In this document: piece by piece, positions 1-64,000 of the stretch
Position numbering within the stretch: position 1 is the first letter of the stretch
How the letters are laid out: each line of letters opens with the position of its first letter
Source of the DNA: Candidatus Kapaibacterium sp.
GTDB lineage: Bacteria; Bacteroidota; Ignavibacteria; Kapaibacteriales; UBA2268
Reading direction: 5' to 3'
DNA length: 64,000 nt
Assembly (NCBI GenBank): GCA_963665665.1
Contig: OY762428.1
Location: 4,192,001 to 4,256,000 of the forward strand
Translations under genes and position numbers: made by a program
The notes under the pieces: model-generated
What the model saw: only the letters and a program-made list of their open reading frames with translations
Told to the model about the DNA's origin: nothing
Database searches by the model: none

Positions 1-1164
1 GCTTATGCCGGTTCAAGGTCTTATTACAAATTTGAAAAGATAGTGAAAGAGATTACCGGATTTAAACATATTATCCCCACACATCAGGGCAGGGCAGCCG
101 AAAGAATACTCTTTAATATCCTTGATGTTGAAGGAAAAACTGTTCCAAACAATACTCACTTCGACACTACTCGCGGAAACCTGGAATTCAACAAAGCTAA
201 TGCTGTTGACCTTCTGAATGAAATTGGCAAGAAACCCGAAGTTGAAGCTCCTTTCAAAGGCAACATTGACCTTGACAAATTAAAAGCTACTATTGAAGAA
301 GTCGGTGCAGAGAATGTGCCGGTATGTTTCCTGACTGTTACTAATAACAGCGGCGGAGGACAGCCCGTTTCCATGCAGAATATCCGCGAAACAAAAGAAT
401 TACTCAAACAATATAATATACCATTATTCCTGGACTGCTGCCGTTTTGCAGAAAACGCCTACTTCATTAAGCAGCGCGAAGACGGATACCAGGACAAAAC
501 TATTAAAGAAATTGCACAGGAAATGTTCTCCTATGCAGACGGCTGCACAATGAGCGCAAAAAAAGACGGTATGAGTAACACAGGCGGCTTTATCGGGCTG
601 AATGATGAAGACCTTGCAGTAAAAGCTAAAACAGTCCTTATCGTTACCGAAGGTTTCATTACTTATGGTGGCCTGGCAAGACGCGACCTTGAAGCACTCG
701 CTGTAGGTTTTGAAGAAGTATTGGATGAAAACTACCTGGCATACAGAACCGGACAGGTTAAATATCTTGGCGATATGCTTACAGAAGCTGGTGTTCCGAT
801 TATACGCCCGACAGGCGGCCACGGAGTTTATATAGATGCTAAAGCATTCGCCCCGCACATTGCACCAAGGAATTATCCCGGACAGTCTGTTACACTGGAA
901 ATATACAGAGTAGCCGGTATCAGGACTGTTGAAATTGGTTCGGTTATGTTTGGAAAAGAATTAGATAACGGAGAATTTGTTCCGGCAGCTATGGAACTTG
1001 TAAGGCTTGCAATTCCACGCAGGGTTTACACAAAGAGCCATATTGAATATATTGCAGAAGCAATTATTGAAGTCTATAAAAACAGAGACAAACTCCGCGG
1101 ACTGGAAATTGAATGGCAGCCGGAATTCCTGCGCCACTTCACAGCCAAATTCAAATACGTTTAA
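1..1164 (+). CDS. tnaA: Tryptophanase (beta-eliminating PLP lyase), 5' end outside window
   Basis: Frame open from base 1 (AYAGSRSYY...). Motifs PTHQGRAAE, NNTHFDTT, MSAKKD (PLP lysine), RLAIPRRVYT. C-terminal LRHFTA is tryptophanase-type (tyrosine phenol-lyase has LRFFTA). Confidence 0.88.
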   Translation, partial: AYAGSRSYYKFEKIVKEITGFKHIIPTHQGRAAERILFNILDVEGKTVPNNTHFDTTRGNLEFNKANAVDLLNEIGKKPEVEAPFKGNIDLDKLKATIEEVGAENVPVCFLTVTNNSGGGQPVSMQNIRETKELLKQYNIPLFLDCCRFAENAYFIKQREDGYQDKTIKEIAQEMFSYADGCTMSAKKDGMSNTGGFIGLNDEDLAVKAKTVLIVTEGFITYGGLARRDLEALAVGFEEVLDENYLAYRTGQVKYLGDMLTEAGVPIIRPTGGHGVYIDAKAFAPHIAPRNYPGQSVTLEIYRVAGIRTVEIGSVMFGKELDNGEFVPAAMELVRLAIPRRVYTKSHIEYIAEAIIEVYKNRDKLRGLEIEWQPEFLRHFTAKFKYV

Positions 1165-1183
1165 GATAAAAATATTATTAATG

Positions 1184-1210
1184 AAAAGCGGGATTTATGT
1201 CCCGCTTTTT
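1184..1210 (+). terminator. Intrinsic terminator, probably bidirectional
   Basis: AAAAGCGGGA-tttatg-TCCCGCTTTTT between convergent genes. Confidence 0.85.
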
Positions 1211-1285
1211 CTATGATTTTCCAATAGAACTATCGAAGTAACAGGAAATCAACTTACCCAAACATAGTTAAAACCGGGAGTTGAA

Positions 1286-3370
1286 TTAAAAATTTTCATA
1301 CATCTGCTTCAAATCATTTACTTTTTTGGTTTTGCCGGTGTTTACGATAAGTATCCTGCTGTCCGATGGTATCTGATCTTTCATTTGAAGCATTAATGCC
1401 AGCCCGGCCAGCCCGGATGGTTCGCATTTAATATCCTGCGATCGGGCAACTTCTATTGCCTGCTTCACGATTTTTTCATCAACATAATAAATATCAGTAA
1501 GCGAACCTACACATGCATATTCGTTTTTCAACTCCCGGATATATTTCCTGAATGAATTTATGGAAGGCAGAAAATTCGAGAAGAGTTTATCCATCAAAGT
1601 ATCCGGTTGATTTGAAGATGCCCCGAAGTAATTGCATTTTTTGATTGTTTCAATATCAGAGAAAAATCTTGGATCGTGCTTTGAAACGTAGGAATAAAAA
1701 TATTCTATTTTAACGATATTTAAAATATTTATAAACAAATCACCAGTTCCGAAAGGAATAAAGCAAAATTCGGGTTTTTCGCGTAATATCTCGTAGCTCA
1801 TCCAGTCGTAATAATTGTCATGGGTAGGGTCAAGCACTTCGCGGTAAGTAATATCAATACCGTCCTTATTATCAGTTAAGGTTTTTATATCTTCTGATGA
1901 CAGCAGTTTTTCTGAAAGATCGCATTCATATAACTCACATCCGATATCAGAGATCGAATTCTTGATACCGGAATTCAGGTGGTGATCAACAAGAACTTTC
2001 AGACGAGTCGGTATACTGAACAGGTTGAACAGATGCTGAATAGCTATGGCAGCGCTGCCGGATGAAATTATCGACATTTGTGGCAGCGAATCGTTATCTT
2101 TGTATTTTAAAGCATCAATAAGAGATTTGTACTTGATAACAACCTCCCAGGCCAGCCTGTCCTTATGTGTACCGGTCGGGTTGGAACTCTCATCTTTCAG
2201 CCAGACGTTGCTGAATCCCGGAACATCAATCCGATAAGTATTCGATGCAGGAAATTTCGGCCTGTAAAATGGTTCGGGCGGGAATTCCGGTTTTTTCGGA
2301 TCATTGTTTGAAGGTATTTTTATCCGTTTGTAAGTGGTTTCAAGCCTGACATTAATATTTCGCAGATTCCTTTTGCCCGGCAACAACTTCTCCAAAGATT
2401 CCATGTTTTTGATCTTTGACAGAAAAATTTCATACAAAACGCTTGCCCTGCTGTTTCGAATAAGGTCAAGCACACCGTGGAGCTCTTCAATGATTTCCTT
2501 TATCTCGTCAAGTTCTTTTCTAAGCCTTTGGTAAAATACTTTCTCTTTTTTATCACCAACTATCAGTTTGTGATTTTCTTCAAGTTTCTCAATCCTCAGT
2601 TTCCAATATTTCAGCAGCTCGGAGCGGCCAAGTGAATCAAAAATATTAAAATCCCCGGAATAGCTGTCCTTTAAAAGAATATGAAAGGTATGTGCAAGAT
2701 ATAAATCCAGTTTATTGTTAGTGAAGTGGATCAGATCTTTTACACAGCTCTCATTTTGCAGATAGTCCCGGCTGATAAGGCTGAAGATATAAGTATTCTC
2801 GCCAAGGCCGGAATATAAATCGTCTATTGAACCCTTGCTGTAAGCCTGGGTATTACGGGATTCAGTTTCAACTTCCAGAAGAAAATTTGTTTCCAGGAAT
2901 TCCTTTATTCGTTCTGCCTCGGTCATGTTGTTCATGGTCGAGGAAATAATTATTTTAATTTTCCTTTCCTTATTGTCCCCGGTTTCCTGTTTCTTGCTGA
3001 TATTTCTCAGAAATTCGAACCTTGTTTTTCCATAGGCATAAAGGTAGCATATCTCGATATTATATTCCTGGAATCTTGAGTTGTCGCTATCCTTTTTTGT
3101 GTAAAAGAAATCCTTGAAGAAAGTATTACCCGGCACCAGGTCGGAATCGAACTGGCCTGCAATTGAAATTTTCAGGCCTTTACCGCTTTTCAGCTCATTA
3201 AGCCTCGCGTTAATAAAGTCCCTGAGTTCAGAATAATTTGGAAGGTGAGAGTTAAATTTTTTAAGTCCTCCTTCCTTCAGATATAAATTCTTCATATCAT
3301 CTCTCAGCCTGTCCATTTCGGGCTTATCTAATTGTATCCATCCGCTTTTCAGAATAATATTTTCAGCCAT
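1286..3370 (-). CDS. Fusion protein: unknown N-terminal domain + TIR-like domain + fold-type II PLP-dependent enzyme (threonine synthase/dehydratase-like)
   Basis: ATG at 3370 (ORF open to 3400). TIR-like segment KIIISST...SKGSIDDL...IFSLISRDYLQNESCVKDL. PLP motifs WLKDESSNPTGTHKDR, SSGSAA, PFGTG, CEPSGLAGLA, IVNTG. Confidence 0.8.
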   Translation of the reverse strand: MAENIILKSGWIQLDKPEMDRLRDDMKNLYLKEGGLKKFNSHLPNYSELRDFINARLNELKSGKGLKISIAGQFDSDLVPGNTFFKDFFYTKKDSDNSRFQEYNIEICYLYAYGKTRFEFLRNISKKQETGDNKERKIKIIISSTMNNMTEAERIKEFLETNFLLEVETESRNTQAYSKGSIDDLYSGLGENTYIFSLISRDYLQNESCVKDLIHFTNNKLDLYLAHTFHILLKDSYSGDFNIFDSLGRSELLKYWKLRIEKLEENHKLIVGDKKEKVFYQRLRKELDEIKEIIEELHGVLDLIRNSRASVLYEIFLSKIKNMESLEKLLPGKRNLRNINVRLETTYKRIKIPSNNDPKKPEFPPEPFYRPKFPASNTYRIDVPGFSNVWLKDESSNPTGTHKDRLAWEVVIKYKSLIDALKYKDNDSLPQMSIISSGSAAIAIQHLFNLFSIPTRLKVLVDHHLNSGIKNSISDIGCELYECDLSEKLLSSEDIKTLTDNKDGIDITYREVLDPTHDNYYDWMSYEILREKPEFCFIPFGTGDLFINILNIVKIEYFYSYVSKHDPRFFSDIETIKKCNYFGASSNQPDTLMDKLFSNFLPSINSFRKYIRELKNEYACVGSLTDIYYVDEKIVKQAIEVARSQDIKCEPSGLAGLALMLQMKDQIPSDSRILIVNTGKTKKVNDLKQMYENF

Positions 3371-3721
3371 TACGTCACCGGAAATTAATAATATTTTCAA
3401 TAGATAAAGATACGAATATTTTGATAATTAGTTCATATCAGCAAATGAAAATTTAATCCCACCAGTATTATTCAACAGAGATCAACTACAGGTCACAATA
3501 AGCAACTGCTAATCATAATATTATTTTCAATATTTTTCTGAAATTCCGGATATTTAAATATTTTGAAGTAATTTAATTATTCCGGAAAGACGGCCCGGGA
3601 ATAAGGAAAACAAAATATTATGATAAATCCCATATTTTATTGTACATATAAAGGTATAATTTTTTCAATACAAAAAATCTTCTTAATTTTAAATGATTTA
3701 TAATTCTACTTATGGTCTGTT

Positions 3722-4717
3722 ATGAAATACTTTTGTTTTCTGATTATTCTGTTATTGCCTGTAAATTCATTCTGTGTGGATATCGATATAACCGGTTATG
3801 GCGCAACCGGATTCAAAACCTATGAAAGAAATTTTATTAACAAATATAAGCAGGAAACCTATTACGAAGGAAAACTCCAGACGGAAATTGAATTGAATAA
3901 AGACATTGAAGCACAGCTGGATTTCAGGGGAAATTCCAATGATAATTCCGTCAGGTTGAAGGAATTTTCAATAAAATTCGATGTTTATAAATATATGAAT
4001 ATCAAGGTAGGAAACGTAAAGAAGCCTTTCGGGTTCGAGCAGTTAGAAAATCGCGACGAACTGAAAACCGTGGAGCGTTCATACGCACAGGATAATCTGT
4101 CAGAAATGGGATATGGCGGACGAACAGTCAGCCTGATGTTCTATAATAAATTTAAGGAAAAGAATAATATACCGATAACCTACTATTTGTCATTTTATAA
4201 AAACAACTCTGATGTTTCCGGCCTGGCAGCAAGGTTTGTATATCATTTCGGAGATTTTGCCGCCGGGGGCGATTATATCTTTCGCCATTCCGGGGCAGCC
4301 CATCCAATGAACACTCATGGTTTTATGGCAGAATTTTTCTACGAGAAGAAAGATTTTTTCTCTGGCCTGGAAATTTTCGCTGCCAGCGACCCGATAGAAG
4401 GAATAAGACGTAAAATGATGGGGCTGGATAACCAGGTATTTACTTCAGGAATCAAATCGATTTCATCCATGAATATTGATATAGACGGTACAGTGTTCAA
4501 ATCGATTGAACCGGTTTTTCTTTTCAGTATATATTATCCTGAATTCGAAGAACATTCAAACCACGTAATACAGGTGCTGCCTGCCGTTAATTTTTACATT
4601 ACAAAAAAAGTAATGCTCAGGTTCAATGCTGATTTCCAGTTTACTAAGAATGAATTCAACACCGAGTATAGTACACTGGAATCCAAAGGAATTATCGAAC
4701 TGATGTTCAGGTACTAA
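3722..4717 (+). CDS. Outer-membrane porin (OprO/OprP-like)
   Basis: Signal peptide, IKVGNVKKPFGFEQLE motif typical of porin O/P, amphipathic beta strands, C-terminal aromatic residue. Confidence 0.7.
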   Translation: MKYFCFLIILLLPVNSFCVDIDITGYGATGFKTYERNFINKYKQETYYEGKLQTEIELNKDIEAQLDFRGNSNDNSVRLKEFSIKFDVYKYMNIKVGNVKKPFGFEQLENRDELKTVERSYAQDNLSEMGYGGRTVSLMFYNKFKEKNNIPITYYLSFYKNNSDVSGLAARFVYHFGDFAAGGDYIFRHSGAAHPMNTHGFMAEFFYEKKDFFSGLEIFAASDPIEGIRRKMMGLDNQVFTSGIKSISSMNIDIDGTVFKSIEPVFLFSIYYPEFEEHSNHVIQVLPAVNFYITKKVMLRFNADFQFTKNEFNTEYSTLESKGIIELMFRY

Positions 4718-4718
4718 T

Positions 4719-5852
4719 ATGAAATATGCTATCACAATATTGATCATTTTCTTTCTTTGGTCCTGCGGGGATCCTGTGAATCCTTATGACTCATCAAAAA
4801 TAAATACAATGCCTGTAATTGACTTCGAGATAGATTCCGAGGATTACAACGACCTGATGGAAAATAAATTACTTGATTTTTATACCCCATGCCTTGTTGA
4901 CTTCAAGGAAAATGTTTATAAATCTACTGTCCGGGCTATGGGTGCAGGTTCAAGATACCAGGCGAAATGGGCATATATGGTAAGCCTTGATGAAGGTAGG
5001 ATAATGGGGCTTGACAAATTCAATCTAAGCTCGCAGGCGTTCGACCGTACAATGCTGCATTCATATCTGGCATCAGGTATTTATGCTATGGCAGGTTTTC
5101 ATATTTTTGAATCAAATCCGGTATTCCTGAGGATTAACGGTAAAGAGAAAGGCCTGTATCCGTTGCTGGAAAGGATAGAGCCCGAGTTCTTTTCAAAAAG
5201 GGGGCTGAAAGTATTCGAGCTTTACAAATGCAAGTTGGGTTCAAAATTCACATTTGAACAAAGAAATAATCCCCAATTTGAATTTGTTAAAAAAATCCCG
5301 GATGATAATAATTATAACAGCCTGAAAGAAATGATCAGGGCAAGGGATACTCTGGAAATTGATAATATATTCGCGATAAATACATTTTTAGATTTAGATA
5401 TTTATTTGAATTATCATGCTTTAACTTCAATATTAAACAATAACGATGCTTTTAAGAATAATTTTTACCTGTGGAAGGAAACCCCTTACGAACCTTTCAG
5501 GCTGATCCCATGGGATTTTGATAAGTGTTTTTCGGGTAATTATAACGATCCTCCGGCAGGTTTCAACGAACTGATCACTAAATTCCTGGAAAATGAGGAA
5601 GTTCTGAATATATATAAACAAAAATTAAGAGCTTACCTTGACAGTCTGTTTACCGAGGAAAACTTATATCCGCGAATAGATTCGCTTGCAGAGCTTATCA
5701 GGGATGCTTACCAGATAGATCCCTACCTTGGCGATATTTATGATTTTGATTACGAGATATCCGAACTGAAGAAATTTATCCGGCAAAGAAGAGCATTTTT
5801 ATATTCAAATATTGATTCTTTCAGGGGCGTAGAAGATATTAATATACCGTAG
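4719..5852 (+). CDS. CotH kinase family lipoprotein
   Basis: Lipobox FLWSC; RAMGAGSR, LRING..GLY...ERI, NNDAFKNNFYL, LIPWDFD motifs. Confidence 0.85.
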   Translation: MKYAITILIIFFLWSCGDPVNPYDSSKINTMPVIDFEIDSEDYNDLMENKLLDFYTPCLVDFKENVYKSTVRAMGAGSRYQAKWAYMVSLDEGRIMGLDKFNLSSQAFDRTMLHSYLASGIYAMAGFHIFESNPVFLRINGKEKGLYPLLERIEPEFFSKRGLKVFELYKCKLGSKFTFEQRNNPQFEFVKKIPDDNNYNSLKEMIRARDTLEIDNIFAINTFLDLDIYLNYHALTSILNNNDAFKNNFYLWKETPYEPFRLIPWDFDKCFSGNYNDPPAGFNELITKFLENEEVLNIYKQKLRAYLDSLFTEENLYPRIDSLAELIRDAYQIDPYLGDIYDFDYEISELKKFIRQRRAFLYSNIDSFRGVEDINIP

Positions 5853-5853
5853 C

Positions 5854-6621
5854 TCAGTTTGAATTTTTCTTTATTTTTTCCCATTGTGGCTTAAGATCGT
5901 ATTTCACGAAACCGTAATCAGGTTCAAGAGCTAAAGCTTTATCCATAAATTTTTTTGCCTTTTCTTTATTTTCCCTCAGAATCTCTAATTGAGCAAGATA
6001 AGCATAAATTTCTGCATCCCTGCCCCATATAATCCGGATACTATCCTGCTTGTTATTATTTGTTTGCAGGGCTTTCAGAAGAAATTTTTCTGCTCTGTCC
6101 TTATCACCCCCGAATGTTTCGGGAGTATGCATAAGGTGAGTTGCAGCAATCAGAAGCATTCCCGGGTTTGAGTTATCAATTTCGTAAGCATCTTCTATCC
6201 GGTTCTTTGCCTTCATACCAAGAAAAATTGCAGAAAGCGAAGACAGCGAGGATTTTTTTCCGTAGGCACAGGATATGAGCGCTTTTATTTCGCAATCGTT
6301 TTCGTTTCTTTCGTCCGCTTCAATCAGGTGGTCTAGTGCGCTATCAAAATAATCATAAGCTTTATCCGAATCGATATTATAATAAATTTTACCAAGCTGA
6401 ATGCAAAGTATTCCTGAATAGTAGCATGGAACCCAACTGTCAGATGTATCACAAAGAGCTTCGGACTGTTTGAGCAATATTTCCATTGAATCTGGGCGGA
6501 ATGAATAATACTGAGATTCTATCTGCTGTTTTAACGAATAATACTGATTATCCCCTGCCTGCAATGAAACTGCAATAGAGGAGAGTATGATTATAATAAA
6601 GAATTGAAGTATCTGTTTCAT
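5854..6621 (-). CDS. Secreted TPR-repeat protein
   Basis: Signal peptide MKQILQFF...; helical TPR-like segments (AEIYAYLAQ...KALALEPDY); PETFGGDK motif. Confidence 0.7.
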   Translation of the reverse strand: MKQILQFFIIIILSSIAVSLQAGDNQYYSLKQQIESQYYSFRPDSMEILLKQSEALCDTSDSWVPCYYSGILCIQLGKIYYNIDSDKAYDYFDSALDHLIEADERNENDCEIKALISCAYGKKSSLSSLSAIFLGMKAKNRIEDAYEIDNSNPGMLLIAATHLMHTPETFGGDKDRAEKFLLKALQTNNNKQDSIRIIWGRDAEIYAYLAQLEILRENKEKAKKFMDKALALEPDYGFVKYDLKPQWEKIKKNSN

Positions 6622-6723
6622 AAATCCTTGTTGAAAAAAAATCAAATTTAATAAGAATTGAACTGACAGCCTTGGATTTTCTTATTTCAATTTATTATCA
6701 GTATGGATATTTATAGAAAAATT

Positions 6724-6753
6724 AAAAGTCCCGGCTGATTTCACCGGGACTTT
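6724..6753 (-). terminator. Intrinsic terminator upstream of the TPR gene
   Basis: AAAGTCCCGG-ctgatttca-CCGGGACTTT, with a T-rich tail on the minus strand. Confidence 0.75.
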
Positions 6754-6811
6754 ACCCTTTGCTATCCCTGTGGCTGCATTGCGAAAACAGCCATAACGGG
6801 AAATGTTTCAT
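6752..6811 (-). CDS. Candidate 19-aa small ORF / leader peptide (MKHFPLWLFSQCSHRDSKG)
   Basis: ATG 6811 to TAA 6752. Lies between two terminators and its stop overlaps the second stem. Confidence 0.3.
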   Translation of the reverse strand: MKHFPLWLFSQCSHRDSKG

Positions 6812-6854
6812 AATGTACATTGTAATTAACCGTGGATAAGAATAAAAGTTACGC

Positions 6855-6889
6855 AAAAAAATAACCCCGCCGGCGAACCGGCAAGGTTA
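6855..6889 (-). terminator. Intrinsic terminator of the 6911-7834 gene
   Basis: Imperfect hairpin TAACCccGCCGG-cgaa-CCGGCaaGGTTA with a T7 run on the minus strand. Confidence 0.7.
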
Positions 6890-6910
6890 ATGATTGATTT
6901 TTAACAATGA

Positions 6911-7834
6911 TCAGAAAGTCCAGACAGCCGTTTTATCATCATTGAATTTTAGAACAGATTCAGGCCCGAATTTATATTCCTGCTGTCCGTATTTGTTGTC
7001 GTTCAATTTGAACTTCAACGATGTAATACCTTTGCATTCATCATTCTGCTCAACTATTTTAAAAAGTATTTCCGGGCCTTTGCAGTTTATTATCCCGTTT
7101 TTCTTATTGATTTCATATCCGAACAATGCCATTTCCCTGCAGAAGTCTTCTACTTTGTCGTCATCCATTGCTATCGTAATCTCGGTAATATTATTCATCA
7201 GGCGGGAATATTTATAATACCTGTTGTTATAAATTTTCCTGCTGATACCGCTGGTAGGGTAATCGCTTCCGGCCATAAGTTCTTTCAGGTAATCCTCGTG
7301 ATATTCAATTACAGTTGTATTCAGCTTTCCTTTTTCCTCATTACCGTCACATTTCAGGCAATAGAACCATGGAATTTCAGTACTTTCCAGTTTTCTTTTC
7401 CGCAGTACCTTTTTCACGTTAGGGTTCAGGTTTTCCCTGATATTTACAAATATATTATCAATTTCCCCGGGTTCTTCCGTTGACAGGCCCATAGCACAGC
7501 ACCCCCTGGAGTAATCTTTCCTGTCCCCTTCCTTGAAAATTTCCATGTATGTTGTCTCGCCTGTGATATATATCCCGCTCCATGTTTCCATATCATCGGC
7601 AGTAGCGGTATTAGTTATCAGGTCAGCGAATTCAGTTTTAAGGAATTCGGAATTGAGTATATCATTGTAAGTTTGTTCATCCAAAACCATATTTACATGG
7701 TTAAGATATACTTTTGGAGAATTGTATATCTTCGGTAATTCAAATTCTAATGTATCATCAGAACTACATGAAAAAAACAGACCAATAGCGAAAGCAATAA
7801 GCGAAGTGCATAATAATACCTTTTTCATAATCAT
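6911..7834 (-). CDS. DUF5829-like lipoprotein
   Basis: Lipobox FFSC; VYLNH...LD..TY..I.NSEFL..EFA and WSGIYITGETTYMEIF motifs; GGAGG RBS. Confidence 0.65.
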   Translation of the reverse strand: MIMKKVLLCTSLIAFAIGLFFSCSSDDTLEFELPKIYNSPKVYLNHVNMVLDEQTYNDILNSEFLKTEFADLITNTATADDMETWSGIYITGETTYMEIFKEGDRKDYSRGCCAMGLSTEEPGEIDNIFVNIRENLNPNVKKVLRKRKLESTEIPWFYCLKCDGNEEKGKLNTTVIEYHEDYLKELMAGSDYPTSGISRKIYNNRYYKYSRLMNNITEITIAMDDDKVEDFCREMALFGYEINKKNGIINCKGPEILFKIVEQNDECKGITSLKFKLNDNKYGQQEYKFGPESVLKFNDDKTAVWTF

Positions 7835-8270
7835 ACCTCCTGAAGAATAAGTGATCTTAATATCTTATATTTAAGAGGTCTGTATCCCGGCTGTCATATT
7901 ATATATCGCATGAATATAAGTCCTTGCTTTTATTTTATTCAAGATAATAAAAATTTAATATTTTGCAAGATTTAAAAATTATTTTTGTGTATATATTTAA
8001 TTTTTGCAATTTGATCAATATATCTATCGGTTTTTGGTGGCTTTTAACTTCGACTATAAGAATAACTTCAATCTGTTAAACAAGAATTATTCTAAATTAC
8101 GACCAGGTGAAAAGAAGTATTGATTTCACTTCAAATTTCGGATTACAATTGTTTTTAAAGTAACAAACTGATACAAAATGTGAAAAATATTTTGCTAATT
8201 ATTTTTAACATTTTTAATTTTACTAATATTGGAAATTGAAATGTTAAATTATGATTGCCCGAGGTTAAGC

Positions 8271-9314
8271 ATGTACAAATTATTTATTACCTTATTATTG
8301 GTGCTTACTATATCAGCTTTACAATTGCCAGCACAGAACACGAAAACCGGAGCAGACAGCCTGAATACAGGAGATACAAATACAAATATCGATAATTCAA
8401 CTATTTACGTTAAAATCAGAACCCATGCCGGGGATATTTATACTGGTTTTATGATAAGGAAAGATAAAGAATACACTGTAATAAAATCTGACGACGGAAA
8501 AATATTTTCGATTAAGAACAACGCGATATCTTCAGTAACCCAGGAAGATCACGATAAATTAACTGACATACAAAAGAAAGCTATGAAGCCTGTTCCCCAA
8601 TTTTCGAATATTTCATTGGCTTTTATGTCGCCTTCTTACGGCGTTGATAATGATCTCTCATTCTTCTCGGGCGTTTGGCTTTTAGCCGCAGATATAAATA
8701 TTGGCGAAACAACGCAAATAAGAGCTGAAATTCCCTATGCACATTTTGCCTCGGGTGATGTTAGTTACTCTGAATTTCAGAATATTTATATCGGAATGAA
8801 TTTTAATAATCTGACTATGGGCAGGGATATGATCTTCAGGGCAGGGCTGTTTCTGCCGGTAGTTTCCCCTGAAACATTCCTTAAAACCGGTATTTTGGCC
8901 TATCCCGGTGATAGTTATAACTATACACGATACTTACCGGATTGTGTTACTTTTCAGGGAATCTTTGACTATACGAAGTACTACCCCAATAATTTGTTAT
9001 TTCACCTGGTTGCCGGGCTTGATATACTTTACCAAAGTGAAGGCGAAGGGAATACAGATATATATCCGCGTTTCCTGTTCGGCCTGGGATATGATAACCG
9101 TGAGACCAGGTTTGTTTTCAATTTCAAAGGCTATATAATGCTGACAGAAGATTATGAATTCAGGGAAGAATTTGTAAATTCCCTGGCCTTTGAATTTTCT
9201 CACAAGTTCACTAATATCACACCAGTTGTTGAAATAACTCTCCCTCTTCAGGAAGACTTAGTTGACCTGATTGATTATCAATTAAAAATTGGAGCCTCAT
9301 ACAGGTTGAAATAG
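8271..9314 (+). CDS. Hypothetical outer-membrane beta-barrel protein
   Basis: GAGG RBS then ATG 8271, signal peptide, beta-strand-rich C-terminal half ending GASYRLK. Confidence 0.6.
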   Translation: MYKLFITLLLVLTISALQLPAQNTKTGADSLNTGDTNTNIDNSTIYVKIRTHAGDIYTGFMIRKDKEYTVIKSDDGKIFSIKNNAISSVTQEDHDKLTDIQKKAMKPVPQFSNISLAFMSPSYGVDNDLSFFSGVWLLAADINIGETTQIRAEIPYAHFASGDVSYSEFQNIYIGMNFNNLTMGRDMIFRAGLFLPVVSPETFLKTGILAYPGDSYNYTRYLPDCVTFQGIFDYTKYYPNNLLFHLVAGLDILYQSEGEGNTDIYPRFLFGLGYDNRETRFVFNFKGYIMLTEDYEFREEFVNSLAFEFSHKFTNITPVVEITLPLQEDLVDLIDYQLKIGASYRLK

Positions 9315-9428
9315 CATATTAAGAGCAATTAAAATTAAAAACATTCGGGATTTTTTTGTAGATTAATAGCAGCCGGTTGCGGGGGGTAACCGGTATTGAT
9401 ATTATTTATATTATTTGCGGGTTTGGTT

Positions 9429-11066
9429 ATGAATTTGCACGAGCTATTGTCGAAAGCATTAGTAGTAATTCTTTTCTTTTCAATTACTTTGATCTCTAAC
9501 GCACAGGAAGAGGAACTGCCTGATCCTGAAGCGGAAGAACTGCTTGAAGAACCGGTTGTTGAAAAATCCGTTCCCGAAAAAAAGGAAACAAAAATTGAAA
9601 AAAAAGTAATTAAGCCCACACCACAAAAAAAAGTTATTCAAAAAGAAGATAAAGAAAAGAAAACTACTCCAAAACCAAAAGTAAAAACAAAAGCCAAAAC
9701 GGGTAATCAAAAGTCAAAGAAATCCCCAATTAAGAATCGAACTCCTTCGGTTACGGATATTAACGAAGAAGAAGACTCAATGAGCGGAACAATCGAGTGG
9801 CAGGTTGTTCTAAAAGATGACAACGGAAATATTGAATTGCCCAAGCGTTACAGAACATGGTGGTACGTTCGCTTAGACGGAGTAAACCCCAACAACGAGT
9901 CAAGGCTTCATATTATTGGCGACGGATTCCAGGGAGGATCAGTTGTCCTGCCTGTCTATTCCTATGATAAACAGAACTGGACCAGGCTAAGGCCCGAGAA
10001 TATCATCAGGGGGGAAGAAAAAGAGAATGATTTTAATTATACCGTAGTTAAAAGATTCGGGAAATCCCCGGTTTATGTGGCGAGATATTATCCATATCCC
10101 TACGCCAGGGTAAAAAAGCTGGTCAATAAATATAAATCAAATAAATATTTCAAATCAGAAATTCTCGGGAAAACTGCACATGGCAGGGATATGTATTTCT
10201 TCACTATAACTGATCCGTCAATACCTGATAAAGATAAAAAGAGGATATGGATACATTCACGTACCCATCCTTCTGAAACAGGCGCTTCTTTTGCAGTTGA
10301 AGGAATGCTGGAATATCTGCTTGGAAAATGCAATGAAAATTGCCGGGAAGCAGACTTAACAAAGTTAATTTTCAATATTGTGCCAATGGTTAATATCGAC
10401 GGCGTTGTGGAAGGCCGTGCCCGTGTAACACCCGATTCGAGCTATGACCTGGAAAGAATGTGGATCATCAACCCAAAAAATTACAGGTTACTTACGGATA
10501 GCGTCCCTCCTGAAGTGAAACTGATGCATACAAAAATTCTTGAACTTGATAAAAGCGGGCCTGAATTTATCGCAGCAATTAATATTCATACGAAAAATGC
10601 CTATCCTGAGTGGAAGCCATTTATTTACAGTAATTTCAAACCCGAGAACAAAGATTTTGGAAGTGAAGCGGATACATTATTCCGCCGTCAGCTTGGCTTT
10701 ATGAAGCTCCTGAGTGAGGAGTACTGCTGCGCCGATACACTTACTGTTCAGCAAAGTTTCGAGAGTAATATTCCCATGGAAAAGAAGAAATATCCCGAAG
10801 CATGGTGGTGGCTGAATTACAAGGATAAAGTTATGGCAGCCACACTGGAATTAACTTCCGGTTACGACGGCGGATTCGAAGAATGGTCAACTTACAGGGA
10901 CAATATGATGCTTGGCGAAGCACTCTGCAAAGCCCTTTATAAATATTACAGGCTGCATATTTCAGGTGAATATTTCAGGTACGAAGCACCGGAACAGGAT
11001 ATCGAAAAACTAATAAAATATTATCGCGGGCCGTATAAATTGAAAAAGAAGAAGCAGGGTAAGTAA
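9429..11066 (+). CDS. M14 family zinc carboxypeptidase with Lys/Glu-rich N-terminal extension
   Basis: SRTHPSE (HxxE), IVPMVNIDGV, DLER and INIH motifs; signal peptide. Confidence 0.8.
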   Translation: MNLHELLSKALVVILFFSITLISNAQEEELPDPEAEELLEEPVVEKSVPEKKETKIEKKVIKPTPQKKVIQKEDKEKKTTPKPKVKTKAKTGNQKSKKSPIKNRTPSVTDINEEEDSMSGTIEWQVVLKDDNGNIELPKRYRTWWYVRLDGVNPNNESRLHIIGDGFQGGSVVLPVYSYDKQNWTRLRPENIIRGEEKENDFNYTVVKRFGKSPVYVARYYPYPYARVKKLVNKYKSNKYFKSEILGKTAHGRDMYFFTITDPSIPDKDKKRIWIHSRTHPSETGASFAVEGMLEYLLGKCNENCREADLTKLIFNIVPMVNIDGVVEGRARVTPDSSYDLERMWIINPKNYRLLTDSVPPEVKLMHTKILELDKSGPEFIAAINIHTKNAYPEWKPFIYSNFKPENKDFGSEADTLFRRQLGFMKLLSEEYCCADTLTVQQSFESNIPMEKKKYPEAWWWLNYKDKVMAATLELTSGYDGGFEEWSTYRDNMMLGEALCKALYKYYRLHISGEYFRYEAPEQDIEKLIKYYRGPYKLKKKKQGK

Positions 11067-11178
11067 ATCGGAATATTATAAAAAATATATTCATAAATCC
11101 GGAATCCACAAAAATTAATTTTCGCAATGTTTGTTGTCATAGAATTGTAATAATATCAAAGGTTTAGGTACTTTTTAG

Positions 11179-11213
11179 TCATCCTTCCGAAGGTTTATCC
11201 TGCGGAAGGATGA
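11179..11213. terminator. Inverted repeat / bidirectional terminator between convergent genes
   Basis: TCATCCTTCCG-N13-CGGAAGGATGA, perfect 11-bp stem. Confidence 0.7.
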
Positions 11214-11231
11214 AAAATATTTAAGTATTTA

Positions 11232-12101
11232 TTATTTCATAACATTCAGAAGATCCTTGGACTGTTCCAGAAGTTCTTCGATATCAGAGATCACGAAATC
11301 AATACCGTTGGAGGAAAGTTCGGGGAAACGTTCCGACAGGTACTGCCAAACTTTGCTCTCTTCAATGCTTTCATAGTTCAATCCCTTATAAAAATCTGCA
11401 CCGTGCATTTCACAGATTATTCCTGCCAGGTTCACAATCGCCCCAAGATCTTTATGGTCGCCAAGTTTGTCGGGGTTGTTGTAATAGCTAATTAGTGCGG
11501 CAAGGTCATCAGGAAGTTTCCAGCTTTTGGCAATTTCTTTGCTTACTTCAAGGTGAGTAAGGCCAAATACACTGATTTCGGCTTCAATATCACTTTTTCC
11601 GTTTTCACTTACTTCATCAATTACCTGCAAATAATCTTTTAATTTATACTGGATCATAGCCAATTTACCCATCTGGTAAAGCAATCCCCCAATAAATTCA
11701 GACTCGCTGAAGTTTATTTTCAATTTTTGGGTAATGGATTTTGCAACTATACCGGTACTTGCGGAATGATTCCAGAATTTGTTCATGATTACGGCAGCTT
11801 CTTTTTGTGTGCTAAGCCAGAATTTCGAGAAAATTGATATTCCAAGGACAATATTGGTTAATTTACTAAAGCCAATCATCATTATGGCCTGCTGTATCGA
11901 GGTTATTTCCCTACGGGTGCCGTATAAAGGAGAATTGGCAATCTTAAGTAATTTTAATGTCAGGGATGGGTCTGTTTCAACAATTTTCAGCAGGTCGTGC
12001 ATATTCACATCTTCATTTTCGAGCAGGCTGAGTATTTTAGTTGCAACTGCCGGAAGTGTGGCAAATTCTCTGGTATTAACTATATCATTAACATTGGCCA
12101 T
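11232..12101 (-). CDS. HDOD domain signal-transduction protein
   Basis: TLPAVA, TDPSLTLKLLKIANSPLYG, ITSIQQAI..IG, FWNHS, WKLP motifs. The HD pair appears as YQ (GLLYQMGK). Alternative TTG start at 12116. Confidence 0.9.
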   Translation of the reverse strand: MANVNDIVNTREFATLPAVATKILSLLENEDVNMHDLLKIVETDPSLTLKLLKIANSPLYGTRREITSIQQAIMMIGFSKLTNIVLGISIFSKFWLSTQKEAAVIMNKFWNHSASTGIVAKSITQKLKINFSESEFIGGLLYQMGKLAMIQYKLKDYLQVIDEVSENGKSDIEAEISVFGLTHLEVSKEIAKSWKLPDDLAALISYYNNPDKLGDHKDLGAIVNLAGIICEMHGADFYKGLNYESIEESKVWQYLSERFPELSSNGIDFVISDIEELLEQSKDLLNVMK

Positions 12102-12194
12102 GTCATTAGCATCCAATTTTTAAAAAACTTCATTTGAAAATTTACTTAAACCGGAATTAATATGAAAAAAAATATTGAGATACGCAAAAAGTAA

Positions 12195-12416
12195 TTAAAA
12201 TAATATTAATTTTTTCGTGATTCTATCACCGTCAATGTTGATTACGATGAAATAAACCCCTTTTGGCTGTTCAATTGGCAGTAATGAATTATTTTCATAA
12301 CCGTAAGTAGAATAAACAAGCTGCCCTGTAATATTGTAAACGGCAATTGATTTTACGAAACAATCAGACTTAATGATTATTTTACCGCCGGAAATAACAA
12401 TATCTATTTTCTTATC
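12195..12416 (-). CDS. T9SS C-terminal sorting domain encoded in the -1 frame of the upstream gene, no start codon of its own
   Basis: 73 open codons: DKKIDIVISGGKIIIKSDCFVKSIAVYNITGQLVYSTYGYENNSLLPIEQPKGVYFIVINIDGDRITKKLILF-stop (YNxxGQ, PxGVY, terminal KKLIL). Confidence 0.85.
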   Translation of the reverse strand, partial: DKKIDIVISGGKIIIKSDCFVKSIAVYNITGQLVYSTYGYENNSLLPIEQPKGVYFIVINIDGDRITKKLILF

Positions 12417-13336
12417 TTTTTTTTTACCGATGTTGTTATCCGGGGGTAGTAGTAGAGATGCGGCTTAATGCCAAAGTTTGATTCGCTCAGGGTGTAATAA
12501 CCGCCATTTTTAACATCCCAGCAAACTGCCTCGCCCTGGGGTTCGGGAATGTAGGGCAAAATGGCAGGATCACTAATGAATGCTTCTGCAAGCGGTTCGC
12601 CGGTTTTGCGGGAATAATAATAAATCTGGGCATAATCCTTCAGAATTATTTCGAGTCCGTCGGGGCTGATATCACCTCCCACTACTCCGGAACCTTCGAA
12701 TCCCATGTTGCCAATAGTTAATGTTGCAATATGCAGCAGTTCGTTTTTCTTATCGGTATTTTGCGGGTATTCAGCCACGTAAACCCTAACATTTTCCTCC
12801 CTTTTTGTTACAATGTATATATCTTTTGTCAGAGGGTCTATCATCAGAGTTTCCGCATCGCGGCTGCCGTCGGGATAATCAAGTTTTATTTCATCAATGT
12901 CTTTTAATTTTTTATCAAGCGGTACTTTGTCAAAATCAATGTCTGGTTCTTCAATCCGGTAAACATATATTTTGCCCCTTTTTGCATCATTATCGCCTAT
13001 ATCACCAACATAGATATAAGATTTACCGTCTTCAGGACCCGGGCCAACACAAATATCTTCAAGGTCATCTACATTGATTCCGTCAAGTTCAAATTCACCA
13101 ACAAGGTTTCCGTTGCGGTCAATTGCAAATATTCTGTCCTTATCACCCGAATCATTGTGAGTCCAGAAAATCCCGGGGTACTTTCTGCTTGCAGCCAGGC
13201 CGGAGGCTTCGTCAATTTTACCGGAAGCAAGTAATCCCAGGTCCTGCCTTTGGCCGAATTGGGGAACTTTATCTGATGATTCCGAGATAGATAATATTCC
13301 AAAGAAAATCGTCAATATTGCAAGTATTCTGTTCAT
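12404..13336 (-). CDS. Secreted beta-propeller-like protein (EASGL / WTHNDSGD family); joins the T9SS CTD if frameshifted (about 380 aa)
   Basis: Signal peptide; DEASGLAAS, WTHNDSGD, DLEDI, YVGDIGDN, DAETL, PQGEAV. Ends TTSVKKK at an A9 run. Confidence 0.8.
   Translation of the reverse strand: MNRILAILTIFFGILSISESSDKVPQFGQRQDLGLLASGKIDEASGLAASRKYPGIFWTHNDSGDKDRIFAIDRNGNLVGEFELDGINVDDLEDICVGPGPEDGKSYIYVGDIGDNDAKRGKIYVYRIEEPDIDFDKVPLDKKLKDIDEIKLDYPDGSRDAETLMIDPLTKDIYIVTKREENVRVYVAEYPQNTDKKNELLHIATLTIGNMGFEGSGVVGGDISPDGLEIILKDYAQIYYYSRKTGEPLAEAFISDPAILPYIPEPQGEAVCWDVKNGGYYTLSESNFGIKPHLYYYPRITTSVKKKIRK
12416..12425 (-). other. Slippery site A9G containing an in-frame A-AAA-AAG heptamer
   Basis: Minus strand reads GTA AAA AAA AAG ATA AGA AAA TAG; a -1 shift enters the CTD frame. 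Confidence 0.7.
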
Positions 13337-13459
13337 ATCAATTTCAATTTCTCAAACAAACACAACACAAAATAATGAAAACAATTCGAAATATTAATTA
13401 ATTTTTGATATTTTTGATGTCATTATGTGTGTTAATTTTATTGTTAGTTGGAGTTATTG

Positions 13460-14899
13460 ATGACTGGCAAAATTTATTTTTTCATTGTTTTATTGTTACT
13501 ATCGACAGAAATATTAGCAAACGAGCATCCCTTTTCAATCAGAACCGGAAATATTATTGATTCAACCGAGGCGAAATATTTCTCCTTATTCCGTGATTAT
13601 AAAGGATTTGTAAAAGCAGAAATTATTGCTGATAGCGATGGCAGCAGGAAAATAAATATCGTTTATGAGCATGGTGAAGCAGATAAGACTATCGATCTTA
13701 CACCGGATCAATCAAAGAACCTGAGGCTTTATATCGAAAATTACGAGCTTTACCTGCATGAAGATATCGTTTTTGATAACTCGAAAATTCCGGATGCAAT
13801 ACAATTAGATCAGTCAAAGATCAGGGATTTTATCAACCTGGATTATTTTTTCAGGGATATGCCACCTGTAGAAATTGAATTAATTGACGGTGAAATGATA
13901 GATGATTGCGGATTGGTTGCTATTGTCGGGGATACACTAATACTGGCGAAAGAGAGGAACAGGTACAATTGGAGAGATGTTGAAAATTTCATTCCGATTC
14001 CATTTAATTATGTATTTGAATGTATGGTCGACGGCGTCGTTTACGAACTTCATGCCGAACCCGTGGACAGGAATGAACTTATCGATCATTACTCCGGGCT
14101 TCCCTTTTATGACCATCCGAAAAATGACTTCTCAATACCACCGGAAGTAAAAAACAAAAAGGGTTTGATCATGGCAAATGAGAAAACTCAGGTGATATTT
14201 GAAAGAGATAAATTATTTCCGATCCTTTGGAGGAAAAAGGATCTTTCAGATATTTTTTTTCTCAGTTGCTCATTTCAAATAATTACAAAAGAAGTAGTTT
14301 CGGAGAGTAGATTTGAAGTGGAAGATCAAATTCATGTTAAAAGAATATATCATGTCAGGGAACAAAAGAATAATAAAAATTTACAATCTGCTTTAAATTT
14401 AAATCTCGGATATTTTTTTAATAATCATATATTTCTTTATAGCGGATTAAAATTATTAGTATGTAGCAGCAAAGATGAAGAAGAAACATTCCGTGATAAA
14501 GGATTTTCATTAGCAGTTGGTATCGGATGGCATGATTTGCCGATTATTGACAGAATATATCCTGATCTGAGTTTTGGGATTATTCTTGAATGTGATTACA
14601 ACTTTTACAATTTTTACCACCAATTGTCAAGTCAGGGTGAAAAAACCTGGATACCAGAGCTTGTTTTGATTAAAGAAAAAAATTATCATTATAGCTTTTC
14701 TTTCAAACCTTATAGTAAATATAATTTTTTCGACAATATATCAGTGACTGCCACTTTTGTTTATGAATATCATCCTGTCAGTAATTATAGCACAAGTCAG
14801 TATATTTCCGATAGCCTTTGGCCCTCCTACTGGGAAATGATAAAAGATCAGAAATATTCCGGAATTGGCTTCAGTATTGGGATAGAATATATACTATAA
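13460..14899 (+). CDS. Outer-membrane protein, tandem paralog 1
   Basis: Signal peptide, conserved N-domain (IDSTEAKYFSLF), C-terminal beta-barrel ending GFSIGIEYIL. Confidence 0.75.
   Translation: MTGKIYFFIVLLLLSTEILANEHPFSIRTGNIIDSTEAKYFSLFRDYKGFVKAEIIADSDGSRKINIVYEHGEADKTIDLTPDQSKNLRLYIENYELYLHEDIVFDNSKIPDAIQLDQSKIRDFINLDYFFRDMPPVEIELIDGEMIDDCGLVAIVGDTLILAKERNRYNWRDVENFIPIPFNYVFECMVDGVVYELHAEPVDRNELIDHYSGLPFYDHPKNDFSIPPEVKNKKGLIMANEKTQVIFERDKLFPILWRKKDLSDIFFLSCSFQIITKEVVSESRFEVEDQIHVKRIYHVREQKNNKNLQSALNLNLGYFFNNHIFLYSGLKLLVCSSKDEEETFRDKGFSLAVGIGWHDLPIIDRIYPDLSFGIILECDYNFYNFYHQLSSQGEKTWIPELVLIKEKNYHYSFSFKPYSKYNFFDNISVTATFVYEYHPVSNYSTSQYISDSLWPSYWEMIKDQKYSGIGFSIGIEYIL
13556..13858 (+). repeat. 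303-bp direct repeat, copy 1 (identical to 15015-15317)
   Basis: Base-by-base comparison, constant offset 1459. Confidence 0.9.
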
Positions 14900-14915
14900 T
14901 TATCAAGAGGTTAAA

Positions 14916-16364
14916 ATGAGATACACTAAATTATTCGTTTCTATACTAATTATTCTTTTCTTTACTTGTTTTGAATTATTATCAATTGAATTTTCGCAAC
15001 GCACTGGCAACACAATTGATTCAACCGAGGCGAAATATTTCTCCTTATTCCGTGATTATAAAGGATTTGTAAAAGCAGAAATTATTGCTGATAGCGATGG
15101 CAGCAGGAAAATAAATATCGTTTATGAGCATGGTGAAGCAGATAAGACTATCGATCTTACACCGGATCAATCAAAGAACCTGAGGCTTTATATCGAAAAT
15201 TACGAGCTTTACCTGCATGAAGATATCGTTTTTGATAACTCGAAAATTCCGGATGCAATACAATTAGATCAGTCAAAGATCAGGGATTTTATCAACCTGG
15301 ATTATTTTTTCAGGGATCTGCCTGTTATTGAAATTCAACTTATCGACGGTGAAAGTATCGATGATGTTCGATTGGTAGCTGTTTTTAACGAAACACTGAT
15401 ATTAGCTCCGGATAGAGAAAAATATAACTGGCGGGATGTTTCAATATATATTCCTGTTTCATTCAAATATGTATTTGAATGTATGGTCGACGGCTCCGTT
15501 TATGAGCTTTATGCCGAACCCGGGGACAGGAATGAACTTATCGATCATTACTCCGGGCTTCCCTTTTATGACCATCCGAAACATCATATTTCAGTAACTC
15601 CTGATATTACTGTAAACATGAGTACTATTCGAAAAAATGAGGTTAAAGATATTGAATACATGCCTTACAAGGTTGTATCATATAGTAAACCATGGAAAAA
15701 AAGAGAATTAAATGGGATGTTCTTTATTGATTGTTCGTATCAGAAAGTTGCCAAGCAGGTAACTAAGGAACAAAAGTATGATATTGATGATATATTTTTC
15801 GAGGAGAGAGTTTATCATATTAAAGAACTAAAGGATAATAAAAGTAACCAGACTGCTGTAAACCTGGATTTCGGTTATTACCTGACCAATAATATTATTT
15901 TATACACGGGATTAAAATACCTCGCGGCAACTTCTGTTGATGATGAAGAGACATTCGAAGATAAAGGCTGGGCTTTAACACTGGGAACAGGCTGGGACGA
16001 TATTCCTTTCCTTGCTGAACTACAGCGTGATTTATATTTTGGTGTGAAACTAGAGGTTAATTATAATTTCAATACATTTCACCATCAGTTATCCAGCCAG
16101 GGAAAAACAACATGGATACCGGAAATTGTTGAGATCGAAGACGAAAATAATCATATCAGTTATAGTGTAAAGCCTTATGTCAAATATTGTTTTTACGATG
16201 ATTTCTCAGTTTTTGCTGAATACGTATATGAATATCATCCAAACAGTGCTTATAAAACCCGTGACTATATTGCAGATAATCATTGGCCTTCGTATTGGGA
16301 AATGGTTAACGGGCAGAAATATTCAGGAACGGGATTTAGTTTTGGAATATTATATTTATTGTAA
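14916..16364 (+). CDS. Outer-membrane protein, tandem paralog 2
   Basis: Same architecture as paralog 1; GAGG RBS. Confidence 0.75.
   Translation: MRYTKLFVSILIILFFTCFELLSIEFSQRTGNTIDSTEAKYFSLFRDYKGFVKAEIIADSDGSRKINIVYEHGEADKTIDLTPDQSKNLRLYIENYELYLHEDIVFDNSKIPDAIQLDQSKIRDFINLDYFFRDLPVIEIQLIDGESIDDVRLVAVFNETLILAPDREKYNWRDVSIYIPVSFKYVFECMVDGSVYELYAEPGDRNELIDHYSGLPFYDHPKHHISVTPDITVNMSTIRKNEVKDIEYMPYKVVSYSKPWKKRELNGMFFIDCSYQKVAKQVTKEQKYDIDDIFFEERVYHIKELKDNKSNQTAVNLDFGYYLTNNIILYTGLKYLAATSVDDEETFEDKGWALTLGTGWDDIPFLAELQRDLYFGVKLEVNYNFNTFHHQLSSQGKTTWIPEIVEIEDENNHISYSVKPYVKYCFYDDFSVFAEYVYEYHPNSAYKTRDYIADNHWPSYWEMVNGQKYSGTGFSFGILYLL
15015..15317 (+). repeat. 303-bp direct repeat, copy 2
   Basis: Identical to 13556-13858. 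Confidence 0.9.
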
Positions 16365-16381
16365 TTTTTTAAGAGGACAAG

Positions 16382-17815
16382 ATGAATTTTAAAATATCCA
16401 TATTAGTAATAGTCTCAATTTTCATTTCATCCACAGAATTATTCCCGCTTGAATTTTCGCAGCGTACCGGCAACACAATTGATTCTGCCGAGGCGAAATA
16501 TTTCTCGCTGTTCAGGGATTATAATGGATTTGTAAAAGCAGAAATAATTGGTGATAGCGATGAAAGCAGGAAAATAAACATTGTTTATGAGCAGGGAAAA
16601 ACAGACAAAACTATTGACCTTGCCCCGGATCAATCGAAAAACCTTAGGCTTTATATTGATAATTACGAGTTTTACCTGCACGAGGATATTGTTTTTGATA
16701 ACTCGAAAATTCCGGAAGCTATACAAATAGACCAGGCTAAGATAAGAGATTTTATTAACCTTGACTTTTTTTTCAGGGATCTGCCTGTTAGCCATATTCA
16801 GCTTATTAACGGAGATGAACTGGACGATTATGCTTTGGTAGCTGTAAGCAAGGATACATTATTTATTTTGCCGGACAGAAAAAAATATAACTGGAGAGAC
16901 AATTTTGAAATTATTCCGCTGCACTTTAAATATGTTAATGCATGCAATGTTGAAGATGTGGATTATCTTTTTTACTACGACAGTTCATATAAAACAAAGC
17001 TTACCACAAGATACGAAGGAGTTCCCTTTTTTGACAGAATAAGAAACGAGGTTAATATGCCTCCGGATATTAATAATAACCGCGATCGGATTATGGACAA
17101 TGAGATCAGGGATATTGAGTATGATTCAACAAATATTTCTCAGTTTCATTGGGTTAACAATAATAAAAGCGGCCATTTCTTTGTTAATGTCAATTACCAG
17201 GATGTATCTAAAAGCCCCATGAAGGAACAGAGCTTTCATATTGATGATAGTTACTATGCGAAAAGGATCTATGAACTTGAAGAAAAAAAGGATAAACCAA
17301 GTTCTCAACAGTCCTTCAACCTTAATTTCGGTTATTATTTGAATAATACTTTTATGATTTTCGCCAACTACAAAATGCTGGCCGAAAGCAAAGAAAATGA
17401 TGATATTTTTCATGATGAAGGTTCTGCAATCGGGCTTGGGGTGGGGGTGGATGTAATACCATTCCTTAGCAATAAGATCAACCGGCTGTCGATATACACG
17501 AAAATAAGCCTTGATTATAATCTGTATACCTACCATATACAGATTGTAGATGCCCCGGGTGTATGGGGCCCTGATCAGGGGGAATACAGTGTTGATAATA
17601 ATCACCTGAGTATTACTATCGAACCGCGTTTGCAGTATTTGATATATAAAACTTTCGGTATAAATCTTTCAGGAGTATTTGAATATCATCCTTCTCAAAG
17701 TTATACTACTTTAAATCATCTTGGTAATACGGAGTGGGACATAAACTGGAAGGCAAAAGACGGGCAGCAATTTATCAGTTTTGGTTTTAATATAGGGCTG
17801 ATACTACATATTTAA
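16382..17815 (+). CDS. Outer-membrane protein, tandem paralog 3
   Basis: Same architecture; N-domain similar but with many synonymous changes. Confidence 0.75.
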   Translation: MNFKISILVIVSIFISSTELFPLEFSQRTGNTIDSAEAKYFSLFRDYNGFVKAEIIGDSDESRKINIVYEQGKTDKTIDLAPDQSKNLRLYIDNYEFYLHEDIVFDNSKIPEAIQIDQAKIRDFINLDFFFRDLPVSHIQLINGDELDDYALVAVSKDTLFILPDRKKYNWRDNFEIIPLHFKYVNACNVEDVDYLFYYDSSYKTKLTTRYEGVPFFDRIRNEVNMPPDINNNRDRIMDNEIRDIEYDSTNISQFHWVNNNKSGHFFVNVNYQDVSKSPMKEQSFHIDDSYYAKRIYELEEKKDKPSSQQSFNLNFGYYLNNTFMIFANYKMLAESKENDDIFHDEGSAIGLGVGVDVIPFLSNKINRLSIYTKISLDYNLYTYHIQIVDAPGVWGPDQGEYSVDNNHLSITIEPRLQYLIYKTFGINLSGVFEYHPSQSYTTLNHLGNTEWDINWKAKDGQQFISFGFNIGLILHI

Positions 17816-17840
17816 TTTTCAAACAGGAAAAAAAATTTCA

Positions 17841-17848
17841 TAAATTTG
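17841..17848 (+). promoter_or_regulatory. Putative FCB-type -7 promoter box (TAnnTTTG)
   Basis: TAAATTTG about 55 nt upstream of the ATG. Matching boxes at 20187, 21580, 30072 and 58832 also precede genes. Confidence 0.5.
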
Positions 17849-17903
17849 CCATCTTATTCGTTACTTATGAATTATATGGCATTTTATTTTTGGAAATGAT
17901 AGT

Positions 17904-19991
17904 ATGAATTTTATAAATCCTCTGGCATTATTTGGTTTATTTGCAGCTGGCATTCCGGTATTGCTGCACCTGCTAAATTTACGAAAACTTAAAACTGTTG
18001 ATTTCTCAACATTAAAATTCCTTAAGGAATTACAAAAAACAAAGATCAGGAAGTTAAAATTGAAACAGATCATACTTCTGATCCTTCGCACACTCCTGAT
18101 AATTTTTGCTGTTATGGCTTTTGCCAGGCCTACCATAGAAGGAACTATACCCGGACTTGAAACATATACCAATACAAGTTCCGTTATATTACTGGATAAT
18201 TCTTTCAGCATGGATATTTCAGACCACAACGGCAATCGATTTAATTATGCAGGAAAAAAAGTTCGTGAAATTCTTAATTCCATGAAGGAAGGGGATGAAT
18301 CTGCAATTATTCCTATGTCAGGCAACCTGCCGATTGAATACACATTGTCTTCCGATATTGAATTATTAAAAGATCAGGCAGCCTTGATCAATGTATTCAA
18401 TAGTTCATCAAGCCTTGACAGAACGCTGAAAAATGCCGGTATATTACTTAGCGATGCGAAGAATCTGAACCGGGAAATTTATATTATCAGCGACGCTCAG
18501 GAAAACATATTTGATCTGAATGATACTTTTGATATAATTAATACGAAGTCTCCGATGATGTTTGTACCTGTAGCGGAAAAATCATCAGAGGTTCAGAACC
18601 TTTCTGTTGATTCTATCAATGTAGTTACAAAGATATTTAGCGTGGAAAAACTTGTTGAAGTTGAAGCTTTTATTAAAAACAATTCCGGCAGCAACGTAAA
18701 TGCAGTTGTTGTCAGCCTTGTGTTCAACGGGGAAAGAGTTGCCCAAAGGGCAATAGACCTGCCGGCTGGTGAAACCCGCAGCCTGACAATAGCGGCCAAA
18801 CCGGACAGAGCCGGTGATTTTTCAGCGTCGGTTGTAATTGAAGGCGACGCACTGGAAATTGATAACAAAAGATATTTTGGTTTCTACATTCCACCTTCAC
18901 CGTCAGTGGCACTTATTTCTGAAAAAAAATCAGCCAGATTTATTAAATCAGCTATTGAAGCAGTTAACAGTGAAAGTGATAAAATCAGGTTGCAGGCTTT
19001 CGAACCTGAAAAACTACAATCGATAAATCCCGATAATTTTGACATGATTATCTTAGCTTCCGGTCCGGTTAAGGAATCTGATGCTGAAATATTAATAAAA
19101 TATACCGAAAAAGGCGGAAGCCTTCTAATATTTGCCAATGATATGGTACTTGACAAAGCATTTAACAAATTGGTTAGCGGTATTGGCCTTGGGATTGCTA
19201 AACCGGGCAAATTCAATATTGAAAATCCGGGCAAATTCAGTTCTCTTGATAAATTACACCCCTTGTTTGAAGGTGTTTTCAAGGGGGAAACCAATAATAA
19301 GTCCTTAGTTGAATCTCCTGAAATACTTAAATACAACTCTGTTAGCAGTGGAAATCCGATTATTTCTATTCCCGGGGCTTCATTTCTTAGCGAATCAAAG
19401 CTGGGAACTGGCAGAATTCTTTATTCTGCTGTATCTGCTGATACTGACTGGAGTAATTTCCCGGTTACCGGGCTGTTCCCGACATTGATATACCGAAGTA
19501 TTTATTACCTTACATCTGCCGGAGAAATAAATAAAAACACCGAAACTGGCAAGCCGTTTATGCTTTCTTTACCTATGAAGTTTTCAGCAGGAGGAGATTT
19601 CAGGATTATTTCACCCGACGGCACTGAATCTTTCAGGTCAGCTGCTAAGCTTGGTACTCGTTCAATACTACAATTCGACGATATACCAACCCCGGGAGTT
19701 AATATAATAAAAACCGCAAACGGCAAAACTATTGCCATGCTGACAGCAAATGTACCTGCAAGTGAATCAAAGATAGACCCTTTGGAAGCAGATGATATTA
19801 TCAGAAAACTTGAGCCTGTATCAGGAGGAAATGAAATAATTATTCTAAAAGATGATGAAGATATGGCGAAAAATATTATCCGGGCAAGGGCAGGTACAGA
19901 ACTATGGCAATTATTTATCATTGCTGCTATTTTGGCAGCCGTTGCCGAAATGCTTGTTGAAAGAAACAGCAAAAACGACATTGAATCCTGA
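17904..19991 (+). CDS. BatA N-terminal domain / vWA membrane protein
   Basis: MNFINP...IPVLLHLL...FSTLKFL...LILR...FARP; vWA LDNSFSM and ISD motifs; C-terminal ELWQ transmembrane segment. Confidence 0.85.
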   Translation: MNFINPLALFGLFAAGIPVLLHLLNLRKLKTVDFSTLKFLKELQKTKIRKLKLKQIILLILRTLLIIFAVMAFARPTIEGTIPGLETYTNTSSVILLDNSFSMDISDHNGNRFNYAGKKVREILNSMKEGDESAIIPMSGNLPIEYTLSSDIELLKDQAALINVFNSSSSLDRTLKNAGILLSDAKNLNREIYIISDAQENIFDLNDTFDIINTKSPMMFVPVAEKSSEVQNLSVDSINVVTKIFSVEKLVEVEAFIKNNSGSNVNAVVVSLVFNGERVAQRAIDLPAGETRSLTIAAKPDRAGDFSASVVIEGDALEIDNKRYFGFYIPPSPSVALISEKKSARFIKSAIEAVNSESDKIRLQAFEPEKLQSINPDNFDMIILASGPVKESDAEILIKYTEKGGSLLIFANDMVLDKAFNKLVSGIGLGIAKPGKFNIENPGKFSSLDKLHPLFEGVFKGETNNKSLVESPEILKYNSVSSGNPIISIPGASFLSESKLGTGRILYSAVSADTDWSNFPVTGLFPTLIYRSIYYLTSAGEINKNTETGKPFMLSLPMKFSAGGDFRIISPDGTESFRSAAKLGTRSILQFDDIPTPGVNIIKTANGKTIAMLTANVPASESKIDPLEADDIIRKLEPVSGGNEIIILKDDEDMAKNIIRARAGTELWQLFIIAAILAAVAEMLVERNSKNDIES

Positions 19992-20243
19992 GATCATAAT
20001 GGCAAAAAAAAACCAGAGTGGTTATAATTCTTCAGCAATTTCAATTTTTTTATTGAATTATTGTGGAAAACTTTCCAATTCGATAATTTTTTTAAAAAGC
20101 TAAATTATTTATATTCTATTGTCTTGCGCTAACAGGATTCAATTTTGCCAATTCGCAGGGCTTAAGCGGCATATTTATTGAATTTGTATATTTGGGCGGG
20201 ATTATTATAATAAATAATTTGAATATTGGTGTTGAAATAGTCG

Positions 20244-20597
20244 ATGAAAAAGATTGAGGAATTTAACGAGAGAAGAGATAAGGGTAACAAAGCCATTTTA
20301 GGTGAGGACTTCCTACCCTATAAAAGGTTTTTTGCTCTTGACAGCAGAGCTTATGAAGAGGGTGCCATACCGGAAAAATATAAGGAATTGATGGGGCTTG
20401 TCGGCTCCATGGTTCTAAGGTGTGACGATTGTATAAGCTATCATGTTCAGAAAGCGGCAGATGCAGGCAGCAGCAGGGAAGAAATCAGAGAAGCATTCAA
20501 TATTGCTCTTGTAATCGGGGGATCGATAGTGATACCGCATCTTAGAAGAGCATTTGAAATTCTTGATGAATTATTACCGGCAGATAACAAAATTTAA
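20244..20597 (+). CDS. Carboxymuconolactone decarboxylase / AhpD family protein
   Basis: KYKELMGL..S.VLRCDDCISYH; GGSIVIPHLR. Confidence 0.85.
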   Translation: MKKIEEFNERRDKGNKAILGEDFLPYKRFFALDSRAYEEGAIPEKYKELMGLVGSMVLRCDDCISYHVQKAADAGSSREEIREAFNIALVIGGSIVIPHLRRAFEILDELLPADNKI

Positions 20598-20630
20598 ATT
20601 TGTTTGAAATTTGATTACGGATTATCATTT

Positions 20631-21518
20631 ATGTCATTCGAGAGATTTCAACAAAATACAGTAGTGGAAGAGTTGAAGAAAAATATTGAATCATGCAGAA
20701 AAGAACTGCTGGATATTCTTCATGACCTGCATGATATGGAAAATATCATTAAGCCCCGTATATTATTTATTTACGACAGCCATTTCGGCGATCTGGAACA
20801 GAAACTGAGAAGAAAAAGAAGAAAAGCATATAGTATGCAGAGAAAAGTAGAACTTCTTAATTCAAAGATTGCCAAAGGTGAAAAAATTGACGAAAATACC
20901 ATTGAAATAATTGATAAAATTGTTCAAAAAGAAATTGACCTTAAATCTTCACGGCCCGCCGATTCTAATCCTAACTACCAAAAAGATAAAGATGAAGTGA
21001 AAGAAATCAGTGAGGAAGAAATCCTCGATTTGGAAAAAGAATATTATGAATTGGCTGCTACAAACCAGGAAAACCTTGATCTTCCTTCAATGTATCGCCG
21101 CATTGTGAAAAAACTCCATCCTGATTTGAACGGCGAAACTGAAATTTATAAACGTTTTTGGTATAGCATTCAGGATGCATACAAAAAAGGTAATTTTAAC
21201 AGGATAAAACTTTTTCACAAAACAATATGCCCTGATGATAACAGGAAAAAGTATAGTAACACATATTCTGAAGAACTTAAGCTGAGAAATGATATCCGCC
21301 AGTTGAAAATGAATATTTCGGCTGAAAAACGAAAAATCGAACGTATGAAAAACAAAGAACCCTTTATTCTGGAAGATAAGTTGACTGATAGATTTTGGGT
21401 TGAAACACGCCAGAGTTCCTTGCGGAATCAGCTTTTTAAAGTAGATATGGATATTAAGGCCTACAACCGGCAGTTCAATATGTTGGCAGCGAACGTTCAG
21501 AACAGCCTGAATGCCTGA
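20631..21518 (+). CDS. Coiled-coil protein with internal J-domain-like segment
   Basis: YRRIVKKLHPDLN...IQDAY (HPD motif) between coiled coils. Confidence 0.65.
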   Translation: MSFERFQQNTVVEELKKNIESCRKELLDILHDLHDMENIIKPRILFIYDSHFGDLEQKLRRKRRKAYSMQRKVELLNSKIAKGEKIDENTIEIIDKIVQKEIDLKSSRPADSNPNYQKDKDEVKEISEEEILDLEKEYYELAATNQENLDLPSMYRRIVKKLHPDLNGETEIYKRFWYSIQDAYKKGNFNRIKLFHKTICPDDNRKKYSNTYSEELKLRNDIRQLKMNISAEKRKIERMKNKEPFILEDKLTDRFWVETRQSSLRNQLFKVDMDIKAYNRQFNMLAANVQNSLNA

Positions 21519-21620
21519 CAGATTCCCTGCTTAGCAAAAGTAATATCTGAAAACCTTTTTTTCTACAGTAATTAAATTGTAATTTTGCAGGGAATAAAAT
21601 TACAAAACGATTGGATAAAC

Positions 21621-22388
21621 ATGAAAAAGAAAAAATCCGGTTCAGCCGCAAAAGACTCAATTAAAAAAGCAAATGAGCCGATCAGGCTAAATAAATTCCT
21701 TGCTGAATCCGGGCTTTGTTCCAGAAGAAAAGCTGACGAATACATAGAATCCGGCGTTGTTAAAGTTAACCGCAAAACTGTTAAGGAACTTGGAACAAAA
21801 GTAAAAAGAAGTGATTTTGTTACCGTAAACGGAGACCCGGTAGGCCTGCCTGATAAAATGATATATATATTACTTAACAAACCCAAGAATATTATTACCA
21901 CAACTAAAGATGAGTTAAACAGGCAAACTGTACTGGACATTGTTCGGAAACAAACAAGAATATTCCCTGTAGGAAGGCTGGACAGAAATACAACAGGAGT
22001 ACTACTGCTTACTAACGACGGTGATCTTGCTAACAAACTTACACACCCGAGATATGAAGTGCCCCGTACTTATAATGCCAGACTGGACAGAGATATCGAT
22101 GAAAAGGATGCCATCAATATTTCTAAAGGAATTGAACTTGATGACGGCCCTACTGGCAAATGCCAGGTTTTCATTCATCCCGAAAACAGGAGCAAAGTCT
22201 CACTTACCCTGTCTGAAGGCAGAAACCATGAAGTAAAACGAATTTTCGAAAAACTTGGGTATGAAGTAAAAAGCCTGGACAGGAAATTTTATGCAACATT
22301 ATCCACAAAGGGTTTAAAACGCGGAGAATATAGGCATTTGTTGAAAAAAGAAGTACTTGAACTGAAAAAAATGTTTTCCGGCAAGTAA
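21621..22388 (+). CDS. rluB: rRNA pseudouridine synthase (RluB/RsuA family)
   Basis: S4 domain RLNKFLA..G.CSRRKAD; VGRLD catalytic motif; EGRNHEVKR. Confidence 0.85.
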   Translation: MKKKKSGSAAKDSIKKANEPIRLNKFLAESGLCSRRKADEYIESGVVKVNRKTVKELGTKVKRSDFVTVNGDPVGLPDKMIYILLNKPKNIITTTKDELNRQTVLDIVRKQTRIFPVGRLDRNTTGVLLLTNDGDLANKLTHPRYEVPRTYNARLDRDIDEKDAINISKGIELDDGPTGKCQVFIHPENRSKVSLTLSEGRNHEVKRIFEKLGYEVKSLDRKFYATLSTKGLKRGEYRHLLKKEVLELKKMFSGK

Positions 22389-22477
22389 TAATTTGATATA
22401 AATTTAATTTATGTTTATATTTAAAGAAGCGTTTTTTTGAAATTTTAAAATTAAGTTACGCAGCTTAAAAGTTTGAT

Positions 22478-22951
22478 ATGAAAAATGTGATAATTATTCA
22501 ATTTATTATTCTACTATTGTCATCTGTAGCCATGGCTCAGGATAACAGGCTGGATAAATCCGCTGTTATCGGGGAAAATGTATTTGTTGGTGTGGATCAT
22601 CAGATTTCCGAAAAAGTGGCTGAATTCTTTAATGAATTAAAAGATAACGGCCCGGATAAAGCTTTCAATAAATTCCTGAAAAACAGCCCTATTATTGAAA
22701 GAAAAGATCAGCTGCAGGCCTTAATTGTCCAAACAAAAAGGGCAGTTAAACTTTATGGTGATTTTTTGGGATATGAACCTGTTAATTCGGAAGTTATTTC
22801 AGAATCTTTTGTTCGTGTAAGATATATTGGTAAACATTCCAAATATCCCATGCGCTGGATCTTCACATTTTATAAGTCCCCTAAAAGGGGTTGGATAATT
22901 ATCAATATTAAATTCGACGACTTGTCAGAATACTTCTTCTCGGATGAATAG
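22478..22951 (+). CDS. Secreted hypothetical protein
   Basis: Signal peptide ending AMA; LYG...YE and PMRWIFTFYK motifs. Confidence 0.6.
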   Translation: MKNVIIIQFIILLLSSVAMAQDNRLDKSAVIGENVFVGVDHQISEKVAEFFNELKDNGPDKAFNKFLKNSPIIERKDQLQALIVQTKRAVKLYGDFLGYEPVNSEVISESFVRVRYIGKHSKYPMRWIFTFYKSPKRGWIIINIKFDDLSEYFFSDE

Positions 22952-22973
22952 AGCAATAAAATCTTGATTTTCC

Positions 22974-23006
22974 AGCCCGCCGAGAGTTTTCTGCGGGCTT
23001 TTTTTT
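22974..23006 (+). terminator. Intrinsic terminator immediately upstream of lysC
   Basis: AGCCCGC-N12-GCGGGCT followed by a T run. Confidence 0.75.
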
Positions 23007-23027
23007 AATATATATGCGGGTAATAAC

Positions 23028-24407
23028 TTGGAAAGCCAATCAATTGTAGTTATGAAGTTCGGCGGAACATCGGTTGGATGCAGCCCGGGTTTCAGAAATA
23101 TTAAAAATATTTCAGAGAGAGAAGCCAGAAAGATAATTATTGTTGCGTCTGCAATGTCCGGTATTACTAATTCACTTATCGAGATTGTTGATTATTGTGG
23201 AAGTGCCCGAAAGCATGATGCTATTGAGCTTATTGACGATATTCAGAAGAAACATCTAAGTATGGCCATGGAATTGGAAATTGATACTGAGTCTGGGGCC
23301 TATATTGTTGAGAAATGTGATGAATTGCGCCGTCTTGTCTTTGCCCTTGATATCCTTGGCGAGGTCAGCCCCAAATCTTCAGACCTGATATTAGCCTATG
23401 GAGAGCTTCTATCGACTTTCCTGCTTTATAATTACCTGAAAAAAACTTCGAAAAAAGTTGATCTGATACCTGCCGGCTGTTTTATTACAACTGATTCTTC
23501 TTTTGGAGAGGCAAAAGTTGATATTGAACAAACCTGTTGTAAATCAATTGATACCCTTAATAACAATATTGATTCAGACATTGTTATAACCCAGGGATTT
23601 GCCGGAATAGACCCTGATGGCAAGATAACAACACTCGGACGCGGTGGCTCGGACTATTCTGCTGCATTAATCGCCAAGGGTATTCAGGCTGATGAACTTG
23701 ATATTTACACTGACGTTAACGGTATGATGACAACTGATCCCCGCATTGTACCTGAAGCTATGATAATCTCTAAATTATCATATATTGAGGCATCCGAGCT
23801 GGCATTTTTCGGGGCAAAAGTCCTTCATCCGAAAACTATTTATCCGGCAATAACAGCGAATATTCCGGTCTTTGTAAAAAATACTTTCCAGCCGGATTTC
23901 CCCGGAACTGAAATTACCACCCAGCCCGGTTCAAGGGAAATGGTAAAAGCAATAGCTGTAAAAAAAGGAATAACTGTTGTCAATGTTCATTCGGACAGTA
24001 TGCTGGGTTCCTACGGCTTCCTGAAAAAAGTATTCGATATTTTTGATAAATATGAAACTTCCGTTGATTTGGTTACAACTTCCGAAGTTAATATATCAAT
24101 GACAATTGACAATGATAAAAATATTGAAAAAGTTATAAATGACCTTCAAGAATTTTCAGATGTAAGTTTATTCAGAAAGAAATCGATAATTTCAGCAGTT
24201 GGCGACGGAATAAAGCAAACTGCCGGGATTGCATCAAGATTCTTCAATGCCCTGCGTGGTATTAACATATCAATGATAAGCCTTGGCGCTTCGGAAGTTA
24301 ACCTGAGTATAATTGTCGATGATGAAAATGCTGAAAAAGCTGTCACTTTATTACATAATGAATTTTTCTCTAATATCCGGGATACGGGAATATTTATAAA
24401 AATTTAA
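23028..24407 (+). CDS. lysC: Aspartate kinase
   Basis: VMKFGGTSV, TLGRGGSDYSA, TDV.G..T.DPR, GAKVLHP; two ACT domains; TTG start. Confidence 0.93.
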   Translation: MESQSIVVMKFGGTSVGCSPGFRNIKNISEREARKIIIVASAMSGITNSLIEIVDYCGSARKHDAIELIDDIQKKHLSMAMELEIDTESGAYIVEKCDELRRLVFALDILGEVSPKSSDLILAYGELLSTFLLYNYLKKTSKKVDLIPAGCFITTDSSFGEAKVDIEQTCCKSIDTLNNNIDSDIVITQGFAGIDPDGKITTLGRGGSDYSAALIAKGIQADELDIYTDVNGMMTTDPRIVPEAMIISKLSYIEASELAFFGAKVLHPKTIYPAITANIPVFVKNTFQPDFPGTEITTQPGSREMVKAIAVKKGITVVNVHSDSMLGSYGFLKKVFDIFDKYETSVDLVTTSEVNISMTIDNDKNIEKVINDLQEFSDVSLFRKKSIISAVGDGIKQTAGIASRFFNALRGINISMISLGASEVNLSIIVDDENAEKAVTLLHNEFFSNIRDTGIFIKI

Positions 24408-24437
24408 GCCCTTATTTTCTAATTGTAAAGGTAAAAA

Positions 24438-25661
24438 ATGACAACAATCTCAAATATAGATTTAAAAGAACTGGCTGAACAATTTGGCACTCCGGTTTAT
24501 GTTTATAATGCAGATAAGATCAGAAGCAACTACAAACGGCTGAAAGAAGCATTTGCATCGGTTTATCCCGATACCGATATACATTACTCTGTTAAAGCAA
24601 ACAGCAATATCAGGGTTCTGGAGGTTTTCAAATCAATTGGTGCGGGAGTTGACTGCTCCTCGCCTATGGAAACCATTCTGGCAAGGAAAGCTGGCTTTGC
24701 AGATGATCAGATTTTATATACCGGAAACTACGAAAGCCCGGAAGACCTGCAAACAGCTTATGCTCCGGGAGTAAGGCTTAACCTTGACGATATGTCGTCA
24801 TTCGACAGGTTAAAAAAAATTGCGATACCGGAAATGGTTTCTTTCAGGATAAATCCCGGAATCGGGCGCGGAGGCTTTGAAGGTATAACCACTGCCGGTG
24901 CTGATGCAAAATTTGGGGTACCTTATGAAATGGCTAAGGAAGCATACCAGGCAGCAAAAAATGCCGGTGTTAAAAGGTTCGGTATTCACATGATGACCGG
25001 TTCAAATAACCTGGAACCATATTATTTCGCCGAGGTAACTGAAAAGCTGATGACAATTGCCGGAAGGATTTTCGAGAACCTGGATATTGTACCTGAGTAT
25101 TTTGATATTGGCGGTGGTTTTGGCGTTCCTTATGACGATTACGAGCAGGAACTGAACATTGAACTTACCGCCAGGCTTGTGGCTGAAGCATTCCGCGAAA
25201 AATGTGATAAATTTGGATTTGGAACTCCAAAATTATTAATGGAGCCCGGACGCTATCTTATGGCCAATACCGGATACCTGATAACACAGGTAACCGGGGT
25301 AAAGAAATCATACAAAACATTCGTGGGCGTTGACGCAGGTATGAATACTCTTATACGCCCTGCCCTATACGGAGCCAAACACCGGGTTGAAGTTTACGGC
25401 AAAGAACTGAAAAATGATTTTGTTAACCTTTGCGGACAGATTTGTGAAAATTCAGATATTTTTGCGAATAATATTCCGTTCCCGGTTGCCGAGGAAGGCG
25501 ATATAGTTGTCTTCCGTGAAGCAGGAGCTTACGGATACGTAATGGCATCGAATTATAATAACAGGCTGCGTCCGGCAGAAGTATTGATAGAAAATGGAAA
25601 ATCAAGACTTATCCGGCGTCGTGAAACGCCGGAAGATATTTTGAGACTTTATGATATTTAA
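24438..25661 (+). CDS. lysA: Diaminopimelate decarboxylase
   Basis: FGTPVYVY, YSVKAN (PLP lysine), DIGGGFG, EPGRY, GQICENSD, GAYG..MASNYN. Confidence 0.95.
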   Translation: MTTISNIDLKELAEQFGTPVYVYNADKIRSNYKRLKEAFASVYPDTDIHYSVKANSNIRVLEVFKSIGAGVDCSSPMETILARKAGFADDQILYTGNYESPEDLQTAYAPGVRLNLDDMSSFDRLKKIAIPEMVSFRINPGIGRGGFEGITTAGADAKFGVPYEMAKEAYQAAKNAGVKRFGIHMMTGSNNLEPYYFAEVTEKLMTIAGRIFENLDIVPEYFDIGGGFGVPYDDYEQELNIELTARLVAEAFREKCDKFGFGTPKLLMEPGRYLMANTGYLITQVTGVKKSYKTFVGVDAGMNTLIRPALYGAKHRVEVYGKELKNDFVNLCGQICENSDIFANNIPFPVAEEGDIVVFREAGAYGYVMASNYNNRLRPAEVLIENGKSRLIRRRETPEDILRLYDI

Positions 25662-25674
25662 ATAATGAAAAACA

Positions 25675-27111
25675 ATGACAGAAAAACTTAAACAGATCGA
25701 CAATTATTGCTGGGAACTTCCCAAGGGTACAGTTGAAGGAATGAACGTTCCGGCCCATGTTTACGCCAACAAAGAAATGTTGAAACTTGTTGCCAGGGAC
25801 AGATCCCTGATGCAATTAACAAATGTTACAATGCTCCCGGGAATTCTCGGTCAGGCAGTAGTTATGCCTGATGTTCATGAAGGATACGGCTTCCCTATTG
25901 GCACTGTTGCAGCTATTGCATACGACGGCGGGGTTATATCTCCAGGCGGAATCGGATATGATATTAACTGCGGGGTCAGGCTGCTGAGAACCAATATGAA
26001 CCGGGGTGAAATAATGCCCAGGCTAAAAGAAATATCCAAAGCCATGTATGATGAAGTGCCATCCGGAGTGGGAAAAGGCGGAGGCGTAAAACTGAATATT
26101 CCGGAACTCGACAAAGTATTGAATAAGGGGGTTGAATGGGCAGTTAAAGAAGGCTATGCAAGCAAAAACGACCTGCTGCATATTGAATCCAACGGCTGCA
26201 TGAAAACAGCCGAAGCTTATTCTGTATCCGAAAAAGCAAAAGCACGAGGCAAAGACCAGCTTGGTACAATGGGTGCCGGAAACCACTTCGTGGAAATCAA
26301 TGCCGTACAGCAGATATTTGATCAAGAAGCAGCCGAGGCTTACGGACTTTACAAAGGACAGATAGTTATCCAGATACATACCGGGTCGCGCGGGCTCGGG
26401 CATCAGGTGGCGACGGATTATATTCGCGAAATGATGTCGCAGATGGATAAATTCGGCTATAAACTGCCGGACAGAGAACTTGTCTGCGCTCCTCTTGATT
26501 CCGATATTGGCAAAAGATATCTGGCAGCAATGTCTGCGGCGGCAAACTTTGCCTGGACAAACCGCCAGCTAATCACATGGGAGATAAGAAAAGCCTGGGA
26601 AGAAGTATTCGGCCATACCGACGGCCTGGAACTTGTTTACGACGTTGCTCACAATATCGCCAAAATCGAAAAACATACAATAGCCGGAAACAAAATTAAA
26701 ACTATTGTCCACAGGAAAGGCGCTACCAGGGCTTTCCCTGCCGGACACACCGAAGTACCCGAAGATTATCGCTCCGTGGGGCAGCCGGTTCTTATACCCG
26801 GCAGCATGGGGACAGCCTCCTACGTTCTCGCAGGAAAACCCGGCGGAATGGAAAGGTCATTTGGCTCCAGTTGCCACGGCGCAGGCCGGACTATGTCCCG
26901 CACAAAAGCACGAAAGAAAATATTCGGAAAAGACCTATACAAAGAACTAAGCGGCATGGGAATTCAGGTGCAGACAAAATCCCTTAAAGGCCTCGCCGAA
27001 GAAGCCCCGGCAGCCTACAAAGACGTTGAAACAGTAGTTGACGTAGTTCATGAAGCCGGAATTGCAGGCAAAGTTGCCCGGCTGAAACCATTAGCGGTGA
27101 TAAAGGGGTAA
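25675..27111 (+). CDS. rtcB: RNA ligase RtcB (long type)
   Basis: MPDVHEGYGFPIG, GYDINCG, GNHF, HTGSRG, HRKGATR, HGAGR, EEAP.AYK. Confidence 0.95.
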   Translation: MTEKLKQIDNYCWELPKGTVEGMNVPAHVYANKEMLKLVARDRSLMQLTNVTMLPGILGQAVVMPDVHEGYGFPIGTVAAIAYDGGVISPGGIGYDINCGVRLLRTNMNRGEIMPRLKEISKAMYDEVPSGVGKGGGVKLNIPELDKVLNKGVEWAVKEGYASKNDLLHIESNGCMKTAEAYSVSEKAKARGKDQLGTMGAGNHFVEINAVQQIFDQEAAEAYGLYKGQIVIQIHTGSRGLGHQVATDYIREMMSQMDKFGYKLPDRELVCAPLDSDIGKRYLAAMSAAANFAWTNRQLITWEIRKAWEEVFGHTDGLELVYDVAHNIAKIEKHTIAGNKIKTIVHRKGATRAFPAGHTEVPEDYRSVGQPVLIPGSMGTASYVLAGKPGGMERSFGSSCHGAGRTMSRTKARKKIFGKDLYKELSGMGIQVQTKSLKGLAEEAPAAYKDVETVVDVVHEAGIAGKVARLKPLAVIKG

Positions 27112-27141
27112 GGAATTATTTAAAACTAATGGCCTCAAACC

Positions 27142-27681
27142 ATGATTGATGCAGATTGGAAAACGAAAGTTTTTGAAATTGATGAAAGCAAGATACAGAA
27201 TTATTTGTTTGATCGTTTGAATTCAAATTCTATCAAAATGATCTTTATGTTCATTTTATTTTCCATCATTACATTGTTGCATTATCTGTTATCAAATATG
27301 GTTGAAATGTTCATTACAGTGCCATTTTACATTTTAGTTATCATAGGTGTCGGACATTGGGGAAATAAAAGAGTAAAAAAAGAATGTCAGAAATTGTTTG
27401 GAAGAAAATTTGAACTTACGAGATTTTGTATTGTTCAAAAATCAAATGATAAAATTGATAAGAAATTTGAATTTTATGATATAGCTCTGATTGAAAAATC
27501 AAGACTCGGAGCAAAAATTATAAAAGGAAATACTTTAACAAAGATTGATTATTATATGCCTAAAAGATATTCATCATTACACTTTGATGAATCTCGTTTT
27601 ATATTTGTTCCGAGCATTACTAAAGACTATGATGAGCTGATACAAACACTTGAAATATGCAAGAAAAATGCTTACAATTAA
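27142..27681 (+). CDS. Hypothetical membrane protein (2 TM)
   Basis: Two hydrophobic segments; visibly AT-richer than rtcB. Confidence 0.6.
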   Translation: MIDADWKTKVFEIDESKIQNYLFDRLNSNSIKMIFMFILFSIITLLHYLLSNMVEMFITVPFYILVIIGVGHWGNKRVKKECQKLFGRKFELTRFCIVQKSNDKIDKKFEFYDIALIEKSRLGAKIIKGNTLTKIDYYMPKRYSSLHFDESRFIFVPSITKDYDELIQTLEICKKNAYN

Positions 27682-27719
27682 TTATATTTATTACGTTAAA
27701 ATAATGCAGGAGTATAGAA

Positions 27720-28019
27720 ATGAAAAACAATGAAACCATTACGCTTGATGAATTCAAGGAAAAACACTACGGGCACAGGGGTACGAAGGAAATGGAGGAA
27801 CTTGAAGACGGATGGCAAAACTTCAGGCTTGGCGCGCTTCTGCACGAAGCGAGGCTGGAAAAAGGTTTAACCCGGGAAGAACTTGCAAAAAGAGCAGGTA
27901 CTACAAAATCATATATTTCAAAAATTGAGAATAATGTTAAGGAAGTGAAACTATCGACATTGCAGAAAATTGTTCAATAAGGTCTGGGTGGCAGGATTGA
28001 ATTTTCTATAATTATTTAA
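27720..28019 (+). pseudogene. XRE-family HTH antitoxin-like gene with in-frame TAA at 27978-27980
   Basis: ARLEKGLTREELAKRAGTTKSYISKIEN HTH. Reading through the TAA gives the expected tail GLGGRIEFSIII-stop. Confidence 0.65.
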
Positions 28020-28050
28020 TACCTTATTTTCCAACTATTTATAAATTATT

Positions 28051-28485
28051 ATGAAACCTACAGAAGAACAAATTAAACAAATGGCAGTTACCATTGACTC
28101 AGGATTCCGATGCTGTTTCCATAAAAAAACAGGAGAAATTATTAATATTATGGATGAAATGCATTGGGGATATACTGACGATCCTATTTGGGATGAAAAT
28201 CAGGATTATGTTGACCGGAATAAAGAGTTTTTTATCGAATTCGAACCAATGAAATCCCATGAATCCTTTAAAATAATGGAGGATTTTGCCGATAGCGTCG
28301 AAGATGAAAAATTACAGGACATGCTTTTTTACGCGCTTAACGGCCCCAAACCCTTCCGTAATTTTAAATACCATATAGATAATTCCGGAGAATACCGGCA
28401 AAAATGGTTTGAATTTAAAGCTCATCGAATAATGGAAAACATAAAAAATATTATCAAGGCAAACGAAGAATTTTTTGAGGAATAA
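28051..28485 (+). CDS. UPF0158 family protein
   Basis: KTGEI, SHESFKIMEDFA, AL.GPKPFRNFK, RQKWFEFK. Confidence 0.8.
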   Translation: MKPTEEQIKQMAVTIDSGFRCCFHKKTGEIINIMDEMHWGYTDDPIWDENQDYVDRNKEFFIEFEPMKSHESFKIMEDFADSVEDEKLQDMLFYALNGPKPFRNFKYHIDNSGEYRQKWFEFKAHRIMENIKNIIKANEEFFEE

Positions 28486-28905
28486 AGTAAAATAGGAAAT
28501 TATATATAGTTCAATAATTTATGTACAGTAAGATTTGCTTATGTTTAGTTAACATTTTCTTCAAACAGAATCTGTTGATATTGAAATATTTTGAAATAAC
28601 TGGTTTGTGATGGTTGATAATATTGAGAGAATTTGATGAGCAATATTGAATAATTAACAATTCTCAATAATTTATTTTGGCTATTTGTTGAATAATTACA
28701 GCATATAATTCCTGTACAGATGATTCTAAATGGTTTATTGAAAAATAAGCCTGAATTATCAAAATTTGGCAACAAAAGTATAGGAACCAGTTGTGCCGCA
28801 TATTTTTATTAATATTATATTCTTTTAGACCCTGGATTTTCGAAGATAAATGTTACAAACTTTAGTTATGATTTCTTATCTTTAATTTTTCTAATTTTGA
28901 TGATT

Positions 28906-30021
28906 ATGAAAATACTTGTAATAAACTGGCAGGATATTAAGAACCCGTTTGGGGGCGGAGCAGAGGTGCACATGCATGAAATATTTAAGCGTATTGCCGC
29001 CCGGGGACATGACGTTACAATTTATTGCTGCGAAGTGGAAGGCGAACCCAAAGAAGAAACTATAGACGGGATAAAAATTATCAGGAACGGCAGCCGAAGC
29101 CTTTTCAACTATACCGTGAAAAAAATGTACAAAAGTCGTTTCAGTCATGAGAATTTTGATATAGTTATCGACGATATTAATAAAATACCGTTTTATACTC
29201 CGCGTTTTGTAAAGGAACCTTTGCTGGCAATCAGCCACCATTTTTTCGGGAAAAGTATTTTTCGCGAGGCTGACTTTATTTCCGGAATGTATGTGTATCT
29301 TGCTGAAATGCTTGTTGATAAAGTTTATAAAAATACTCCTTTTGCGGTTGTGTCGCAATCCACTCTGGATGAATTTATTGAAAGGGGATTCGCCGGGGAA
29401 AACTTTACTATCGTTCCGAATGCTATTGAACCGGACGAATATCCTATGGCAGTTGGCCAAAAAGATGAAAACCCGGTAATATCATACTTTGGCAGGTTGA
29501 AAAAATATAAATCAGTTGATCATCTTGTAAGGGCTTTTGCCAACGTTGCCGGAAAATATCCTGATGCAAAACTCCATATACTTGGCCGGGGGGATTTTAT
29601 GCCGAAACTGAAGGAACTTGCCCGCCAACTTGGAGTTGCAGAAAAAACAACCTTTTTCGGATTTGTCAGCGATGAAGATAAAGTGAAACTCCTTAGCAAT
29701 GCATGGTGCATGGTAAACACATCAATGAAAGAAGGGTGGGGGATTACCAATATTGAAGCCAATGCCTGCGGAACTCCGGTGATTTCCGCCGATTCTCCGG
29801 GACTAAGGGATTCGGTAAAGGAGGGATTATCCGGCCGGCTTTATGAATATGGAAATGTTGAAAAACTGTCTGAAATATTAGTTGAATTGATTGAAAACCA
29901 GGATGAAAGAAACAAATTATATCATGGTTCAGTAGAATGGGCATCGTCTTTTTCCTGGGATAAATCAGCTGATATTATGCTGGAATTGTGCAGGAGAGTG
30001 ATAGAAGCAAAAAAATCCTGA
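28906..30021 (+). CDS. GT4 family glycosyltransferase
   Basis: NWQDIKNP.GGGAE, GRLKKYK, KEGWGITNIEANACGTP. Confidence 0.9.
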   Translation: MKILVINWQDIKNPFGGGAEVHMHEIFKRIAARGHDVTIYCCEVEGEPKEETIDGIKIIRNGSRSLFNYTVKKMYKSRFSHENFDIVIDDINKIPFYTPRFVKEPLLAISHHFFGKSIFREADFISGMYVYLAEMLVDKVYKNTPFAVVSQSTLDEFIERGFAGENFTIVPNAIEPDEYPMAVGQKDENPVISYFGRLKKYKSVDHLVRAFANVAGKYPDAKLHILGRGDFMPKLKELARQLGVAEKTTFFGFVSDEDKVKLLSNAWCMVNTSMKEGWGITNIEANACGTPVISADSPGLRDSVKEGLSGRLYEYGNVEKLSEILVELIENQDERNKLYHGSVEWASSFSWDKSADIMLELCRRVIEAKKS

Positions 30022-30108
30022 TATAATTTTAGTTTTGAAAGATAAATCATTGCAGCATTGATTCTGCTTCATATATTTGCATATTGATTTACTAACAAGT
30101 GAGCATCT

Positions 30109-30708
30109 ATGATTGCACAGCTACGAGGTAAGATTGTAAGCAAAACATCAACAGAAATTGTAATTGACTGCAACGGGGTTGGTTACCTTGCCAGTATTAC
30201 CGTTACAACTTCAGAGAAACTTCCCGGTCCCGGCGAAGAAGCTATGGTTTATACTCTTCTTATTCCCCGTGAGGATGCTCTTAATCTCTATGGATTCAGA
30301 GACGAGCAGGAAAGGCTTGCTTTTACATTACTGACTTCAATTTCCGGAATCGGGGCAAAAATTGCTTTGGGAATTCTTTCATCCTTGTCGATCGAGGAAT
30401 TACGCAGCCTGGTTATTGAGGGTAATACGCTTGCAATGACCAAACTGCCGGGTATAGGTAAGAAAACTGCCGGACGTATTATCCTGGAATTGAAAGATAA
30501 AATGCTCAAACTGGATATTGGCGACGGTATTATGGACTCAGGCGGTAGTTCCGCATTAATAAAACAGGAAGCTTTGGCTGCTCTTGTTACTCTTGGTTAC
30601 TCGCGATTAACGGCTGAAAAAGCTGTAAAAAAAGCTGCTGATGACCTTGGAACCGATGCAACCCCGGAAAACCTGATTAAAGTTGCACTTAAATACGCGA
30701 TGAAATAA
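30109..30708 (+). CDS. ruvA: Holliday junction branch migration protein RuvA
   Basis: MIAQLRG, GVGY, RED...LYGF, SGIGAK, PGIGKKTA.RIILEL, AL..LGY. Confidence 0.95.
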   Translation: MIAQLRGKIVSKTSTEIVIDCNGVGYLASITVTTSEKLPGPGEEAMVYTLLIPREDALNLYGFRDEQERLAFTLLTSISGIGAKIALGILSSLSIEELRSLVIEGNTLAMTKLPGIGKKTAGRIILELKDKMLKLDIGDGIMDSGGSSALIKQEALAALVTLGYSRLTAEKAVKKAADDLGTDATPENLIKVALKYAMK

Positions 30709-31485
30709 ATGCTTAAATTATTAGTAATACCAGGTATCGATATCCATAATGGTATGTGTACTTACTGCATTAGCGGTAACGAAGGCATGGAACAGCTTTA
30801 TGACGAATTCTCCAAAAATCCTGATAAACTTTGCTCTTTGCTGAGAAGGGAGAATTCCAGAAGTATTTTCGTTAAGGATAATGATTCATTTACCGGGGAC
30901 TTCGATAACAGCGATATTCTCCTGCAAATTCCCAAAGCTGTGGAAATACCGCTGGTTCTCTATATAAACAGAAGTAACTTTGAGGAGTATGCTTGGTTTC
31001 TGAACCAGGGATATTACCGTGTAATGATTGACGATATTGTTTATACTAATCCGGATGATACAAGGAAATTGATTGATAAATTCGGCTGCTCCCGTATAAT
31101 CTTTGGTTTTCTTGGAAAGAATGGTGAAAGGAATCTACCAGACGGAAGTATTATTACAATTGATGATTTTATTGATAAAATTAAGCCCTACAAGCCGCAA
31201 AGGCTGGTTTACGGTGATGACCAATGGATAGAAAGAAATGAGCCTGATAATAGTTTCCTGCTTGAATTAAGCAAAAAATTAAAATGCAGGGTTACTCTTT
31301 ATAATACTGTTAATTCACCACACCATTTGTGGAAACTGACGGAAATAGCACCTCAGGGAATTGATTCCGTAATCATAGGAAAGCCGATTTTCGATAATAA
31401 TTTTCCCTGCCAGAAATTATGGCGATTTGCCGAATCTTTGACAGAACCGGAATTGCAGGGAAAAGATAATAATCGGCAGAAATAA
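30709..31485 (+). CDS. Divergent HisA/HisF-related TIM-barrel protein
   Basis: VIPGIDIHNG.C start and GIDSVIIGKPIF..NFP end; the middle is degenerate. Confidence 0.6.
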   Translation: MLKLLVIPGIDIHNGMCTYCISGNEGMEQLYDEFSKNPDKLCSLLRRENSRSIFVKDNDSFTGDFDNSDILLQIPKAVEIPLVLYINRSNFEEYAWFLNQGYYRVMIDDIVYTNPDDTRKLIDKFGCSRIIFGFLGKNGERNLPDGSIITIDDFIDKIKPYKPQRLVYGDDQWIERNEPDNSFLLELSKKLKCRVTLYNTVNSPHHLWKLTEIAPQGIDSVIIGKPIFDNNFPCQKLWRFAESLTEPELQGKDNNRQK

Positions 31486-31695
31486 AAATTTCGTATAAAA
31501 AATTAGAAATCTTTTTTTTTGGAAAATATCCTTGTTTTCAATGAAAAAAGGGGTTTATTCGCAGTGTTTTGTATAAATATGCTAATATTATTTTATCATT
31601 TTCAATTTTACTAACGCCAAAGTTTCTTATTTATCATATAAAAATAGTAAATTATATAGTGAAATTTGCAATAAAGAAATTCTGTTAAAGGATAT

Positions 31696-33081
31696 ATGAA
31701 AAAAAGATTTTCCATTTTATTTGTAAGCTGTTTTCTTTTAACTATTAATAATCTTTACTCATCCGATGAAAAACTCGTGATAGAATGGGCGGACAGCCTT
31801 GTGGGAAGTATGGCATCAAATGCACAGGTGCAGCGCTATGCCGGCAATGTCAGGATTAAGCACAAAGATATTAAGATTTTTTGCGATATTGCAACGGAAT
31901 ACCTGAGCCAGAATAGGGCGGAGCTGATAAGCAACGTGAAAATGCATCAGGACAATATGGTACTAACAGCGCCCCGGGCTGATTATGATGCAGCTACTGA
32001 TATTGCAACCGCAAATAACGGCGTGAAAATTGTGGATGGCGGAAGAACACTAATTGCCGACAGGGGAAAATATTCAACCGAAACACTAATTGCTGATTTC
32101 TTCGGTGATGTGTATATAACTGATGATTCTGCTGATATTTTTTCAGACAAAATCAGGCACTTTCGCGAAAACCAGAACAGCTTTGCTTATGGCAACGTAG
32201 TGGTAAAGGGTAAATTTACAGACGTAATTCTTACCGGCGACAGCGTAGAACATTATCCAACAATGAATTATACATTGGCAAGAGGTAATCCCGTTTTGTT
32301 CAAGATTGATACCCTTGATGAATCAGGCCCGGAAAATAATGCCTTAAAAGATACGATGAGTATCAGCTGCCTGAAGATGGAAGCATTCCGGGGAATTGAC
32401 TTTGAATACTATGAATTCACTGACAGTGTGGAAATAGTGGGTAAAAATATCACTGCGAAATGCTCCCAGGCTGTATATGATAAATACAACGGAATGATAA
32501 TTTTAAAAAAATTCCCGGTAGTATGGTATGATTCTACGCAACTTTTCGGCGATTCAACTGTTGTATTAATTGAAGATGAAAAAATAAACAAGATTGTTTC
32601 ATTTAATAATGCCTTCGCGGCTTCAAAGGATGATACAATTGATATCCGGAGGATTAACCAGATAGCAGGGGACATCATTGAAATTGATATTGATAACAAC
32701 AAGCTTACAGGGTTTGCAGGTTATGGAAATACCAAAAGTTTATACTATATGTCTGATGAGGAAACGTCGGACGGAGCGGATCAAAAAGTAGCGGACACAA
32801 TTAAAATTAGTTTTGGCGGCGGCCAGCCTGAAGAGATAATATGGCTTGGCGGGGTTGTAGGGAAATATTATCCTGAGAATATTGTGAGTAAATCCCCGGA
32901 GGAATACTATCTTCCTGATTTTAGAATTGAGAAATTCAGGCCGTCGAGAAAGATTTTCAAGGGAATAAAGAATAAAAGAATTATAAATGAGAAAGAGCTT
33001 CTAACACCTAAAACAGAAAAAATTGAAAAAAAATCGCAAAAATTGAAAAAAGATGTTGAAATTGATGAAAATATAAAGTAA
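31696..33081 (+). CDS. OstA/LptA-like beta-jellyroll protein
   Basis: Signal peptide, repeated GNV...I.CD.A / A.GNV units. Confidence 0.75.
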   Translation: MKKRFSILFVSCFLLTINNLYSSDEKLVIEWADSLVGSMASNAQVQRYAGNVRIKHKDIKIFCDIATEYLSQNRAELISNVKMHQDNMVLTAPRADYDAATDIATANNGVKIVDGGRTLIADRGKYSTETLIADFFGDVYITDDSADIFSDKIRHFRENQNSFAYGNVVVKGKFTDVILTGDSVEHYPTMNYTLARGNPVLFKIDTLDESGPENNALKDTMSISCLKMEAFRGIDFEYYEFTDSVEIVGKNITAKCSQAVYDKYNGMIILKKFPVVWYDSTQLFGDSTVVLIEDEKINKIVSFNNAFAASKDDTIDIRRINQIAGDIIEIDIDNNKLTGFAGYGNTKSLYYMSDEETSDGADQKVADTIKISFGGGQPEEIIWLGGVVGKYYPENIVSKSPEEYYLPDFRIEKFRPSRKIFKGIKNKRIINEKELLTPKTEKIEKKSQKLKKDVEIDENIK

Positions 33082-33110
33082 CTTTTTCCCGATGTAAATG
33101 AAACCGGGAC

Positions 33111-36100
33111 ATGACAATGAAAACTACTACTACAATACTGACCTTATTACTATTTTTTAGCCTTCTCAGGGCTGACGAGCTTCCTGTTGATAACAACTCG
33201 GCTTTTGCCGGGAGGCATTTCTACGTCGGTTTTATGGAGAATGAAATTGTAATTCAGGATTTTTTGGATCTGAGCATCTATATCACAGTCTCGGATGATG
33301 CAAATATTACAGTTTTTCATCGCGGGGCTATGTCGCTTAGATATGAATATACTGTCCAAAAAGATTCTGTCCTGAAAGTGGAAGTTCCGGCTGTAAACGA
33401 GGTCAGGGATTCTGAAATTATTCTGAATTCCTTAACTGAAATTACTTCTGATGTACCGGTTACAGTTTATGCATTTTCCAGCCAGATTACAACCAGCGAC
33501 AGCTATGCTGTTCTTCCTGTTTCGCGTTGGGGCACGGAATACCTGACTGTAAATATGCCAAACGACCAATATTATATAGAAGGTGCTGTCGAGCCGGAAG
33601 ATTCTTTATATTTTCATTACCCGCGTTCAGGTGAGTTTATGGTAATGGCAGCGTATGATTCCACTGTTGTTGAAATTATTCCTTCAACAACAACCTGGCA
33701 AAGAAAACAGGCCGGAAGCGTTTACACTGAAGTTCTGAACAAAGGCGACTGTTATCTTGTTAAGTCCTATCCTGCCTCCCGTGGAACTTTCGACCTGACA
33801 GGGTCTTTCGTAAGGGCCAATAAGCCTGTGGGAGTGCTTTCGGGGCATGTAAGAACGGCAGTACCACAGGAGTTAGGGCCTCCATGGGACAGCAAAGACC
33901 ACCTTTGCGAACAGCTGATGCCAACAGAAATGTGGGGGCGCACTTTTGTTTCGGTTCCATTCGGCTTCAGTTCTCACGGAGATTACATAAAGTTTGTATC
34001 CCTGCATGGCGGTACTTTGATAGAAATGTTGAACGAGGATGTTCTTCAGGATATTCATATCAGCAAGTCTGGTGGAACCGAGCTGATCACCGGGGTAAAC
34101 AAGCCAACCGTATGGAAGTCTAATTATCCTGTACAGGTAGCACAGTTCATGGCTCATTCAGGCTGGATAAACGACAGCAGATATTACGACCCCTCTATGG
34201 TTATTCTGCCACCTGTTGAACAATTTGTAGACAGAATATTATTTCATACACCCGGCGATTCAAGGTATAACCCGGGTCAGTATATGAATCATTACATAAC
34301 ATTGGTTATGGATAAAAACGCTTACCAGTCTATTAAACTTGATTATAAACCGCTTGCTACATATTACAATGGTGAACCTGAGATAATTGTCGGGAGTAAT
34401 TTATATTGGAGCAGGATAGAAATTGATAAAGGCAAGCACATTATTGAATGCGATTCCGGAGCCTTTTCGGGTGTTATATATGGCAAGGGCCAGGCGGATT
34501 CTTATGCAATGATACTTGGTTCTTCCCTCAGGAATCCCTATTCAAATGATTCAATACCTCCGGTAGTTGATGTTAACGAACGCTGTGGCTATTTGAATGG
34601 TACTATCCGGGAATATATTGATGAGGCCAGCACAGGAATTGATTTTGTCCACGTGGTTGTGGATAGTACTGATAACTATGAGTGGGATATTGATTTTATT
34701 TCTGATACAGCTACTTACATTACTTTCCGTGCATGGCCTAAAGATATTTATACAGACGCGCAATTTATGATCGAAATCCGTGATAAGAATGGAAACGGCA
34801 GGGCTTATAAGCATAAATATTATGGAATAAGAACTTTTTATCCTAAAGGAATTTATATTCCGAATGTTGACGTAGGAGAGGTGGCCTGTTCTGAGTTTTT
34901 TATACAGAATGTAAATGACGGGCCATTGAACATTGTTTCTGCGGAATTTGCACTTGATGCCAGGCTGACTTTTGAGTCAGTGCCTGCTCTTCCTGCTACT
35001 TTGCAGCAGTATGATTCATTGAAATGTAAGGTATGTTTTGATCCCGGAACAGATACAACCACACTTTATGCGAAATTGATCCTTAATTATGATTGCGACC
35101 GCAAGCAGGAAATTCCCGTAAGAGGAGCTGTTGACGCTCCGTCGCTTTTGGCTTTGGACTACGACTTCGGAGATGTTTTGATAGGGCAAAAGCCTTGCGC
35201 TGAAACGTATATTATTAATACAGGCAATATGGTGGTAAGCATTGATAGTTTAACCTGGCCTGACGGCTCTGTGTTCGAAATAGACGATAGCAATGTCCCT
35301 AAAATACTTAACCCCGGTGATACCGTGCTTGTACCGTTGTGCTTCGAGCCAGCATCCAGGCAGCATTACGAAATTGGAGTTCTGGTGCATAATGATTTGA
35401 ACATTCAGGATGTTACTTTCAAGGTTAGTGGCAATGGTATTGCCCCGGAATTTGATTCAATTGTTCTTGACTGGGAAAACCGTAGGGTAGGAACGGTCAA
35501 TGATAGTTCTGTATGGGTTAAGAATACGGGTAATTCAATTGGGAGGTTATCTTTCGATACTATGATTGAAGGTGATAGTTATAACGACCAGAATACTAAC
35601 TTCATAAAGAGTATTGATATTGATATTAATCCCGCTGACAGCTCGCTATTTGATTTTTCTTATTCTCCTGCTGATACAGGCCGATATTATGTAAATGCAG
35701 AATTAGATGTTGACTGGACTCTTCACGAGTCTGTGTCATTAGAACTTATAGGTTACGGTACACTTCCGGAAATTGAGACTTATGATATTGAGTTCGATAC
35801 GACTGTTGTGTATAACCAGAGAAGCCTGATTGAGAAAGCTATAGCATCTTTCGGAAACGAGATTCTTACCGTTGATGAGATATATGTATCCTCAGGCGAT
35901 GAAGACGAGTTTGAAATTGATTATGATGCCTTCAAAAACTTGCTTATTCCATACTCCGGTACAGACAGTTTATTCAACATGCCGGTTATTTACAAACCAA
36001 CAACAATCGGAGACCACGAATTAATTCTTTCAGTGGTTCACGATGCCAACCCGAATTACGAACGATCAGAAAAGCAAATTCGTATAACCGGTGTAGCAAT

Positions 36101-37151
36101 CCCGGCAGATACATTCAAAATTGATATGACCGTTGATGAACCGGATGTTGTTCTTCCCTGCCATGATAATCCATATATCATTAAATATGAAAATGACGGA
36201 GATATCAATGCAAGGCTTGATACGGTAATTATTACAGGAGAAGGCGTAATTATCGAGCCTGACCAGACAATAACCTACCCTATAGATTTCGCAGTGGGCG
36301 AAGAAATAGATATTCCATTGAACGTTATTCCGGAATCTAAAGCAGAAGCAAAATTTACAGCGGAGGCCGAGTTTTATATTCCGGATAGCCTTAGTAGTTA
36401 TTTTCTTTCAAGGGAAATTGAAGTCCTTCCTTCCCCCGAGAAAGTCATTATTAATGCCATACCGCTTGTAGAATCTTACCCCGGGGATACTGTAAAATTA
36501 GATATAAGCGGAAAATTACCCTACATACCTGAAATAGGTTCAGATTTTTCTTTTAGTCTGAATATCAGGATGGAAGATTTTTATTTGTTAAACAAACAGA
36601 GCGAATTAATTCTCTCTAACGATGAAGGCGATAAGCAAAAAATTCAAATTCAGCTTGTCCAAAGCCTGAATAATGTGCAGTTTAGTTTGCCTGCCAATAG
36701 CATTCCGGGCGGGAAATTCGATAATTGGAGTTTGTCGATTACATTCCTGACACTGCTTGGCACTACAGAACAACAAATAGTAACATTACAGGCATTTTCC
36801 GAACCGTGTTACGACGGCGGAAACATTGATTTGGATATGCTAATTGAAGAAGTTTGCATTTTTAGCTTGCGTAGTGTGGAATTAATTACTAACTTGCCGG
36901 GAGTGGAGGTTTATCCTAATCCTGCTAATGCAGTGATTAAAGCAAATGTGTTTTTACCGGAATCAACAGAGGCGAACATTGTTATTTATAGTGCAGAAGG
37001 TAAGAAAATTAGGGAAGAAACGAATTTATATTTGGAAAAAGGTTCACATTCCCTTATATTCGACGTTAGCTTTTTGCAAAATGGAGTTTACGTGTTTTCG
37101 GTTCAGACAGTTGATTACATAAAGAATTATATGTTTATTATTTCAAAGTAG
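33111..37151 (+). CDS. Large secreted protein: IgGFc-binding N-terminal domain, Ig-like (choice-of-anchor D-like) repeats, T9SS CTD
   Basis: GRHFYVGFMEN, SDSY.VLP...WGTEY, ANKPVGVLSGH, DHL.EQL.P...WG, DPSM..LPP.EQF; CTD YPNP...NGVY. Confidence 0.85.
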   Translation: MTMKTTTTILTLLLFFSLLRADELPVDNNSAFAGRHFYVGFMENEIVIQDFLDLSIYITVSDDANITVFHRGAMSLRYEYTVQKDSVLKVEVPAVNEVRDSEIILNSLTEITSDVPVTVYAFSSQITTSDSYAVLPVSRWGTEYLTVNMPNDQYYIEGAVEPEDSLYFHYPRSGEFMVMAAYDSTVVEIIPSTTTWQRKQAGSVYTEVLNKGDCYLVKSYPASRGTFDLTGSFVRANKPVGVLSGHVRTAVPQELGPPWDSKDHLCEQLMPTEMWGRTFVSVPFGFSSHGDYIKFVSLHGGTLIEMLNEDVLQDIHISKSGGTELITGVNKPTVWKSNYPVQVAQFMAHSGWINDSRYYDPSMVILPPVEQFVDRILFHTPGDSRYNPGQYMNHYITLVMDKNAYQSIKLDYKPLATYYNGEPEIIVGSNLYWSRIEIDKGKHIIECDSGAFSGVIYGKGQADSYAMILGSSLRNPYSNDSIPPVVDVNERCGYLNGTIREYIDEASTGIDFVHVVVDSTDNYEWDIDFISDTATYITFRAWPKDIYTDAQFMIEIRDKNGNGRAYKHKYYGIRTFYPKGIYIPNVDVGEVACSEFFIQNVNDGPLNIVSAEFALDARLTFESVPALPATLQQYDSLKCKVCFDPGTDTTTLYAKLILNYDCDRKQEIPVRGAVDAPSLLALDYDFGDVLIGQKPCAETYIINTGNMVVSIDSLTWPDGSVFEIDDSNVPKILNPGDTVLVPLCFEPASRQHYEIGVLVHNDLNIQDVTFKVSGNGIAPEFDSIVLDWENRRVGTVNDSSVWVKNTGNSIGRLSFDTMIEGDSYNDQNTNFIKSIDIDINPADSSLFDFSYSPADTGRYYVNAELDVDWTLHESVSLELIGYGTLPEIETYDIEFDTTVVYNQRSLIEKAIASFGNEILTVDEIYVSSGDEDEFEIDYDAFKNLLIPYSGTDSLFNMPVIYKPTTIGDHELILSVVHDANPNYERSEKQIRITGVAIPADTFKIDMTVDEPDVVLPCHDNPYIIKYENDGDINARLDTVIITGEGVIIEPDQTITYPIDFAVGEEIDIPLNVIPESKAEAKFTAEAEFYIPDSLSSYFLSREIEVLPSPEKVIINAIPLVESYPGDTVKLDISGKLPYIPEIGSDFSFSLNIRMEDFYLLNKQSELILSNDEGDKQKIQIQLVQSLNNVQFSLPANSIPGGKFDNWSLSITFLTLLGTTEQQIVTLQAFSEPCYDGGNIDLDMLIEEVCIFSLRSVELITNLPGVEVYPNPANAVIKANVFLPESTEANIVIYSAEGKKIREETNLYLEKGSHSLIFDVSFLQNGVYVFSVQTVDYIKNYMFIISK

Positions 37152-37155
37152 ATAG

Positions 37156-38016
37156 GTGCAAACTATGAAAGTCCGTTTTCTACCTTTAGCAATTCTTGCA
37201 CTGATATGGATGTTCCCGACCGATATTCTGGCTCAGGATGATGCCACGGATAACCCTCTTATGCCTCAAACAAGGCGTAAGCCCATCTATATTGGCCCTA
37301 CAGTCGGTTTTAACAGGTCGATCCATAGTGTGGAACTTGCTTCGTTCGTTGACGATCCCCTGTGTCCCTTCTTCCCTAATGGAACTGCAAATGGTTTCTG
37401 GGTTGGATTAACAGGTGAGTATTTGCTCGGTAATGTAAAGAACTCAAATTCCTCGATAATTGCAAGGGTTCTGTATAACCGCCTTCCTGCATCTTTTGAT
37501 AAAGAAGGTAGTATCTATCCTTCCATGGTTTCGCAAATCGTGGGGCCGGATACAAACACAGTGATAATGGAATCTGCAACATCTCATGGTATTTCTGTTA
37601 CTTATGACCTGATAACTGCAGAAGTATGTTACAAATTGAATCTGTTCAATACCAATTTTGGTATTACGATTGGCCCGACATTCGATTTTGCAATGTCAAA
37701 AAATATTGAGCAAACTTTTGAACTCACGTATCCGATGAACGCTAAGTTCGTTTATAATCAGGAAGCCATCGACAACGGAACTATTGTAAGATATGAAAAT
37801 AATCAGCGCAAGATTGTAGTTAAAGATGGTGATATTGAAGGGTCAAGCTCTTTCAGGCTTGGTATCAAAGCCGGTGTACAATATGAAATACTCATGGGCA
37901 GGATGTATATTGTTCCCGCAGCATATTACAACTATGGTATTCTTAAACTTACCGACATGGAAGACTGGTATGTACACGCGTTGCAAATCGGTGTTGATGT
38001 CAGGTTCGCACTCTAA
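37156..38016 (+). CDS. Outer-membrane beta-barrel protein
   Basis: Signal peptide, beta strands, ends QIGVDVRFAL. Confidence 0.7.
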   Translation: MQTMKVRFLPLAILALIWMFPTDILAQDDATDNPLMPQTRRKPIYIGPTVGFNRSIHSVELASFVDDPLCPFFPNGTANGFWVGLTGEYLLGNVKNSNSSIIARVLYNRLPASFDKEGSIYPSMVSQIVGPDTNTVIMESATSHGISVTYDLITAEVCYKLNLFNTNFGITIGPTFDFAMSKNIEQTFELTYPMNAKFVYNQEAIDNGTIVRYENNQRKIVVKDGDIEGSSSFRLGIKAGVQYEILMGRMYIVPAAYYNYGILKLTDMEDWYVHALQIGVDVRFAL

Positions 38017-38070
38017 AATTCAAATCTGATTTTTGAATTAGAGATTTTTTAGAATAAAATTCGTATTTTA

Positions 38071-38103
38071 GAGCGCTTGCTAAAACAGCAGGCGCTTTTT
38101 TTT
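38071..38103 (+). terminator. Intrinsic terminator
   Basis: GAGCGCTTGCT-aaaac-AGCAGGCGCTT followed by a T run. Confidence 0.75.
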
Positions 38104-38126
38104 GTTTCAGCTGTAAGAAAGTGATT

Positions 38127-38645
38127 ATGGATGTATTATGGGCTCCGTGGCGATCAGAATATATTGAAACATTCAAAGATGAAGCCAAAAAGAAAAAAGA
38201 GGATTGTTTCTTTTGCGAAGCAATTGAAAGGCCCGAAGAAGATGTGAAAAGGTTTGTTGTTGCAAGAAGAGAACACACGATTGTAATATTGAACAAGTTT
38301 CCTTATAACAACGGGCATACTCTTGTAGCACCGCTCAGGCATATCGGGGAACAGGATGAACTCAGCGATGAAGAATATATTGAACTTATGCTGCTTCTAA
38401 GGCAAACCAAGAAGGTGCTTGAGGAAATATATCATCCTCACGGGTTCAATGTGGGTGCCAACCTGGGAAGAACAGCAGGAGCAGGAGTCCCCGGGCACAT
38501 GCATTATCATATCGTACCCCGCTGGAATGGTGACAGCAGTTTTATGACGGTTTTTGCAGGTATAAATGTTGTATCCGAGGCTATGCACAAAACAAGAGAT
38601 ATGATGGAGAAAATATTTACAGAAAAATATCCGGTTGTTGAATAA
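38127..38645 (+). CDS. HIT family hydrolase (Ap4A phosphorylase-like)
   Basis: LWAPWR, CFFC, LNKFPYNNGH, AGAG..GHMHYHIVPRW.GD. Confidence 0.9.
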   Translation: MDVLWAPWRSEYIETFKDEAKKKKEDCFFCEAIERPEEDVKRFVVARREHTIVILNKFPYNNGHTLVAPLRHIGEQDELSDEEYIELMLLLRQTKKVLEEIYHPHGFNVGANLGRTAGAGVPGHMHYHIVPRWNGDSSFMTVFAGINVVSEAMHKTRDMMEKIFTEKYPVVE

Positions 38646-39475
38646 TGGCAATTAAGCCCAAAAAATCACTGGGGCAGAACTTCCTGAAGGACAGGAATAT
38701 TATTTTAAAAATTGCGGCCCTTGCCAATCCGGATCTGCCTGTTATAGAGATTGGCCCCGGCACAGGTGCGCTAACCGAAGAATTACTAAAAAAATTTCCG
38801 GGCTTGAAAGCAATAGAAATTGATAGCAGGGCCATTGAAGTTCTAAAGGAAAAATTCCCTTACGGAGAATACCCCGATTTTGAAATTATTCATTCCGATA
38901 TTTTAAAAACAGATATTAGCGCTATATATAAAAAGGACTTCCAGGTGATGGGAAATATACCGTATTATATTTCCAGCCAGATATTCTTTCAATTATATGA
39001 TGCAACCGGTTATTTGAAACAGGCGGTTTTAATGATCCAAAAAGATCTTGCCAAAAGGCTGATAGCACCTGTAGGCAGAAAAGATTACGGCATTCTTACT
39101 ATTGCAATGGCTTTGAAAGGAAAGTGTACGATAGAATTTGATGTGTCCCCTCATTGCTTCTACCCTCAGCCGAAAGTAACTTCATCAGTTATAAAAATGG
39201 TTTTTAATCCTGTTGTCAACGATTCTGATTTTAAGTCGATTATGAGGATTGTTCGTATAGCTTTCAGCCAGAGAAGAAAAGTTCTCGGAAATTGCCTGAA
39301 ACCGATTATTAACGCGTTACCTGACGGTAAAGAGGAGTTTATTGGCAGATTGAATAAGGTTGGTATGGATGCAGAAAAAACTCTTAGGCAAAGAGCCGAA
39401 CAACTGACAATAGATGAGTATATTCTGCTTAACAAATGTTTAAACCAAAATATTATTGATAACAGTAGCAGGTGA
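38645..39475 (+). CDS. rsmA: 16S rRNA m6,2A dimethyltransferase
   Basis: KKSLGQNFL, EIGPGTGALT, GNIPYYIS, F.PQPKVTS, F.QRRK. Confidence 0.95.
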   Translation: MAIKPKKSLGQNFLKDRNIILKIAALANPDLPVIEIGPGTGALTEELLKKFPGLKAIEIDSRAIEVLKEKFPYGEYPDFEIIHSDILKTDISAIYKKDFQVMGNIPYYISSQIFFQLYDATGYLKQAVLMIQKDLAKRLIAPVGRKDYGILTIAMALKGKCTIEFDVSPHCFYPQPKVTSSVIKMVFNPVVNDSDFKSIMRIVRIAFSQRRKVLGNCLKPIINALPDGKEEFIGRLNKVGMDAEKTLRQRAEQLTIDEYILLNKCLNQNIIDNSSR

Positions 39476-40413
39476 AATTGAAAAACTCATTAAAGAAAAT
39501 ACCTGTCCTTACAGCATCGGATCTTTATATTCTGGTGATGCTGATCATATATACATGCTTCGCTGTTATTTATAGCAATACTCTTGATAATGCTCCCGAG
39601 TTAATAATATTGAATTTATCATGTTCGGCAATATTTGTCGGAATAGCTTTTATTGGCAAAAAATTTGCAGGCCAAAGGTGGTTTTTCCTGCTCCGCAGAT
39701 TATATATATTTCCCTTTCTATTTCTGGTATATAGCCAGATACAATTTTATATCAGGGAAATTAATCCCCTGCTGTATGATGATATACTAATAAGTTGGGA
39801 TAAATGGCTGCTTGGTGTGAATCCTACACAATGGCTTATGAATATTTCAAATCCTGTTTTAACCGAGTACCTGCAATTTTCATATATAACATATTTTTTT
39901 CTTCCATTATTCCTGGGCATTGAAATTCATTTCAGAAAATCGCGCCAGGCATTCAATGATTTTGCCGGTTTGATAGTCTTTTCATTATTTTTCTCTTACC
40001 TGCTTTATCTAATTATGCCGGCAGTGGGGCCCCGTTTTTTCCTTCATGATTTTGCAACTACTGATTTGGAATTGCCGGGGATTTTCCTTGCTGAACATTT
40101 TCGTGCTTTTGTCAATTGGGGAGGGGGGCTTTCACCGGGGGATATTAATCCGCATTTAATTGTAAACAGGGATTGCATGCCCAGCGGGCATACCTGGATA
40201 TCACTTATGACGATAGTTCTGGCATTCAGAAATAATTCAAGAATTAAATACCTGATACTTGTGATTGGAAGCAGCCTGATATTTTCTACTGTTTACCTGA
40301 GATATCACTATGTGGTAGATGTTATTGCCGGTATTACGCTTTGCCTGGTCACTCTCAGGCTTGAACCGTCAATCAGGAAGTTCCTGCAAAATAAAAAATT
40401 AATAAGCGGGTAG
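39472..40413 (+). CDS. PAP2-family membrane phosphatase/phosphotransferase
   Basis: Multiple TM helices; PAVGPR, CMPSGH, LRYHYVVDVIAG. Confidence 0.85.
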   Translation: MKLKNSLKKIPVLTASDLYILVMLIIYTCFAVIYSNTLDNAPELIILNLSCSAIFVGIAFIGKKFAGQRWFFLLRRLYIFPFLFLVYSQIQFYIREINPLLYDDILISWDKWLLGVNPTQWLMNISNPVLTEYLQFSYITYFFLPLFLGIEIHFRKSRQAFNDFAGLIVFSLFFSYLLYLIMPAVGPRFFLHDFATTDLELPGIFLAEHFRAFVNWGGGLSPGDINPHLIVNRDCMPSGHTWISLMTIVLAFRNNSRIKYLILVIGSSLIFSTVYLRYHYVVDVIAGITLCLVTLRLEPSIRKFLQNKKLISG

Positions 40414-40433
40414 CATTTAAGGATATTAATAAA

Positions 40434-40461
40434 CAACTGATCCCGTAATTGAGATCAGTTG
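40434..40461. terminator. Hairpin between convergent genes
   Basis: CAACTGATC-N10-GATCAGTTG. Confidence 0.6.
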
Positions 40462-40484
40462 CCGAATCAGTGGAAAAAAATTGC

Positions 40485-40781
40485 TTACATCTCTTCTATC
40501 AGTTCAAGGAAACGTTTGTAAGGAATTGCCACTATGCTTTTGGCTTCAAGAGCCCCGTTCTCAAGACTAATCATTGATACTTTTGCTGCCGATTCTTCGT
40601 CCGGAGCTTCATAAATATCAATAAAATCATATTGTCCGAAAATTGCATAATGAGCAAGGAACTTAATTTCAGGACATTTTTCTTTCACCTGATCCAGCCA
40701 GGCCCTGCCGATTTTGGCCCTTTCTTTTAAATGCTGGGCTATTTCGGGGGTTAATTTGGTCATTAATATAAATGTTTTCAT
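40485..40781 (-). CDS. GYD domain protein
   Basis: FGQYDF.DIYEAPDEE.AAKVS. Confidence 0.85.
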   Translation of the reverse strand: MKTFILMTKLTPEIAQHLKERAKIGRAWLDQVKEKCPEIKFLAHYAIFGQYDFIDIYEAPDEESAAKVSMISLENGALEAKSIVAIPYKRFLELIEEM

Positions 40782-40876
40782 AGCTTGGCTCCCGAAGAAA
40801 TTATACAAAATCCGGGATTAGCAAACTGCTAAATCCTATTATAAGATAAGCTATTTTTTGATAAAATCAAGAAAAA

Positions 40877-43800
40877 TTATTTATAAATTTCCATTTTTCC
40901 ACGTATCATTTTGCAATTTTCGAAACCCAAATTGGTTTTCAGGTGGTAAATGTAAATACCGATAGGCAGCCCGGCAGGATTGAAAGAAACCGAATATTCT
41001 CCTTTGGGCCTGAACCCCTTGTCTATTGTCAGGACTTTTTCGCTGCGGACATTATAAAGAATCAGCTCAATTTCGGCATCTTCCCTAAGGATATATTCTA
41101 TTGTAGTTGTTTTGCTTGCCGGGTTGGGGAAATTTTGAAATAGTGTTACTGCAGAGCAGCTGTTGGCAGTATATCGTATAGGATTACCGCAGGCAAGTTC
41201 AAATTCTCCATTCTCGATAGTGAAAACAATAGTGCCAATATCAGGTTTTGGGGTGGTCAGCTCGATAGTGCTTATGTCCCTGAAAGAACGCAGAACCACA
41301 AAATCAAAAACAGCTGCATATCCGGAATCATCAGGAATCCTGCTTAATAGTATATCTTCAATAATCATTTCATCATCAATTATCGAGCCTGCAGGAGTTT
41401 CATTTATTGGCCGGAGAATACCGGCTGGCATTGTTAAGTCTGCGCTGATATATTTAAAATCAGAATATTCAAAATTTGTGGTATCTGATAATCTGATTTT
41501 TACCTGTACGCTGTCATCAGGATAGCCACAAAAATCTTCCAAAATGATTTTAGCAGATTTTACAGGTTCGATATTGGTGGTGAGAATGATATTTTCAATA
41601 TTTCCACACTGATCATAAATTTCAATTGAAGAAGTGAATATTCCCGGAGTTGCCGATTCGAAATTAACAGTGGCGGTGGATTTGTTTCCGGGTATGGTTT
41701 GTTCAGGGCTGATTTCAATGTAAAATCCGTCTTTTATCAAAGGCGTTTCCCAGCTGATGTTTCTTGTGCCGGTGTTAGTAATTTCAAATGTTGATGATGT
41801 CTGTGTGTTTATTTCTGCTATGCCTAAATCTACAGTATTGGTTGATACAAAATAAGATATATGTTCTGTTTTCGCTGTTAAAGTAATTAAATTTCTACTA
41901 TTATCAGCATTAACGGCATTAGAAAAGATTATTAGCTCAGCATTTCTCAATCCGGTTTTTTGAGGTTCAGGAACGAATCTGATCTCAATTTCCAATGTTG
42001 CTGAAGGTTCTATCAGTACATCATCAATTATATTAAGAAGTTCAAATTCCTCGTCATCATCACCGTTCAGCTTTAGCGAATCAATAAGAAGCCTGCTGCT
42101 GCCGGTATTGGTAATAACTATTGTTGTGTCCATAGAATAAGGAGGGCAAACTGCATCCGGTAAAACGATCTCATCAATTGATGTTAAAATTGATTCGTTT
42201 TGTTTTGTTTTCCCTGTAATAGTAATAATTTCCTGATTATTACAACTGTCCTTTAATTCAAAATGAACGTTCAGGTCATGCCCGGATTTTTTCCCGGAGT
42301 ATAAAAAATTGATATATGCGCTGTCATTTGGCTGAATATTTAATGGTATCTGGTGACTAATTATTAAATGTTCATCAGGTGATATTATATCTTCGAAAGT
42401 TACCGGCATAGTTCCTTTGTTATAAATAATCATTGAATCTCTGCTGCTGCTGCCGATGTCAATTGTTCCCAGGTCAATATGATTTTTTGAAACTTCAAAT
42501 TTATACATCTGGAAGGAGCCGCTAAGCAGTACCTGGGATGATTTGCTGACATCGCCTGTAAATGAAGACTCAATAATCAGTTTGGCTGTGAAATTTCCGG
42601 CATTGCCGGGTGCAAAACGAATTGCAATTTCTCCTGTAGTTCCGGCAGCTATATCAAATTCTTCAAAAGGTTCGGGATCAAGAATCTCGAAACTGCCGAA
42701 ATTATCATCAGTAATTGATATACTCTTAATTGTAACAGGTTCAGAACCAAGGTTTTTAAGAACAATTAATGAATCGTGAGGAGTTGAATTGCAGATTTGC
42801 GCCGGGTATTGTAATAGTTCCGGAACGTCCAGTTGATAATCAATCCCTTTACCTAAAAGGCGTACCCGGGCTGGCGATCCGTTCCCATCGAAATAGAAAT
42901 TTATCAGTCCGCTGACTTTTCCCGGATATTCAGGTTCAAAAATTATTTTGAATTCGGCGCTTTTCTTAGAACCAATATTGAAAATATCAGGTTTTGGTTC
43001 CATTCTGAATGGGGTGCCCCGGTAATTTATCAGTTCTGTTCCGGTAATTGTTACGGGAAAGCCTGTTTCGTTATAGATCAGGACTATAGTAGTATCTGCC
43101 TTAGTGCCAAGCGATACTTTACCAAAATCCACATCCTGATTAATTATACTTATAATCGGTGAAACAACCTGGGCTTCAAGTGTTTGGGGAAGCATTCCAT
43201 TCTGATGGTGAATTAAAATATCTGAAGATATTTTGCCAATATCTGTTCCGGCAGTAACCCGGAAAATAAGTGATTTAATTTCTCCGGGCTTCATGATAAG
43301 CGGAACAAAGCCTGAGACCAATTTGAAATTATCCGTATTGGAAATTGATATGGAATCAATCCTGATAGGAACCGATCCATTATTATAAATAAAGTTCCTG
43401 ACAGTGCTGTCCCTGAATGTGGATACAAGAATTTGTCCGAAATCAACATCTAAGCTTTTTAATTTAGGGCTGACAATTTGCCAGATATTATCAGATTCGT
43501 CCGAAAGTATGTCCGGTTCTTCAAGCGGGATATCATAAGGCGACCAAATTTCGATGTATGAATCCAGGCTTCCGCTTGCGAGTTTGGTACCGTTCCTGTT
43601 CCATCGAAGTGTTTTTACTTCTTCTGTATGCCCGGTGAATTCATAAATTTTTTCAAAATTAATACCATCGAAAATAATTACCGATTCATTTGATGTTCCA
43701 CATGCTATGTATGCTCCGTCGGGGCTCCAGCTTACCACAGGAACTTTATCGGCACCGGTTTCAAGTGTGTCTGCCGGAGAATAATTCCTGAGGTCATAAA

Positions 43801-45883
43801 TAATTATTTTTCCGGATCTGCCGGAAATTGCTGCATATTTGTCATCAGGGCTTGAGCTAACTGAATAAATTTCAAACTCTTGATTAATACTTGAAAATTC
43901 TTCGTCGAGGCCGGGAACTGAGAATACTTTAAATTTATTGTCCCAGCTTACGGTTAGTAATCGGTCGGAAGCAGTGCTCCAGGCAATTGAACTAAGGGCT
44001 GCATTGTGCGCAGAAACTGACTTTACCTGGTTAAAATTATCTGCATTGCGCAGAATTAGTTCCCCTCCGTAATCTCCGCCAGCCAAATATCTATTATCCG
44101 GACTGATTTCAATGTCAAGAATATTCGATTCATGTCCTGCATAATCTCTTTCATGAGAATATGTTTCGGCATTCCAGACACGGATCATTTCATTTCGGGT
44201 TGTAATTATTTTTTTTCCATCCCGAGACCATAGCACACTTGCCACCAAACCTTCGGAATTAGAAACAATGGTATCGATATTATTATTAATTAAATCCCAA
44301 ACAATGATCCAGCCGTCATTGGAACCACTGACAATTTTTCTGGAATCCGGCTTCCAGGATATGCCATAAACACTATTTTCATGTCCGCTTAAAATTGTAA
44401 CTTTGCTATCCTTGCTGTCGGTTTTTCTAATTCTCATCAGACCTTCATTTGTCGGCAAATCCGGAACTTTCCAGGAATATTCAAGTCCGATTGCACCTTC
44501 ATCAGCTTTAATCCAGTTTGCTCCGTCGTTCGTGCTGTATTCAATAATAACTTCGTTTTCAGGAAGAATACCTTCCCACTTGATTGTTGTATCAGAACCG
44601 GATACGAGTTTTTCACCTCCGTTTGGAAATACAACTTTAAGGGTGTCGGCAGGGGTAGTTCCCCTTATATTTGCGGCAATGTATAGAGTTTTTTCCAGGC
44701 AGGCATCGGTGTCGAATTCAATTCTACCAAAACCGAGAGTGTTGGTTGAAATCTGAAAAAAAATTTCAATTTCAGCTGAATCGCCAGGTGGAATATTTAT
44801 TGTTTCCTGGTCAAGAATTGGTATTGATATGTCCTGATTAGTACTTGTGTAAGAGTTAATGGAAATTGGCTCGCGGCCAGAAAATAGTTTTATTATTGTA
44901 TCAAGAATTATTCCCGGGTCCACAGCTCCGAAATTAATGGAAGTGGAGGAAGAATATTGTAGTTTCGATAAATATCTTTGATTGATTTCGTAATCAAAAC
45001 TACTAAAGAAATCTTCGCCGAGGTAATTAATCCGAAAAGATAAATTTCTATGTGTTTGGCAACCGTTTGATTCCCATAAAATTTTGTAAGGCGGAATACC
45101 GGAAACAGCGAAATATATTTTTTTGAAAGCGTCCTCCAAGCTGCCAGGGTCTGTGATATTATCATAAAAACTGCCCCCGGTTTTAAGTGCAAGATCAGAT
45201 AAAGTTTTGCCGGCAGGCCCGGCTAAGACTACCGGAAATACTTTTATTCCGTAGTTATCAGCCAGAATCACAATATCTGATATATCAGTTTCAACTATAC
45301 CATCGGTTATCAGAATGATAGATTTATCCCATTTTCCAGCTGCTGCTATATTGATAGCTCCGGCTGCCTGGTCGGAAAAAGCATTTTTAAAATTTGCATT
45401 TCCCGAAGTAGCAATATTTTGAAAAGCTGATATAATATCATCGGCATTATCCGTGAAGTCCTGGTTGATAAAGGCTTTTTCGTTGAAAGTGCACAAAGCT
45501 GTTTCATTATAGTTTGGGTCGGACAGAATTTTCCACTTAAGCATTGCACTTCTGACTATATCCATTTTGAAACCGTTCATGGATGATGATATATCGACTG
45601 AAAAAACAACGGAAGTTGCCCTTTGATCGTAGGGGCCGGGTTCTATAAGGCTGAATCCTAGAGGATCGGAATTCTGAAGAAGATCAATATCTGCTTTTTC
45701 AAGATCCTGAACAGATATATCATCATTAGCGGTAAAATAAAACTCGGAAGTAATATTCGGATAGTTTGATGTTTCTACTGAATTGAGCAGTACTTGTGCA
45801 TTAAGCGAATACTGAAATAAAAAAATCAATCCCGCGATAACGACATTTGAAGTTAAATAGTTTGCAAATAATATTTTTAACAC
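40877..45883 (-). CDS. Giant secreted protein: vWA + WD40 repeats + Ig-like repeats + T9SS CTD
   Basis: vWA DISSSM / ITDG; GH...WD repeats; VDFG Ig-like repeats; QNFPNP...GIYIY CTD. GTG start at 45883 inferred (ORF open to 45946). Confidence 0.85.
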   Translation of the reverse strand: MLKILFANYLTSNVVIAGLIFLFQYSLNAQVLLNSVETSNYPNITSEFYFTANDDISVQDLEKADIDLLQNSDPLGFSLIEPGPYDQRATSVVFSVDISSSMNGFKMDIVRSAMLKWKILSDPNYNETALCTFNEKAFINQDFTDNADDIISAFQNIATSGNANFKNAFSDQAAGAINIAAAGKWDKSIILITDGIVETDISDIVILADNYGIKVFPVVLAGPAGKTLSDLALKTGGSFYDNITDPGSLEDAFKKIYFAVSGIPPYKILWESNGCQTHRNLSFRINYLGEDFFSSFDYEINQRYLSKLQYSSSTSINFGAVDPGIILDTIIKLFSGREPISINSYTSTNQDISIPILDQETINIPPGDSAEIEIFFQISTNTLGFGRIEFDTDACLEKTLYIAANIRGTTPADTLKVVFPNGGEKLVSGSDTTIKWEGILPENEVIIEYSTNDGANWIKADEGAIGLEYSWKVPDLPTNEGLMRIRKTDSKDSKVTILSGHENSVYGISWKPDSRKIVSGSNDGWIIVWDLINNNIDTIVSNSEGLVASVLWSRDGKKIITTRNEMIRVWNAETYSHERDYAGHESNILDIEISPDNRYLAGGDYGGELILRNADNFNQVKSVSAHNAALSSIAWSTASDRLLTVSWDNKFKVFSVPGLDEEFSSINQEFEIYSVSSSPDDKYAAISGRSGKIIIYDLRNYSPADTLETGADKVPVVSWSPDGAYIACGTSNESVIIFDGINFEKIYEFTGHTEEVKTLRWNRNGTKLASGSLDSYIEIWSPYDIPLEEPDILSDESDNIWQIVSPKLKSLDVDFGQILVSTFRDSTVRNFIYNNGSVPIRIDSISISNTDNFKLVSGFVPLIMKPGEIKSLIFRVTAGTDIGKISSDILIHHQNGMLPQTLEAQVVSPIISIINQDVDFGKVSLGTKADTTIVLIYNETGFPVTITGTELINYRGTPFRMEPKPDIFNIGSKKSAEFKIIFEPEYPGKVSGLINFYFDGNGSPARVRLLGKGIDYQLDVPELLQYPAQICNSTPHDSLIVLKNLGSEPVTIKSISITDDNFGSFEILDPEPFEEFDIAAGTTGEIAIRFAPGNAGNFTAKLIIESSFTGDVSKSSQVLLSGSFQMYKFEVSKNHIDLGTIDIGSSSRDSMIIYNKGTMPVTFEDIISPDEHLIISHQIPLNIQPNDSAYINFLYSGKKSGHDLNVHFELKDSCNNQEIITITGKTKQNESILTSIDEIVLPDAVCPPYSMDTTIVITNTGSSRLLIDSLKLNGDDDEEFELLNIIDDVLIEPSATLEIEIRFVPEPQKTGLRNAELIIFSNAVNADNSRNLITLTAKTEHISYFVSTNTVDLGIAEINTQTSSTFEITNTGTRNISWETPLIKDGFYIEISPEQTIPGNKSTATVNFESATPGIFTSSIEIYDQCGNIENIILTTNIEPVKSAKIILEDFCGYPDDSVQVKIRLSDTTNFEYSDFKYISADLTMPAGILRPINETPAGSIIDDEMIIEDILLSRIPDDSGYAAVFDFVVLRSFRDISTIELTTPKPDIGTIVFTIENGEFELACGNPIRYTANSCSAVTLFQNFPNPASKTTTIEYILREDAEIELILYNVRSEKVLTIDKGFRPKGEYSVSFNPAGLPIGIYIYHLKTNLGFENCKMIRGKMEIYK

Positions 45884-46057
45884 GTTTCTATAATCAATAT
45901 CATATTTAACAAAAAAGCGAACATTAAATATAAAAATTAATATCATAATATTAAATTTTATCTCTTATAATAACCCCTGTCAATTGGGTTTGTTACTTAT
46001 TTTTATTATTTTCTCGTTTGATTTTTGTGTTTATTATTTTCGAACGGGATTAAAATT

Positions 46058-47815
46058 ATGTTTTTACCGATGACAAAATTTGAAATGGACAGGCTTGGAT
46101 GGAATCAGGCTGATGTTATACTTGTTAGCGGTGATGCATATATCGACTCTCCGTATGACGGAATAGCCATTATTGGCAAATACCTTCAAAAATCCGGGTT
46201 CAGGGTTGCGGTTATCTCTCAGCCTGATATTAAAAATCCGGATGAAATAACTGCATTGGGAGAGCCAGCGCTATTCTGGGGGGTAAGTTCCGGCGCCGTT
46301 GATTCTATGGTTGCAAATTATACTTCCCTAATGAAACCAAGGCGAAACGACGACCTGACTCCCGGCGGGATAAATAACCGAAGGCCCGACAGGGCAGTTA
46401 TAAAATATGTAAATTGTATACGGGCAAATTTTAAAAACACAGTTTCGGTAGTTATCGGAGGTATTGAGGCCAGCCTTAGAAGAATAGCTCATTACGATTA
46501 CTGGTCTGATAAAGTACGGCGCTCCATACTCTTTGATTCAAAAGCTGACTATCTTGTTTACGGAATGGGTGAAAGAACGATTCTTGAAATAGCCAATGCG
46601 TTTAAAAAAGAACAGGATATCAGGAATATCAGGGGAATTTGTTATAAATCCTCAGATTTTCCCAGGGACTATATTTCACTTGACAGTTATGAAGAAGTTG
46701 CTGCCGATAAAAGGAAGTTTTCTGATTCTTTTATGGAATTTTATAAAAATACGGATCCACTCAATGCTTTCGGCCTTGTTCAGAAGCATGGCGACAGATA
46801 CCTGGTTCAAAATCCGCCAAACTATTATCTTGAACAGGCAGAACTGGATTCTGTTTATGAAATGGATTTTGAATATGATGCCCATCCTGTACTGAAGAAA
46901 AAAGGAAAGATAAAAGCCCTTGATACGACACGTTTTTCGATAAATTCACACAGGGGATGCTTCGGAGAGTGCAATTTTTGCGCTATTACAATGCACCAGG
47001 GGCGTAGAATAAGGAGCAGGAGTGTGAAATCAATAATTAGAGAAGTAAAAAACTACACCGGGCGTAAAGATTTTAAGGGGAATATTAATGATGTTGGCGG
47101 CCCAACAGCAAATATGTTCGGTATGAGTTGCAAAAAAATGGATAAAAAAGGTGCCTGCAAGGATAAAAAGTGTCTGAGCCCCGGAAAATGTAAAGCCCTG
47201 GCAAATACCCATCAGCTAAATATAAGCCTTCTACGTGAACTACGAAAAATTAATGGTGTGAAGAAAATATTTATCTCCTCGGGCATAAGATATGATTTGA
47301 TAAGTGCCGACAAGGAAAATGGAAGAAAATATCTTGAAGAGATATTGGAATATCACATACCGGGGCAGATGAAAATTGCGCCTGAGCATACCTCTCCTGA
47401 AATTCTAAGAATTATGGGCAAGCCGGATCAAAGATCGTTGTCGATATTCAAGGCCATGTTCGAGGAAATAAAAAGAAAAAAGAAACTGAAAAAATTCCTG
47501 ACATACTATCTGATAGCTGCCCATCCTGGATGTAATAACGTAAATATGAAAGATATGGCAAAATATGTAAGAAATGAACTTAAAATATCTCCCGAACAGA
47601 TTCAGGTTTTTACACCTACGCCATCAACAATTTCAACACTTATTTACTACACTGGAATAAATCCTTTTACAGGTGATGAAGTATTCGTTGAAAAGAAACT
47701 TTCAGAAAAAAGAAAACAAAAGGAAATAATAACAGGAAATCCGGGAAATAAAATGAATAAATTCAGAGGAAAAAATAATAAAAACCGGCCCGGAAGAAGG
47801 ATTATGAAAAAATAA
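46058..47815 (+). CDS. ygiQ: YgiQ / UPF0313 radical SAM protein
   Basis: MFLP.T, GDAYIDSP, GGIEASLRR.AHYD, CFGECNFC, GGPTANM, APEH. Confidence 0.9.
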   Translation: MFLPMTKFEMDRLGWNQADVILVSGDAYIDSPYDGIAIIGKYLQKSGFRVAVISQPDIKNPDEITALGEPALFWGVSSGAVDSMVANYTSLMKPRRNDDLTPGGINNRRPDRAVIKYVNCIRANFKNTVSVVIGGIEASLRRIAHYDYWSDKVRRSILFDSKADYLVYGMGERTILEIANAFKKEQDIRNIRGICYKSSDFPRDYISLDSYEEVAADKRKFSDSFMEFYKNTDPLNAFGLVQKHGDRYLVQNPPNYYLEQAELDSVYEMDFEYDAHPVLKKKGKIKALDTTRFSINSHRGCFGECNFCAITMHQGRRIRSRSVKSIIREVKNYTGRKDFKGNINDVGGPTANMFGMSCKKMDKKGACKDKKCLSPGKCKALANTHQLNISLLRELRKINGVKKIFISSGIRYDLISADKENGRKYLEEILEYHIPGQMKIAPEHTSPEILRIMGKPDQRSLSIFKAMFEEIKRKKKLKKFLTYYLIAAHPGCNNVNMKDMAKYVRNELKISPEQIQVFTPTPSTISTLIYYTGINPFTGDEVFVEKKLSEKRKQKEIITGNPGNKMNKFRGKNNKNRPGRRIMKK

Positions 47816-48067
47816 CCGGGCCGGTGAAGTGGGTACTAATATTCCGGAATGTTCCGGATATTGTTTACTCGTTTGACAATAAATAAATTATTCTGATGTG
47901 ACGTGAATAATTTTTATTATTTATCATAACACTTATTGAGAATGACCTCAACAAGATTTACCCTGCTTAATTAACATCTGAAATGGAAAAAAGTCTCATA
48001 AATTCCAAAATTTTTTTTATCTTTATTTTAACAGATTTAATTAAAGTTAATGTTCTTTTTGGAGAAA

Positions 48068-48424
48068 ATGATGCAATTAACGTGGTATAAGTGTGTGGGC
48101 GATGTATGGTGCAACCTATTTAGATTAGATCTTGATCATCGCTATCTTGATGATATTGAGGGATGTTTCATACTTTGGAGCGGTATAGATCCAAAAGTGC
48201 CTCTGGCGGTTGGATACGGTGATATCAGATCAGAACTTAAGGCTTTGAAGAGTGATATAGCTATTCGTGCTTTCGAAGGCAGGGGATTATTTGTTACCTG
48301 GGCAGAATTACCGGAAAAAAAGAGGGGAGCTGTAATATCATTTCTTATTAGCAAGTTAAAACCAAAGATTGCTGCAAAAGGCGGGGCTATTGATAAAAAA
48401 ATTGAAGTTAATCTTCCGTTTTAA
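48068..48424 (+). CDS. Small hypothetical protein, GIY-YIG-like fold, degenerate
   Basis: W.KC.GDVWC.L...DL.H, GCFILW, AVG.G.I, LFVTWA, IEVNLPF. Confidence 0.55.
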   Translation: MMQLTWYKCVGDVWCNLFRLDLDHRYLDDIEGCFILWSGIDPKVPLAVGYGDIRSELKALKSDIAIRAFEGRGLFVTWAELPEKKRGAVISFLISKLKPKIAAKGGAIDKKIEVNLPF

Positions 48425-49410
48425 AGCGGCCATTCTTCCATTAAAAACGAGATACGGAAACAAAGTTTGTGTTGTTTCCATATCTCGTCTTTTATTACGC
48501 TTGTTAACGGATAGGAGTACATCATAGCGAAATTAAGCCCAAATCCGTCTGCATCCATCATAAATCCAAGTTCCAGATCGAGATATAACCTGTGTGAATT
48601 TAATGTGCTTAGTTTCTTTTCATGGAACAGGCTGAGAGTATCTCTTCCATTATCATACCTGATCTTATCTTTTGGGTAACCAATTTGCATATATTGATTT
48701 GATTCACTTGTTAATATATGATCGTAAGACAAACCGCCATAGAGATAATAAATCGAAAAACTATATGTATCTGCCGATTTCAAAAAACCGCCATACCATG
48801 GAATTAGTAGTCCTCCTCGAAGTGTTATTTTCATTTCGTCAAGGGTTAAAATTCCGGCTTCTTTCATTTTTATTTTTTCACCCTTTGCATTTATAAAATG
48901 CTTTACTTTTGTTCTTGTGAAAAGAAGACCCTTGGAAAATTCCCAATTTGCTTCTGCCCGAACAAAGCTGTTAATGAAGGCCAGTGAATGAATACCACCA
49001 ATACCAAAATTGATTAAACTCGATGCCGGGCCGTTGTCCTCTTCTTCATCTCTTTTGTTTTTTTCCATAATATTCATCTGGTCAGCACTCATTGTTCTTT
49101 TTGAAGAAAACGGGTATAATGTAGGAACAAAAGATGAAGACCTTATATTGTCGGCTTTATCAATTACAGAACCAAAATTCCAATTAAATGTGTAGGATCG
49201 AAAATTATCGAATATTCCGGGAAAATAACCACTTGATATAAAAATATTTTCCATGTAATCTTCTTCGAAATCTTTGTGCAGTGTAGTGTCCTGCAGTATT
49301 TTTGCCAGGTCGTTAAAAGTGTATGTACTGTCAGATTTATCCTCGTTTTGAGCCAATGCTGATTGGTATAGAAACACAATAGCAAATATAATAATGAGAT
49401 ATTTCATCAT
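48421..49410 (-). CDS. Hypothetical outer-membrane protein
   Basis: Signal peptide, beta-strand pattern. Confidence 0.6.
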   Translation of the reverse strand: MMKYLIIIFAIVFLYQSALAQNEDKSDSTYTFNDLAKILQDTTLHKDFEEDYMENIFISSGYFPGIFDNFRSYTFNWNFGSVIDKADNIRSSSFVPTLYPFSSKRTMSADQMNIMEKNKRDEEEDNGPASSLINFGIGGIHSLAFINSFVRAEANWEFSKGLLFTRTKVKHFINAKGEKIKMKEAGILTLDEMKITLRGGLLIPWYGGFLKSADTYSFSIYYLYGGLSYDHILTSESNQYMQIGYPKDKIRYDNGRDTLSLFHEKKLSTLNSHRLYLDLELGFMMDADGFGLNFAMMYSYPLTSVIKDEIWKQHKLCFRISFLMEEWPL

Positions 49411-50174
49411 TTAGCCACCATGAATTTCTTGTAAGCACTGCCTGTGTTTGCTTCAATAATTATATAATACATACCTGCCGCCATTTCTTCGGGAATATCA
49501 TAAGAATATCTTTGGGTTCCTTTTCTAACATCCTTAATATTTTCTACCAGCCTGGCTTTGCCTTCAGTATTATAAATAAAAACCTTCATGTCGCTGTTTT
49601 TGTCTATGAAAAAATCAAAATACAGGGTTTCTCCGGCATTAACCGGATTGGGGAAAATATTATAAACATTTGGAAAACGTACATAATTATCTATTGGCGA
49701 TATATTGAATGTTGTTAAAGTTGCTAATTTGTCATTTTGTAATGAATCATTAATAATAATATTTCTGAATAATATATTAGTAATAGTATCCGAGCCGGCA
49801 AGGCATTCACCGTTTAGTAATATTTGAACATTTTCATTTTGATTGTTTATCTTCAGATTAAGCTCAAACTTGTACAAAGAATCATTAACGCCGGGAGAGT
49901 TTTGATATTCAACCCGTGAAATTGAAGAACTTATTATACTACAATTGGAGTATTCTGTGAAGTATTCCGGAAGAAATATTGTAGGATTCTTTAATAGTAA
50001 TTCCCCGCTAATGATCAGATAATCTGACCCGATATCAGCAAATTCTATTCTAAGGTTTGTGTATTCGCCTTTTATTCCGCTTGTGTCATTTAGAAAATAA
50101 TCAAAAGCCAAAGTTGATATTTGACTGGTAAAAAAAAATATTATAAAAACAATACTATTTCTTAATAATAACAA
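49407..50174 (-). CDS. Secreted protein with T9SS CTD
   Basis: TTG start overlapping the upstream stop; FPNP...YNTEG...AAGMYY...KKFMVAK. Confidence 0.75.
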   Translation of the reverse strand: MLLLRNSIVFIIFFFTSQISTLAFDYFLNDTSGIKGEYTNLRIEFADIGSDYLIISGELLLKNPTIFLPEYFTEYSNCSIISSSISRVEYQNSPGVNDSLYKFELNLKINNQNENVQILLNGECLAGSDTITNILFRNIIINDSLQNDKLATLTTFNISPIDNYVRFPNVYNIFPNPVNAGETLYFDFFIDKNSDMKVFIYNTEGKARLVENIKDVRKGTQRYSYDIPEEMAAGMYYIIIEANTGSAYKKFMVAK

Positions 50175-51723
50175 ATTCCGTTCTCCTGTTCAGTTTTCTG
50201 TTTTCCTCGTTTGTATTCGGAACGAGCGGAGAGTTCTCTCCGAGTCCCTCAATTTCAATCCTGCCTTTGTCAATTCCTGACTGAACAAGATACTTTTTAA
50301 CCGAAAAAGCCCTTCTTTCGGAAAGTTCCATATTATAGTCTTCGGATCCGATATCATCAGTATGCCCCCTGACGAGAATTTCTATACCCTGGTATTTTTT
50401 CATTGATGAAGCTACTTCTTCAAGCAGGGGAATAGATTCTTTATTGATTTTATCCGAATTGTATTCAAATTGTATATTTAGCATTTTCATCGTCCCGACA
50501 GGGTCATGTGTTGAAATCAGAGTTTCATCGTACCAACCCCATTTTCTGAGGCTTTCAAACCCGCTCCCTGGAATGTTCAATCCAACGCTCACATCATGGT
50601 AGTCAGCACAATCGGGTGGGGTATAAGTTATAAGGTAATGGTTGTTCAGGCTGATATAAATGCTGGCAAATACATAAGCAAATTCTTTACTGCTGATCAG
50701 GTAATAGAAATTACCTCCTGTTGTTTCGGCAATATCAAGAAGAATTTCCGAATCTCCGAAACCATAAGCTATCGTGTATATTGTAATATTCTTTTCGCGG
50801 CACATTAATTGAATAGAATCCAGTTTGTCTTTCGAAGCTTCATCAAAACCATCGCTAAATAGTATCATAATGCGTTTTTTGTTACTGTCGGCTTTGGCGA
50901 GTTCCGTAATACCGGTTTTAACAGCGCCGAAGATGTTCGTTCCTGCAGTTTCCATACCCCTGAGCCCGTCTTCCCTGATTCTTTTGAAATCATTTTTCGA
51001 GTCAGTCAATGGAATTTCTACCTGGGATTGAGATGCGAATTTGATAACGCTTACCATATCGCCGGGTTTTATTGCCGGGAGTATCTTATTTAACGCTTGC
51101 TGGAGCTTTATCGCTTTGATATCACCCATTGATCCTGAATGATCAAGTACAAATGCCAATGCCTGAGGGCCGGCATCAACGGATCTGATTTCTTTTACCT
51201 CGTAATCACTAATATCGTGAATCCGTCCGTTACAGGAATCTGTGACTGAAAACCAGTATTTTTTATAGCTGTCAGTTCCTTTGTAATACGGAGGAGCTAA
51301 ATCCCGGATAACATTATCTTCGAGGTCGCCAACATGAGCAATAATACTAATCTTATGGGGATATTTACTTGAATTGACAGGCAGTAAGTTCAGATTATAG
51401 AAGCTTATGGAACTGTCCGATAATATTTTTTGAAAGGAAACGGAGTTAAGGGAATCTGCCGGGATGTTATATCTCTTCATCAAAATTTTTGAACGATAAG
51501 AACTGTCGTTTTTAAATTTGGCAGTCATTTTTTGTATATTTGTTTCTGACACCTGGCTGTTAATGAAAACCGGCCTGTGCTGCCTGATATTATTAAGAGA
51601 GTCCGGGAACATTATTTCAAGCTGGCTAACGAATTGGTGGGGGCAGGCACTGAGGATTAATGCTGCCGTGATAACGGATGCTGTTAAAATAATCCTGTTA
51701 TATGTTTTATTCCATCCCTCCAT
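50155..51723 (-). CDS. vWA + OmpA-domain lipoprotein
   Basis: Lipobox LSAC; DHSGSM and SDG vWA motifs; GHTD..G...YN..LSERRA...NRRTEF OmpA_C domain. Confidence 0.9.
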   Translation of the reverse strand: MEGWNKTYNRIILTASVITAALILSACPHQFVSQLEIMFPDSLNNIRQHRPVFINSQVSETNIQKMTAKFKNDSSYRSKILMKRYNIPADSLNSVSFQKILSDSSISFYNLNLLPVNSSKYPHKISIIAHVGDLEDNVIRDLAPPYYKGTDSYKKYWFSVTDSCNGRIHDISDYEVKEIRSVDAGPQALAFVLDHSGSMGDIKAIKLQQALNKILPAIKPGDMVSVIKFASQSQVEIPLTDSKNDFKRIREDGLRGMETAGTNIFGAVKTGITELAKADSNKKRIMILFSDGFDEASKDKLDSIQLMCREKNITIYTIAYGFGDSEILLDIAETTGGNFYYLISSKEFAYVFASIYISLNNHYLITYTPPDCADYHDVSVGLNIPGSGFESLRKWGWYDETLISTHDPVGTMKMLNIQFEYNSDKINKESIPLLEEVASSMKKYQGIEILVRGHTDDIGSEDYNMELSERRAFSVKKYLVQSGIDKGRIEIEGLGENSPLVPNTNEENRKLNRRTEFVIIKK

Positions 51724-51757
51724 AAGTCAATATACAGATTAAATAAAAAAATGTTAC

Positions 51758-51784
51758 AAAAAAAGCACCCTGACGGGTGCTTTT
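51758..51784 (-). terminator. Intrinsic terminator of hpf
   Basis: AAAAGCACCC-tgac-GGGTGCTTTT. Confidence 0.85.
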
Positions 51785-51807
51785 GATATGAAATATTTTA
51801 AAAATGA

Positions 51808-52092
51808 TTAAACTTTGTTTCTTTTTGTTTTCCATTTTCTTAACTGACGTACCATTTTATCGCCTGCTTCATTCAAACTTTTCTGGAAGCTCTCGGACCC
51901 TTCCCTGGCTACCAGAGTTGAACCCTGAACTCTTACTGTGAATTCAACCATTTTGTCCTGATCTTTCCAGAATACTACATCTGTACTAATGATCTGATCT
52001 AAGAACTTGTCGAAACTTTCAGCTACGTCTATGGCCTTTTGATGAAGCTCGGGATGAGACTTTAGATGTCTGAATGTTACGTTTGTTTTCAT
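51808..52092 (-). CDS. hpf: Ribosome hibernation promoting factor (HPF/RaiA)
   Basis: NVTFRH...K..RQLRK.K pattern, 94 aa. Confidence 0.85.
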   Translation of the reverse strand: MKTNVTFRHLKSHPELHQKAIDVAESFDKFLDQIISTDVVFWKDQDKMVEFTVRVQGSTLVAREGSESFQKSLNEAGDKMVRQLRKWKTKRNKV

Positions 52093-52216
52093 ATATACCT
52101 CTCAAAAAAATTCAAGACAAAAATTAGTTAATTTAAAATATCGTGATAAAGTCTCTTTATCCTCCTATCTATTTTCACGGAATAAGGAAAAATTTGTTTT
52201 AAAAAAATTGAATTCT

Positions 52217-53029
52217 TTAATTAAAATTTAGATAAAATCCCAGATTCAATGATAAACTGCCCGGTATAAGCTCTATGTTATCATCAATATAATCAGGGGC
52301 TTGGTATAACTGCTTTCCGATACCCGAAAAAATCTCAGGGTAGCGAAAAATATGTGTATAACTGCTGGTGAAAATTACACCCCAGTATATGTTGCCTGCA
52401 AGTGCGTGGTCGAAACCAAGTTCAAGGCCGCTGCTGATTCTCAGCACGGGTAGTAAGGTCTCTTTATCATAAAGACGGCCTCCTGTTCTTAATAAATCCG
52501 GATTATTGGCAGGGATGTTTTCCTGCCAGGAAATTTTATTGTACGACAGGCCGGCTCCTAACCCAACAAAAGTTCTGAACTGGCCGTTGGTAGGAATATA
52601 TTCTAAATTGGTTATAAAAGGAATTGATTTGATTTCAAAGTTTTCATTTATATCTGAAGAAATTCCGGGAGCAATATCTGAAACGAAGTATTCTTCAAAA
52701 TTTGCCTGGAAATAATTTATTGAGAAATTTAGCTTGAATTTTTTCGAAATGTTGAATCCCAAAGCAGCATTGATATCCGGTTGAACACGGAAATAATTTA
52801 CGTTTCCTCCGCTAATTTCCCTGTATTTTTCGAAAAATTCCGAGGAATTCAATATGAAGTGCGCCCCACTGGATAATGACAGGGTTATGTCATGTTTTTT
52901 ATAGAATGAAAAAGGTTGTGTAGTTCTATCTGCTGCGGTTTTCTCCGGTGTAAATAATATCAGAAAAAAAATCAGGGTTACGAAAAAATTTCGTGACAGT
53001 TCAGGATAATATACCTCTGATTTTACCAT
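52217..53029 (-). CDS. Outer-membrane beta-barrel protein
   Basis: IPF...EY, FVGLGAG, terminal LNLGFYLNFN; GGAGG RBS. Confidence 0.7.
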   Translation of the reverse strand: MVKSEVYYPELSRNFFVTLIFFLILFTPEKTAADRTTQPFSFYKKHDITLSLSSGAHFILNSSEFFEKYREISGGNVNYFRVQPDINAALGFNISKKFKLNFSINYFQANFEEYFVSDIAPGISSDINENFEIKSIPFITNLEYIPTNGQFRTFVGLGAGLSYNKISWQENIPANNPDLLRTGGRLYDKETLLPVLRISSGLELGFDHALAGNIYWGVIFTSSYTHIFRYPEIFSGIGKQLYQAPDYIDDNIELIPGSLSLNLGFYLNFN

Positions 53030-53167
53030 AAACCTCCGACGTGGGGTTGATCAATTATCAATTTCATTACTTATGTCAAATATAAAAGTATTTATGAGAA
53101 AGTCAAGTATTATCTGTTTTAGATAGTAATAATATTTTTTTTCTGATAACCGTTGGTTAAAAAAAAT

Positions 53168-53198
53168 TGTGACTTTTTGGAAACCAAATCACACCTAC
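53168..53198 (+). promoter_or_regulatory. Putative ECF-sigma autoregulatory promoter
   Basis: TGTGAC-N16-CACACCTAC about 65 nt upstream of the ECF gene; inferred from typical ECF promoter geometry. Confidence 0.4.
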
Positions 53199-53263
53199 AA
53201 GAAAGTGCATTCGGGAAAAAAATATTTATTACTTTTGAATATTATAAACAAAAAAGAAATTAA

Positions 53264-53797
53264 ATGAGTGATAAAGATAAACAGGAGAGATTCCTGCAGC
53301 TATTAAAAACTAACATGGAAAAGCTGGAAAGATACACGCTGGCATTATGCAGGAACAGGCAGGATGCCAAAGACCTTGCAGCCGATACTATCCTGACTGC
53401 TTACGAAAATTTTGAAAAACTAAGGGACGAGAAAGCTTTTCTGAGTTATATTTTCACCATCGCGTCAAGAATTTATTCATCTGGAAGGAAAAAGCTCCGA
53501 CCGATGGTTGAACTTGAAGATGCGGGACAACTCTATTGCAACAGGATAAGCCCTGAAACAGCTACTGATATTCAATTACTGTACGAAGCCCTGTGGAAAT
53601 TGTCTGAAGAAAGAAGAGAAGCCATAATTCTGTCGGAAATATTCGGATTTAAACATAAAGAGATTGCTGAAATACAAAATACCGGAATATCTTCTGTAAA
53701 AATGAGGATACTTCGGGGGAAAAGAGAACTAAGGAAAATTCTCGGCATTGATAAAAAACAGGATATAATAAAATCAGGTGCTGCAGCCCTGATATAA
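53264..53797 (+). CDS. ECF RNA polymerase sigma factor
   Basis: Region 2 DAKDL..DT...AY...F.SYIFTIA; region 4 L....REAIIL....GF.HKEIAE...SVKMRI.RG. Confidence 0.92.
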   Translation: MSDKDKQERFLQLLKTNMEKLERYTLALCRNRQDAKDLAADTILTAYENFEKLRDEKAFLSYIFTIASRIYSSGRKKLRPMVELEDAGQLYCNRISPETATDIQLLYEALWKLSEERREAIILSEIFGFKHKEIAEIQNTGISSVKMRILRGKRELRKILGIDKKQDIIKSGAAALI

Positions 53798-53848
53798 TGA
53801 TAATATGAGATCTCGTTGAAATTTTTTTAACTTTATTAATGAATAACA

Positions 53849-55837
53849 ATGAAAAAGAAACTAAATAAAATTTTTGATAAAACAAGAAACGTTCGTAACC
53901 CAGAACCTTTTTTCGATGATAATCAGCTCCGGAGCCTTGTGGAAAAAAGTAATGGCGCTTCTAATATTAATACCCGGAATCTTCCGGGAAGCCAGACATT
54001 TTTTAAAACTTTCATAAGGAAATTTGCAATGACAGCAGGAATAACGTCAATGATTATGATCATGTCTTTTGTGGCATGGATGTACACTGGAACTATGGAA
54101 TTAAACAACGGTTTGAATGAACTTTCCGCAGGCCTCAGCGAACTTTCGGCAGGTTTGAACTCGATTCTTGCGGGCAGCTCTGATGCTGAAGACTCCTCGG
54201 AGGGCAAAGTAGATAAAGAAAAACCGGATGGGGCGGAAAAAGAAACAATAATAACAGCCAACAATCAAGTTGTAGAGAAAGTAAATATTAAAACAGGTGA
54301 TCTTTTTGAAGTGATGATGAAAAATCAGGATGCAGTATGGAAAAAACTGACAATAGACCTTAAAACCAATAAAGTTTATGGTGAGTTGATGCATGAAGGC
54401 AAACCGAAACAATACAATGAACAGAAAGATGATGAAACTGATGTAAAATCTGAAAAATTCTCCGAGGCAAAGAATGAATATGAGAAGCGGAGAATGGATA
54501 CCAAGGTTATGGAGCTGCTTTCTCCGGAAGACCTGAGAAAAGTTGCAGATCAGATACTGGATGAATTCCCTGACGGGAACAGGGTAGGGTATAGTTTGTG
54601 GAGAATGAGAAGATACGCGCATGAAAAAAGAACATCCGAGTTTGACAGATGTTACAACAATGCTGTCAAACAGGCAAAAGGTATGGATGACTTTCAGAAT
54701 GTAAAAGCAAAGATAGGCTTGTTTAAATATATTATGACATTGATTGCAAGGGATATACAGGGATTAAAAGTTATTGAACTGAATCAGGAAGAACTTGCAA
54801 AATTGAATATCAGCCCTATTGTTCCCTTCAACGATAGCAGACTAAACAACATGGAATTCAGAAATAATAACCTTGGCTATAAGTTAATGACCGAAACAAC
54901 GGAGCTCGATGGTGATCAGAAGGAAAATCCTGCAAAATTTAACTATCCGTCCGGTTTATCTGAAATTCTATACAAGAACATTGTTGAACTATTCATGAGT
55001 AAACCAAGAAGCAATCAGATTGAGCTGGAATTAAAAAAATACACCGGCTGGGCAATGGATGAATTCGATCCGCTGGCGCCTGTAGCTATCACCTCTAATC
55101 TGTATATTGGCGATTACATGCGCCTTATGGTTGAATATGTTGTAAAGGGAGCTCCAAATGCAAGAGATATTGAAAATTTCAACCCCGATAGTTTTTCAAA
55201 AATGATAGAATCAAGAAACAGTATTATTAAAGATGACATAAGCGCTGACTATAATAAACTTATACCGGTTCTTTTAAAAATTGGCGATCAGAAGTCGGAA
55301 GCCTTCCCACCCGAAACTATGGAAGATGAAATTACATCCGAAGGAGTTTATATCAGGAAAAATTATGACTTTACCTATGCTGAATATCGTGTATGGTACT
55401 ATCCCAACGAGGCATTCCTGAAAGCTATTCCTAAGAAGTATTCTGATGTTATACGTAAAGAACTGGATGTGATTGCAAAGGTTGCCGAGGGTGAAATGAA
55501 TCACGAAGATGCCTGCGAAGCAGTAAAAGGAGACGGTTCTTTCCTCGGTGTATGCAGAATGACTTCAGCCGGGATCAGCAATGTGAAAATCTATCCCAAT
55601 CCGATGCAAAACAGAATACTTAACGTTGAATTCAGGCTTGAAAACCCTGCAAAACTTACTTTTGCACTACATAATCTTGCTGGCCATTTTATCGCCGACT
55701 TGAAATCCGGAGAGCATCAGGGAGGCCTTCAGAAAATAACACTTGAGCTTGACAAAACAGTCCAACCGGGTATCTACCTGTTTTCAATTACTTCAGACAA
55801 GGGTGACAATGTGGTGCATAAACTGATAGTACAATAA
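53849..55837 (+). CDS. Putative anti-sigma factor: cytoplasmic N-terminus, one TM, large periplasmic region, T9SS-CTD-like C-terminus
   Basis: Directly after the ECF gene. About 60-aa soluble N-terminus, TM AGITSMIMIMSFVAWMY, C-terminus VKIYPNP...HNLAG...PGIYLF...HKLIVQ. Confidence 0.7.
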   Translation: MKKKLNKIFDKTRNVRNPEPFFDDNQLRSLVEKSNGASNINTRNLPGSQTFFKTFIRKFAMTAGITSMIMIMSFVAWMYTGTMELNNGLNELSAGLSELSAGLNSILAGSSDAEDSSEGKVDKEKPDGAEKETIITANNQVVEKVNIKTGDLFEVMMKNQDAVWKKLTIDLKTNKVYGELMHEGKPKQYNEQKDDETDVKSEKFSEAKNEYEKRRMDTKVMELLSPEDLRKVADQILDEFPDGNRVGYSLWRMRRYAHEKRTSEFDRCYNNAVKQAKGMDDFQNVKAKIGLFKYIMTLIARDIQGLKVIELNQEELAKLNISPIVPFNDSRLNNMEFRNNNLGYKLMTETTELDGDQKENPAKFNYPSGLSEILYKNIVELFMSKPRSNQIELELKKYTGWAMDEFDPLAPVAITSNLYIGDYMRLMVEYVVKGAPNARDIENFNPDSFSKMIESRNSIIKDDISADYNKLIPVLLKIGDQKSEAFPPETMEDEITSEGVYIRKNYDFTYAEYRVWYYPNEAFLKAIPKKYSDVIRKELDVIAKVAEGEMNHEDACEAVKGDGSFLGVCRMTSAGISNVKIYPNPMQNRILNVEFRLENPAKLTFALHNLAGHFIADLKSGEHQGGLQKITLELDKTVQPGIYLFSITSDKGDNVVHKLIVQ

Positions 55838-55855
55838 AAACTTAAAGATATTTTC

Positions 55856-55892
55856 AAAAAGAGTTCGTTTTGTAAGCGGGCTCTTTTTTTTT
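55856..55892 (+). terminator. Intrinsic terminator
   Basis: AAAAAGAGTTCGTT-ttgta-AGCGGGCTCTTTTT with a long T run. Confidence 0.8.
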
Positions 55893-56325
55893 GGTTCACA
55901 TCCAAAACCAGGGACTAAACAAAAAGTTTCATTATTCTTAATAAGAAGAGATCACTGTCGGCAACACATCTATTGTTAGTACCGGATAAAGCCAACAAAT
56001 GTCACTCCCCGACAAGCCGAGGGTAGGCTGAACAAAGTGAAGAGTCTATTCTTCATGATTTTATCATAGATACAAGTGTATTCTTTAGTCTCGATCCTGC
56101 CCTGCCGGGGAATTTATATGCATGCCCCGAGCTTTTTTACCGGTTAATTAGTAGAAATGATCCCCTGAATGTAATTGAATTATACTGAACCCGATCATCT
56201 TCCTGACGAATTTTTACTTATTTCCTGTCCGTCCATGTAATTTCCTGATATTATTGGTGTTAACACCTCTGGTGCATCCTCCGGTAACGATTTTTCGCGC
56301 CGGAAACCCCTTGTTTTGTGGTATT

Positions 56326-56556
56326 ATAGCGTTGGTTCGTGCCATCATAGCGTTGGTTCGTGCCATCATAGCGTTGGTTCGTGCCATCATAGCGTTGGTG
56401 CGTGTCATCATAGCGTTGGTGCGTGTCATCATAGCCTTGGCTCGTGCCATCATAGCCTTGGTGCGTGTTATCATAGCGTTGGTTCGTGCCATCATAGCCT
56501 TGGTACGTGTCATCTTAGCCTTGGCTCGTGCCATCTTAACCTTGGTGCGTGCTTTC
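56326..56556. repeat. Tandem repeat, 11 x 21 bp (consensus ATAGCGTTGGTTCGTGCCATC)
   Basis: Contiguous units without spacers. Units 1-3 and 8 are identical; divergence increases toward the right end. Confidence 0.95.
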
Positions 56557-57050
56557 AAAAACATTTTTTGAGATAATATTTTACTCAGAAAACAAAGAAT
56601 TTCACTCTTTTGATATGGAATTTCATTCATTCTGTCCGGTCGATCCCTTTGATCAATGGATGTTTTGATCCGTAAATGTCTCTGCTTGTTTTTGCCCGAT
56701 AAATATTTAGTTCAAAAATATAGGAGTTTGCTATGCCCGGCTATGTTGATCATTCATCAGCACATAATTTCCAAGGGATGTTGGATGAAATTCCTGAGGT
56801 GCGATATTGTAACAGCTCTTCTAGGAGTATCTATATTGCAATTTAGCATTTAATCCCTAACTCTTGATACTGACCCTTTTTTTTTCGCTGCAATGATCAT
56901 CCAGATTATGGTATTTGTAATCATACCAAATTAAAATAATCTTTAAAATTTTGTGCTTTTTATCTTAGCATATATGCTTTATATTGCATTATAAGAAAAT
57001 TTATCAGGCATTAATGCTACAATATTTTATTGTTTTAAATATTTATAATT

Positions 57051-58016
57051 ATGGAAATAACCGAAAAGAAACTGAAATTTGAAGAAACTGACCTCCTGCC
57101 AATTCTTGGTTCGAATGATTTATTCCTAAACATGATAGAAAACCGTTTCAATGCGGCCATAATTGTTCGCGGAGAAAAAATTGTAATAAAAGGTAACAGT
57201 TTTGAAGTAAAGAAAATCGAGGAAGTATTCAAAGAGCTGATATATATCTTAACTAAAAACGGATCGCTTGAAGAAAGGGATGTTAGTACTGTTCTCGATC
57301 TTGTTGAAGCAAACCGTACAGGAGATGTGGTTGCTATCTCCGATCCTGATTCGGTTATTTATCATGGTTATCGTGACTTGATCAGGACACGTACCCCAAG
57401 GCAGCTTGAGTATTGCCAAAAGGTCAGGAACAACGACCTGGTTTTTTCTATTGGGCCTGCGGGAACAGGTAAAACCTTCCTTGCTGTAGCAATGGCGCTA
57501 GCCGCGATGAGACGGAATGAGGTAAGTAAGATAATTCTTTCCAGGCCTGCTGTCGAGGCCGGGGAGTCTCTTGGTTTTCTGCCTGGCGACCTGAATGAAA
57601 AGCTTGACCCATATATTCGTCCCTTGACTGATGCGCTATTTTATATGCTAAATCCCGATAAACTTAAAAGCCTGATGGAAAAACAAATAATCGAGATAAC
57701 GCCCCTGGCCTACATGCGCGGGCGCACATTGAGCAATGCTTTTATTATTCTGGATGAGGCTCAGAATGCTACCGTAACCCAGATGAAGATGTTCCTTACA
57801 AGGCTTGGAGCTAATTCCAGGGCTATTGTTACAGGAGATATTACACAGATAGACCTGAAAGAGAAAACAAATTCCGGACTGGTTGATGCAAAAAATGTTC
57901 TTAGCAAAATTGACGGCATAGAATTTGTTTACTTTTCGAATAAGGATGTTGTAAGGCATAAACTCGTGGCAAAAATAATCAAAGCCTACGAGAAAAGGGA
58001 AAAGAAAGAAAAATAA
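57051..58016 (+). CDS. phoH: PhoH family ATPase
   Basis: GPAGTGKT, RPAVEAGESLGFLPG, PLAYMRGRTL, LDEAQN, GDITQIDL, DVVRH. Confidence 0.95.
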   Translation: MEITEKKLKFEETDLLPILGSNDLFLNMIENRFNAAIIVRGEKIVIKGNSFEVKKIEEVFKELIYILTKNGSLEERDVSTVLDLVEANRTGDVVAISDPDSVIYHGYRDLIRTRTPRQLEYCQKVRNNDLVFSIGPAGTGKTFLAVAMALAAMRRNEVSKIILSRPAVEAGESLGFLPGDLNEKLDPYIRPLTDALFYMLNPDKLKSLMEKQIIEITPLAYMRGRTLSNAFIILDEAQNATVTQMKMFLTRLGANSRAIVTGDITQIDLKEKTNSGLVDAKNVLSKIDGIEFVYFSNKDVVRHKLVAKIIKAYEKREKKEK

Positions 58017-58784
58017 ATGAAACTGTTCGAAATAGGATTCCTTACTTTTACCATTATCGACTTGTTCGATATTATGCTTGTTTCTGCCATGTTCTTTTGG
58101 CTGTACAAAGCTCTGAAGGATACTATTGCCGTGCAAATTCTGTTTGGGCTGGTAATTATTATCGGATTATCTTTTATTACAGAGGCCCTTAATTTTAAAT
58201 CAATAAACTGGATATTGAGAACTATTTCAGATATCTGGCTGTTGGCTTTTATTATACTTTTTCAACCGGAACTTCGAAAGCTTATGTTATTGATTACACG
58301 AAGTCCGATATTTAAATTGTTTATTACCACAAAGATAGCCGAAACAATAGATGAGGTTATCGATGCTGTGATAGAAATGAGCGAGGCTCATACAGGTGCT
58401 TTGATCGTATTCCCAAGAACACAGAACGTACAGATGACTATTGATACAGGGCAGCCCATACAAGCGGCTGTATCCAAGGATCTTTTGATTTCAATTTTCA
58501 ACACAAAGTCACCTTTACACGACGGTGCAGTTATTATTGACAACCAGATGATACTGGCTGCTAAATGTCTTCTGCCATTAACATCATCGAAGAAGTATAA
58601 GGAAAGAAACATAGGAACCCGGCACAGAGCGGCGTTGGGATTATCTGAGCAAGTTGATTCAGTTGTACTGGTTGTATCAGAGGAAACCGGAGGTATTTCA
58701 ATAGCCGAAGCAGGTGACTTTACATTTGATATATCGAAAGATAAGCTTGCAACTGTTCTTGGTTCCCGCCTTGCTGATACTTAA
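58017..58784 (+). CDS. cdaA: Diadenylate cyclase CdaA
   Basis: Three TM helices, FQPELR, PLHDGA, GTRHRAA, VVSEETG. Confidence 0.93.
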   Translation: MKLFEIGFLTFTIIDLFDIMLVSAMFFWLYKALKDTIAVQILFGLVIIIGLSFITEALNFKSINWILRTISDIWLLAFIILFQPELRKLMLLITRSPIFKLFITTKIAETIDEVIDAVIEMSEAHTGALIVFPRTQNVQMTIDTGQPIQAAVSKDLLISIFNTKSPLHDGAVIIDNQMILAAKCLLPLTSSKKYKERNIGTRHRAALGLSEQVDSVVLVVSEETGGISIAEAGDFTFDISKDKLATVLGSRLADT

Positions 58785-58875
58785 ATCAAATAATACTCTT
58801 TGGTAATTTTCCCATTGTTTAAACTTTTTCTTATTTTTGCTTCATTGATTTATTAATGAAAGAAAACAATATTAT

Positions 58876-60489
58876 ATGAATTTCAGAATATTTACTATTA
58901 AAGCCCTGATGCTATTGTTTATTGCTTCAAGTAACCTTGTTCAGGCAAAAAATGCAAAAGAAAAAGAAAATCAGATTCCGATAATCACGAAATCGGATTC
59001 AGCCAAATCAATAAAAACACTTGAAAATGATATTGAACATATTTTAAACCATAAACATCTTCATAAAACCAAAGTTGGATTGGCCGTCTATTCTCTTGAC
59101 AACAACAAATATCTTTATAAAAAAAATATTGATAAAATGTTTACACCTGCCTCCAACACAAAAATCGTAACTGTTTTTACGGCTTTGTCGGTTCTTGGCA
59201 AAGACTTTAAAATTAATACGGATATATATACTGACGGTAAATTATTAAACGACAGTACTTTGAAAGGTAACCTGTATATTGTTGGCCGGGGTGATGCTCT
59301 TTTTACAGAGGAAGACCTGGAAAAACTTGTTTTGCAGCTTCTTGACAAAGGAATAAAAGCAGTTCAGGGAAATATCTATGCCGACGGGTCTTTTTTTGAT
59401 GATAAAACAGACCGCAAAGTTTATAGCGGAGACAGGGACCGTGTAGAAAATCTCCCGCCTATAACCGGATTAAGTATTGAAAATAATACTGCAACAGTTG
59501 TAGTCAGCGCCGGTTCGAAAAAAGGAGCTCCATTAAATGTAAGAATTATACCTGACTCTGAAGCTTTTGAAACAAGTTGCACGGCCAAAGTAAGCGCAAT
59601 ATTAAATGAAGAAAATATTATAAATTATGAAGGAATAATTCCTCAGGATGAAATTGTTATCCAAAAATACGGAGATGCCGATCCTGATCCGGCTCGCAGA
59701 AGAAAAAGCGGGGTGAGAATAAAAACTTCAGTTCTTGAAAACGGACGACAGAAATTCTCAGTATCCGGCAGGTTGAATAGGAACAAGATATATTCTTACA
59801 GGTATTATATCAAAGATCCTCTTACTGCTGTTGCCGGTGCTTTGAAGAGACGTATGGAATTGCTGGGTATAGTTGTTAAAGGCAGTTATGGAAATAAAAT
59901 TTTACCAGAAAATGATTCGGTTAGGACGAAAATGCTTGCCACATTTTCCAGGCCTCTGTCAGATATGCTCGAGCCAATAAATAAAAATAGTAATAATTAT
60001 TATGCCGAAAATCTTTACAAAATTCTCGGAGCATATAGTGGATATACACGGGACAATGCTCTTGGAGCTCGGGAGATTGAAGAAAAAAATATGATGAACA
60101 TGGGTATACCCTGCCCTGATTGTGCGCTTTATGACGGATCAGGATTGTCGAGGAGAAATAAAATATCGGCATCAGCCCTAATGAATATGCTGATAATATC
60201 ATCCGGAATGAATTTTTCTGAAATTCTCGAAAACACCCTTTCAATTGCCGGAATTGACGGTACGCTGGAAAAAAGAATGAGAGCAACAGTTTCTGAAGCC
60301 AATCTTAGGGGGAAAACAGGAACATTAAGGAATGTCTCGGCCTTGAGTGGATATGTAAATACGCTGGACAATGAGAAACTTGCCTTTGTTATGCTTTTTA
60401 ACGGACCGAATGTTGGATCATATAAAGACATCGAGGATCAGCTTGGGATTCTTTTGTCACAATTTTTCTATTTTAACGAAGAATATTGA
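58876..60489 (+). CDS. dacB: D-Ala-D-Ala carboxypeptidase/endopeptidase (PBP4, S13)
   Basis: PASNTK (SxxK), SNN, DGSGLSR, GIDGTL, KTGTL. Confidence 0.92.
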   Translation: MNFRIFTIKALMLLFIASSNLVQAKNAKEKENQIPIITKSDSAKSIKTLENDIEHILNHKHLHKTKVGLAVYSLDNNKYLYKKNIDKMFTPASNTKIVTVFTALSVLGKDFKINTDIYTDGKLLNDSTLKGNLYIVGRGDALFTEEDLEKLVLQLLDKGIKAVQGNIYADGSFFDDKTDRKVYSGDRDRVENLPPITGLSIENNTATVVVSAGSKKGAPLNVRIIPDSEAFETSCTAKVSAILNEENIINYEGIIPQDEIVIQKYGDADPDPARRRKSGVRIKTSVLENGRQKFSVSGRLNRNKIYSYRYYIKDPLTAVAGALKRRMELLGIVVKGSYGNKILPENDSVRTKMLATFSRPLSDMLEPINKNSNNYYAENLYKILGAYSGYTRDNALGAREIEEKNMMNMGIPCPDCALYDGSGLSRRNKISASALMNMLIISSGMNFSEILENTLSIAGIDGTLEKRMRATVSEANLRGKTGTLRNVSALSGYVNTLDNEKLAFVMLFNGPNVGSYKDIEDQLGILLSQFFYFNEEY

Positions 60490-60650
60490 TATAATTTTTT
60501 CATTATTAAAAAAAATTTCGAATATTCAATTTATTTTTGAATTTTTCGTTTTATAATGTGAAAAAATTATTTAACTTTCTGAAGAAATGTTTTTCAGGGA
60601 TAATAATTCCACTAAAGATTCCCTGATTTATCTACTACGGGGTAACATAT

Positions 60651-61601
60651 ATGCCAAAAAAAATTAAAGTACTACTTGTTGACGACCAGGCAATAATTTT
60701 AGATATTCTGGAAAAAGGACTAAAACAGGATCCTGCGATAGAGATAGTTGGGAAGGCAACTGACGGATATCTTGCCCTGAATATGGTAAGGCGGGTGCGG
60801 CCTGACGTAATTCTGCTTGATATGGAAATGCCCAGGATGAATGGTATCCAGTTCCTGCATAACCTAATGCCTGTTAACCCGATACCTACCATTGTTCTTT
60901 CAGCATTGACTGCTAAGAATTCAAAAATAACAAATGATGCTTTTGAAGCAGGAGCCGTTGACTTTGAGCCTAAGCCGAGCGGTGCAAGAGGGCTAAATGA
61001 TATGCTTGAGCAGCTTTGGACTAAGATTAAAATGGCTGCTACCCAGGATGTTAATCACTTAAAGAAGAAAAAGAAAAGTTATACTCTTCCCAGTTCTCAT
61101 CTGGACAGGGCTGCAAAAACAGATAAAGTAATACTTGGCATGGGAGCCCTGGATGTGTCCAATAATCCAGGACAACATCTGAAAATTTATGCTCTTGGTT
61201 CCTGTATCGGGTTGGCACTTTTTTGTCAGACAGGCGGTATTGTAGGATTGGCACATGTAGTACTACCTCAGTCAACAACCGATATCGAGAAATCCAAAAA
61301 AATGCCCGGCTATTTTGCTGATACAGCAGTTCCGGAATTAATCAGCAAAATGCGTGATCTCGGATGTAATACGAAGATATTTGCAAAAATTGCAGGTGGT
61401 GCCAAAACAAACGTTGATATTGGGGATTTTTTCGGGGTTGGCCAAAGAAATGCTGTTTCGGTAAAAGCAAGCCTGCTAAAAAACGGTGTGAAAATTCTTT
61501 CTCAGGATGTTGGTGATACTTACTCGCGTACAATGACTGTAACAGCCGGAAAAGCAAAAGTTGAACTGTACTATCCTGATAAGGGGTCATGGATGATATA
61601 G
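60651..61601 (+). CDS. CheB-type receiver domain fused to CheD-family deamidase
   Basis: KVLLVDD, PDVILLDMEMPRMNG, GAVDF..KP; then LGSCIG, GLAHVVLP, FADTA, AKIAGGA, GQRN, DVG...R. Confidence 0.85.
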   Translation: MPKKIKVLLVDDQAIILDILEKGLKQDPAIEIVGKATDGYLALNMVRRVRPDVILLDMEMPRMNGIQFLHNLMPVNPIPTIVLSALTAKNSKITNDAFEAGAVDFEPKPSGARGLNDMLEQLWTKIKMAATQDVNHLKKKKKSYTLPSSHLDRAAKTDKVILGMGALDVSNNPGQHLKIYALGSCIGLALFCQTGGIVGLAHVVLPQSTTDIEKSKKMPGYFADTAVPELISKMRDLGCNTKIFAKIAGGAKTNVDIGDFFGVGQRNAVSVKASLLKNGVKILSQDVGDTYSRTMTVTAGKAKVELYYPDKGSWMI

Positions 61602-61614
61602 AAAGGAGACAAAA

Positions 61615-61956
61615 TTGACAAAAGAGGAAATGAAAGAATTTGCAAAAATTCTTGTTCAAACAATAGAAGAAGAGCATTCTGCTGAACTCGCACCGAAATG
61701 GGAGGGAGGCTCAGTTTTTATTATGCCCGGAGAACCGGGTACGAAAGAACACGAGATAACAATTGACAGGTTAATGCACAAAATTGTAATGATTAGAAAT
61801 AACCTGAGGGTTCTTGAGCAGAATATTAATTCTTCTGAATCATTAAGCGAGGGAGAGAAAGTAAAAATGCAAAATTATATAACTAAATGTTATGGTTCAT
61901 TAACTTCTTTTAATTTTATGTTTTATAACGATGCAGATAAGTTTACATCTAAATAA
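61615..61956 (+). CDS. Conserved-looking hypothetical protein
   Basis: GGAG RBS then TTG; KWEGG, HKIVMIR..LRVLEQ.IN, YIT.CYGSLTSFN. Confidence 0.7.
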   Translation: MTKEEMKEFAKILVQTIEEEHSAELAPKWEGGSVFIMPGEPGTKEHEITIDRLMHKIVMIRNNLRVLEQNINSSESLSEGEKVKMQNYITKCYGSLTSFNFMFYNDADKFTSK

Positions 61957-62172
61957 ATGATACTGATTTGCTTGGGCATTGTTATTAGCATTTAAAAATA
62001 TATTTCATTATTCTGCAATTAAATTAAAAACAATATCGATATTTAGCTGGGGCTAATTTGGTAAGTATATTGGCCTAATAGATTTAAAAAATATTCTTCT
62101 TGGGCAATATTAAAAAAAGTGCTATATTGAAACAGATGGATTCTGGGTTGTTTGTTTATTTGGAGAATTTAT

Positions 62173-63861
62173 ATGAGAGTAATTTACAAAAACTTCTCAT
62201 TCGCTATCGCTTCATTCATTTTGTTATTCGGGGTTGTTGCTCTTATTGCTTCCGGCAGTGGAATAAAGCAAGAGTATGAATCTCCGGATAAGCATTTGGA
62301 TGACAGTAAGAAGAAGAAGAAGGAGAAACTTACTACTGCCGATCACAGTACTTACGAGATTCTGCAGAAGGAATTTAAAACTCCCGAAGAGGTTACCGAA
62401 GCATGTCTGACTTGCCACGTGGAAGCTGCAAAACAGATAATGGGTACCATTCACTGGACCTGGGTATGCCCAAAGTCCAAGAATAAAACTATCGGGAAGT
62501 CAACAGTTATTAATAATTTCTGCATGGCTTTGCCGTCCAACGAACCGAGATGTACCAGCTGCCACTCGGGGTATGGCTGGAAAGATAAGAATTTCGATTT
62601 TAATGCTGAAAATAAGGTGGATTGCCTGGTGTGCCATGACCAGACAAAGACTTATAAGAAGTTTCCTACAGGTGCTGGCTATCCTGTAAAGGATACTACT
62701 GTTTTCAAAGGGAACGGCAAAACTTACCTGCCACCCGACTATAATTATGTGGCACAGAATATTGGCAAACCGACAAGGTACAACTGCGGTACCTGTCACT
62801 ATTTTGGTGGTGGCGGTAATAAAGTAAAGCATGGCGACCTGGATGTTGCGCTGAATGCCTGCTCGGTTGATATTGATGTTCACATGGCAAAAGATTCGCT
62901 CAATTTTGAATGTATTACATGCCATACAACTGAAAATCACAGAATTTCCGGCCGTTGCTATGCAACTCCCGCAGCCAAGGAAAAGGCTCTTCACTTTCCT
63001 ATGAAACCTGATGAATCTACAAGGATTTTCTGCGAATCTTGTCACGGCAATCATCCGCATGATTATCAGAAAATTAATGACCATGCAGATAAAGTTGCAT
63101 GCCAGACTTGCCATATTCCTGTTATGGCCAAAGCTAATCCTACCAAAATGTGGTGGGACTGGTCCAAAGCCGGACAGAAGAACGAAAAAGGCAAGCCCAT
63201 GAAGAAAAAAGAAATGCTTGATGCCGATCATGAAGTAGTTGTTTATGACGGTAAAAAAGGAGAGTTTAAGTGGGCAAGGAATTTAGAGCCTGAGTATTTC
63301 TGGTATAATGGATCGATCTCGGCTACTACTGTTTCTGATAAGATAAATCCCGACACAATTGTTCAGGTGAACAAGGTGCATGGGGATTATAATGATCCTG
63401 ATGCAAGGATATTTCCGTTCAAAGTCCACCGGGGTAAGCAGCCTTACGATGCAGTAAATAATACTTTTGTGGTTCCAAAATTATTTGGCAAAAAAGGAAG
63501 CGGAGCATATTGGGCTCATTTCGACTGGGGCAAAGCTATTGAAGTTGGAATGGAATATACGGGTGCTCCTTACAGCGGCAAGTATGACTTCGTTGAAACC
63601 GAGATGTACTGGCTTGTTTCCCACATGGTTTCTCCTAAAGAACAATCTTTGAAATGTGAGGATTGCCATTCATCAACTGACAGCCGCCTGAAAAATCTTG
63701 CAGGGTTTTATATGCCTGCCCGGGATAATAGTTCGGTTATTGACTGGATGGGTATAATTTTAATTATTCTTGCATTTGGCGGTGTTGTTATTCATGGTGG
63801 TTTCCGTCTGGCTTTCAAATCTAAAAATGGTTCACACGCAAAAGGAGGCGATAATGAGTAA
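62173..63861 (+). CDS. Octaheme c-type cytochrome (tetrathionate reductase family) with C-terminal TM
   Basis: Eight CxxCH (CLTCH, CTSCH, CLVCH, CGTCH, CITCH, CESCH, CQTCH, CEDCH); HWTW, INNFC, WDWSKAG, HMVSPK. Confidence 0.9.
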   Translation: MRVIYKNFSFAIASFILLFGVVALIASGSGIKQEYESPDKHLDDSKKKKKEKLTTADHSTYEILQKEFKTPEEVTEACLTCHVEAAKQIMGTIHWTWVCPKSKNKTIGKSTVINNFCMALPSNEPRCTSCHSGYGWKDKNFDFNAENKVDCLVCHDQTKTYKKFPTGAGYPVKDTTVFKGNGKTYLPPDYNYVAQNIGKPTRYNCGTCHYFGGGGNKVKHGDLDVALNACSVDIDVHMAKDSLNFECITCHTTENHRISGRCYATPAAKEKALHFPMKPDESTRIFCESCHGNHPHDYQKINDHADKVACQTCHIPVMAKANPTKMWWDWSKAGQKNEKGKPMKKKEMLDADHEVVVYDGKKGEFKWARNLEPEYFWYNGSISATTVSDKINPDTIVQVNKVHGDYNDPDARIFPFKVHRGKQPYDAVNNTFVVPKLFGKKGSGAYWAHFDWGKAIEVGMEYTGAPYSGKYDFVETEMYWLVSHMVSPKEQSLKCEDCHSSTDSRLKNLAGFYMPARDNSSVIDWMGIILIILAFGGVVIHGGFRLAFKSKNGSHAKGGDNE

Positions 63862-64000
63862 AGTAAAAATTTATAAGAGATTTGAAAGATTTTGGCACTG
63901 GATGCAGGCTTTACTTGTTATTCTGCTTGTTGTTACCGGATTTGAAATACATGGAACATGGACTGTTTTCGGTTTTGAACAGGCCGTTAATATGCATAAT
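63854..64000 (+). CDS. Cytochrome b subunit, 3' end outside window
   Basis: GGAGG RBS; MSKVKIYKRFERFWHWMQALLVILLVVTGFEIHG. Confidence 0.85.
   Translation, partial: MSKVKIYKRFERFWHWMQALLVILLVVTGFEIHGTWTVFGFEQAVNMHN

Follow-up and report, generated by a model that had tools for sequence, protein, structure and literature searches.

An out-of-frame A9 run between a predicted secreted beta-propeller and its T9SS sorting domain as a candidate recurrent slippage site

Whether a T9SS cargo protein carries a sorting tag is assumed to be fixed by the structure of its gene. A gene of Candidatus Kapaibacterium sp. (assembly GCA_963665665.1, contig OY762428.1) raises the question of whether a single base in a homopolymeric run could decide this instead. 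The gene lies in the 64,000-nucleotide stretch of DNA that we analyzed (positions 4,192,001 to 4,256,000 of the contig, hereafter "the window"). On its minus strand, a 310-aa open reading frame ends in ...YYYPRITTSVKKKIRK, followed by a TAG stop at 12404-12406. Re-reading of the sequence confirmed the initial annotation, which had placed this end at a TTSV linker with the codons GTA AAA AAA AAG and an A9G run at 12425-12416. From GAT at 12416, the -1 frame continues without a stop over 73 codons (12198-12416), and the entire stop-to-stop frame of 89 codons contains no ATG, GTG, or TTG. The features of the locus are as follows:

12404..13336, minus strand: zero-frame ORF of 310 aa with stop TAG at 12404-12406, comprising leader, beta-propeller, and linker (...TTSVKKKIRK, then stop)
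13274..13336, minus strand: putative Sec signal peptide, residues 1-21, MNRILAILTIFFGILSISESS; hydrophobic N-terminus with pLDDT <50 for residues 1-21
12437..13264, minus strand: predicted beta-propeller domain, residues about 25-300 (AlphaFold2 model)
12416..12427, minus strand: slippery tract GT-A9-G, with A9 at 12417-12425 and G at 12416; zero-frame codons GTA AAA AAA AAG
12198..12416, minus strand: -1 frame T9SS type A C-terminal sorting domain, 73 codons, with stop TAA at 12195-12197

An HDOD-domain gene lies downstream on the same strand, with an M14 peptidase gene beyond it, while two tandem paralogues without assigned function are located upstream on the other strand. A terminator and promoter scan of 11900-13600 returned no terminator-like site on the strand of the propeller gene.

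The hidden frame was evaluated first as a protein. Its 73-aa translation scored 40.3 bits against TIGR04183 (cut-off 23) and 29.2 bits against PF18962 (cut-off 27), so that, judged by these profile matches, it is a genuine T9SS type A sorting domain, and the earlier description of a 73-codon C-terminal domain lacking its own start codon held. Because the zero frame stops at 12404-12406, a -1 shift is needed for this domain to form the C-terminus of the protein that carries the signal peptide. For the 310-aa part, no Pfam or NCBIfam match was obtained, and a sequence-profile search of the PDB with the propeller returned nothing convincing (best E 0.024). The AlphaFold2 model of this part (mean pLDDT 86.5) is almost all beta with one short helix (H249-252), and its Foldseek matches are generic propellers, the best being the C-terminal domain of E. 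coli YjiK (3qqz, TMq 0.51). From the model and the Foldseek matches, this part is assigned as a beta-propeller. The N-terminus is probably a Sec leader, based on hydrophobicity and low pLDDT, and since this leader contains no Cys, the protein is not a lipoprotein.

The genome, a single 5.46-Mb contig of a free-living bacterium, encodes the SprA translocon (TIGR04189, 956.6 bits, cut-off 200), and 346 of its ORFs matched a sorting-domain HMM built from 40 of its own domains. Orphaned or broken sorting domains are infrequent (about 5 of the 346 ORFs, ~1.5%). When TIGR04183 matches were scored directly (150 of 374 candidates), an open frame <100 aa was associated with two, one of which is the hidden domain described here, so that frameshifts are not a general feature of the assembly. 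The linker zone was also compared across 297 ORFs that end in a sorting domain, and a long homopolymer was present there only in the propeller gene and in one in-frame gene with a C8 run. Frameshift-like junctions at A/T runs ≥8 numbered 10 among those listed for the genome, and those other than the propeller gene resemble ordinary gene boundaries.

Homologues of the propeller protein are plentiful: of 8000 candidates scored, 7171 reached E ≤ 0.001, and the closest among them shares 55% identity. They fall into two size classes: proteins of about 300-335 aa without a sorting domain, a form that accounts for about half of the 120 homologues listed (283-348 aa), and proteins of about 377-420 aa, in which a signal peptide is combined with an in-frame C-terminal sorting domain. 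To evaluate the tract itself, we searched 130 genomes of the taxonomic family of the source genome (f1; source genome G000), 37 of which contained a match at E ≤ 1e-40. Fourteen tract-bearing f1 genes were examined: 10 are in frame, while in the other 4 the linker carries A9 and the sorting domain lies in the -1 frame. These four shifted genes represent four genera, and the three besides the propeller gene, all from metagenome-assembled genomes and known as assembled sequence, are:

L002, genome G009, genus g10: GT-A9-G; hidden domain at 15.0 bits against TIGR04183, below the cut-off of 23
L211, genome G060, genus g12: GT-A9-G; hidden domain at 29.1 bits against TIGR04183
L201, genome G098, genus g57: TCT-A9-GCC; hidden domain at 26.6 bits against TIGR04183

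Scores as low as that of L002 are not confined to shifted genes, some in-frame relatives scoring 12.6-18.8 bits with the genome-derived HMM. In all four shifted genes, the hidden domain is open over 73-86 codons, and each gene corresponds to the in-frame A10 arrangement minus one A. In-frame genes include three with A10 (L004 and L210, both GT-A10-G, and L220) and seven with A9 (L202, L206, L215, L219, L222, L223, and L225). Genus g12 holds both states: L210 of genome G059 (A10, in frame) and L211 of G060 (A9, shifted) encode propellers with 93% identity, and a -1 frame reading of L211 brings the two sorting domains into a gap-free alignment. Every shift in the fetched f1 genes is -1 and none is +1, and a hidden out-of-frame sorting domain was detected in 0 of the 17 fetched f1 genes lacking an A≥9 linker tract. 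Since sister taxa carry the in-frame A10, the A9 state is best described as the one-base-deleted allele of a mutable tract.

In a maximum-likelihood tree of 32 propeller sequences, from which L010 and L215 (<230 aligned residues), L011, the GTDB-genome loci, and the metagenome-scan loci were excluded, L211 was placed inside the A10 clade with starred support, and the other three shifted genes (G000, L002, and L201) received no supported placement. The shifted state requires four changes on this tree, and the starred branches force at least two. Beyond these genes, three more short-form proteins (P0007, P0069, and P0112) end directly after KKK. Wider scans delimited the pattern: the combination of tract and motif was matched in 3 of 401 genomes at the class level, all of them from f1 (0 of 378 outside f1), and 1 of 108 sites in a metagenome scan belonged to the family (L133, in frame). 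Among 80 GTDB-genome loci listed, a -1 sorting domain was found only in a duplicate of L002 and in L042; the latter was set aside as a further case, its -1 break lying at an A7 inside the propeller of a metagenome-assembled genome, possibly through an assembly error.

The composition of the tract was also considered. AAG is absent from all 14 Lys-run linkers, although AAA accounts for only 81% of the Lys codons in the rest of these genes (177/219), and the Val codon preceding the run is GTA in all seven sequences with Val at this position, GTA representing 21% of Val codons (38/177). A purity of the tract beyond codon-usage expectation is only suggested by these counts, because Lys is preferentially encoded by AAA and the lineages share ancestry. 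Overall, the comparison of homologues proposed in the initial annotation showed the slippery run to be kept in relatives, with three other genera carrying A9 and a -1 frame sorting domain, and because the same state recurs in these three related genera, the A9 run looks like a recurrent slippage site governing the presence of the export tag.

We therefore favor, as somewhat probable, a reading in which the propeller gene carries, as an out-of-frame A9 allele, a poly(A) linker tract that members of f1 keep exactly between a secreted beta-propeller and a T9SS sorting domain. Standard decoding of this allele would give the 310-aa protein with a signal peptide and no sorting domain, which would enter the periplasm and not be passed to the T9SS, whereas the tagged form of roughly 380 aa could come only from molecules in which one A has been regained. 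On an evolutionary timescale, slippage at replication would shift the tract between A10, with the tag attached, and A9, with the tag detached, a change that has occurred at least twice in f1.

A plain fixed frameshift, i.e., the loss of an A from a mutable run after which the tag is unused and decaying, the truncated propeller serves the same role as the many family members that never had a tag, and any slippage product is noise, appears rather unlikely as an alternative, but several observations are in line with it, and the evidence for continued use of the hidden domain is mixed. First, tag-less forms are evidently viable, and since about half of the listed homologues have no sorting domain, its loss may simply be tolerated. 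Second, the genome contains a few other broken or orphan sorting domains, and both strains for which the tract could be compared carry A9, with no variation in length. The latter comparison is based on contigs from four sequencing runs. Across 12000-13500, the contigs of X1 and X3 (depth 45 and 38) show no difference from the window, although these two runs probably derive from the same sample as the source genome and thus do not represent independent data. Contigs of X4 and X5, from a different study and under a different organism label, differ from the window by 22 SNPs in 12273-12812 and by no indel, meaning that a second strain carries the identical A9. The tract showed 0 gaps in the contigs of all four runs, a level at which a minority A10 population would be invisible, so that tract length within the species is A9 in both strains as seen in contigs.

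The divergence between the two A9 strains bears on how the hidden frame evolves. Their sorting-domain frames differ by 10 SNPs, 5 synonymous and 5 non-synonymous (omega 0.28), compared to omega 0.6-0.7 for the other two frames of the same stretch. The propeller differs by 9.5 synonymous and 2.5 non-synonymous changes (omega 0.07-0.08), and pS has the same value (0.106) in the -1 frame sorting domain and in the adjacent propeller. None of the second strain's 10 SNPs introduces a stop into the hidden frame. When this mutation spectrum was used for 20000 simulations, ≥5 synonymous changes occurred at a frequency of 0.045 and the absence of a stop at 0.67, the former value resting on 10 SNPs inside one 540-base divergent patch that may be a recombination tract. 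Taken at face value, this omega and its p of 0.045 argue against an unused tag. A similar indication comes from the g57 lineage, in which P0006 (identical to the tail of the L201 product) and P0007 share 89% identity and each ends six codons beyond SKKK. The -1 state seems to have persisted through the divergence of P0006 and P0007 with the domain still intact in L201, the one of the two for which DNA is available, P0007 being known as a protein alone.

The pair that differs in tract state points the other way. Between L210 (A10) and L211 (A9), omega reaches an almost neutral 0.84 in the sorting domain vs 0.064 in the propeller, while in-frame control pairs gave sorting-domain values of 0.13-0.65 (n = 9, with 9 further pairs saturated). 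These values are consistent with decay of the tag in the shifted lineage, as expected from a fixed frameshift. However, the -1 state in 4 of 14 tract-bearing genes and in four genera lies far above the ~1.5% background of broken domains, and all four hidden domains have remained open. In addition, transcriptional slippage would be expected at an A9 run irrespective of selection, based on the available part of a review (Atkins et al. 2016, PMC5009743). Taken together, we consider an A9 allele with continuing slippage more probable for the propeller gene than a tag simply lost, and the site may be either an adaptive switch or a recurring lesion that is tolerated.

How the tagged form might be produced was evaluated next, as the initial annotation had proposed a -1 ribosomal frameshift at the A_AAA_AAG heptamer. 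A programmed frameshift of the dnaX type, which would deliver the two forms at a fixed ratio, has points in its favor: the heptamer is present in the zero-frame phase in 3 of the 4 shifted lineages, among them the propeller gene (GTA AAA AAA AAG), with a stop following within 4-12 codons; every shifted case is -1 and none +1; and, of the heptamers tested in E. coli, A_AAA_AAG shifts most readily, as stated in the available part of the review (PMC5009743). This shiftiness is attributed there to the sole tRNA-Lys of E. coli pairing weakly with AAG (PMC5009743). Several features nonetheless make such a frameshift improbable here. The zero frame of L201 reads TCT AAA AAA AAA GCC, i.e., A_AAA_AAA followed by G in a different phase, hence the only element common to the four shifted lineages is the homopolymer and not the heptamer. 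In the 83 nt downstream of the tract, the folds differ between the four lineages and none beats shuffled sequences (z -0.94, +0.09, -1.43, and -0.76); the weak downstream stem that had been pointed out for the propeller gene is, at z -0.94, indistinguishable from shuffles. No shared upstream SD-like element was seen across the four lineages by eye. Furthermore, ARAGORN identified both tRNA-Lys(UUU) and tRNA-Lys(CUU) in the genome. The accessible portion of the same review links the presence of tRNA-Lys(CUU) to tighter AAG pairing and to polymerase slippage, Thermus having two lysine tRNAs and a dnaX gene that uses polymerase slippage on A9 instead (PMC5009743). Finally, sister taxa carry an in-frame A10.

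Slippage on the homopolymer itself, by RNA polymerase during transcription and, on an evolutionary timescale, at replication, is the most likely mechanism, because the heptamer is not conserved, no significant downstream structure was detected, and a tRNA-Lys(CUU) is present. Bacterial transcripts from runs of 9 A or T gain extra bases, a length that the A9 at 12417-12425 reaches (PMC5009743, in the portion available). One base added within the A9 joins the 310-aa frame to the intact sorting-domain frame, and A10 relatives are in frame. RNA polymerase slipping on the A9 would thus be the likeliest route to the tagged form, with an unstimulated -1 ribosomal slip on A_AAA_AAG as a possible additional and minor source. 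Of the original proposal, then, the idea of a slippery site deciding whether the tag is attached survived the tests that could have overturned it, while its mechanism is better described as poly(A) slippage than as ribosomal frameshifting.

An error in the homopolymer, with a true gene that is A10 and in frame, is hardly credible even though homopolymers are a classic error site and X1 and X3 may be the data behind the genome itself, since separate contig assemblies of four runs from two studies all gave A9 with 0 gaps and never A10, two of these runs come from another study and from a strain with 22 SNPs, and just 2 of the 150 sorting-domain matches that were scored have short open frames. 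The A9 is not an assembly error.

The preferred reading of an A9 allele with a slippage-dependent tag has consequences beyond this locus. One base in a slippery run would decide whether a protein can be exported, at a site that has flipped repeatedly in related genera. If both forms are really made, protein localization could be tuned or switched without a regulator, and gene callers would systematically mis-annotate such T9SS cargo as short "hypothetical proteins". The tract, its presence in the DNA, its conservation, and the recurrence of the -1 state are shown by the data, while the production of tagged protein by slippage, the destinations of the two forms, and the importance of switching to the cell are what we infer. 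As a more tentative extension, it is possible that the poly(A) linker is an evolved device for dosing T9SS cargo, in which a homopolymer kept pure across the family always yields, on transcription, a mixture of tagged (exported) and untagged (periplasmic) propeller and heritable switching between A9 and A10 sets the dominant form. If true, no recoding or contingency switch acting on a T9SS sorting signal would have been known before, and this one would occur in free-living environmental bacteria rather than in pathogens.

The class of mechanism is already known, while its use on a T9SS sorting signal across four genera, or any published link between T9SS sorting domains and homopolymer switching, was not found in the literature searched. 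Shigella mxiE/spa13 is another example of transcriptional slippage. In Buchnera and Blochmannia, genes broken at poly-A still give some full-length product through transcript heterogeneity. These are degenerating endosymbiont genomes with many such broken genes, unlike the case described here, a single gene in the 5.46-Mb genome of a free-living bacterium that has few breaks of this kind. Rescue of these poly(A)-tract frameshifts is ascribed to polymerase infidelity in the part of the review available (PMC5009743).

Phase variation of the C-terminus by homopolymeric tracts located at the 3' end is described for Helicobacter canadensis (PMC2823697) and Neisseria gonorrhoeae (PMC5320596), and, as far as the available portions of these two papers go, the resemblance is that a homopolymer near the 3' end alters the C-terminus and does not switch off the whole gene. 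Those tracts are mostly poly-G/C, occur in host-associated pathogens, and vary in length between strains (PMC2823697, PMC5320596), whereas the f1 tract is poly-A, belongs to an environmental bacterium, and varies in length between species but not between two strains. The dnaX gene of Thermus thermophilus, in the corresponding part of the review, shares with the propeller gene an A9 run, separate tRNAs for AAA and AAG, and two products differing at the C-terminus; its zero frame encodes the long form and slippage leads to the short one, while for the propeller gene it is the short form that the DNA encodes (PMC5009743). With E. coli dnaX, again as covered there (PMC5009743), 3 of the 4 shifted lineages share A_AAA_AAG in the same phase. 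The differences are that neither a stimulatory hairpin nor an SD-like element turned up, that the source genome has a second lysine tRNA, and that the heptamer is absent from the fourth lineage.

The closest parallel is provided by tssM1 of C. rodentium, in which an A11 run precedes a premature stop and about 20-25% full-length protein is obtained by transcriptional slippage, and by tssM3 of Y. pseudotuberculosis, the in-frame counterpart of this tract (Gueguen et al. 2014, PMC4256274, in the portion available). Because the tract of the related species is in frame, the ratio of the two forms is inverted between tssM1 and tssM3 (PMC4256274). The tract lengths differ, being A11 in tssM1 and A9/A10 in f1, and the 20-25% slippage is a figure for tssM1, the propeller case being known from DNA alone. 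In both systems, a poly-A run ahead of a premature stop detaches the C-terminal domain of a secretion-related protein, slippage restoring the full length in tssM1, and in both a related species has the tract in frame. Based on the same portion of that study, the tssM1 product is a part of the T6SS machine, whereas the propeller protein would be T9SS cargo, and the part detached by its poly-A run is the sorting signal.

Comparison of contigs placed all 22 of the SNPs that distinguish the window strain from the second strain within a 540-base patch (window 12273-12812), with none in the other 961 bases compared. Because every SNP lies inside this patch, the pattern suggests a recombination tract, which would include the A9 run of the propeller gene in its span. 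Upstream of this gene stand two tandem paralogues, neither of which had a match in Pfam:

window 13448-14899, plus strand, paralogue 1, 483 aa
window 14916-16364, plus strand, paralogue 2, 482 aa

Past the leader, their first ~110 residues are nearly identical, which suggests gene conversion or a recent duplication.

A member of the same propeller family from a GTDB metagenome-assembled genome (L042) is interrupted by a -1 shift at GAA GAA AAA AAG TAG, an A7 run (L042:2330-2345). The break falls within the propeller, the remainder of which runs on with the sorting domain in the -1 frame, and it may be an assembly error.

Elsewhere in the genome (C1, whole-genome coordinates), the following features were found outside the window:

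C1:3386301-3386540, minus strand, out-of-frame sorting domain behind a 114-aa ORF
C1:2535452-2535631, plus strand, truncated sorting-domain remnant (HMM positions 20-76)
C1:1653494, 2575586, 4859780 and 3191521, long G/C homopolymers (G12, C11, G11 and G10)

The first may represent a second frameshifted T9SS cargo. The 114-aa ORF is lipoprotein-like (MKPNKF...LTACPDD...), and its junction with the sorting domain lacks a long homopolymer. The truncated remnant, preceded by two in-frame stops and with an A8 run just upstream, looks like a relic. Among the G/C homopolymers, a C11 and a C12 run, as read on the coding strand, both lie within ORFs bearing sorting domains, and the genes carrying these long runs are candidates for phase variation.
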